From Candidatus Thorarchaeota archaeon (lineage in GTDB: Archaea > Asgardarchaeota > Thorarchaeia > Thorarchaeales > Thorarchaeaceae): a DNA stretch of 32,000 nt. The notes under the pieces are model-generated. The model searched no databases. It was not told the DNA's origin and worked only from the letters and a program-made list of their open reading frames with translations. Both the position numbers and the translations under genes were made by a program. Shown here one piece after another: positions 1 through 32,000 of this stretch. The stretch lies in assembly GCA_008080745.1 (NCBI GenBank), contig SHMX01000003.1, forward strand, positions 390,001 through 422,000, given 5' to 3'. The stretch's first letter is position 1; each line of letters opens with the position of its first letter.

Positions 1-1
1 T

Positions 2-3000
2 GATGTCACAATTGATTATACCATTGTTTCGACAGCATCAGAGGTTCCTATGGGAGAAGTAGTAGGCAATATTACCATAGATGGAACTACAGTAATTTCG
101 CTCACACAATCAGGTACTCAGTGGATTGCCAACCTCACAGGGGCCACGATTGATCTTGGAACACACACAGCTGTGATTCATATTTGGGCTTATGGATACC
201 AATACAGAACAGCTAGTGAAACTCTTGATGTCAGTAATGTCACAACATCCATAGATGTATCTTGGACACCATTGAATCTAACCAGACAATATTCTGGTTA
301 TTATGATGTAGTTGTTGATTACACCTATTATGGAGGAGATGTTCCTGGTTCAGCACTTGTCAATGTTACAATCAATGGACAGACTTTCGGACTCTCATAT
401 TCCACAGGGGCATGGAGAGTATCGATTGCTGCATCAAATCTTGATATTGGAGAGTATTCAGCCTCAATCAGTGCTTGGCTCTATGGATACGCACACCAGA
501 CAAATACTACTTCAACTCTAAATATCACACTTGCAAATACAACAATAGTCACAAATTGGTCCAACTATGATCTGTACTTTACTCATTCCGTAGACCTTAA
601 CATTACATTACTTGATATCTATGCACAGCCAATTACTACAGCTCTTGTTAATGCATCTTATGAAGGAACGAATTATACGCTAAGTTATTTGGGAGGAGGA
701 ACACACCGACTTGTCTTCAATGGATCAGACGGCCTCGGAACCTATCCAATCCAAATTTACACTTGGAATTATGGATTCTATAATGAAACAACATCAATTA
801 CTCTGAACATAGTGCAAACACCCACAAGTATCGATGCATCTACAAAAATACAAGGTTATAGTGAGAGTATTTTATATCATGATGGAAAGGTGACCTACTC
901 AGTTCTGTTTGAAGATATCGATAGCAATCGGATTGATTCAGCCCTAGTGAACTTTACTATAGATGGGATAATTTACAATATGACAGCTCTCGGAAATGGT
1001 AATTACACCATATCCTTTGATGGAGAGGACCTGGGTGTAGGCTCATTCGCTGTTGAACTACACGCATGGAAATACGGATATGCTCCCCAAACCTTGACGC
1101 CAACAATAGTGGTCAATCCAAACCCCACCTATATAGAAATTATCGAAGATACAGAAACGACTATCTTTCTTAATGACACCAGAACAGTAAGAGTACGATA
1201 CATAGACAATCACACTGGAATGATTCTCTCGATTGATACAGAATACATCTCTTGGCCCGGAACTATATCATATAACAATCCTTCAGCAGGAGAGTATGAG
1301 ATTGAGTTCTCAACATTTTACACCCTAGGTAATCATATTCTCAATGTCACATTGGTAAAGGAAAACTACACAATAGGTCAAAAAATATGGGAGATAACCA
1401 TACGCCCAGTCAATACAATATTCATACCTATTGGTGAGTATACCGAATATGAGAATGAAAGTATTACCTTTAGTGCTAATTATACCGATATAGATCATCA
1501 TGAGTTCATCTATTGGGGAAATGTGAGCATTACAATTGATGGTGTAACATATCAGTTAGAATACACCACAAGTGGAATATATAGTCGTACAATACCTCTC
1601 ACTATTGAAGATGGGGATTATACAATCACCTTTGAGGCGATAGCTGACGGATGTGCGACAAATACCACTTATGTTCTTCTTAACCTCCTTACTAAGACGG
1701 ATGTGCAATTAGTTTTAGAAGTACCAAACACAGCTACGGAGGGGAATACTATTGGAATACAAGCTATACTTACTGATGCCGTAGATAATCCAATAACCTT
1801 TGCAACAGTGACCTTTTCCGTGGATGTTCGATTCGAAAATGGTACAGTTAGACAATTTACCTATTCAGACACGACTAATGCAAATGGTGAAGCTAATTGG
1901 GCATACGTAGTACCAGACGGAGGGGAGAATAGAGTGAACTCCCTTACAGTCAATGCGTATTATGATCCCACGGTTGATAACGTAAAGAGCAATTGGGATG
2001 CTTCAGCTAGCGCTGTAGAGATATCGGTCTCTTTACCATGGGATAGACAACTGGTCTCCTTTGCCCTTAGTAGAGAAGGATTGATGATAATTGGAATACT
2101 TCTCATAGTAGGAGCAGTCGCCACATACTATAACAAGTCAGTAAAGCCGAAGAGATTTGCAGAAACAAGAGCCCTTGAGAAACAGCTAAGTGATTTCAAA
2201 GACCTTGAAGGATTACAACATTTCATGGCAGTTTATCTTGACCGTGGAACCTGTGTATTCTACCATCCTTTCACAGAAACACGTATCCAGCCAGACCTGA
2301 TTAGCGGATTCATTGCTGCAATTACCAGTGTCTATGGAGAGATTAAAGGTGATGGCGTCCAAGGAACTCTGGAGGAAATCAATTACCATGGTCTCAAACT
2401 TAATAGCTACAGTGGTAAATATGTGATTGGTATTCTTATTGTAGAGGGAGATATGACACCATTGCTGCGCGATAGATTGCAATGGTTTGTGGAATTATTT
2501 GAGCAACAATACGATGCGGACCTCGATGGTTGGATGGGAGTGATGGACTGCTTCAATCCAGAATGGATAGTATCCAATCTACATGCAGCCTTCAATTATC
2601 ATTGGTTGCTACCTCATCGAGTAGGAGATATAACAAGCATTTCAAAGAAAGATGCAAAATATCTAGAAGTTATTGTTGAGAATCTTGATGAAAAAGGAGA
2701 GATTCGGCTTCAAGATGTTATCGAGCCACTTGCGGAAAGGATGAATATAGATGACTTTGAAGTCTTGGAATATCTTCTTAATATGACCGATCGACAGGTC
2801 CTCGTCCCTATTAGTATAAATATTGTCTTACAAAGAAAGGGACTGGGTCTCGGTGGGGCAAGTGTATCTGATGATTTGGACGATTATGAAGAGGTCTATA
2901 TTGATGAAACCGACCCTGAAGTCGAAACTACACCAGATCCTGATACCGAGGAAACATTGGATGTAGTAAAAGAGCCAATAGAATCCGATTCAGAGATTCC

Positions 3001-3286
3001 AACACCCGAGGAGGGAATAGAGGAAGTAGAATTGGATAAGGCAACTTTACTAGAGACTGAGGAAGAGAAAGATACGGAAATGGAAAAAATTTCTGACCAA
3101 GAGAGTCTTGATTTCGAACTTCCAGATTTCACAGAGGATGAACTTGAACACCATCAAGCACCAATTGAAGATGTTGTTCAAGAAGAGGAGGAACCAGAAG
3201 CTGAAGTGGATCCGAAAGAGGCATTTGCTTCAGAGTTGATAGGCATCTTATCAAAGGAAAAGAAAAAAGAAAAGAAGGAAGAGTGA
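2..3286 (+). CDS. Large single-pass membrane protein, 5'-truncated by the window: extracellular Ig-like repeats, TM, cytoplasmic longin-like domain, winged-helix-like domain, acidic tail
   Basis: The frame is open from position 2 (DVTIDYTIVSTASEVPM...), so the ATG at 50 is probably internal. ~95-100 aa beta-rich repeats (V.Y.D...A.V..TI.G..Y.L...Y...L..G.Y.I...A...GY) carry many N-x-S/T sequons. One hydrophobic stretch GLMIIGILLIVGAVATYY (~2078-2131) is followed by KPKR. Next is a longin-like segment (HFMAVYLDRGTCVFYHPF...DLISGFIAAITSV...KYVIGILIV...LRDRLQWFVELFEQQY), then a D/E-rich tail. Confidence 0.9.
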   Translation, partial: DVTIDYTIVSTASEVPMGEVVGNITIDGTTVISLTQSGTQWIANLTGATIDLGTHTAVIHIWAYGYQYRTASETLDVSNVTTSIDVSWTPLNLTRQYSGYYDVVVDYTYYGGDVPGSALVNVTINGQTFGLSYSTGAWRVSIAASNLDIGEYSASISAWLYGYAHQTNTTSTLNITLANTTIVTNWSNYDLYFTHSVDLNITLLDIYAQPITTALVNASYEGTNYTLSYLGGGTHRLVFNGSDGLGTYPIQIYTWNYGFYNETTSITLNIVQTPTSIDASTKIQGYSESILYHDGKVTYSVLFEDIDSNRIDSALVNFTIDGIIYNMTALGNGNYTISFDGEDLGVGSFAVELHAWKYGYAPQTLTPTIVVNPNPTYIEIIEDTETTIFLNDTRTVRVRYIDNHTGMILSIDTEYISWPGTISYNNPSAGEYEIEFSTFYTLGNHILNVTLVKENYTIGQKIWEITIRPVNTIFIPIGEYTEYENESITFSANYTDIDHHEFIYWGNVSITIDGVTYQLEYTTSGIYSRTIPLTIEDGDYTITFEAIADGCATNTTYVLLNLLTKTDVQLVLEVPNTATEGNTIGIQAILTDAVDNPITFATVTFSVDVRFENGTVRQFTYSDTTNANGEANWAYVVPDGGENRVNSLTVNAYYDPTVDNVKSNWDASASAVEISVSLPWDRQLVSFALSREGLMIIGILLIVGAVATYYNKSVKPKRFAETRALEKQLSDFKDLEGLQHFMAVYLDRGTCVFYHPFTETRIQPDLISGFIAAITSVYGEIKGDGVQGTLEEINYHGLKLNSYSGKYVIGILIVEGDMTPLLRDRLQWFVELFEQQYDADLDGWMGVMDCFNPEWIVSNLHAAFNYHWLLPHRVGDITSISKKDAKYLEVIVENLDEKGEIRLQDVIEPLAERMNIDDFEVLEYLLNMTDRQVLVPISINIVLQRKGLGLGGASVSDDLDDYEEVYIDETDPEVETTPDPDTEETLDVVKEPIESDSEIPTPEEGIEEVELDKATLLETEEEKDTEMEKISDQESLDFELPDFTEDELEHHQAPIEDVVQEEEEPEAEVDPKEAFASELIGILSKEKKKEKKEE

Positions 3287-3352
3287 TTGAGAAATCACCA
3301 AGCGAATAAAACTTATCAATCGCTCTTTCCGTTCATTCTTGAGTGTTGAACA

Positions 3353-3652
3353 TTGCCATGGCACATTGATAACTACTACATACACAGTGGAGCAGTACTC
3401 TGCGTGGAGATATCTATTCCACTTATTGATTTCCTATTGACTGATATCGACGATGTGAGAAATGCGTGGTTTAGCATGCTCCAATCATTTGTAGATCAAA
3501 ATCCTGGATTCGAGCTATCCTGGGAGATGGAGCCAAGAGATGAAGATGCACTGGTCATTGTTCGAATAGCAAAAATTGGCAAGCTTAAACAATTTACCGA
3601 CCTTGAGAAAAAGGCAGCACTTTCAGCAGCTGATGCGCTATTCGACGAATAA
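3353..3652 (+). CDS. Small hypothetical protein (99 aa, TTG start)
   Basis: The ORF fills the gap between two genes and has a globular alpha/beta-like composition. An AT-rich TATA-like element (AAAACTTAT) lies upstream. No family recognised. Confidence 0.65.
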   Translation: MPWHIDNYYIHSGAVLCVEISIPLIDFLLTDIDDVRNAWFSMLQSFVDQNPGFELSWEMEPRDEDALVIVRIAKIGKLKQFTDLEKKAALSAADALFDE

Positions 3653-3688
3653 TCTCCTTAGAATAGTTACGAGTCAAGGAAATTAGAG

Positions 3689-4948
3689 CTAGCTGACTTT
3701 AGGAATAATACTTTGGCTATTTTGTAAGACTGCAATACGACTCCTAGTTCCAGTTATTTTGCGTGCTAGTTCGAACCCTTCTTGAGGGTCTCGAACCGAA
3801 CTGGCTTGTAATTTGCCTTCAACTATAGCAGGATTCAACCTAGAGCAGACTATGATTTTTCGGTCAGATAGAATTTTCCAGTAGACTCTTGCTCGTTCCA
3901 TACCAAGTTCAAAACCATTCTGTGCCTGAAGCTGAACATCAATCTCAGAGTTAGCAGCTGTAATTGAATTAACAAAACCCTCCGGACCAGGTCCTTCGGG
4001 ACATTCTGCTACCAATAGAATTACACCATTATGTCTTGTGAATTGGAACCCATTATAGAGGCTATTGATACTATCAAAAAGAGTTCTATCATAGGGAGAA
4101 CCACCAGCACATACCACTGCAATATCATATCGTTGTTTCGGAGTAATGGATGCAATACTGTGACACGCATGTGCGCCCTGATTCCAAGCAGTTTTTGGAT
4201 CTCCAACAGATAATGTTGCAAGATTCCCCTGATAATCTTCAACAAGATTTAGAACGAAATCCAGTTCTGCAATCTCTGCGGCTTCTATCATATCCTGACT
4301 AGAATTGCTCATCAAGTCATAACCTCTGAAAGGAGAGGTGGTCTGTAATTTCAAATTAGCACTTACAGATTTGAATCCTGCAACGCCTGGAAGTACAGCA
4401 GTTCGTCCTCCCGTTGCACCTATGAAGAGATCCGGGATAATGGTTCCGACACCTATCCGGAGCTCAGCAGAGAGAAATGAATTATTGAGATATAGAGGTG
4501 TGGAATGGGTGGGTGTATCCCCAATGTGACGAATATTGTTGGAGTGCAAAGAACTATGGATTTCAATGTTCATATCAAACTGGGACGGATAATGTAGTAT
4601 AGAATCAATATTAGAGAGATTAGATTCATTGGTTGAAAAAAGGAAAGTTATCGTTTTTGATCCGGTTGAGGAATTGTTCAATATCCTCACAAGGGTCCGA
4701 GTAACTTGTTGGATTAATCGATTTTGGATATTCTCAACAGCGATACAAATGGAGTTTGCTTCAGATATCAGGCTACTTAGAGGTAAGGATTCAACAGGGT
4801 TTTCAATTGCGTGAAGTATAGATTTTGGAATATCTTGAAATCCGATAACTGAGCGAGGTTGATATTTGTCCATTAGAGATATAGTGCCATTTTCTATCGG
4901 TAGATAGCCTTCGCCATATTTCAAATCTAACCTCATCTTCAAACCCAA
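3689..4948 (-). CDS. LarA (lactate racemase)-fold protein, catalytically degenerate
   Basis: LarA-family scaffold motifs: L.YG, AIENP, GDTPTHSTPLYLN, GATGGRTAVLPGVAG, GGSPYD, GVILLVAECPEG. The canonical catalytic and cofactor residues are substituted. The true start may be the second Met (MRLDL). Confidence 0.8.
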   Translation of the reverse strand: MGLKMRLDLKYGEGYLPIENGTISLMDKYQPRSVIGFQDIPKSILHAIENPVESLPLSSLISEANSICIAVENIQNRLIQQVTRTLVRILNNSSTGSKTITFLFSTNESNLSNIDSILHYPSQFDMNIEIHSSLHSNNIRHIGDTPTHSTPLYLNNSFLSAELRIGVGTIIPDLFIGATGGRTAVLPGVAGFKSVSANLKLQTTSPFRGYDLMSNSSQDMIEAAEIAELDFVLNLVEDYQGNLATLSVGDPKTAWNQGAHACHSIASITPKQRYDIAVVCAGGSPYDRTLFDSINSLYNGFQFTRHNGVILLVAECPEGPGPEGFVNSITAANSEIDVQLQAQNGFELGMERARVYWKILSDRKIIVCSRLNPAIVEGKLQASSVRDPQEGFELARKITGTRSRIAVLQNSQSIIPKVS

Positions 4949-5045
4949 TGATAACGTTCAGCTCTTGCCTCTTAAGGTTAGCATTATTAGGGTATCACAT
5001 ACTTGATGGGCGGGGATATTTGTACAGAAAAGAAGTTTCATAACT

Positions 5046-5795
5046 ATGAAAAGAAAGGCCCGAACACCGATGAAGCTCCAAAAGACAGACCTCATATTTT
5101 TATTTGTCCTGAGTTTAATTGGTTTGTATTCTCTCATTTCCTTTATGTTCCCAAATACATTCAATCTGATAATTACAAGTTATGAAATCGTTGTGTCTTT
5201 CTCATTGTTCGTGGGATATCCTGGAGCATTTGTGATTTCGCTTCTTGGAAATGCAACCATCTTATTCCCATTTCCCTATATTGGAGTACCGTTCATATTA
5301 GGCGGAATACGGGATGGTGTATCTGGAGTGTTTTTGTATGACCCCATCATTATTGGAATAGTAGCAGGAATAGGGGCTACAATTGGTGAGATGACAGGAT
5401 ATCTAATTGGATATGCAGGGGGATGTCTACTTGATCAAGAAAACGTTTCAGGATTTCGTAGATATGCAGATAGTCACCCTCGTTCTATCCCACTCCTAAT
5501 ATGGTTTTTAGCAGCAACACCAATTCCTGATGATGTTTTACTCGTTCCTTTGGGAGCATCAAAATACCATTGGATGAAAGTGCTAATACCACAACTGATT
5601 GGAAAAATCATGTTCCTTCTAACAATAGCTTGGGCAGGACGGTTTGGTTTAGACTGGATTGGCGAACTAATCCTGTCATCGGACCCACTAAATTGGATGA
5701 CTAGGATAACCGAGATAGTCGCCATCCTGATGGTTGTGATAGTGATCTACCTAATGATTAGATTCGATTGGAATAAACATGCAACCAGCAGCTAA
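5046..5795 (+). CDS. DedA/VTT (SNARE-associated, Tvp38-like) family membrane protein
   Basis: Motifs LGNATILFPFP, GIGATIGEMTGYLIGY, AATPIPDD.LL.PLG...Y...K...GK, and multiple TM segments. Confidence 0.85.
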   Translation: MKRKARTPMKLQKTDLIFLFVLSLIGLYSLISFMFPNTFNLIITSYEIVVSFSLFVGYPGAFVISLLGNATILFPFPYIGVPFILGGIRDGVSGVFLYDPIIIGIVAGIGATIGEMTGYLIGYAGGCLLDQENVSGFRRYADSHPRSIPLLIWFLAATPIPDDVLLVPLGASKYHWMKVLIPQLIGKIMFLLTIAWAGRFGLDWIGELILSSDPLNWMTRITEIVAILMVVIVIYLMIRFDWNKHATSS

Positions 5796-6787
5796 ACTTC
5801 CTCATCGTCCTTTGTTCTCTGGAAACCCTCTAATATTGCTCGTCCAAAATTCGTGAGAGATACTAGACCGCCTCTAAGGAGATCATTGATGGCAGCAAGG
5901 TTAATTCCACCTTTGAAAGAAGCTGGCAACTGAATCATACCAACTTGGTTCATCTCGATTAGAAGTTTAACGAATGCACCCATCCTATGTAAAGCAAAGA
6001 TACCCACACATTTGCTGAATGCACGTTTGGTTCCTTCAATTATTGCCTGTCTTGGATCCTCAAATTCTACTAATGCCCGTTCAATTTCCAAGAAGGCACA
6101 ACACATGGTCTGTGATTCTTCATCTGGAGAGTCCATAAAGTGTCCAGGTGCCTGAAGTGAAAAAGGGTCGAGGAGATAATTGTTAATCTTAAGACGTGGT
6201 TCTTCTTCAGTGATATTCCACCATGCTTGAAGATGAGCATCTGTTAGTGGCTGAACCTCAAGACCAGAATCCACTTCATGATCACCCAGATTTCCATCAG
6301 GTAAAAATGAATGCCATCCTGGAATCATCCGAAACCCTTGTTTTTTCCCATCCTTACTAAACAGGTCCAATCGTCTACTGCAATAATGAACAAGGTCATA
6401 AATTGCATGATTTCCATCCTTATCTAGGAATACAAATATGGGCTCATAATCAGCCTCATGGGCTGGAACAGCTTGATAATCCCATACATAGAGATATTGC
6501 AGACATTTCGCTCCACGCCAACCATTCTGTTCAATAACTCGCCCAAACACGCCAACGAATTCAGTTTTGTTTAGGGCATCGACTGTTTCTTCAGGAATAA
6601 TCTTACCGAGAGTCAATGCTAGTGTCTTATCTCCTGAAAGAACACCAGATGTCCTAGGTAGATATTGTTTTAGTAACTTCTCATCATATTTTGCCTTGAG
6701 ACCAGAACCACACTGTTGAAAAGACATGTCAGCCGGAGACACTTTCATGTGAAGGATATCGCGAAATTTCTTCAATACCGATTGCAC
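5792..6787 (-). CDS. Hypothetical protein with Vps62/NPP1-like motif (QYLYVW...HEADYEP...H...GWHS)
   Basis: Long ORF with a GTG start (ATG at MKVSP is an alternative). The motif spacing resembles the H-x-x-D-W-E core of the Vps62/NPP1-like superfamily. It overlaps the DedA stop by 4 nt. Confidence 0.7.
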   Translation of the reverse strand: MQSVLKKFRDILHMKVSPADMSFQQCGSGLKAKYDEKLLKQYLPRTSGVLSGDKTLALTLGKIIPEETVDALNKTEFVGVFGRVIEQNGWRGAKCLQYLYVWDYQAVPAHEADYEPIFVFLDKDGNHAIYDLVHYCSRRLDLFSKDGKKQGFRMIPGWHSFLPDGNLGDHEVDSGLEVQPLTDAHLQAWWNITEEEPRLKINNYLLDPFSLQAPGHFMDSPDEESQTMCCAFLEIERALVEFEDPRQAIIEGTKRAFSKCVGIFALHRMGAFVKLLIEMNQVGMIQLPASFKGGINLAAINDLLRGGLVSLTNFGRAILEGFQRTKDDEEV

Positions 6788-6835
6788 CTACCATATGGAT
6801 TTCACTAGGAGTTATCAACATTCGCATCTTGGTGT

Positions 6836-6847
6836 AAAAAAGAAAAA
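6836..6847 (-). terminator. U-rich tract downstream of the thiolase-DUF35 operon
   Basis: The minus strand reads TTTTTCTTTTTT about 40 nt after the DUF35 stop, matching archaeal oligo-U termination. Confidence 0.45.
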
Positions 6848-6883
6848 TGGATTAGAAGAGAACTAGATCTCTCCTATCCAAAG

Positions 6884-7270
6884 TTATGTAGGTTTAAAGG
6901 CCAGGTAAGTCTTTTCACCCTCGGTGATGTATGTCAAAGATACAGGAACTCCAAGTTCAACTTCTTCTGGTTTGAGTGGATCGAAACCCTCCAGTCTGCA
7001 AGTGACTCTGCTTCCTTCTTCAAGTTCAATGATTGCAATGTAATACGGAGCTTCATCAACGAACTCATCTGGTGCAATATGAATCACTGTGAAAGATACG
7101 AGTGTACCTTTTCCGCTGACATCGGTCCAGTCCATTTCATTGTTTCCACAACTGTAACAAGTCCCAGAGGGAGGAGTAATTACGGCACCACATCCAACAC
7201 ATTTGTATGCTTGGAATTGTTTGTTAGTAATTTTAGCTCTGTATTCTTCAATAGTGGGTCTATCGCTCAT
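6884..7270 (-). CDS. Zn-ribbon/OB-fold DUF35 protein (thiolase partner)
   Basis: CxxC...CxxC (CVGC, CYSC), G.G.LVSFTVIH, PY.IAIIELEEG. It overlaps the thiolase stop (ATGA). Confidence 0.92.
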   Translation of the reverse strand: MSDRPTIEEYRAKITNKQFQAYKCVGCGAVITPPSGTCYSCGNNEMDWTDVSGKGTLVSFTVIHIAPDEFVDEAPYYIAIIELEEGSRVTCRLEGFDPLKPEEVELGVPVSLTYITEGEKTYLAFKPT

Positions 7271-8439
7271 GCATCAGCCCTCCTCATGACATTTACAACA
7301 CATGTTGCACCAGTACCACCGAAATTATGCATAATTGCAGTATCGTGGTTCTGAACCTGATTTGCACCAGCCTCACCAATTAATTCCTTGTAGATTACTA
7401 CTGCTTGTTTGACACCAGTAGCACCAACCGGATGTCCCACAGCCTTGAGACCACCCATTGGATTGATTGGCTTATCACCATCGAGAGCGGTTACACCATC
7501 TCGGACAGCTTTAGCACCCTCTCCAGGTTTAAAGAAACCAATGTCTTCACTTGCGATAATCTCTGCAATTGTGAAACAGTCATGAACTACGGCAAAGTCC
7601 ATATCTTTAGGACTTAGTTTAGCCATATCATAAGCTTGTTTGCTTGCGGCAACCGAAGCTTCGAAGGAGGTCAGTTCTTTTCTGCCGCAGAGATTCATAG
7701 ATGCGGATGCTTGACCTGTTCCCAGAATTCGCACCGGAGTGTCAGTGTATTGCTTAGCTTTCTCTGCAGAAGTCAATACGATTGCTGCTGCTCCATCAGA
7801 GATAGGAGAGCAATCAAACAGTTTTAGCGGCCATGCAATGTACCGGGGCGTCATAGCCTTTTCAAGAGATATCTCTTTCTGGAATTGGGCTAGAGGATTG
7901 GTTGAAGCATTCTTATGAGCTTTTACTGCTACTCGAGCCATGTCTTCTTCGGTAGTACCGTACTTTTGCATATGAGAAACAGCAGCAATACCAAAAACAC
8001 CGGGGAAGGTGAGTCCAATGCTTGATTCAAAGGTATCATCTGCTGCAGCAGCAAGAGCCTCGGTGGCTTTGTTGGTAGATACAGAAGTCATTTTTTCAGC
8101 ACCCACAACAAGAACAGTGTCGTAGATTCCAGACTCGATAGCCATTATTCCTGCACGTAAAGCCGTCGCACCAGATGCACAAGCTGCCTCGTGTCTGGTT
8201 GCTGGCAGTCCCTTCAATCCCGCATAGTCAAGCAGCAAAGGAGCTGTATGACCCTGATGAACTAGCATCTCAGGAATGAAAGTTCCAATGAATGCAGCTT
8301 GGATATCCTCTTTTGGAACGCCTGCATCCACTGTCGCCTTATCAACGGCCTCAGAGAATATTTCTCGGAGCGTTAGCCCGTCAAGTTTTCCGAACTTGGT
8401 CTGAGCTGCGCTTACTATATTGGTCGTCTTTAGCGGCAA
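7267..8439 (-). CDS. Archaeal/SCP2-type thiolase (acetyl-CoA acyltransferase)
   Basis: Catalytic Cys in RHEAACASG, plus the motifs DCSPISDGAAA, VHDCF and GLKAVGHPVGATG. TTG start. Confidence 0.95.
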   Translation of the reverse strand: MPLKTTNIVSAAQTKFGKLDGLTLREIFSEAVDKATVDAGVPKEDIQAAFIGTFIPEMLVHQGHTAPLLLDYAGLKGLPATRHEAACASGATALRAGIMAIESGIYDTVLVVGAEKMTSVSTNKATEALAAAADDTFESSIGLTFPGVFGIAAVSHMQKYGTTEEDMARVAVKAHKNASTNPLAQFQKEISLEKAMTPRYIAWPLKLFDCSPISDGAAAIVLTSAEKAKQYTDTPVRILGTGQASASMNLCGRKELTSFEASVAASKQAYDMAKLSPKDMDFAVVHDCFTIAEIIASEDIGFFKPGEGAKAVRDGVTALDGDKPINPMGGLKAVGHPVGATGVKQAVVIYKELIGEAGANQVQNHDTAIMHNFGGTGATCVVNVMRRADA

Positions 8440-8526
8440 GTTCTGTTTTACACCTCGTAAATAGGATACCCGCGGAATGGAAAGTGCCCATATAAAGGTT
8501 TGAGAATACTACTAAAATTAAATTGG

Positions 8527-8549
8527 ATTTTCAACTATCAACTGAAAAT
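8527..8549. promoter_or_regulatory. Inverted repeat ATTTTCA-N9-TGAAAAT in the divergent thiolase/acyl-CoA dehydrogenase promoter region
   Basis: A perfect 7-bp inverted repeat lies between two divergently transcribed acyl-CoA genes. The region is AT-rich, so it could be chance. Confidence 0.3.
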
Positions 8550-8616
8550 TACTCATTTTTACACTCTGCCAAAGGCATAAAAAGCCGGAAGCATTTCGAC
8601 CATCAGAGGAATTACG

Positions 8617-9819
8617 ATGGACTTCTCACTAACAAAAGAGGAACAAGAGCTCTATGAGAAAGCTAAAACTTTCACAAAGGAGCATATTACTCCAAAGGCT
8701 CACGAGCTTGAAAAGAAAGATGAATTCCCAGCAGATGTTGTCCAAAAAGCCTACGAAGCTGGGCTCATGAACTTGCATATACCTAAGGAAGCTGGTGGTC
8801 CGGGAATGTCCTTGTTAGCAGAAACTTTTGTGTCTGAAGCAACAGGATATGGATGTGCAGGAATTGCTACCTCAATTATGTGTAACAACTTAGCTTTTGC
8901 TCCACTTGTAATTGGTGCGACTATTGATCAACTCAAGAAATACGTTCAGCCACTTATAACAGAAAAGGAACCAAAGTTTGGAGGATTCTGTCTTACTGAG
9001 AGAAAGGCAGGATCTGATGCCGCAGGCGTGGCAACCCGAGCTGAACGAGATGGCGATGAATACATCATAAACGGTACAAAATGCTTCATTACGAATGGAC
9101 CTCAATCATCCCTATTTACAGTATTTGCCTCAACACAGCCCGAATTGAAACATAAAGGGCTCTCTGTATTCATGGTTCCCAAACAAAAGGGTGTCAAGAT
9201 AGGACATATTGAGAATAAGATGGGACAGCTCAACTCAGTTCAATCAGAGGTCATCTTTGAAGATGTACGAGTACCTCAAGATTGTCTTGTTGGAAAAGAA
9301 GGTGAAGGATTCAAGATTGCAATGATGACTCTTGACAAGACTCGAGCAGGTATTGCCGCTATTGCAACTGGTGTTGCCCAGAGAGCGCTTGATGAAGCTG
9401 CTCGATTTGCAAATATCCGTCATCAGTTTGGTAAGCCAATTGGTAGATTCCAAGGAATTAGTTTCAAGCTTGCTGACATGGGTGCACGAGTCGCAGCTGC
9501 AAGGCTTCTTACAAGATACGCTGCTTGGTTGGCGGACCGAGACCTCCCTGTATCAAAAGACTCATCCTATGCAAAGTTCTTCGCTTCCGATGCGGCTATG
9601 GAGAACGCAACTGATGCGGTGCAGATTATGGGTGGATATGGCTATCTCAGTGAGTATCCTGTTGAAAAATTGATGAGGGATGCAAAACTATTGCAGATTT
9701 ATGAGGGAACCAATGAAGTTCAAAGATTGGTTGCTGGTGGAGCAATCCTCAAGGACAGTATCAACTTAGACACTGGATTCCATGTAGAATATGATGGAAA
9801 AGACGCTCCTACTTTCTGA
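8617..9819 (+). CDS. Acyl-CoA dehydrogenase
   Basis: FCLTERKAGSDA, YIINGTKCFITNG, KMG, RHQFGKPI, QIMGGYGY..EYPVEKLMRDAK..QIYEGTNEVQR (C-terminal catalytic Glu motif). Confidence 0.97.
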   Translation: MDFSLTKEEQELYEKAKTFTKEHITPKAHELEKKDEFPADVVQKAYEAGLMNLHIPKEAGGPGMSLLAETFVSEATGYGCAGIATSIMCNNLAFAPLVIGATIDQLKKYVQPLITEKEPKFGGFCLTERKAGSDAAGVATRAERDGDEYIINGTKCFITNGPQSSLFTVFASTQPELKHKGLSVFMVPKQKGVKIGHIENKMGQLNSVQSEVIFEDVRVPQDCLVGKEGEGFKIAMMTLDKTRAGIAAIATGVAQRALDEAARFANIRHQFGKPIGRFQGISFKLADMGARVAAARLLTRYAAWLADRDLPVSKDSSYAKFFASDAAMENATDAVQIMGGYGYLSEYPVEKLMRDAKLLQIYEGTNEVQRLVAGGAILKDSINLDTGFHVEYDGKDAPTF

Positions 9820-9828
9820 GAAAATATA

Positions 9829-9856
9829 TACCGAGTGGACTTCAATCCACTTGGTA
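9829..9856 (+). terminator. Stem-loop followed by a U-rich tract after acyl-CoA dehydrogenase
   Basis: TACCGAGTGGA-CTTCAA-TCCACTTGGTA forms an 11-bp stem with one G:U pair. It is followed by ATCTTCTTTTATTTT. Confidence 0.6.
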
Positions 9857-10022
9857 ATCTTCTTTTATTTTGAAGATAGCCAAGAATTATGGTAAACGGA
9901 TAGCTGAGGTAACACGATCTCTATTTGATTAAGAGTTATTATTAGAGAAGTTCTCATCTTCCGCCACACTTAAGACTACCAAGTCTTTCAACGTCAACAT
10001 CATTCGATGGAGAGACCCATCT

Positions 10023-10766
10023 TTGGAAGACAATGAAGTCATCAGGATGATCAAAAACAGAAGAGCAATCAGAGACTATGATACCTCAAAGGATGTTTCT
10101 GATGAACTCATCTATAAAATAATTGAAGCGGGTGGTTATGCGCCTAGTGCTGAAAATCAACAGCCCTGGCGTGTTATCGTCGTACGAGATAAAGAATTGC
10201 AGAAGTTCATTGGTCAAAAGGCTGTTGAAAGAACAATCCTGCTCTTTGGTCGCGCAACACCCCGGGAAGAACTCGAACGCAGACTCAGCTATATCAAGTC
10301 AAAGGCATCACTGGAAAGAACCATTGATATTTTGATTTCTGGAGCTAGATTCGAATATATCAAAGGTGAACCTGAAACTGATGGTGCACCAGTACTATTG
10401 GTCCTCTGTATCGACCAGACACATGTTGGAAACTCACAACCAACTCTAAGGGGTACTGGTGGCGTCTATGGTTGGTCAAGCCCACGTCATGCAGTGATAG
10501 CAGGATCTATGATGATGCAGAATATGGCACTTGCAGCAGCAGCATTAGGACTTGGAACCTGTGTATCCTCAGTGCAACTGGATCACTTTGACGATATCGA
10601 AGAAATTAGCGATAAGTTAGGTGTTCCATTACCTCACTGGAAACCGATATTGTGTCTTACTGTGGGATATCCGAAATTCGAGAGAACATTAGGTCCTCCC
10701 AGACAACCCCCAGAAGAGATAGCATTTCTGAATCATTGGGATAAACCATTTGAGGTCAAGGAGTGA
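10023..10766 (+). CDS. Nitroreductase-family flavoprotein
   Basis: IKNRRAIRDY, APSAENQQPWRVIVV, QNMALAAAALGLGTC, ILCLTVGYP. Confidence 0.92.
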   Translation: MEDNEVIRMIKNRRAIRDYDTSKDVSDELIYKIIEAGGYAPSAENQQPWRVIVVRDKELQKFIGQKAVERTILLFGRATPREELERRLSYIKSKASLERTIDILISGARFEYIKGEPETDGAPVLLVLCIDQTHVGNSQPTLRGTGGVYGWSSPRHAVIAGSMMMQNMALAAAALGLGTCVSSVQLDHFDDIEEISDKLGVPLPHWKPILCLTVGYPKFERTLGPPRQPPEEIAFLNHWDKPFEVKE

Positions 10767-11320
10767 TAAGAATGACTGAACTTACAATTCTAAGAAAAGC
10801 ATTTGTTACCGTGCTTGATGGATTATGGTGGGGACTCAGGGATAATACCGGACCATTATCAATGTATGATGGGTACATCCGTGGGTTCCATGACGTAGGG
10901 AAAGAAGCTGCTGAAAATGCAGATGGTAAGGGAGCAAAAGACGCTGCCAAGATTGCCTTGGATGTATTCACCGCAATTGGCCTCGATGCCGAACTTGAAG
11001 GAACAACCATCAAGGTAAAAGAATGTCCTTTGTGGGAGAGAATCAAGGAGAAAGGCCTCGAATATGCATGGCATGTGGAAGAAATCTGTTGGAAGCCTAT
11101 GTTAGAAGGTATTGGTGAGAAAACAGGTTCGAAAGCTACTGTTGAAACATCACTTCGACTGATTCACAATGAACATGCCCGGGTTGAATACCGAAAGGGT
11201 AAAGCGCAGAGAAATCTTGATGCTGGCAAAATAGATGAAACAGAATACAAAAAGCAGATTTCTGTTTTGGAAGAGAGCATCAAGACTCTTCCTGAAGTAG
11301 GTATCTACCGATTCGAATAA
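10763..11320 (+). CDS. V4R/ATC-hydrolase-like hypothetical protein with a C-terminal SHOCT-like helix pair
   Basis: DGLWW motif, IKVKECPLW...EEIC Cys pattern, and C-terminal LDAGKIDETEYKKQISVL. It overlaps the nitroreductase stop. The start may be MTELT. Confidence 0.6.
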   Translation: MIRMTELTILRKAFVTVLDGLWWGLRDNTGPLSMYDGYIRGFHDVGKEAAENADGKGAKDAAKIALDVFTAIGLDAELEGTTIKVKECPLWERIKEKGLEYAWHVEEICWKPMLEGIGEKTGSKATVETSLRLIHNEHARVEYRKGKAQRNLDAGKIDETEYKKQISVLEESIKTLPEVGIYRFE

Positions 11321-11366
11321 AGGCAAACAAAAACATATTGACCACAGACCTTGGAAGTTCGTCACA

Positions 11367-12632
11367 ATGGAAAATCTCGAAAAAGCTGGTCTTGCAGTCA
11401 ACTACAATAGAATTGAATCAACCCGACCGAAAACTCTACCTAAAAGAGTGCACATCTGGGATGAAACACTTCGTGATGGAGAGCAGACCCCGGGTGTGGC
11501 TCTTACTATTGACGAAAAGATCGAAATAGCAAAAATGCTTGATGAGATTGGTTGTAGTATAGTTGTTGTCGGATTTCCAGCCGTGAGCGATGACGAGAAA
11601 AGGTCTGTGGCAACTATTGCAAGAGAGGGCCTCAGCAAAGCAATTGTTGGGGCTCCTGCTCGTGCTGTAATTTCTGACATTGATGCCTGTATTGAAGCAG
11701 ATGTTACCGAGGTACCTATCTTCATTGCCACATCAGATTTTAGATTGAAATACCAGCTGAGAATGACCCGTGAAGAAGTGCTTGAGCGATTAACCAAGTG
11801 TGTAGAGTATGGGAAAGATCACGGACTAACTATTGATTATATCGCAGAGGATTCGACCCGTAGTGATATTGAATTTCTATGTAAAGCATACAAGACAGCT
11901 ATCGATGCAGGAGCTGACAAAATATGTGTTGCAGATACTGTTGGATTCGTCAGGCCTCTGGTAATGAAACACATCATGAAAGAAATCAAGAGTCGGCTTT
12001 GGAAAGATAAGAGATACAAAGTACCCATTGCAGTTCATTGTCATGATGATTTTGGATTAGCCTGCGCAAACACATTAGCAGCAGTGGAGGAAGGAGCAAC
12101 ATATACACATGTTTGTGTCAATGGTTATGGTGAACGTGCTGGAAATGCAGCCTTTGAAGAGGTAGTAATGTCACTCGAGGAGCTCTATCAAGTAGATACC
12201 GGAATTGATACCGAACGAATCTACGCATTATCAAGAGTGGTTGAGAAGCATTTCATGGTTCCTTTGCCACTTCATAAAGCGATCACAGGAGATAATGCAT
12301 TTACACATTCAAGTGGAATCCATTCTCATGGACAACTCACCCATTCTATGACCTATGAGCCCATTAGCCCCAGTAGAGTAGGAAGAAGAAGAGAATTTCA
12401 TCTTGGAAAATTTGTTGGAAGGCACTTTGTTGAATATCTGCTCAAGATGGGTGGCATTCAAGCTTCTCCAGTAGAAGTGAGAGAGATTACAGACCGAGTA
12501 AAGAGAACACACGAAGATTTGAAGAAAGGTCAGTCAAAGGACCATTTTGAAGAAATAAAGCAAAATCTCCAAGACTTGCGAACAGGAGTGTCTGAACGCG
12601 AATTCTGGGCAATCGTTTTTGATATAGTTTAG
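11367..12632 (+). CDS. 2-isopropylmalate/homocitrate/citramalate synthase family enzyme (DRE-TIM), no LeuA-type regulatory domain
   Basis: DETLRDGEQTPG, AEDSTR, ADTVG, HCHDDFG, NGYGERAGNA, HSSGIH. At 421 aa it is too short for a LeuA dimer regulatory domain. Confidence 0.93.
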   Translation: MENLEKAGLAVNYNRIESTRPKTLPKRVHIWDETLRDGEQTPGVALTIDEKIEIAKMLDEIGCSIVVVGFPAVSDDEKRSVATIAREGLSKAIVGAPARAVISDIDACIEADVTEVPIFIATSDFRLKYQLRMTREEVLERLTKCVEYGKDHGLTIDYIAEDSTRSDIEFLCKAYKTAIDAGADKICVADTVGFVRPLVMKHIMKEIKSRLWKDKRYKVPIAVHCHDDFGLACANTLAAVEEGATYTHVCVNGYGERAGNAAFEEVVMSLEELYQVDTGIDTERIYALSRVVEKHFMVPLPLHKAITGDNAFTHSSGIHSHGQLTHSMTYEPISPSRVGRRREFHLGKFVGRHFVEYLLKMGGIQASPVEVREITDRVKRTHEDLKKGQSKDHFEEIKQNLQDLRTGVSEREFWAIVFDIV

Positions 12633-13372
12633 TTCTCCGATTCTTCATCGAGTTGTTTTTCTAATCTATGCCGCAGAATAACCCCTACATCAGTTATCAA
12701 TATGCATGTTAGAAAGGTCAAGCCAAAAATTGTGATAGCAGTAATGTCCGATAGCCATTCGTTCATCCATATTCTGAAGGCAATCTGAGCAATAAAGAAT
12801 AAGGTACCAACTAGTAGAGAGAGTTTAACCCCCACCTCAAATACCTGAGTAGCTCGATTCGAAGACTTTGTGATAGATTCCAAATTAATCGAATTCTTTG
12901 GTGCTTCAACCCTAACAAAATTGCCCGCTATTAGTTGTTTCTTAACAAATTCATTCAGTAGTTTGGGAGGTAGCTTTGTTGGTTCGACCTCGATAAATGT
13001 CCCTCGAATGTATTTGAGAGCTACACCGCCCGTGAACAATGCCAATACAATCATGACAATAAAGTAGATTACAATCTGCCAAAAGGCGAAGAGAGCTAGG
13101 GTAATCAACATGATAGCAAATACGCATATGATTTCAAATATGCCCCCTGCACTCTCAACTCCACCATCAAAAAGGAAGAGCAAACGCTTCATTGCGCGAA
13201 CATTCACCCAAGTATGATATGAATGTTGATCACAATCACCAATATTTTCTTTGAAAGATGTAAGAACCGAACGTTCTTCTCCACCATACACAGTGATTAT
13301 CACAGACCGCTCTCCATCTATTATTGATGGTTCGAAAGGCTCTATGTCATTTTCACTTGTTGGTGATGCCAT
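12629..13372 (-). CDS. Hypothetical multi-pass membrane protein
   Basis: 247-aa ORF with about 4 hydrophobic segments. It overlaps the upstream convergent gene stop by 4 nt. Confidence 0.75.
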   Translation of the reverse strand: MASPTSENDIEPFEPSIIDGERSVIITVYGGEERSVLTSFKENIGDCDQHSYHTWVNVRAMKRLLFLFDGGVESAGGIFEIICVFAIMLITLALFAFWQIVIYFIVMIVLALFTGGVALKYIRGTFIEVEPTKLPPKLLNEFVKKQLIAGNFVRVEAPKNSINLESITKSSNRATQVFEVGVKLSLLVGTLFFIAQIAFRIWMNEWLSDITAITIFGLTFLTCILITDVGVILRHRLEKQLDEESEN

Positions 13373-13400
13373 GATGAGTCAGTAATCTGAAACTAACAGG

Positions 13401-13439
13401 ATTATATGAAACTATTGAGCATTATATTTATTTTAAGTA
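13401..13439. promoter_or_regulatory. Divergent TATA-like elements
   Basis: ATTATAT (reverse strand, ~30 nt before ATG 13372) and TTATATTTATTTTAAG (~20-30 nt before ATG 13456) are consistent with near-leaderless archaeal promoters. Confidence 0.4.
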
Positions 13440-13455
13440 GCAATCAAATCAGGAT

Positions 13456-14166
13456 ATGTCTGATGTCTTTGGTAAAATTATGGAGGATGCAATAGCAGGA
13501 GTCAAGGCAGTCTATACCATTGAACGAGATGATGGATACACAACCGAAGGACCGGTAGAACAATACATTGCAGCTATTGATGAATGGTTTGAATGTGAAC
13601 GAGATGCTATTGTCTTAGCAAAAGGAAAGGTGCTTGACATAGGATCTGGAGCAGGTCGGGTTTTACAATATCTACATGGAAAAGGAATCGAAGCAGTAGG
13701 AATAGACAATTCTTCAGCGGCAATCGCTGCGTGCAAGTCTCAAGGTATTACGAATGTAGAGATCATGTCAGCAACAGAATTAGATTTTGAGGAAAATACA
13801 TTCGATACCGTTGTGATGTATGGAAATAATTTTGGTATTCTTGGAGATGTGGATATGGTCGTAGAAATGTTAAGGGATATTCACAGGATTACCAAAAAAG
13901 ATTCCATTATTTTAGCATGTAGCAGAGATCCAGAGAAAACCGATAACGAAGCACATCTAAGATATCACCAACAGAATCGTGAAAAGGGTCTATTACCAGG
14001 ATTGGTCAAACTCAGAATCAAATACAAAGGTCTGATTGGGGACTGGTTTGATCTATTGATGGTTAATCAACAAGATATGGAGAAAATAGCCACACAGGCC
14101 GGTTGGACTGTAGACAGAATATTCACTTCCGACAGCCTTTATGTAGGAGTATTGAAAAAAGGTTAG
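13456..14166 (+). CDS. Class I SAM-dependent methyltransferase
   Basis: Motif I VLDIGSGAGR, GID.S..AI, FDTVVMYGNNFG. Confidence 0.93.
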   Translation: MSDVFGKIMEDAIAGVKAVYTIERDDGYTTEGPVEQYIAAIDEWFECERDAIVLAKGKVLDIGSGAGRVLQYLHGKGIEAVGIDNSSAAIAACKSQGITNVEIMSATELDFEENTFDTVVMYGNNFGILGDVDMVVEMLRDIHRITKKDSIILACSRDPEKTDNEAHLRYHQQNREKGLLPGLVKLRIKYKGLIGDWFDLLMVNQQDMEKIATQAGWTVDRIFTSDSLYVGVLKKG

Positions 14167-14477
14167 AAGGTCATTAGTAGATAGATTCAGTTTTATCTCC
14201 TATTAGTTCAATGTAATCTAGGATTGCTCTTTCAGATTCGTCTTTGTGAGATAGTTTATCCATAGGGTGTCAAACAGATGCTAATAACTTGGACATATCT
14301 GGACAAAAAACGATAGGAGCTTAGATAGGGTGATACAGAATGAAGTGCTGGTTGAAAGACATAGTATCCCTGACCATGACAGAATCTGGCCCAGTACCGT
14401 TGCCTGGGAGGCCAACGCTCTGATGTCCAAGATTGTCTATAAAACAATGAACGGTGTGCATCTAACGTTGTAACAGT

Positions 14478-14969
14478 CTAAACCTCTGTAGTTGTATCAA
14501 TACTAGCCGTGGTCTTGAAAAATGGAACCTGACTGCTTCTGCTAAGAATCAGAGGAACTGGTACAACTAAAATGTAAGTTAGTAGAGCAAAAGTGGCAAC
14601 AATTTGAGCTGGATAGATATCGAGAAATCCATTACGAAAGACGAACCATAGTAACGTGAAACAAATGGAATGTCCAACCGCTACATCTATCCCCTTTGTC
14701 CATGTGAATACAGGCTTCACAAATTTCGTGGTACCTTTCACGAGGTTAGATCTATTAGATGGAAGAAAGTAAACCAAAACGAAAGAGCTCAGAATTCCAC
14801 CAAGTATAGGTAATGTGAATATTTCAGGTATAAGAGAATTGATAATCCAGAAATAACAAAGTATGCCAGAAAGAGCTGCGCAGAGAATACCCCATGCTGG
14901 ATGCTCTTCAAAAATGTACCTGAGTTCCTTCTCTTTCTTTTCTTGTTCCGTATCCACAGGTGATTCCAT
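14478..14969 (-). CDS. Hypothetical membrane protein (about 4 TM)
   Basis: 163-aa ORF with four hydrophobic stretches. Confidence 0.75.
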   Translation of the reverse strand: MESPVDTEQEKKEKELRYIFEEHPAWGILCAALSGILCYFWIINSLIPEIFTLPILGGILSSFVLVYFLPSNRSNLVKGTTKFVKPVFTWTKGIDVAVGHSICFTLLWFVFRNGFLDIYPAQIVATFALLTYILVVPVPLILSRSSQVPFFKTTASIDTTTEV

Positions 14970-15053
14970 AGCGTTCTATCGATATTTGACCCATATAACA
15001 ATTCTCGCATTGTGCAGACACTATACTTTTAGAGGGCTTTTCCCTAGTGGGAT

Positions 15054-15467
15054 ATGGAGAAAATCACAATGCCAGAGTTCTCATTTCGACAATACTGCAG
15101 TGTGTGCGGAAACAAAATCCAACATACAATAAAAGTAGCCATTGCACCAGAGATGACCCGTGCGGAGGTAACCTGTGATAAATGTCAGGACCATACGAAC
15201 ATGCTTCTGACCACATGTCCAGATTGTCTGAAGGCCTTTCAGTACTTCATCTCAGATTTGGATTTTGTAGAGGAAGTTCAACGTTTGTCTGGTGCCTATG
15301 TAAGACTGATTGCAGGAATTCGAGACAGCTTGAAAGAAGTGATTGAAGAATTCAAGGTACCCGTACCAAAGAAATGGTCTGTTGGTTTAGAATGCACATG
15401 TGGGAATGAATTCACTGCTGAAGTGCCATTACCCCAATTAGAGGATATGAAGAGTGGAACCAGCTAG
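15054..15467 (+). CDS. Cys-rich putative Zn-binding protein
   Basis: CSVC, CDKC, CPDC and a distal CTC give eight cysteines in four pairs. Confidence 0.8.
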   Translation: MEKITMPEFSFRQYCSVCGNKIQHTIKVAIAPEMTRAEVTCDKCQDHTNMLLTTCPDCLKAFQYFISDLDFVEEVQRLSGAYVRLIAGIRDSLKEVIEEFKVPVPKKWSVGLECTCGNEFTAEVPLPQLEDMKSGTS

Positions 15468-15513
15468 AAGAAAATAACTCCGAAAAGTCTAGCATTCTAC
15501 GTTACTAAGAGAA

Positions 15514-15975
15514 CTATTCTACTACTACTATCTCTGCATTCAGATGAACGGGACAGCTCATTGAATTAGAAACTACGCAGTAACGATGAGCTCGATCAGC
15601 TGCCTTCTCCATTTTCTTCTTGTCCTTTGCTGTAGGGACAGTGATGGTGGCATTGATAGTCATTTCAGCAAATTCCCAACCATATTCGCCCTGTTTGAGA
15701 TGACCCTCTACGGAGATGTCAAAAGAATGAAATTCTGCACGATATTTTTTCGACACCCCAGAGAGTGACACACCATAACAAGACACTGCAGATGCTAAAA
15801 ATAGATCTTCTGGAGATAAAATACCCTCTGGAGATTCCTCCCAGAAATCAGGAGGTGTAGCAACCTCGAACTCGGGCTTCCCGGCAATCCTAATGCTAAC
15901 AATCTTGTCGCTTACAAATCTACTTGTCAATTCATATTTGTGCTCCTCGGTCATGTAACCACCAACATCCATCAT
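15514..15975 (-). CDS. OsmC/Ohr-family protein
   Basis: SPEDLFLASAVSCY and the second Cys in RYCVVSNS. The start may be MTEEH. Confidence 0.9.
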   Translation of the reverse strand: MMDVGGYMTEEHKYELTSRFVSDKIVSIRIAGKPEFEVATPPDFWEESPEGILSPEDLFLASAVSCYGVSLSGVSKKYRAEFHSFDISVEGHLKQGEYGWEFAEMTINATITVPTAKDKKKMEKAADRAHRYCVVSNSMSCPVHLNAEIVVVE

Positions 15976-16055
15976 ATTTCCTTCAAATTGAATGATGTGG
16001 TAGTGGAAATTTTACAAAAATCAAAGAAGATATTAGGAAGTTCTGCAGGACTATT

Positions 16056-16179
16056 AGTGGTGGTCGAGGTTGCAGGGCACCTAGTTTCTGTAAACCTTCA
16101 ATCAGTACGATTGTAAGGCAGACCATGCCCTCATAACTCCCCCCTCCTACCAGTTGCCCCGCGGACCGAAACCACCACT
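16056..16179 (-). ncRNA. Candidate structured ncRNA / cis-regulatory RNA (124 nt), unassigned family
   Basis: The ends pair: GUGGUGGU/ACCACCAC, GGU/ACC, GCGGGGCA/UGCCCUGC and CUGGU/ACUAG. There is an internal hairpin GCCUU-A-CAAUC-GUACU-GAUUG-AAGGU. Several pairs are G:U on the minus strand but A:C mismatches on the plus strand. The element is GC-rich inside an AT-rich intergenic region, with a U-rich tract downstream on the minus strand. Confidence 0.55.
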
Positions 16180-16233
16180 TGATTAATTCAATATCTTGCT
16201 GTGGTTTACGTTTGGAGAAAATCAGTATGCAAG

Positions 16234-17127
16234 TTACCGTTTCTTCCGCAGCTGTCTGATTGCTTCTTTGACATCTTCTTCATCTAATTCTTCTTCGGCC
16301 ACTTCAACGCTCTCACTTCTATCTGCCGCTGATGGCGCAGACATGTCGACAGAGTGACGTACTGCACGCTTCATGACACCTTTTGCTTTGAGTCTGCTTG
16401 CTATTTCGGAGATTTTAGCACTTGAGAGGTCTTCTTCATCGGGCAAATCTTCCATATCGACACCCAAGTCCTCTAGTATCTGTTGCTGAATAGCGATTTT
16501 GTCGATTTCTTCCACCGCAATACCTGTTATTAGTTCTACAAGCAATTCTGCCTTGTTTAACGGGAAGAAATTACCTTTAGTAATCTCAGCAATCTTCTCA
16601 AAAGTCTTTACAGCATTTTGATAACGGGCAATCTCTGGAAAACAGCCTACTGAGTGAATAACGATACCTTTGTCAAATGCTTTCTTAGCTTCGTCCTCCC
16701 AACTAATTCCTTCTGGGCATTTATCCCATCTATCACCAGGTTCAACACCGTGTGGAGGAGCATCTCCTATGAGAATCAGTACTTTTGCAGCATCTGAGAG
16801 ATACTCCATTCGAATAGCTGCTTCAATACCGTCAGCTACCGCTTCAGGTCCGTCTCCACCACCACTGGCAGACATGCTCATGACTGCCTCCTCAATTTTG
16901 TGAGTATCATTAGTCAGATGATGCCGTTGAATAACGTAAGTGGTTTCTTCAGGGGGGTGATCCCGATATGAGATGACTCCAACTCGGAGTCTATGGACCA
17001 GCTCCTCCTTTTTGATTGTTCTAATGATTTGAATAATTTTTTCCTGAACTGTGCGAATATATGGGCCCATTGAGCCTGTATTGTCAACCACGAAGGAAAC
17101 ATCGAGTTGACCGAGTTTATCTGACAT
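16234..17127 (-). CDS. von Willebrand factor A (vWA) domain protein with an acidic C-terminal extension
   Basis: MIDAS-type FVVDNTGSM, YRDH, GGGDGPEAV, LIGDAPPHG. Confidence 0.9.
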   Translation of the reverse strand: MSDKLGQLDVSFVVDNTGSMGPYIRTVQEKIIQIIRTIKKEELVHRLRVGVISYRDHPPEETTYVIQRHHLTNDTHKIEEAVMSMSASGGGDGPEAVADGIEAAIRMEYLSDAAKVLILIGDAPPHGVEPGDRWDKCPEGISWEDEAKKAFDKGIVIHSVGCFPEIARYQNAVKTFEKIAEITKGNFFPLNKAELLVELITGIAVEEIDKIAIQQQILEDLGVDMEDLPDEEDLSSAKISEIASRLKAKGVMKRAVRHSVDMSAPSAADRSESVEVAEEELDEEDVKEAIRQLRKKR

Positions 17128-17288
17128 TGTTTACTTCCTCTCTGTTATCTAAAAATTAGATAGTCGAAAATAGTCCAGCGTGAAACTAGATAAGTATGTT
17201 TACTCCAAAAAATGCTACAGTTTATGAGTCGGTTTTTGCATGTATATTGCATAGTTAGTCCATCATTATGCTGTGAGGAGATGAAGAG

Positions 17289-17978
17289 ATGGAGAAAATC
17301 AAAGAACCATATATTCGAGACTTGTTGATACTACATGGTCTATTTGCAATCTTTACAATAGTAGCATTGATTTTGCCGCTTGGTGTGCAAATTGGACCTA
17401 GGTTATTCGTATTGGTGATTGCATATAATCTTATGATACCCATTGGAGGGTATTATTGGGGGCATAGGGACTGGATCGCATTATGGTCATTTTCATTTCT
17501 AGTCAGTTTGTTTATGATATTCCCCGATTGGTTCTTGGCAGCGGAGCTTGGTGTTCTGGTATTTCCGGCTGATGGACTCTTCAAAATAGGTCCTGTATCA
17601 GGGTATATGGCAGGTCTCTGGACAATTCCAATTTTTATTATTGTCTTTATCGGGCGAGAGATTCAAAAGAATCACTCCTACATGAAGTCGTACCTTGTGG
17701 TAGCTATTCTTTCACTGGTAATCTTTTTCACTGCCGAAGCAACTATGTGGATGCTCCCGTCGTGGTATGCTCAAAATGTAGCAATGATTGGTCCAGTTGC
17801 AATATACATCATAATTCCAGAGATAATACTTGGAATAACAGCTCATGTCGCATATGACATTATAATTGAGAGGAGTGTATTTGCATACATTCTGGCTGCC
17901 TTTTCTGTAATGATCATTTATATGGGAACCATTTCTTTCTTCCACTTGTTAATCGAGAAAATTATTCTGGGAGTTTGA
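17289..17978 (+). CDS. Hypothetical integral membrane protein (6-7 TM)
   Basis: Highly hydrophobic ORF with a PDWFL...VLVFP motif. Family not firmly recognised. Confidence 0.8.
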   Translation: MEKIKEPYIRDLLILHGLFAIFTIVALILPLGVQIGPRLFVLVIAYNLMIPIGGYYWGHRDWIALWSFSFLVSLFMIFPDWFLAAELGVLVFPADGLFKIGPVSGYMAGLWTIPIFIIVFIGREIQKNHSYMKSYLVVAILSLVIFFTAEATMWMLPSWYAQNVAMIGPVAIYIIIPEIILGITAHVAYDIIIERSVFAYILAAFSVMIIYMGTISFFHLLIEKIILGV

Positions 17979-19646
17979 TTATTCCCGATACCAATTGACA
18001 ATGGGCATCTTCCAGCCCATCCCAAAGGAGCGAGGTGTCACCCGAATACAGGGTGGCGCTTGCCATCGTTTATACTCAGATTTTCGTACTCGAGAATATA
18101 CATCATCTACCACATCGGGAGGATAACCCATCTCAATTAGCTCTTGTTTTCCTCTACGATTCTCAACAATCTCATCAACCATAGGACTAACAATGTCGAA
18201 ATCAAACGGGTCATACTGGTCAAATTTCAACTCTGCAGATGGTTTCTTCCTTAGAGTACCTTCTGGGACGATTTCTCTACCTTCGCGTTCATTAACATAG
18301 TGAGCCAATTTGTAGACCTCAAGTTTGCTAACATCTCCAATGACTCCGACACCACCCGTCATATCACCGTATAGAGTACAGTAACCAAGTGCCAATTCTG
18401 TCTTGTTCCCCGTATTTAATACCAGTATTTTCAGAGCTTGTAATCGATTGGAGAAATCCATCAGGCAATTTGCTCTTGTCCGAGGCTGTATATTTTCATC
18501 TGCAACAGGATCGTCCTGATCTTTCGAAATACCATATGACTCCCGTATCTTTGCAAGCGGTTCCTCCAATGTCTGATGATATGTATCTACAATATCCTGT
18601 ATTGAAAATTTGAGAAAGCGAATTCCTAGATTTTCTGCTAATTTCTCTGCATCGGTCTTGCTATGTAGGCTTGAGTACTTGGAGGGCATGGACATACCAA
18701 TGACATTATCCTTACCAAGAGCATCCACAGCAATACAAGCAGTAAGAGCGGAATCAATGCCTCCACTAAGTCCAAGTATACCTCGTTCAAATCCAGTCTT
18801 TCGGAAATAGTCCCGAACACCTAAGACCAGAGCATTGTACATCTCTGCTTCTTCGTGATATTCAGGGAGTGAAGTTGATGGTCCTATTCCTGTGGATATA
18901 TCAAAGTCTACGAGAACTAAATCCTCCTCAAATTGTGCACAATATGCCATCACATTTCCTTCCGAATCTACAGCAGTGCTAAGTCCACTAAATACGAGTT
19001 CATCTTGCCCCCCAACCAGGTTGATAAGAAAAATAGGGACCCGGTTGCTTTTTGCCTTTGTAACAAGTAATTTAGTTCTTTCAAATCGTTTCTTGATATG
19101 AAATGGTGACGCGGAAATATTGATGATTAGCTGAGCGCCACGTTCTGCAAGAATATCGGTTACTTTGACAGGATACTTCGTATCCCATAGATCTTCACAT
19201 ATCTCCACACCCAATAAGATTTCAGAACCACCGATACTAACAGAGATTGGGGCAATATCGTCCATCTCCATGGGCTCGAAATATCGTTCTTCATCAAAGA
19301 CATCGTAAGTAGGTAGAAGTGTCTTTGCAACTGTTCCCACCAACTCTCCATCATTGAAAATGGCTGCAGAATTGAATAACTTTTCATCCATGAAATCAAC
19401 AAACCCAACAATCACTACCAGACCCTGAGTATGAGATCTGACCTTTTCCAGAGCATCTTTGTTTGTGGATAGGAAAGACTGCTCATATAGCAGATCTTGA
19501 GGAGGATAGCCTGTGATGACAAGTTCTGGAAACACAACAATTTCAGCACCCTGAGTTTTTGCCCGCTCGATAAACTCGATTATCCTGTGTGTATTACCTT
19601 CAATATCTCCGACAATCGAGTTGACTTGTGCCATTGCTATCTTCAA
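17979..19646 (-). CDS. nadE: Glutamine-dependent NAD+ synthetase
   Basis: N-terminal nitrilase-like glutaminase domain (VFPEL, K..LPTYDVFDE, ICEDLW) fused to a synthetase domain (GLSGGIDSA, ENIQPRTR, TGNKTE, YCTLYGD, PSAEL, EYKR.QAPP). Confidence 0.97.
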   Translation of the reverse strand: MKIAMAQVNSIVGDIEGNTHRIIEFIERAKTQGAEIVVFPELVITGYPPQDLLYEQSFLSTNKDALEKVRSHTQGLVVIVGFVDFMDEKLFNSAAIFNDGELVGTVAKTLLPTYDVFDEERYFEPMEMDDIAPISVSIGGSEILLGVEICEDLWDTKYPVKVTDILAERGAQLIINISASPFHIKKRFERTKLLVTKAKSNRVPIFLINLVGGQDELVFSGLSTAVDSEGNVMAYCAQFEEDLVLVDFDISTGIGPSTSLPEYHEEAEMYNALVLGVRDYFRKTGFERGILGLSGGIDSALTACIAVDALGKDNVIGMSMPSKYSSLHSKTDAEKLAENLGIRFLKFSIQDIVDTYHQTLEEPLAKIRESYGISKDQDDPVADENIQPRTRANCLMDFSNRLQALKILVLNTGNKTELALGYCTLYGDMTGGVGVIGDVSKLEVYKLAHYVNEREGREIVPEGTLRKKPSAELKFDQYDPFDFDIVSPMVDEIVENRRGKQELIEMGYPPDVVDDVYSRVRKSEYKRWQAPPCIRVTPRSFGMGWKMPIVNWYRE

Positions 19647-19733
19647 GAGTCTGCACCAACGCGGAAGAGAACATCTAATGAGAAAAGCCTTGTGGGACCT
19701 ATTATTTCACACCGTAAATCCAAAACAGGGAGA

Positions 19734-20360
19734 TTAGGTATCAACTTTCATGAATTCCTTCAATAACCGCACAGACTCCCTGTATTTTTCCATCGATTCT
19801 TTGAGAGCTTCTTCTGATGAGTTATCAAAATCATGGATAAGTAGCTTGAAAATCTCCATATGGGAGGAAATACTATCTGGAAATCCGTGAATATGAAGGA
19901 GAGAAGTTGCGGAATGATTTCGAACTAGATAATCATGGTCAAGCATACCTTCAAAGAGTGCATCAATGGTCTCCGGGGTCTTGTATCGTTTTAGGCGCAT
20001 AGCAGCTACAATTCTTGTGCTCCAATGAGCATCACTTCTCAGGATATCAGCAATAATCTCCACATACTTGGTGGTATTCTCAATTTGATTAAGAGAAGCG
20101 GCAGCTTCGATTTGCAGAAGGCCAAATTCATGAGTTAGTAATTGCTTCAAAACAGGAGCAGCACGTTTTGATCGCATCTCTCCAAGACCTCGTGCCGCAT
20201 AATGATTGCCCTCCTTGACGGCCTCGATAAGCATAGATTCCGCTTTTTCTCGTTCTTCGCCTTCCAATCTTGCGGCAGCTGTGGGGTCAATCCCATCATG
20301 CCACATCATGTAGGGATCTCCAAAGAAATTATTCATGAAATAGTCCCAGTCACTAGGCAT
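19734..20360 (-). CDS. HEAT-repeat (PBS lyase-like) protein
   Basis: Repeated A.RGLG..., AAASL, RIVAAMRL, D.DYLVR..SA..L helical pairs. Confidence 0.8.
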   Translation of the reverse strand: MPSDWDYFMNNFFGDPYMMWHDGIDPTAAARLEGEEREKAESMLIEAVKEGNHYAARGLGEMRSKRAAPVLKQLLTHEFGLLQIEAAASLNQIENTTKYVEIIADILRSDAHWSTRIVAAMRLKRYKTPETIDALFEGMLDHDYLVRNHSATSLLHIHGFPDSISSHMEIFKLLIHDFDNSSEEALKESMEKYRESVRLLKEFMKVDT

Positions 20361-20491
20361 AGTACTTTCTCCGTCTTGTTTTTCATAACATAATTTGAAT
20401 ATTAACTAAGTTCTTATATCAAAAATTACCTGCCTATAGAGAATCAAGGCAAAATCTGCTTCAATTTTCAGCCTAATTAATACGGATTACT

Positions 20492-22399
20492 TTGACCAAA
20501 AGCGTTTCAAGTGCAAGGAATGAAATTATACTGAAGGTAATGACACATTATAGGTCCTATCTTGTCTTCCCATTAATTCTGATTCTATTAGTCCCTCTAC
20601 CAAGTGTATGTTCGGATTCGGTTTTTCCCACCGACTTTGAAACTGAAACCATCCTTAGTGATATTTACGCGTCTGACAGAGCTAGAGAAGTATACGAGGC
20701 AGTTTCAGTAAGACTGTACAAGGAGTATGTTCGTGAACTTTCAGAGATCGGACCAAGACCAGTGGGTTCTGACAATAATATTGAAGCTAAAAAATGGATC
20801 ATGAATAAATTAGAGGAAGTCAGTAACGGGAAAATTCAAACAGAAACACTAGGACCCAGTGATTCTGTAATTGGGAAGTTGAGTGGCACATACAGTTCTA
20901 ATGGACCATCAGTTGTGATTGGAGGACACTATGACTCTGTTGAGGGGGCTCCTGGTGCCAACGATGATGCCTCTGGAGTTGCTACAGCAATAGAATTAGC
21001 TAGGGTGTTATCAAGCTATACATGGCCTCTGGACATCTATTTCTGTGCATGGAATGCTGAAGAGATTGGTCTTATCGGTTCTGATGAGGTTGCCGATATA
21101 TTTCGAGAGAGGGAGGTAGATGTTCTAATCTATTTCAATATCGATATGTTACTTTTTCCAGATGCAGTAGTACCTCAAAATCAGAAGGTGATACTTGGAT
21201 ATGACTCATCAGTCAGATATCACTCATCTGCCATGTGGGCAAACCTTGTTCAAGTTATGAACCACAATTATGGAAATCTAGTTGCAACCAAGGTCCCCTC
21301 ATCAGAGATACCATTCTGGACTAGATCAGACCACTATTCCTTCATTAGAAATGGTTATCGAAATGTTCTCAACATCTATGAGTCAGGAATTGCCAAGGAC
21401 ACCGCATATCACAAGCCATCAGATACTTGGGATAATCCAGCCTACGATTATGGTATTGCAGCAGAAGCTGTAGCTGCAATGGGATCGGCAATTGCTTTTG
21501 TTTTGGGTGGGACGCATCGTCAAAGAGTGCTAGAAAGGCATGAAGCGTTGATTGGAATGAACAGTGTAAAGCCAATTTTAGTAGAAATCACCACTGGTAC
21601 AAATATCACCACTAAAACAATATGGGAAGGTCTAGGAGAGATAAATATCAATCTCATCGCACCAAATGGACAGGAGATTCAAGCCAATCAATTGAATCAC
21701 TTTACTGAAAGAGTTGAAGCCACATTTCCAGCCCCATTGATTGGAACGTATAAAGTACTTGTAAAGAATGAGCTTGGTAATGCAGTCAACTATGACATTG
21801 TATTGGAATACGATAGTGATATCGAAGGAAATGGTATTAGAGACAAAGATGAGATATGGAATAATGCATTTCACTCAGACTATGACAATGATGGTGTCAA
21901 TGATGCAGAAGATCCGAATGAATATGTGGATTTGAGACAATTAGATTCAGATAACGACTCGATTTCAGATTATGATGAAATTTATGTTTACGAAACCGAT
22001 CACCTGTCCTCTGATACAGATAGTGATTCAATTCCAGATGCTTGGGAAATAAGTCGAGGACTTGATCCAAAGGAAAACGATGCCAAGTTGGATTTCGACT
22101 ATGATGGGTTGGTAAACCAATATGAGTATCTCGCAGGAACAGACCCATTCCTTCGTGATTCTGATTTAGATGGTATGTATGATGGCTGGGAATATTATTA
22201 TGGATTAGATCCATTATTTGATGATTCACAAGAAGACCTGGATGATGATGGCTGGACAAATATCTATGAGCTTCATCATGGACATGACCCAACTGTTGCG
22301 GATAGTCCTTTTGTCACAATAGTACCCATCCTGCAAATCTATGGTATTCTAGGGATGCTGTTCGCGTTCCTCGTAGTTTTCCGCAGATTGAAATCATAG
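20492..22399 (+). CDS. Secreted, membrane-anchored M28-family metallopeptidase with TSP3-like DxDxDG Ca-binding repeats
   Basis: Signal-like N-terminus. M28 motifs GGHYDS, GANDDASG, AEEIGLIGS, NIDM, RSDH, YH. Repeats DSDNDSISD, DTDSDSIPD, DFDYDGL, DSDLDGMYD, DLDDDG, then a C-terminal TM followed by RR. The start is probably MTHYR. Confidence 0.92.
   Translation: MTKSVSSARNEIILKVMTHYRSYLVFPLILILLVPLPSVCSDSVFPTDFETETILSDIYASDRAREVYEAVSVRLYKEYVRELSEIGPRPVGSDNNIEAKKWIMNKLEEVSNGKIQTETLGPSDSVIGKLSGTYSSNGPSVVIGGHYDSVEGAPGANDDASGVATAIELARVLSSYTWPLDIYFCAWNAEEIGLIGSDEVADIFREREVDVLIYFNIDMLLFPDAVVPQNQKVILGYDSSVRYHSSAMWANLVQVMNHNYGNLVATKVPSSEIPFWTRSDHYSFIRNGYRNVLNIYESGIAKDTAYHKPSDTWDNPAYDYGIAAEAVAAMGSAIAFVLGGTHRQRVLERHEALIGMNSVKPILVEITTGTNITTKTIWEGLGEININLIAPNGQEIQANQLNHFTERVEATFPAPLIGTYKVLVKNELGNAVNYDIVLEYDSDIEGNGIRDKDEIWNNAFHSDYDNDGVNDAEDPNEYVDLRQLDSDNDSISDYDEIYVYETDHLSSDTDSDSIPDAWEISRGLDPKENDAKLDFDYDGLVNQYEYLAGTDPFLRDSDLDGMYDGWEYYYGLDPLFDDSQEDLDDDGWTNIYELHHGHDPTVADSPFVTIVPILQIYGILGMLFAFLVVFRRLKS
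21814..22300 (+). repeat. Protein-level tandem acidic repeats (TSP3-like, D-x-D-x-D-G..D..E...G.DP)
   Basis: About 7 degenerate units in the translation. The DNA copies are not identical. Confidence 0.75.
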
Positions 22400-22412
22400 A
22401 ATTCGAAAGAGT

Positions 22413-23261
22413 TCATATCTGAGGAGGACCCAGCTGAATACGTTCCCTGAGGTCTGGCAACTCCGCTCGTAATCCATGAATGTCTTCACACCACCAAGTA
22501 ATTCCAAGATCTAGCCATGCCCTGAGCTTTGCTCTGTCAGCTTCTGGATTGTCACCTGTGGTTTCTCCAAAAACAACAACATCATAATTATCCAGATTTC
22601 CACGTTCAGCCCGGACTACATCAAGACAGTCTCTGAGATGTTCTGGTTGGAACACTTCAGGCCACTTTGAATGAACAGGAGCTACACCGTTATATCGAGC
22701 CGCTCGTTTGAATGGTTTTTTGTAAGGCCAACTTCCTCCTACCCAAATTGGAATACCAGCTGTCTGAAACGGCTTGGGAAGAAAGGTCACCTCATCCAAC
22801 TTGTAATGATTACCTGAATAGGAAAACTTCTCACCCGACCAAAGGCCAGTCAGAATATCAAGACCTTCGTCCAATTTTTCCGCACGAATTTTTGCATCAG
22901 AGTCCTCACCAAAAATTTCGTATTCTATTTCTGGAGGTGATCCGATTCCAACACCAAGTATGAGTCTACCTTTTGATAAACGATCTAAAGTAATAGCTTC
23001 ACGAGCTACTTTCCAAGGTCTTCTTCTTGGAAGAGGTGTAATCATCGGACCAAATCGGATTTCCGTCGTTTTGCAGGCAATAGCTGATAGAGCAATCCAT
23101 GGGTCTATGAAAGGTATATGCATATCATTTCCAAATACGAGCATATGGTCCCACAGAAAGAAACCATCCCAACCCGCATCCTCTGCATCACATGCTAATT
23201 CTATAAATAGGTCTATATTACCAGACCAGCCAAAATTTGGAACACTAAGACCGAACTTCAT
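22413..23261 (-). CDS. LLM-class (luciferase-like) flavin/F420-dependent oxidoreductase
   Basis: AEDAGWDGFFLWDH, DPWIALSAIA..T..IRFG, TLDRLSKGRLILGVG.G, P.WVGG, RAARY. Confidence 0.93.
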   Translation of the reverse strand: MKFGLSVPNFGWSGNIDLFIELACDAEDAGWDGFFLWDHMLVFGNDMHIPFIDPWIALSAIACKTTEIRFGPMITPLPRRRPWKVAREAITLDRLSKGRLILGVGIGSPPEIEYEIFGEDSDAKIRAEKLDEGLDILTGLWSGEKFSYSGNHYKLDEVTFLPKPFQTAGIPIWVGGSWPYKKPFKRAARYNGVAPVHSKWPEVFQPEHLRDCLDVVRAERGNLDNYDVVVFGETTGDNPEADRAKLRAWLDLGITWWCEDIHGLRAELPDLRERIQLGPPQI

Positions 23262-23358
23262 TCGAACACCGGCCTAAAAGAAAGATTCACGTGTTCTATG
23301 AATCCATCTCTCAGAGTTCCCGAGTTATTAACGAAGTAGCTAAAGATATACAAGGCAC

Positions 23359-23766
23359 CTATTCAAAAAACTCAACACCCATCTCCTTGTCATGTTCAGC
23401 TGCTTCCTTCTTCTCATTATTTTTGGCTTGCATATCTAATACCACAAATACAATGAATGCTGCAACAAGCATGAACATTCCAACACCTATGATAATTGCT
23501 GAGAAAGTACGATCAGTCAATAGATGGTCGGGCATGTCTTCATAGAGCGTATAGTGCCAATAATCACCTCTAGATTTCTCACCAGTAATAGAAAGTGAAT
23601 AATTTGACTCAGACTCGTACACAATATTATTGCTCATACTGTTATCAATCTGCCAGGCGTTATAGATGGAATGCGCCAAAACAGAACCAGAAAGTAGAGT
23701 AAATAGAATTAGAACAAAAGATGAACTACTCACATTATGTCTCCTGAAGATTGATAATGCATTCAA
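23359..23766 (-). CDS. Hypothetical 2-TM membrane protein
   Basis: Two hydrophobic helices flank a ~50-aa loop, with a charged C-terminus. Confidence 0.7.
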   Translation of the reverse strand: MNALSIFRRHNVSSSSFVLILFTLLSGSVLAHSIYNAWQIDNSMSNNIVYESESNYSLSITGEKSRGDYWHYTLYEDMPDHLLTDRTFSAIIIGVGMFMLVAAFIVFVVLDMQAKNNEKKEAAEHDKEMGVEFFE

Positions 23767-23831
23767 TCATATAGAAATTTTTGTCAGTAATTTAAACTGT
23801 CATTCCATAAAAGAGATATATATACTGCAAT

Positions 23832-24503
23832 ATGCCTCATTGGAGAACGATTTTGAGCCAGAAGAAAAATCACAGTGATCTTTCATCTAGTAAATCAGAA
23901 GGTTTTTACGATAGAGTCATGTCACAGCTAGCGATTTCAGGGGGTACAGAAATCGCCAGAAGATATCTTGCAATGAATGCTTTTGATGGGGTACTTCCTG
24001 TTCTGGGAATAATAATGGGTGGTCTTGTTTCTCTTAATTTCCAAGCGCCCTTATTGATTTTTGAAACTTCCATCTTATCGATTTTTGCCACCTGTTTTGC
24101 TATGTTTGTATCTGGAATAACTTCCTCATATCTAACAGAGGGTGCAGAGAGAAAACGGGACCTTGAAGAATTAGAACGATCACTTCTTAGTGGCTTACAA
24201 GGGAGTGCAATAGCCAAAGCATCTCGCACTACAACTATTGTTGTTTCATTGATAAATGGATTTTCTCCATTTCTTGCGGGTTTAGCAACAGCAACGCCAT
24301 TATTCATGGTTCAATTTGGGATACCTATTGATTTAGGATTCACATTGTCAGTAGTATCAGGAATGTTCATCCTCTTTATACTAGGAGTATTCCTTGGAAA
24401 AGTATCGAGAACAAATATCATAATCTATGGGATAAAAACCCTAGCAGCTGGAATCATAGTGGTAATGATGATCTGGTTATTTTCTTCAATGACGGTATAT
24501 TGA
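23832..24503 (+). CDS. VIT1/CCC1-family Fe/Mn transporter-like protein
   Basis: RRYL.MNAFDGVL..LG, SG..SSYLTE.AERKR.L.ELE, SPF.AG, LFILG.FLGKVS. The start may be downstream. Confidence 0.85.
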   Translation: MPHWRTILSQKKNHSDLSSSKSEGFYDRVMSQLAISGGTEIARRYLAMNAFDGVLPVLGIIMGGLVSLNFQAPLLIFETSILSIFATCFAMFVSGITSSYLTEGAERKRDLEELERSLLSGLQGSAIAKASRTTTIVVSLINGFSPFLAGLATATPLFMVQFGIPIDLGFTLSVVSGMFILFILGVFLGKVSRTNIIIYGIKTLAAGIIVVMMIWLFSSMTVY

Positions 24504-24507
24504 GGAT

Positions 24508-25203
24508 TTAGTAGATTAGGACGGCCATAGATAGTAGGAATATAGCTAGATAATAACTTGTCAATATAATAGGTTCAGCAAATCGAAACTTATGATGAAA
24601 TTCTCTAATTCCAATCAACGAATCGGATATCACGAAGGATATAGCACCAAGGAAAGGAACAAATCCAAGGTATAAATTTGATGAAACCCACAGAAAGAAT
24701 GATGAAGCGAGAGTCAGGGATATTACAAATGCATAGACATTGACCGCCTTTAGCATCTCGGGAGGAGCAGGATCCTTGGATTTTGTGAGATATCTGTGAT
24801 AGAAGAAGATATACATCATCATCAATCCGAGGGTAAAAATAAGTGAGATTAACGCAAGAATATTCAACCCGTGACCAATACCGTGTAAAATAAAATCTAC
24901 AGAATAGAAAATGTGAGCGAACAAAAATAGACCCAACCCAAGGAGGATATTGATCTCCATACCAGCATCACCCATAGCACAGAAGACCAGAGCTACTATG
25001 AGTAGGAGATAGAATAATTCAATGGATGGGCGATTAAGAAAGACAAAAATTGCAGCCAATATTGCGGGAATTATTTTGATGATAGTTCTCCAAAGGGTGC
25101 TTTCTTCAGTGATGGACTTGATTGTCGTTGAAAGCACTGCGAAAATCCAAAATAATAAGGCATAAAGTAAGAGATCCATGAATCCAAATTCTAAGAGCCT
25201 CAC
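24508..25203 (-). CDS. YhhN/TMEM86 lysoplasmalogenase-family membrane protein
   Basis: IKIIP, LVFCAMGD, GLGLFLFAHIFY, GAISFVISDSLI, SYYLA. The start is probably MDLLL. Confidence 0.88.
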   Translation of the reverse strand: MRLLEFGFMDLLLYALLFWIFAVLSTTIKSITEESTLWRTIIKIIPAILAAIFVFLNRPSIELFYLLLIVALVFCAMGDAGMEINILLGLGLFLFAHIFYSVDFILHGIGHGLNILALISLIFTLGLMMMYIFFYHRYLTKSKDPAPPEMLKAVNVYAFVISLTLASSFFLWVSSNLYLGFVPFLGAISFVISDSLIGIREFHHKFRFAEPIILTSYYLAIFLLSMAVLIY

Positions 25204-25304
25204 CTTAAGAGTATTGGAAAAATATAACTGTTAAACAACAATTTTATAGTTAAAACGAAAATCAAAAGAATGATATTGTTCGAGGAGAATATTACACGGT
25301 AAAG

Positions 25305-25631
25305 ATGGCAAAAGATATCTTCGCTGTGATGATATTGGAAGAAGACACTGGTCAGCCTTTATACACCTATTTCATAGATCCACAATTGAAGAGGAATCCG
25401 GGTCTTATTCCTCAGAAACTTAGAACCAAAGAAATTCGCATGGTTCATGTATTGGGAAAACATGTAGTCTTCACTGCACTTGTTGCACCAGAAACTACTG
25501 GTGTTAAAGAGAAATTAGAAAAGCTCAGAGAACGTATAGAAAAGGTATTCCCTGAAGGTCTGAAGAGAGGGAAGGGAAATTTCGCAGATATGGTGATTCT
25601 GGAAAATATCTCTCAAGAGGTCTTACTATAG
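25305..25631 (+). CDS. Standalone longin-like protein
   Basis: The pattern beta-beta-(alpha)-beta-beta-alpha-alpha is visible: IFAVMILEEDTGQPLYTYF...IRMVHVLGKHVVFTALV...VKEKLEKLRERIEKVF...ILENISQEVLL. Confidence 0.65.
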   Translation: MAKDIFAVMILEEDTGQPLYTYFIDPQLKRNPGLIPQKLRTKEIRMVHVLGKHVVFTALVAPETTGVKEKLEKLRERIEKVFPEGLKRGKGNFADMVILENISQEVLL

Positions 25632-27217
25632 CTTTTCCATAGAGTTTCTATCTTGTCTTTCACACCATCCTTCAGATGTTGTGTCATCTGAAGTTTATCT
25701 AGACCCTCCTGAAACAGTTTGTCAATATTGTCCATTTCGAATATATTTCCTTCTTGAATAGCTCTATCAAGATGTGATGCGAACGCTGAATCCTCACTTC
25801 GCCATATCTCAATCTCAGACATTAGCTTGTCTTCCAATTTGCGACTAATGGATTGATATCCTAGGGTTGAATCCAGTCGTTCATCAGGTACGGAATATGG
25901 TAACAGAATCTTTTTGGTGTTTCCACCGGATGTCAAGACAACACAATGAAGTGTCAACCTTGTTAGAGGAGCTACCTCAGGGATGTCTCGATTGTCAAGA
26001 GATTTGCCAGTGATACTTAGTAAATCACTCTGGAGTTGAATTATTTGTTCTCCCAATGCCTCATCAACTCTTTCAACAGACTCGGTAACTATTTTTTCAG
26101 TTTCTCTGAGATCGGCTAGTTTCGTTTCCATGTCCTGTTTGAATTGTTCTAATCTTTCTTGCTTTGCCTTTACATCTTCTTCGAATTCTAACTCGATATC
26201 AGCCCGTTTCTGTAAGTGTTCCTCTTCCAGTATTTTAGCTTCGTCCAGAACCCTTTGAGATTCTGCATCAAGATCATTTAGAATATCTGGAATGCTTTCT
26301 TGATATTCTTTGATGCTTTTTGAAAGTTCTTTAAACCGTTCAATACCTTCACGAACCTTGTGCCCCTTCTTGCTGATATCTACACGAGCGTCTTTAGTAA
26401 GGTTAACCATTACATCCAGCACTTTTTCAATATTAGATAGTTCCCGAGAAAAAGTAACAGATTTGCTACGGAGGCTCATCATATGACTCTCTCCAAGGGA
26501 ATAGAGTTTCTCGTTCTTTTTCTTCTCCAGCTGTTCGATCTCGAGGTCTGTTTTTTCTTCCATACTCTCCAATTGAGGTTTATACCGACGTTGTTCGGTG
26601 GCAATGATGTTCTTTATAACAGATAATTGACCTCCAAGAATTTCATTAGCCAGCTTCCGAAGAGATTCCAATTCATCAACTCGCATCTTGAGAGCGTCGC
26701 GTATTTCTTGAAACTTCTCACTAGCACTTAGAGCGTCCTGAGAGCTTATAGATCCCTCAATAAGGGGAACTCTCTCTTCAATTGATGCAGTATTCACATA
26801 ATCAGCTACTTCAACAAAAACTGCAGGATCAAGCATACCTGAAATCTTAGTGGTCTTCGTCGCGGGTTTAGCAATGGTAGAGATTATCTTGTCAGTAGCT
26901 TCTTTGACGGTTTCTGGTTCCGTCACCTTACTTCTAAGTATTCTACGTACCTCTGCGATATGAGAACCTTCACTATAACTTAGCTCTATTCCGCTTTCTC
27001 GGGAGGGGGCTAAAATAACCGATGTAGACGAGCTTGTCTGCACTATCCAAAATGGCAATCCTACAACACTTATACTCTCGATGGAGGATCCGCCCTTTTC
27101 ATGCTCTGCTAGCATTAAGCTGGTCACATATGACCGTTCTCTCGGTAATTCTTTATCACCTGATGCCTCTTTCATATGGGCAAGACCAATCTTTAATTCT
27201 CGTACCAAGCGGACCAC
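25613..27217 (-). CDS. Hypothetical protein with a long central coiled coil
   Basis: 534 aa: globular N-terminus, ~240-aa E/K/L heptad-rich middle, globular C-terminus. No Walker A motif. GTG start. Confidence 0.85.
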   Translation of the reverse strand: MVRLVRELKIGLAHMKEASGDKELPRERSYVTSLMLAEHEKGGSSIESISVVGLPFWIVQTSSSTSVILAPSRESGIELSYSEGSHIAEVRRILRSKVTEPETVKEATDKIISTIAKPATKTTKISGMLDPAVFVEVADYVNTASIEERVPLIEGSISSQDALSASEKFQEIRDALKMRVDELESLRKLANEILGGQLSVIKNIIATEQRRYKPQLESMEEKTDLEIEQLEKKKNEKLYSLGESHMMSLRSKSVTFSRELSNIEKVLDVMVNLTKDARVDISKKGHKVREGIERFKELSKSIKEYQESIPDILNDLDAESQRVLDEAKILEEEHLQKRADIELEFEEDVKAKQERLEQFKQDMETKLADLRETEKIVTESVERVDEALGEQIIQLQSDLLSITGKSLDNRDIPEVAPLTRLTLHCVVLTSGGNTKKILLPYSVPDERLDSTLGYQSISRKLEDKLMSEIEIWRSEDSAFASHLDRAIQEGNIFEMDNIDKLFQEGLDKLQMTQHLKDGVKDKIETLWKSYSKTS

Positions 27218-27369
27218 CTATCTTTGATAGAGATAGAAGTTATGCTAATTATGTCTTTCTTAAGAAAATCTGGAAATAGAATGGATAATTCAAACAAGAT
27301 TATAAAAAATCAGATATGAAACAGATATAACCTTGATTACTATAAGAAAATCTATGAGAGGTTTCAAAG

Positions 27370-27828
27370 ATGGAGATGAAAGGATCAAGGAATAGTGCGA
27401 TACTGTTCTTTGTTTCAGGAGTACTACTAATTATCCAAGCCGGTATAAGCGGATTTGGATTCGAAGATGGAATCGGTGCCCTGGCTGCGGGAGTTTTTGC
27501 CTTTGTCATGTTCTTGTTAATGTTTATGGCATACGTAGGGGGTCTGTCAGCTGTTATGGATACAACCACTGTTAGCACTGACAACTATGACGGGACAAAA
27601 ACCATAACTACCTATTCAAGGGATACTGGACAACGAGTTCAGATGACCCCCTGCTGTGGAATATGTGGAGGAATTGCGGTAATCATAGTAGCTGCAATGT
27701 TTTCCGAGGGACTTGGAGAACTAGTTGTATTCTTGATTCCGGGATTCCTTGGTGGCTTGGTAGCTATACTTGCAGCAATCGTATTCGCTATTGAATACAA
27801 AGGCCCATGGACCAGGAGAGCATTTTAG
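27370..27828 (+). CDS. Hypothetical 4-TM membrane protein
   Basis: Four hydrophobic Gly-rich helices, a Thr-rich loop and a PCCGIC motif. Confidence 0.75.
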   Translation: MEMKGSRNSAILFFVSGVLLIIQAGISGFGFEDGIGALAAGVFAFVMFLLMFMAYVGGLSAVMDTTTVSTDNYDGTKTITTYSRDTGQRVQMTPCCGICGGIAVIIVAAMFSEGLGELVVFLIPGFLGGLVAILAAIVFAIEYKGPWTRRAF

Positions 27829-27848
27829 CTTTCTCTACCGAATCAATG

Positions 27849-27864
27849 AAACAGAAAAAGAAAA
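27849..27864 (-). terminator. U-rich tract downstream of the second thiolase-DUF35 operon
   Basis: The minus strand reads TTTTCTTTTTCTGTTT about 40 nt after the DUF35 stop, the same layout as at 6836-6847. Confidence 0.45.
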
Positions 27865-27901
27865 GGGAAGGTGGTCAATAGACCACCAGATTCTATTGAA
27901 A

Positions 27902-28561
27902 TTAATCCATGCTCTTGACCCATTCGTAAACGGGTGCACAGAGTTCCTTCATTCGCTCCTTCTCAGGTGTATCACCAACAGTTGGTTCCCAACCATCAGC
28001 TGGTTCAAACCACCAATCAGTCACTGTACCCTGGCGCTCATCTTCAGGCTTCCAGACAACTTTGACTGGCATACCAAACTCTGCATCCCATGGGTCAATA
28101 TTTCGTAGCTCGTTAGCAATGGCGGTCTTACATCCATCAACAACAACATAGGCAAGAACGAAGGGGAGTCGCTTCAAAGAAGACTTACCACTCCAGCCTG
28201 CGATGGTAAATGTGTGAACAATACCCTCTTGCTTTAGCTTGATCCATTCTGTCTTCTCAAGATTGTCATCAAGATTCCAGCAATTAACACGGGGCGGGAA
28301 GAATTTGTCACCACATTTGGGACATTTTGTTCCCCAGAATTCACCATCAATGAATCCTTTACCAAGCTTTGAGACCTCTGCATACTTCCAATAATATAAT
28401 TGGTCATAGTGAAGATAGACTTTGAATTGCTCGGTCGTTGAATCATAGTCATAGCCCATAAATCCAATGCCAGTTTCTTTCACATTACCACGGAATTTGT
28501 TAGGATGCTTTACATCCCATTCCACTTTATCGGGAATTTCATGTAGTCTTGGATCAGTCAT
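27902..28561 (-). CDS. Zn-ribbon/OB-fold DUF35 protein (second copy, extended)
   Basis: GTKCPKCG...FPPRVNC, G.VHTFTI, PFVLAYV..DG, GMPVKVVW. It starts 3 nt after the thiolase-like stop. Confidence 0.9.
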   Translation of the reverse strand: MTDPRLHEIPDKVEWDVKHPNKFRGNVKETGIGFMGYDYDSTTEQFKVYLHYDQLYYWKYAEVSKLGKGFIDGEFWGTKCPKCGDKFFPPRVNCWNLDDNLEKTEWIKLKQEGIVHTFTIAGWSGKSSLKRLPFVLAYVVVDGCKTAIANELRNIDPWDAEFGMPVKVVWKPEDERQGTVTDWWFEPADGWEPTVGDTPEKERMKELCAPVYEWVKSMD

Positions 28562-28564
28562 TGC

Positions 28565-29860
28565 TTATGGCCTCCTTAGAATGAAGTTTGAAATGCTAGT
28601 ACCTGTACCAGCATGACTATTTACAAGACCGGTCTGAGCGTCTTTGACATAGGTCTTGGAACTCAAGTGTTTCTTTGGAGCAGTATCATTAAGATGATAC
28701 ATACATTCGATAGCGGACATGATTCCAGTAGCACCAACAGGATGCCCGTAGCCCATCAGACCTCCACCAGGATTAGTGGGTACTTCTCCATCCATGAAAG
28801 TCTGTTTCTCACGAATGAAGTCCTTCATGTCATCAGCGTCACACCAATGAAGTGCCTTGTATATCTGCACCTCCGATGAGCTAAATGCATCATGAATCTC
28901 TGCTACATCAATCTCCTTCTTTGCTTTCTTGTACTCGATTCCTGCCATGTCGTAGGCAACCTCACCAGAACGGCGACAGGCTGCGAATTCGGTCATGTCA
29001 GGATATCCTTTACCGTACATCTTGTCCCAGTTGGGGAATGCAAGTCGATCACCGGCACGAATGGTACAGCTACTCAGGCCAGCACCATCAATGACAACAT
29101 AGTTGTTTGGTGCATGCTTTTTAGCCCACTCTTCACTGGTAATCAATGCAAAAGCGCCACCACGACTCATCAGACAACAATCGTATCTCTTTAGCGGATA
29201 GCTAATCATTCTGCTGTCCATAATGTCTTCAACAGTAAGGTCTCGCTTGTACTTCTTGTACTCACCGCGATACCATTGTGTCTTTGGATTGTCAGCTGCA
29301 TAGTTTCGATTCTTGAGAGCTGCCAAAGCAAAATCTTCCTCAGTGAGATCATGCTCTTTCATAAACTTGTACGCCATAGCAGCGTAATAGATGGGGTATA
29401 TTCCCCCAGCAAGGGCTTCATATCGCGTATCAGAAGCAAGAGCGATGAACTCGGAGCCCTGAGATTGTGTTACATTATCCATTGTTTCCCAGCCAGCAAC
29501 GCCAACCACATCAAAGAGGCCAGATTTGACTGCTAGAAAAGCTCCATAGAGAGCTGATCCACCAGTGTTGCCACCGTTTTCAATTCGCACATGGGGTAAT
29601 CCTACTAATCCCAGATGATCATGCACAACCCACTCAGGACAGAGTTGTTTTCCAAAGTGAACTGAGAAATGACTATAGACCATGAATTCAAGGTCAGTCA
29701 TATGAAAATCAGGCACATCCCCCTGGGTTTCAACGATTGCATTTGCAATCATTCCTTCAGGAGTGATATGCATGGGATAGTCGAAAGGAGTTACAGCACC
29801 GCCTGCGATGCAAACTTTTCGGCTCATTATTATCACGTTATTCCTAAAATCGATGTCCAT
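28565..29860 (-). CDS. Thiolase-like protein lacking the catalytic cysteine
   Basis: Thiolase fold motifs YDCCLMSRGGA, EIHDAF, NPGGGL..YGHPVGATG. The nucleophile position reads RIENGGNTGG. The start may be at 29827 (MSRKV). Confidence 0.9.
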   Translation of the reverse strand: MDIDFRNNVIIMSRKVCIAGGAVTPFDYPMHITPEGMIANAIVETQGDVPDFHMTDLEFMVYSHFSVHFGKQLCPEWVVHDHLGLVGLPHVRIENGGNTGGSALYGAFLAVKSGLFDVVGVAGWETMDNVTQSQGSEFIALASDTRYEALAGGIYPIYYAAMAYKFMKEHDLTEEDFALAALKNRNYAADNPKTQWYRGEYKKYKRDLTVEDIMDSRMISYPLKRYDCCLMSRGGAFALITSEEWAKKHAPNNYVVIDGAGLSSCTIRAGDRLAFPNWDKMYGKGYPDMTEFAACRRSGEVAYDMAGIEYKKAKKEIDVAEIHDAFSSSEVQIYKALHWCDADDMKDFIREKQTFMDGEVPTNPGGGLMGYGHPVGATGIMSAIECMYHLNDTAPKKHLSSKTYVKDAQTGLVNSHAGTGTSISNFILRRP

Positions 29861-30046
29861 CAGGACAGTCGATACTGCGAAACAGCGTTTCTATCTGGTA
29901 CTTAACAGCTTCGGCTAAAGGGATGAATAACGAATAATGGTTCGAAATAAGGACCTAGAACTAGCTAAATTTCAGAGAATTACAATCTAAAATGAACCAT
30001 AGAGTGGTTTTCTGAATAAGGATAGATGTGACACCACCTGAATAAT

Positions 30047-31225
30047 TCAACTTTTCCGTTTCCGGATAAGGTACACAATCACCCCAATAACTAATACTAT
30101 ACCTAGAATTGCCATTGGGTGAGAAAGAACAAGTGATATTAATACAGGTAGGAATTCCGATTGCGTACCAGTATTCGATGTGTATATGATATAATCCGGA
30201 AGAGTGGTTCTTTCACCGGGGTCTGGAATCTGAGGACCTAGTTTTAGCACACGAAAATCGGTTATTGAAATCGATGAATTGAAAATCCAAGAGATGCCAT
30301 CGTCATCAGTATCCAATATTCCTTCCCAAGAATATCCAGAATTGATTGGGTTATACGCATACACTTGATGTCCTCCCCCGTTATCACAAAGGAACATTCC
30401 ATAATTTTGCATAGCTCGTGCAATTACTTTCCCAGCCTCCTCCATTTCTAAGTCATCTACATCAATAGATGGGTTCAATTGAAGTCGAGCTCCCTCAGGG
30501 ATAGCAAGAGGATCATTCGATATACCATCACTTGTAGTAGCAGGACGTACAGCGCCTCCAGATTTCACGTAAAACCAATCTGTTGAATATACAAGTGCAT
30601 GCTCGATTAAACCTCGATCAATCTCATGAGGAAAGATTAATCCTGCAGCAAGAGCAAATCCTGAACCTCTAGCTCCCCAGCTATCTCTATAAATCCCGTC
30701 AGAATCCAAAGAAATTTTGTTACCCCAAGAGGCAGTCCACCCAGATGGTGTTTTTTCTGCTTGCCAGAAGTCGTACTCGATTCGAGTACCGTTGTCTATG
30801 ATACACAGATGTCCATCATCCTCAGGATCGGGTAAAGCATTCTCAGGGATAGGAACATCTTTCATAGTATCCCAGATAGCCCATTCATCAGTGATGTCAA
30901 TATCTTGCTGTGGTGTGGATGAGTTCGCAAAGAACACAGGCACACTCCATTTATCGACCCCAACAAACAATTCACCTTCACTCATGCTATCAAGCAGGTT
31001 ATTTACTATCTCTTCGGAGTTAGGTTCAATCTCAGCATTATCAGGAATAGGTATATTGAAGGGGCTTGCATCTGAGAATGGACGAATACTCCACGCATCA
31101 GCTGAGGTATGATTCTGAGAAGTCATACTGAATCTTATTGTGCTATCAGTCAAAACTGGTATGAAAAATAGAATTACCAAAATAAACAGCACCAGTGTGA
31201 GCTGAATAGTTCTGATGCGGGTCAT
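30047..31225 (-). CDS. Secreted, C-terminally anchored protein of unknown function
   Basis: N-terminal hydrophobic signal and a C-terminal TM followed by RKRK. The core has PFN..IP, DGHL.IID, YDFWQA, GARGSG..LAAGLI, HAL, PEGARLQL and YGM...DNGG. Confidence 0.85.
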   Translation of the reverse strand: MTRIRTIQLTLVLFILVILFFIPVLTDSTIRFSMTSQNHTSADAWSIRPFSDASPFNIPIPDNAEIEPNSEEIVNNLLDSMSEGELFVGVDKWSVPVFFANSSTPQQDIDITDEWAIWDTMKDVPIPENALPDPEDDGHLCIIDNGTRIEYDFWQAEKTPSGWTASWGNKISLDSDGIYRDSWGARGSGFALAAGLIFPHEIDRGLIEHALVYSTDWFYVKSGGAVRPATTSDGISNDPLAIPEGARLQLNPSIDVDDLEMEEAGKVIARAMQNYGMFLCDNGGGHQVYAYNPINSGYSWEGILDTDDDGISWIFNSSISITDFRVLKLGPQIPDPGERTTLPDYIIYTSNTGTQSEFLPVLISLVLSHPMAILGIVLVIGVIVYLIRKRKS

Positions 31226-31356
31226 ATCCTAAACCTAGTAATGTATAATGACTTTAGTGAAATATATCCATCGATTTTCAAAGAACAGAGATAGACTATC
31301 TTTACTTCATCGCACTAGTAAAAAATTTGAATAGGTTTTAGTATATCAAGGAGAAT

Positions 31357-31905
31357 ATGAAAGGTAGTGAGCTTCTACTTCTGATATCAAAAGCTAGAAA
31401 TTGCTTTGATCAAGGGCTTGCTTTAAACAATCAAACAAAGATTATAGAGGCCCTTGAAATTGGACTTGAGATTCGCAGATTTCTGGACTCAGCAGATAGT
31501 GAAACCTTAGAGAGACTCGCATCCGAAATCGATCAGTTCAGGCATCTAGACGGGGGATTGAATTCGTTCATCTATAACTGCATGAAATTAACAGGTAAAT
31601 TTGAAGACATGCTCCCATATTTAGAGAAGACCGTACAGTATTTACAGAATGACCAGAATCCAGATCTTTGGAGGCAACTTGGGCTGTTGTATATGGTTCA
31701 GAAGCAAGATTTGGACAAAGCTTGTGAGGCGTGGAAAAGGGCTATCAATTTGGATAATACCTTAGTTGGAAAATTTCCTGGTCTCAATGTTGTGTACGTA
31801 TATGATGCTATGAAATCTCAAGGTAAAGATGTGACATACAAGATAATATATGCAGATTTAGAGTCAGGGGATTTCTCAGTAGAACTGAGTGCAAATGGGA
31901 ATTAG
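31357..31905 (+). CDS. TPR-containing protein
   Basis: TPR-like unit PDLWRQLGLLYM...DLDKACEAWKRAINLD, preceded by helical repeats. Confidence 0.8.
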   Translation: MKGSELLLLISKARNCFDQGLALNNQTKIIEALEIGLEIRRFLDSADSETLERLASEIDQFRHLDGGLNSFIYNCMKLTGKFEDMLPYLEKTVQYLQNDQNPDLWRQLGLLYMVQKQDLDKACEAWKRAINLDNTLVGKFPGLNVVYVYDAMKSQGKDVTYKIIYADLESGDFSVELSANGN

Positions 31906-31937
31906 GATTTTTCACAGACTGCTTCTGAAATAAACAT

Positions 31938-32000
31938 TCACCTTCGATAATGCCACCAGACTGCAACACACAAGAAACCAAGTAATGTGATTCCTAAATA
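31938..32000 (-). CDS. C-terminal end of a membrane-anchored protein (gene continues beyond the window)
   Basis: The minus strand from 32000 reads YLGITLLGFLCVAVWWHYRR-stop, a TM anchor with a basic tail like other anchored proteins in this window. Confidence 0.55.
   Translation of the reverse strand, partial: YLGITLLGFLCVAVWWHYRR

Follow-up and report, generated by a model that had tools for sequence, protein, structure and literature searches.

A surface glycoprotein of a Thorarchaeota archaeon with a predicted longin and winged-helix module on its cytoplasmic side

The first gene of the window analysed here (the whole 32,000-nt stretch at positions 390,001 to 422,000 of contig SHMX01000003.1) is a Thorarchaeota (Asgard) gene for a type I surface glycoprotein with a longin domain and a predicted winged helix inside the cell. 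The architecture is real, and the layout of glycosylated repeats, one transmembrane (TM) helix and a longin domain followed by a winged helix (wH) is phylum-wide and multi-copy.

Gene, topology and ectodomain

Nucleotides 2..3286 of the window (+ strand) are an open frame throughout in an ORF scan, with the 5' end beyond the window edge, and represent the 3' part of the gene (1094 of 1849 codons, ~60% of the gene). The 5' end, missing from an earlier sequence-only reading of the same DNA, was recovered. The complete gene (G000:C3:387737-393286; also L004:237-5786) starts 2263 nt ahead of the window at G000:C3:387737, and the recovered portion adds the start and an N-terminal Sec-type signal peptide (MKRAFLSIMAIVLLTVTIASPQ) for a total of 1849 aa. 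From the N-terminus the protein consists of the signal peptide, a repeat ectodomain, the TM helix, a basic helix, the longin domain, the winged helix and an acidic tail, and the coordinates proposed in the sequence-only reading were right to ~30 nt. No RNA evidence of expression is listed for the stretch, the matches being two marine-sediment DNA runs that are possibly the source of the DNA. A conserved 99-aa gene lies directly downstream on the same strand (3353..3652, +); its product, for which an Atlas search returned no usable match, is a possible operon partner of the surface protein.

The single TM helix (GLMIIGILLIVGAVATYY; 2078..2131, +) occupies aa 693-710 of the protein encoded in the window, exactly where it had been placed before. 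It is the one internal hydrophobic segment in the protein and is directly followed by a K/R-rich stretch, as the positive-inside rule predicts. The signal peptide, the sequons on the outer side, the one TM helix and the K/R residues after it point to a type I single-pass protein (N-out/C-in) and support the proposed topology with the longin domain and winged helix inside the cell.

The extracellular stalk (2..2077, +) is built of ~95-aa repeats rich in N-glycosylation sequons. Iterated self-search recovered at least six units of ~95 aa at full-length aa 649-1314, and the units within the window map to -52..232, 242-541, 545-817, 842-1105 and 1436-1678 (+). The ectodomain holds 54 N-x-S/T sequons versus 24.4 ± 4.2 in composition-preserving shuffles (z = 7) and the 384-aa cytoplasmic part holds two, which makes sequon density sevenfold higher on the N-terminal side of the TM helix. 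From the earlier description of "sequon-rich Ig-like repeats", the repeats and the sequon excess stand, whereas the Ig-like assignment draws solely on sub-threshold Pfam matches (Big_1, E 0.003; Big_13, E 0.026) and on beta-sandwich families precomputed for homologues (CarboxypepD_reg, Invasin_D3, MG4); on these grounds the stalk repeats are probably beta-sandwich or Ig-like. The ectodomain head (~560 aa) shares 56% identity with a tandem upstream paralogue of 3040 aa. No match to the ectodomain sequence was found in the PDB, and in an Atlas feature search the head matched archaeal "Lectin_like" clusters at 0.84, under the 0.9 level and a lead at most.

The cytoplasmic module and acidic tail

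We modelled the cytoplasmic module with AF2 from a 109-sequence alignment (A1), which gave a pLDDT of 87.6 and a pTM of 0.83; the result rests on this alignment, as a single-sequence run on aa 685-965 was uninformative (pLDDT 43). A basic juxtamembrane helix (2132..2212, +; module residues 4-27), a longin-fold domain (2213..2608, +; residues 28-159) and a winged-helix domain packed on the longin (2609..2839, +) form one rigid, strongly conserved module in the model. The juxtamembrane helix has a net positive charge in 94% of family members, with P6, F22 and D24 conserved. The longin elements are predicted in the order beta-beta-alpha-beta-beta-beta-alpha-alpha (DSSP: E28-35, E41-46, H54-72, E80-85, E88-94, E98-105, H110-131, H143-159).

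Nearly all matches to the model in Foldseek and VIA-align are longin or roadblock proteins. The highest VIA-align Z scores include those of Fuzzy LD1 (7q3d_C, 13.1), VAMP7 (4afi_B, 12.4), Sec22 (3egd_C, 12.1), AP5 sigma (12.1), sedlin (11.7) and a Loki Roadblock-Longin protein (8yqg_B, 11.4), with Mon1/Ccz1 at ~10.5. The longin matches all span model residues 27-158 (rmsd 2.5-3.4 Å), and roadblock matches such as MglB (Z 11.8) and MK-D1 Roadblock3 (11.7) cover residues 25-130 only. The element order and the Z scores of 11-13 for longin chains argue for a five-stranded longin fold, in agreement with the cytoplasmic longin that the sequence-only reading had placed at ~2213-2600. That reading was to be given up if the cytoplasmic part did not model as a longin or wHTH fold, and it survives because this part models as a longin plus a winged helix. 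Its placement of the module in a fold class of GTPase platforms that is strongly expanded in Asgard archaea likewise agrees with the structural matches and the family survey below.

The longin relationship is detectable by predicted structure only. No Pfam longin family (Longin, Fuz_longin_1, Sedlin, Clat_adaptor_s etc.) matched the target at E<=1 or the 109 family members at E<=0.01; no Pfam family of any kind reached its cut-off for the target and the 109 module sequences, and none spans the module. PDB sequence searches gave nothing significant, neither with the single sequence nor with the profile, whose best match, in the winged helix, was at E 0.16 (MCM wH 2m45). The 108-aa ORF at 25305-25631, previously called a longin, has no Pfam match and was missed by the A1 profile in a search of its own genome. 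The longin domain is the most conserved part of the module, with P-x-LISGF-xx-A in helix alpha1 and the pattern L..F...FE..Y...L..W.G in alpha2, and none of the module's residues could be identified as catalytic or as contacting a GTPase. A conserved small-residue face on alpha1 (S58-G59...A63...S66) suggests pairing through this central helix, by analogy with the dimerisation described for roadblock/longin proteins (PMC10933270).

The predicted winged helix comprises H172-183, a short strand at 190-191, H193-204, H208-220 and E224-226. This order fits H1-S1-H2-H3-S2-wing-S3 except that a short helix (229-235) takes the place of the final wing strand, and a single structural match, 6ec8_A (Z 8.9), covers the region (residues 157-236). 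Matches to HTH-clan families were all under Pfam cut-offs but consistent (NirdL-like_HTH in 22 of 109 members, best E 8e-6; also HTH_22, HTH_24, HTH_6, TnsA_C, HTH_AsnC-type, HTH_5 and MCM_C). They indicate sequence similarity to this clan and back the winged helix formerly assigned to ~2640-2810. Lrp/AsnC-type families are among these matches, some homologues carry the JGI annotation "DNA-binding Lrp family transcriptional regulator", and in archaea, which lack a nuclear envelope, DNA is accessible to a regulator held in the membrane. The protein might then be a membrane-tethered one-component transcription regulator whose winged helix binds DNA at the membrane like bacterial ToxR/CadC, with the longin as a dimerisation or sensor unit, but we regard this as very improbable. 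A basic DNA-binding recognition helix was not found: H3 has a net charge of −4 in the target (−5 for the whole winged helix) and a charge <=0 in 88% of members. Moreover, the winged helix shows the lowest conservation within the module (35% column identity), the 140-aa polyacidic tail would repel DNA, and with near-identical modules on dozens of paralogues in each genome, target specificity would be lacking.

The acidic tail (2852..3283, +; ~140 aa, 40% D+E) is presumed to be disordered and carries a conserved amphipathic C-terminal motif, FASELIGIL (3224..3250, +; family consensus F-[VIL]-x-[DE]-V-E-x-L-L). The consensus holds a [DE]xxxL[LI]-like core that fits the eukaryotic acidic-dileucine signal, and in 40 of 43 close representatives the acidic tail carries the motif (duplicated in 10), against only 2 matches in the 102,204 residues of the ectodomains. 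In eukaryotes dileucine signals are bound by AP sigma subunits, which rank among the top structural matches of the longin domain, and winged helices in ESCRT-II are protein-protein modules. Conceivably, the tail motif and longin-wH are read by ESCRT, coat-like or adaptor-like machinery, for delivery to protrusions or extracellular vesicles or for removal. Such a sorting or turnover cassette seems quite improbable to us, although less so than a DNA-binding regulator. The motif is restricted to one subfamily, with other tails in remoter members and none in some; the target copy has Ile-Leu in place of Leu-Leu; the resemblance of a short motif is weak evidence; and we know of no adaptor complex in Asgard archaea. 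In the tail-less paralogues, the annotation "1 TAA inside the match" reflects a natural stop codon right after the winged helix, and because these proteins end there, TM, longin and winged helix appear to be self-sufficient.

Distribution, genomic context and possible partners

The TM-longin-wH cassette falls into 475 clusters at 50% identity (E<1e-3), with the module at the C-terminus of proteins of 500-3000 aa. Among 125 testable representatives, 115 have a TM helix directly ahead of the module and 108 have a single TM helix. An Asgard survey of the kind suggested in the sequence-only reading found the architecture phylum-wide: the module profile is present in 191 of 201 sampled genomes of the phylum and in 85 of 85 high-quality ones. 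Ectodomains vary among family members while the longin domain stays best conserved. Five TM-longin-wH genes are found in this genome, which also encodes soluble longin-wH paralogues (287 aa, weak HTH_47 match). The same longin type is joined to an MFS transporter at its cytoplasmic end, and also to five other 4-6-TM proteins of this genome, in line with a general role in docking at membrane proteins. Database annotation of relatives is "hypothetical", and the family is missing from sequence-reliant lists of eukaryotic signature proteins because it is so annotated and is invisible to Pfam. We found no published description of a TM-anchored longin-wH surface protein in the literature.

The coupling to small-GTPase signalling that had been proposed was not borne out by gene neighbourhoods. 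All ~35-44 small-GTPase genes of this genome are more than 10 kb away from each of its five TM-longin-wH genes (63 kb for the one nearest to the target), and no A1-profile match found here carries a fused GTPase domain. The GTPase genes include a Rab-roadblock fusion (G000:C1:572753-574144), and the genome also encodes ~25 soluble longin/roadblock proteins. At 20 loci from other Asgard families (347 kb), GTPase enrichment was not significant (9 vs 4.8-5.8 expected, P 0.06-0.13). In one Loki-type family a Roadblock-Rab-like GTPase gene is divergently adjacent in 4 of 7 sampled relatives; divergent genes of this type lie 0.06-2.6 kb off the relatives' 5' ends (L068, L070, L073, L074 and twice L075), and four of the adjacent cases are orthologues of one another. 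In L073, for example, the GTPase gene is at 4187-5293 and the relative's gene at 6417-11117. A fold in common with GTPase platforms does not prove a common function, and SNARE motifs, adaptor peptides and coat subunits are further ligands of longin domains.

The missing GTPase linkage in this genome would suit a structural anchor or organiser whose modules pair, polymerise or tie to the cytoskeleton and so space the glycoprotein coat of an S-layer-less cell, with no GTPase and no signalling. The cassette's presence on many distinct ectodomains in many copies per genome and its self-sufficiency in tail-less paralogues are consistent with such a role, as is the small-residue face of the central helix, which fits the usual roadblock/longin dimer interface (PMC10933270). 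Nevertheless, the MFS transporter and small polytopic proteins that bear the same longin type are unlikely coat components, and soluble longin-wH paralogues exist. We consider the anchor unlikely, if less so than the sorting cassette.

The explanation that we favour, and to which we give an about even chance, is a surface glycoprotein with a longin-wH docking platform. The fast-evolving ectodomain would make contact with the outside, through adhesion or ligand binding, and the invariant longin-wH cassette at the inner membrane face would offer a single shared cytoplasmic partner a place to dock. All characterised longin/roadblock platforms point by analogy to a small GTPase, or else a roadblock/longin domain fused to a GTPase, as the most likely partner, and the protein would mark membrane sites where GTPases without lipid anchors act. 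In this scheme it is our inference that the module dimerises, that its partner is of this kind and that a signal is passed on.

To our knowledge, Asgard GTPases mostly lack lipid anchors, their route to membranes is almost uncharted, and almost nothing is known of what they and the roadblock/longin families connect to. Asgard genomes encode dozens of small GTPases and >100 roadblock/longin families (Liu et al., bioRxiv 10.1101/2020.10.19.343400). A longin platform under the membrane on variable glycoproteins, and here also on transporters, is a testable physical link from the outside to the GTPase machinery. Should the partner be a GTPase, the Asgard GTPase network would thereby gain its first transmembrane input; if the module is instead a lattice or sorting device, it would still account for the organisation of Asgard surface coats. 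In a broader and speculative version, which we think has perhaps half the chance of the docking platform itself, TM-longin-wH proteins would be a prokaryotic class of transmembrane receptors or cargo receptors linking the surface to GTPase and membrane-remodelling machinery. Rab-, Arf- or Rag-like GTPases fused to Roadblock or longin domains would be brought by the platform to defined places on the membrane, longin-type adaptors would read the dileucine-like tail motif, and eukaryotic receptor-to-GTPase signalling and cargo sorting would have a forerunner in these proteins.

Comparison with known systems

Eukaryotic longins (LD1 of the tri-longin RabGEFs Fuzzy/Mon1/Ccz1, VAMP7, Sec22, Ykt6, AP sigma/mu N-termini, sedlin/TRAPPC2 and SRX) share the predicted fold over ~130 residues, with both C-terminal helices matched, but no common sequence family is detectable between them and the module. 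In the protein described here the longin comes straight after the TM helix, in the cytoplasmic C-terminal part of a type I glycoprotein, whereas the longin SNAREs VAMP7, Sec22 and Ykt6 have the reverse order of N-terminal longin, SNARE motif and C-terminal anchor. With the TM helix ahead of the longin and no Synaptobrevin/SNARE family match, it is not a longin SNARE.

The parallel to NPRL2/NPRL3 drawn in the sequence-only reading holds at the level of fold (8fw5_C, Z 10.1), and in both cases a longin is followed by a winged helix or a C-terminal part containing one. Nonetheless, NPRL2/NPRL3 score under Fuzzy, VAMP7, Sec22 and AP sigma and are soluble proteins with a TINI domain that form a heterodimer with DEPDC5. 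The target is TM-anchored, has no NPR2/NPR3 Pfam match and carries a ~210-aa module without room for TINI, which argues against membership in GATOR1; no Arg finger could be assigned in the module. NPRL2-like longin families have been reported in Thor and Loki genomes (Liu et al., bioRxiv 10.1101/2020.10.19.343400).

Roadblock/LC7 proteins (MglB, LAMTOR2/3 of Ragulator, and Asgard 7f8m, 7yh1 and 9jue) have the core sheet and central helix in common with the model (Z 9.7-11.8). Roadblocks have the order alpha-beta-beta-alpha-beta-beta-beta, in which the N-terminal helix packs on the sheet. The module has an N-terminal helix (4-27), but roadblock chains align from model residue 24-25 to 130 with their first helix unmatched, and the model also has the two C-terminal helices of longins, the extra one being of the longin type. 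No Robl_LC7 Pfam match was found for the target and 109 members. Ragulator too is a membrane-held GTPase platform, but it is held by lipidated LAMTOR1 rather than by a TM glycoprotein. The soluble Asgard Roadblock-Longin protein 8yqg_B comes from the same phylum and has the same fold. Published Asgard longin/Roadblock-Longin cases are cytoplasmic proteins or GTPase fusions, and the word "transmembrane" is absent from the text that describes them (Tran et al. 2024, PMC10933270). Finally, ToxR and CadC are, like the protein described here, single-pass proteins with a cytoplasmic winged helix, but theirs is an N-terminal wHTH in the opposite orientation with an OmpR-type basic recognition helix and no longin, whereas the corresponding helix of the target is acidic.

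Gene, topology and ectodomain

An open reading frame spans window 2..3286 (+) and continues past the 5' edge of the window, which lies at G000:C3:390001-422000 (G000:C3 being contig SHMX01000003.1). The sequence-only reading had noted a missing 5' end, and adding the upstream DNA retrieved it, yielding a complete ORF of 1849 aa (L004:237-5786 in the fetched target locus, equivalent to G000:C3:387737-393286) with a typical Sec signal peptide at its N-terminus. Just upstream of the window, on the same strand, is a tandem paralogue of 3040 aa (L003:6406-15528 in the fetched upstream locus, G000:C3:378406-387528), the head of which is 56% identical to that of the target over about 560 aa. From its signal peptide through a TM helix (aa 2701-2724) to a tail resembling longin plus winged helix, the paralogue is laid out like the target, but its stalk is much longer and an extra HTH-like segment stands at its C-terminus; the tail has diverged strongly and reaches just 9 bits with the family profile. 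The source organism is a Thorarchaeota MAG, the nearest relatives found among public genomes are Thorarchaeota/Promethearchaeota MAGs, and the target DNA is present in marine-sediment metagenomes.

The ectodomain contains 54 N-x-S/T sequons compared with 24.4 ± 4.2 in shuffled sequences (z = 7), and the 384 cytoplasmic residues contain two. This asymmetry, the signal peptide, the single internal hydrophobic segment (aa 693-710 of P0001, the in-window part of the protein; nt 2078-2131, +) and the K/R-rich sequence directly after it fix the predicted topology as type I, N-out/C-in. Iterated self-search revealed at least six repeats of about 95 aa each at full-length aa 649-1314. These stalk repeats are probably Ig-like, as suggested by sub-threshold Pfam matches of the target to Big_1 and Big_13 and by the beta-sandwich families precomputed for homologues (CarboxypepD_reg, Invasin_D3 and MG4). 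The head domain lies before the start of the window (aa 28-560 of the full-length protein) and had no match in Pfam or in a PDB sequence search. In a language-model feature search, archaeal surface proteins of the 'Lectin_like' type (PF18560) are a weak lead for the head (0.84). Between orthologues, heads share about 35-40% identity, compared with 60-67% for the cytoplasmic module of juxtamembrane helix, longin domain and winged helix.

Predicted fold of the cytoplasmic module

The 250 residues behind the TM helix were recognised neither by Pfam nor by PDB sequence search. When 1.84 billion cluster representatives were searched exhaustively with HMMER, 475 relatives came up, 144 of them at E<1e-10; in nearly all, the matching region of about 230 aa sits close to the C-terminus of a protein of 500-3000 aa. 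From an alignment of 109 relatives (A1), AlphaFold2 produced a model with pLDDT 87.6 and pTM 0.83; from the single sequence pLDDT was only 43. In A1 numbering, the model comprises a helix (residues 4-27), a beta-beta-alpha-beta-beta-beta-alpha-alpha unit (28-159), then a helix (172-183), a short strand, two helices (193-204 and 208-220) and a strand (224-226).

Foldseek matches in the PDB included AP sigma, the VAMP7 longin, Fuzzy, Prometheoarchaeum Roadblock3, TRAPP, LAMTOR, MglB and NPRL chains. VIA-align, a structure search independent of Foldseek, gave 70 chains at Z>=8 among 48,161, the best being Fuzzy LD1 (13.1), VAMP7 (12.4), Sec22 (12.1), AP5 sigma (12.1) and sedlin (11.7), with a Lokiarchaeal Roadblock-Longin protein (11.4), Mon1/Ccz1 (about 10.5) and NPRL (10.1) also among the top rows. 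The modelled domain is longin-type, since longin chains align over residues 27-158 with both C-terminal helices included, whereas alignments to roadblock chains end at about residue 130 and leave the roadblocks' own N-terminal helix unused. The domain spans window 2213-2608, in agreement with the 2213-2600 first proposed. It is the best-conserved part of the module, with near-invariant residues G39, L56, G59, F60, A63, E82, Y85, G95, F119, F123, E124, G136 and F141.

We also accept the segment after the longin domain as a winged helix, which the sequence-only reading had found it to resemble. With the whole module as VIA-align query, residues 157-236 are covered by one listed structural row (6ec8_A, Z 8.9). 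When the 109 segments were scanned alone, they matched mostly HTH-clan families, with NirdL-like_HTH in 22 (best E 8e-6) and HTH_22, HTH_24, HTH_6, TnsA_C, HTH_AsnC-type, HTH_5 and MCM_C among the others. The best PDB profile match is the MCM C-terminal winged helix, and some homologues carry the JGI label 'Lrp family'. Column identity is only 35%. DNA binding appears unlikely because in 88% of members, the target (−4) included, the net charge of the recognition helix is negative or neutral; the same charges speak against the protein being a membrane-tethered regulator, an explanation we regard as very improbable.

Distribution of the module

Where 60 or more residues precede the module (125 representatives), a hydrophobic helix lies directly before it in 115, and 108 have exactly one TM helix. 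The A1 profile matched in 191 of 201 genomes sampled evenly across the phylum, with at most 13 matches scored per genome, a figure that is not a count of receptors; all 85 high-quality genomes had matches. In an ESM-Atlas shape search the whole module was matched (TM-score 0.76-0.79) by Promethearchaeota 'hypothetical protein' clusters only. At a TM-score of about 0.5, model residues 5-177 also matched large clusters of bacterial OmpA-family and SH3_3 proteins; bacterial membrane proteins may carry a comparable helix plus roadblock/longin-like unit.

In the target's own genome the A1 profile matched about 28 ORFs of three kinds, none fused to a GTPase domain. Five, including the target and the upstream giant, encode very large type I proteins; the other three of this kind are ORFs of 1647, 2149 and 1579 aa. 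A further six encode polytopic membrane proteins whose longin domain is C-terminal: one is an 11-TM MFS-type transporter (G000:C6:164058-165722) with the longin on its cytoplasmic C-terminus, its family match being near the cut-off (33.2 versus 33.4 bits), and the other five have 4-6 TM helices and the same longin type in the same position. These fusions suggest that this longin type has a general role on membrane proteins. In about fifteen ORFs the product is soluble and has its longin domain at the N-terminus; in some of these there is also a winged helix (weak HTH_47 match). Some of these soluble genes form adjoining tandem pairs (G000:C3:177940-179759 and G000:C7:43722-45622), recalling heterodimeric longin pairs such as NPRL2/NPRL3.

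Tail, neighbouring genes and candidate partners

An acidic tail (40% D+E) ends the protein, and its closing amphipathic motif is conserved: F-[VIL]-x-[DE]-V-E-x-L-L is present in the tails of 40 of 43 close representatives (two copies in 10) and matched only twice among 102,204 ectodomain residues. The target variant, FASELIGIL, lies at nt 3224-3250 (+), near the end of the tail. The motif core fits the eukaryotic acidic-dileucine sorting signal [DE]xxxL[LI], a resemblance in sequence only, and more distant family members have other tails or none; that the longin-wH module is a sorting cassette seems to us quite improbable. A role as a structural lattice or anchor is also unlikely, though somewhat less so.

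A 99-aa gene lies 66 nt downstream on the same strand (window 3353-3652, +). It is single-copy, confined to this Thorarchaeota family save one weak match in a sister family, and conserved, with a mean column identity of 68% and 14 residues that never vary. Of the 27 loci open to judgement, 26 have it beside the orthologue of the receptor gene. Its adjacency alone is weak evidence because the whole neighbourhood is syntenic across Thorarchaeota, including the LarA-like (Lar_N + LarA_C), VTT/DedA membrane-protein and 331-aa (no Pfam family) ORFs at window 3689-6787.

The genome encodes about 35 (Pfam Ras/Arf) to 44 (custom HMM) small-GTPase ORFs. All are more than 10 kb from each of its five TM-longin-wH genes, and the one nearest the target is 63 kb away. 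In 347 kb of DNA, made up of 20 loci that surround relatives of the gene in other Asgard families, there are nine GTPase ORFs, against 5.8 expected at the MK-D1 density quoted in PMC10933270 or 4.8 at the density of the target's genome, an enrichment that is not significant (Poisson P 0.06-0.13). The arrangement is notable all the same: in five of the relatives' loci, divergent GTPase genes lie 0.06-2.6 kb from the receptor-gene 5' end. Four of these are orthologous loci of one other (Loki-type) family (L068:14466-15662, L070:17563-18756, L073:4187-5293 and L074:15205-16323), whose Ras/Rab-like products measure about 370-400 aa, about 190 of them in an N-terminal extension; Pfam identifies this extension as a Roadblock/LC7 domain in L073 alone. 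The fifth, L075, has two receptor-GTPase pairs with plain small GTPases (14020-14586 and 18749-19291). The target's genome has no orthologue of these extended GTPases, only a reverse-order Rab-roadblock fusion (C1:572753-574144).

The sequence-only reading had suggested that the protein could be a transmembrane sensor coupled to small-GTPase signalling. Its architecture and fold were borne out, but the signalling route is unproven: GTPase coupling is inferred from the fold, and the patchy adjacency in relatives is a genomic hint. Our preferred reading, to which we give an even chance, is of a variable surface glycoprotein carrying an invariant longin-wH cassette; held at the membrane, this cassette would be a docking platform for one partner common to the family. 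In the cytoplasm the most plausible such partner would be a small GTPase, either plain or fused to a roadblock/longin domain.

We found no description of a TM-longin-wH surface protein in the literature searched. Liu et al. catalogued 130 roadblock/longin asCOGs and also NPRL2-like longin fusions with two-component domains, with no mention in the text of a transmembrane or receptor form (bioRxiv 10.1101/2020.10.19.343400). Tran et al. (2024) described soluble roadblock/longin proteins and GTPase fusions, with GTPase genes generally located outside operons containing roadblock/longin genes (PMC10933270).

Follow-up and report, generated by a model that had tools for sequence, protein, structure and literature searches.

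The intergenic element at positions 16056-16179 of the window (the whole stretch of 32,000 nt that was analysed) is very probably a genuine small RNA gene, transcribed from the plus strand and belonging to a new RNA family. Judging from the genomes compared, this family appears to be specific to the Thorarchaeales and to occur in nearly every searched genome of the order. The explanation preferred for the whole, with a probability of roughly 0.45, is a stand-alone plus-strand small RNA which would mask the ribosome-binding sites of mRNAs. Asgard archaea are the closest prokaryotic relatives of eukaryotes and, to our knowledge, few regulatory RNAs are known from them; literature searches found neither a description of this C-rich-loop RNA family nor a regulatory RNA described from Thorarchaeota. 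The original prediction, made from the sequence of the window, had offered an undescribed small RNA as one of several readings, and this reading is borne out by the lack of any Rfam match, by covarying stems, by conservation throughout the family and by the occurrence of the core in RNA libraries.

The element is 124 nt long and lies between two minus-strand genes encoding a vWA-domain protein and an OsmC-family protein; a plus-strand RNA from this site is divergent from OsmC, convergent with vWA and antisense to both. It had been described as a GC-rich island, and a rise in GC content is indeed present but only modest (0.49-0.50 vs. 0.34-0.47 in the flanks). Its failure to match known RNAs was confirmed: the Rfam 15 covariance models, a set that includes RsaE, the RF02278 tsRNA, Y RNA, SECIS, riboswitches, ribozymes and C/D and H/ACA RNAs, gave 0 matches at the gathering threshold on either strand of the whole window, and ARAGORN found 0 tRNA or tmRNA genes in the same stretch. 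The sole match in a permissive Rfam search of 15950-16260 (up to E 10) was H19_2, which at 14.2 bits against a threshold of 50 is meaningless. By BLAST of its own genome (E<=0.001) the element is single copy, with a core common to three further diverged paralogs. The features of the locus are as follows.

15514-15975, minus strand: OsmC-family protein gene (PF02566)
16029-16040, plus strand: TATA-like box GATATTAGGAAG, a putative promoter, ending 15 nt before the closing stem and aligning with CTTATTAGGAAG of the orthologs
near 16053-16058, plus strand: predicted transcript start
16056-16179, plus strand: small RNA body, a closing stem with a C-rich loop (folds; alignment with 20 orthologs)
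16056-16064, plus strand: 5' strand of helix P1, AGUGGUGGU, pairing with 16171-16179
between P1 and P2, plus strand: 3x3 internal loop
16068-16079, plus strand: 5' strand of helix P2, GGUUGC-A-GGGCA, pairing with 16155-16167
16094-16123, plus strand: lineage-specific 30-nt insertion inside the loop, forming a hairpin (about 16095-16103 with 16109-16118)
16124-16133, plus strand: loop motif A, CAUGCCCUCA, in invariant columns of the three alignments described below
16135-16152, plus strand: loop motif B, AACUCCCCCCUCCUACCA, containing the anti-Shine-Dalgarno (anti-SD) core CCUCC and invariant or nearly so in 61 sequences of all subtypes
16155-16167, plus strand: 3' strand of P2, UGCCC-CG-CGGACC (plus-strand fold and subtype-1 alignment)
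16171-16179, plus strand: 3' strand of P1, ACCACCACU (plus-strand fold and subtype-1 alignment)
16180-16200, plus strand: U/pyrimidine-rich stretch after the stem, a possible 3' end
16234-17127, minus strand: vWA-domain protein gene (PF00092/PF25106)

In the plus-strand fold the window copy has 20 stem pairs, only one of them G-U, with nine Watson-Crick pairs in P1 and 11 pairs in P2. The loop presents, in this order, UUUCUGUAA, a private hairpin, motif A and motif B. Motif B, including CCUCCUA, is unpaired in this fold, and the loop is almost free of G and should therefore be single-stranded. The RNA gene of the window is predicted to measure about 125-140 nt.

BLAST of the region against relatives gave matches in 35 of 36 genomes of the same family, with a core of 30-40 nt that is nearly identical. 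The exact core motif occurs in 80 of 85 genomes of family f1 (1-8 matches each), the carriers being named Thorarchaeota MAGs in public records, and in 0 of 315 genomes from 32 other Asgard families; a reversed-pattern control also gave 0. Four copies are present in the genome studied here, namely that of the window and those at C1:305276, C3:125192 and C4:258383. Three subtypes can be distinguished by the short linker between motifs A and B. Subtype 1, the kind found in the window, comprises 25 distinct copies, 21 of which are head-to-head with OsmC. Subtype 2 comprises 86 distinct copies, most of which are flanked by a 571-aa radical-SAM gene and a PhzF-like gene, and subtype 3 and variants have settings such as a site adjoining a membrane protein gene. 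Orthologs are syntenic across 16 genera. The vWA gene adjoins the RNA in only four orthologous loci, the gene at that place being variable. A covariance model built from a single subtype (model R1, subtype 2) matched 25 of 26 f1 genomes, the one sister-family genome searched and none of the 124 genomes from other Asgard families; the score of the window copy with this subtype-2 model is poor (15.5 bits, E 0.22). The covariance model and the motif permit annotation of the RNA in all Thorarchaeota MAGs.

The neighbourhoods of these copies have some features of their own. A DUF6989 membrane protein is encoded on the plus strand at 17289-17978 of the window; in vWA-less genomes its gene follows the subtype-1 RNA directly in 3' direction on the same strand, so that vWA looks like a later insertion between the two. 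On the other side of OsmC, a 137-aa protein encoded at 15054-15467 (plus strand) contains four CxxC-type pairs and has weak matches to DnaJ-CXXCXGXG/double zinc ribbon domains; it adjoins OsmC in most Thorarchaeota loci examined and the OsmC/zinc-ribbon pair is conserved. Tandem subtype-2 copies, 331 nt apart and in the same orientation, occur at G012:C26:68237-68646 and L133:4258-4619, and the RNA gene seems to have been duplicated there recently. Beside the subtype-2 RNA of the genome studied here (G000:C1, about 305500-308600, locus L040 and beyond) there are three ORFs of 77-96 aa, each of which repeats the C-terminal end of the radical-SAM protein (MMHFQDPY.FDLERV.HCDINYS.PDGR.IPFC.MNT); other genomes have the single 571-aa gene in their place, and the three ORFs may be repeated gene fragments or represent a rearranged locus.

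The structured RNA proposed for this site gains support from covariation among its homologs. This was examined in two MAFFT alignments in the C-rich orientation, one of 42 distinct subtype-2 sequences (A3) and one of 21 subtype-1 sequences (A4, the window copy and 20 orthologs); the loop motifs were also followed in a set of 61 sequences of all subtypes (A2). In the subtype-2 alignment 95.0% of the cells of the 14-bp stem are paired and 11 of the 14 pairs change on both sides, a result reached by 0 of 500 shuffles; slid-register controls are 37-55% paired. In the subtype-1 alignment, window row included, 95.7% of stem cells are paired and nine of 20 pairs are compensatory (0 of 500 shuffles as good); P1 is 97.3% paired with changes on both sides in four of nine pairs, and P2 is 94.4% paired with such changes in five of 11. 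Across the family the closing stem is GC-rich and spans 20-25 bp (14 bp in subtype 2) around a pyrimidine-rich loop of 45-50 nt. Orthologs have a common core and flanking arms that differ in sequence yet still pair.

The loop behaves in the opposite manner. Its motifs UGCCCUCA and ACUCCCCCCUCCUACCA, the latter with the anti-SD core CCUCC, are invariant while the stems covary, and motifs A and B of the window copy are identical to those of the 20 subtype-1 orthologs and of the 61 sequences of all subtypes. UGCCCUCA and ACUCCCCCCUCCUA are retained in the copy from the sister family. The loop is conserved more strictly than most protein-coding sequence. Motif A is displayed in the loop of an inner hairpin (UUUCGU with ACGAAA) in subtypes 2 and 3. 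This hairpin is supported by the fact that longer linkers lengthen the helix on both sides, the sister-family copy adding UGU and ACA. For a short helix between the core flank and the ACGA segment no compensating change was found. The window copy has the features by which the family is recognised, that is, motif A followed by motif B in the loop, a covarying closing stem and a TATA-like box upstream.

Size variation is seen at particular places. The 30-nt insertion at 16094-16123 is missing from 19 of the 20 other subtype-1 copies; at this position L010 carries an insertion of unrelated sequence. Unrelated hairpin insertions of 25-55 nt are found in orthologs L015/L017 (about 1454-1574), L021 (1461-1589), L035 and L010 (1408-1562), at three fixed sites located in the stem, within the flank of motif B and before motif A; that of L010 resembles a partial duplication of the loop. 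From their sequences, these sites may tolerate expansion like the variable arms of structured RNAs.

The preferred reading of this architecture is a stand-alone small RNA that would act in trans and be made from its own TATA-like promoter at 16029-16040. The closing stem, whose sequence can vary provided that it still pairs, would hold open the C-rich loop. The exposed motifs UGCCCUCA and ACUCCCCCCUCCUACCA would then pair in trans with the purine-rich ribosome-binding sites of mRNAs (GGAGG/GGGGG), and this pairing would block or tune the initiation of translation. The structure, the strand, the family with its taxonomic range and the occurrence in RNA libraries are established by the data. We infer promoter use, transcript ends, trans action and the targeting of Shine-Dalgarno (SD) sequences; SD masking as the mechanism is advanced tentatively, at somewhat less than an even chance.

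CCUCC(U) has the same letters as the anti-SD end of 16S rRNA. Before the start codons of the genome studied here there is a 6-7-fold enrichment of the SD words GGAGG/AGGAG (7-fold for GGAGG) and an 11-fold one of UAGGAGG (24 seen vs. 2.1 expected). The CCUCCUA of motif B, unpaired in the predicted fold, is the complement of the SD word UAGGAGG, and motif A contains CCCUC. SD masking is favoured, on circumstantial grounds, because a stable stem with unpaired C-rich motifs is the design of RsaE/RoxS-type small RNAs. Genome-wide complementarity to the loop gave 29 12-mers, with about 29 expected by chance. The best start-site match, of 13 nt, is at a MazG-like gene and complements the subtype-2 loop in this genome alone; it is not conserved in 29 orthologs, many of which use G5-type SDs. 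The MazG-like gene itself encodes 98 aa (G000:C2:256385-256445, L190; orthologs L191-L219) and in many genera is preceded by a GC hairpin and a G5-type SD (GGGGG), not GGAGG. For subtype 1, the head-to-head linkage with OsmC suggests that the two might be under shared, possibly redox-related control.

An invariant stretch of some 45 nt is far longer than a seed for base pairing requires, and suggests that a protein, the ribosome or a tertiary fold is involved; it speaks for a partner of the first two kinds at least as strongly as for SD masking. In the rival explanation that follows from this, rather unlikely as it stands, the plus-strand RNA binds a protein or the ribosome, as an RNP scaffold or as a sponge for a protein that binds C-rich motifs, with no antisense role. 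The two motifs and about 45 nt of loop remain invariant through three subtypes and 16 genera with the stems drifting, a pattern typical of surfaces that a conserved macromolecule recognises, and no specific mRNA target emerged; moreover, the multiple copies and the assembly of the RNA from sediment metatranscriptomes, where Thorarchaeota are presumably minor, suggest abundance. However, there is no constant adjacent protein gene, the neighbours varying from OsmC to radical-SAM and PhzF-like genes and a membrane protein gene, and Ro60/TROVE, the one candidate RNP tested, was not found in the 98%-complete genome. A less probable proposal is that the loop is the docking surface of an abundant Thorarchaeota-specific RNP or ribosome-associated RNA and not an ordinary antisense seed. 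For instance, the RNA could mimic the anti-SD and compete against the 30S subunit for every mRNA with an SD; its paralogs could be under the control of different promoters, with the OsmC-linked copy responding to oxidative stress. If true, this would be a global translation-control device without described counterpart in archaea.

A two-state switch, in which a signal exposes or hides the C-rich motifs, is distinctly improbable. Here the invariant GGGC that terminates the 5' arm on its inner side would have two alternative partners, the 3' arm and the GCCC of motif A, and in subtype 2 motif B can also be paired by the purine-rich 5' leader. The partner sequence is indeed present twice, and RNAalifold, run on the opposite strand, picked the internal pairing; in addition, the 5'-arm GGGC is invariant and its 3'-arm partner drifts through G-U. 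A complement to motif B of at least 6 nt occurs in 62% of 76 subtype-2 leaders, compared with 16% after shuffling and 5-8% in control flanks; the value of 62% overstates the support since related sequences are not independent. The partners of the alternative pairing are both invariant and hence give no covariation signal, the closing stem of 14-25 bp is far stabler than any alternative, and a leader is missing from subtype 1, the window copy included.

The stand-alone small RNA of the preferred reading calls for a transcription unit of its own. In nearly all subtype-1 orthologs CTTATTAGGAAG is found 18-22 nt upstream of the stem on the plus, C-rich strand, and the GATATTAGGAAG of the window is similar to the words that show the highest enrichment ahead of genes in this genome (TTAAATA, CTTAATA, CTTATAT, TTAATAA). 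Of the 77 distinct upstream regions of subtype 2, 42 contain a sense YTTWAWWAR box; these boxes are concentrated 70-90 nt ahead of the stem, a position that leaves a leader of about 50 nt folding into its own hairpin. Similarity among the paralogs of one genome is confined to about 150 nt that begin with the box and end with the stem. Across the family, pyrimidines make up 74% of the 15 nt that follow the stem; no long U run occurs there, so that the 3' end is a putative one.

Evidence at the RNA level comes from related sequences. For positions 15500-17200 of the window no RNA runs were listed, only two DNA runs, which may represent the source sample. Core words of the subtype-2 paralog are present in 17 runs recorded as RNA, and in four metatranscriptomes from four studies contigs of 84, 90, 184, 540 and 577 nt carry the 59-nt core, four of the five matching it at 99% or more. 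Contig cover of the subtype-2 paralog outside this core is nil, because the contigs come from other species. As evidence of expression these contigs are supportive but weak: they reveal neither the strand nor the ends nor the level of a transcript, and some DNA may be present in RNA libraries.

Action in cis, either as leader or attenuator of a downstream plus-strand gene or as partner of the divergent OsmC promoter, is held to be about as improbable as the switch. It would agree with the OsmC linkage of 21 of the 25 subtype-1 copies and with the same-strand genes that follow the RNA, DUF6989 after subtype 1 in several genomes and PhzF-like after subtype 2. Nevertheless, the next gene on the downstream side in the window, vWA, is convergent, as are downstream genes of other copies, and the contexts vary among copies, which does not suit a riboswitch or 5' leader; locus L016 keeps the RNA without OsmC; and the PhzF-like gene has a separate TATA-like box between itself and the RNA, while paralogs share only the unit of about 150 nt.

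The orientation of the RNA could not be read from the window copy by itself. The architecture first noticed on the minus strand, a long interrupted end-to-end helix that encloses a purine-rich strand and a hairpin of about 10 bp, was reproduced by folding, and the U-rich tract about 35 nt downstream in the minus-strand reading is present in the sequence. An excess of folding energy over dinucleotide shuffles is found on both strands: the minus-strand fold of 16056-16179 has -53.7 kcal/mol (shuffle mean -39.1; z -4.43; 0 of 200 shuffles as good) and the plus-strand fold -40.8 kcal/mol (z -3.10), likewise better than its shuffles. At least three G:U pairs on the minus strand had been read as favouring RNA-level pairing in that orientation. 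The pairs exist, but they fall in internal loops of the plus-strand fold and so do not decide the strand, and the family tallies favour plus. On the plus, C-rich strand G-U exceeds A-C by 66:3 in subtype 2 and 73:10 in subtype 1 (139 vs. 13 in total), and the opposite-strand reading would pair only 84.1% and 80.5% of cells, respectively. Read as the G-rich strand in fixed register, 55 distinct 14-bp subtype-2 stems contain 86 A-C vs. 8 G-U. RNAalifold gives -32.4 kcal/mol for the C-rich strand vs. -13.3 for the opposite strand in subtype 1, and -11.4 vs. -5.6 kcal/mol in subtype 2, and it finds the long stem on the C-rich strand but not on the other. The G-U/A-C asymmetry, the RNAalifold energies and the promoter-like box together place the RNA on the plus strand of the window. 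G-U counts from a single sequence can point to the wrong strand, as they did here.

A structured RNA on the minus strand, either the 3' UTR of the vWA mRNA or a leader of OsmC, is in consequence very unlikely, even though the minus-strand fold of the window copy is the stabler one with its three G-U pairs and both neighbouring genes are on that strand. Besides the strand tallies and the missing stem, the gene adjoining upstream varies among orthologs (vWA in only four) and the conserved TATA-like box between the element and OsmC faces the other way. Both of these assignments, made in the original prediction, fail for a plus-strand RNA, which is divergent from one gene, convergent with the other and antisense to the two.

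A DNA-level repeat (a MITE or another mobile palindrome) or a SECIS element is hardly credible, since the terminal inverted repeats, the several copies per genome, some of them at contig ends, and the minus-strand AUGA are set against a low copy number (only 1-8 per genome, four here), orthologs at the same loci across 16 genera, 0 viral contigs carrying the core, a strand-asymmetric G-U pattern that is a property of RNA and, for SECIS, the lack of a flanking gene with an in-frame TGA. The MITE alternative raised at the outset is thereby refuted. A larger mobile element around the paralogs was rejected as similarity ends at about 150 nt, and a viral origin was rejected on the count of viral contigs. 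A minus-strand micro-ORF (MRAC...) behind a strong SD was also discarded, its stop being unconserved and no synonymous change being seen in >130 copies.

Among known RNAs, archaeal H/ACA guide sRNAs are characterized by an ACA box, a two-sided pseudouridylation pocket and a K-turn (G-A/A-G). The Thorarchaeota RNA is similar in being archaeal and a single long hairpin, H/ACA hairpins measuring about 70-100 nt. By inspection of the sequence, however, it has no ACA box after the stem, no two-sided pseudouridylation pocket and no K-turn (G-A/A-G) beside the conserved 3-nt bulge, and conservation resides in its apical loop instead of in a guide pocket. A hammerhead-like core, K-turn, C/D and H/ACA boxes and BHB motif were absent by inspection, in line with the lack of any Rfam match, and these identities were rejected.

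Y RNAs, the RNA components of Ro60 RNPs, have a long end-to-end stem, a large pyrimidine-rich loop, a size of about 100 nt, a U-rich tail and several paralogs. The Thorarchaeota RNA resembles them in its long closing stem, large pyrimidine-rich loop, similar size, U-rich tail and several paralogs, but it gave no match to the Rfam Y RNA models, and the adjacent vWA protein has no TROVE domain and is present at only four loci. A search for TROVE/Ro60 (PF05731) gave matches in both controls, the genomes of Deinococcus and Bacteroides, but none in the 98%-complete genome studied here, and on this basis the Y RNA/Ro60 reading was rejected.

The SECIS of Lokiarchaeota consists of AUGA, a 9-bp stem, an 11-nt A-rich loop and GA, and is located downstream of a gene with an in-frame UGA (PMC4989117). 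Like it, the element is an Asgard RNA hairpin, and AUGA occurs on its minus strand; this is the wrong strand, and the element lacks the 9-bp stem and the 11-nt A-rich loop. SECIS was rejected on account of this misfit and because TGA read as Sec extends neither vWA nor OsmC.

The betaproteobacterial toxic small RNA family (RF02278, NcS27/S17) has loops with anti-SD-like CCUCC runs, which suggest occlusion of ribosome-binding sites. The Thorarchaeota RNA has no match to it in Rfam and differs in domain of life and architecture, so that the likeness, drawn from descriptions, is functional only.

The nearest counterparts are RoxS and RsaE of Firmicutes, short small RNAs with their own promoter that mask ribosome-binding sites through unpaired C-rich motifs, which pair with the G-rich SD regions of many mRNAs (PMC5419742). 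The Thorarchaeota RNA is like them in being stand-alone, in its unpaired C-rich motifs and in the duplication of the motif within one RNA. It differs in that there is no homology of sequence or structure (no Rfam match on either strand): RsaE and RoxS consist of several small hairpins, whereas the Thorarchaeota RNA has one long closing stem and an invariant loop of 45-50 nt, and, unlike them, it is archaeal and has several paralogous genes per genome. If SD masking is true, the C-rich-loop/anti-SD strategy of Gram-positive bacteria would have arisen independently in archaea, and the RNA would offer a handle on translational control in an uncultured lineage. By analogy, it would be functionally most like the bacterial small RNAs with C-rich loops and anti-SD sequences, a resemblance without common ancestry.
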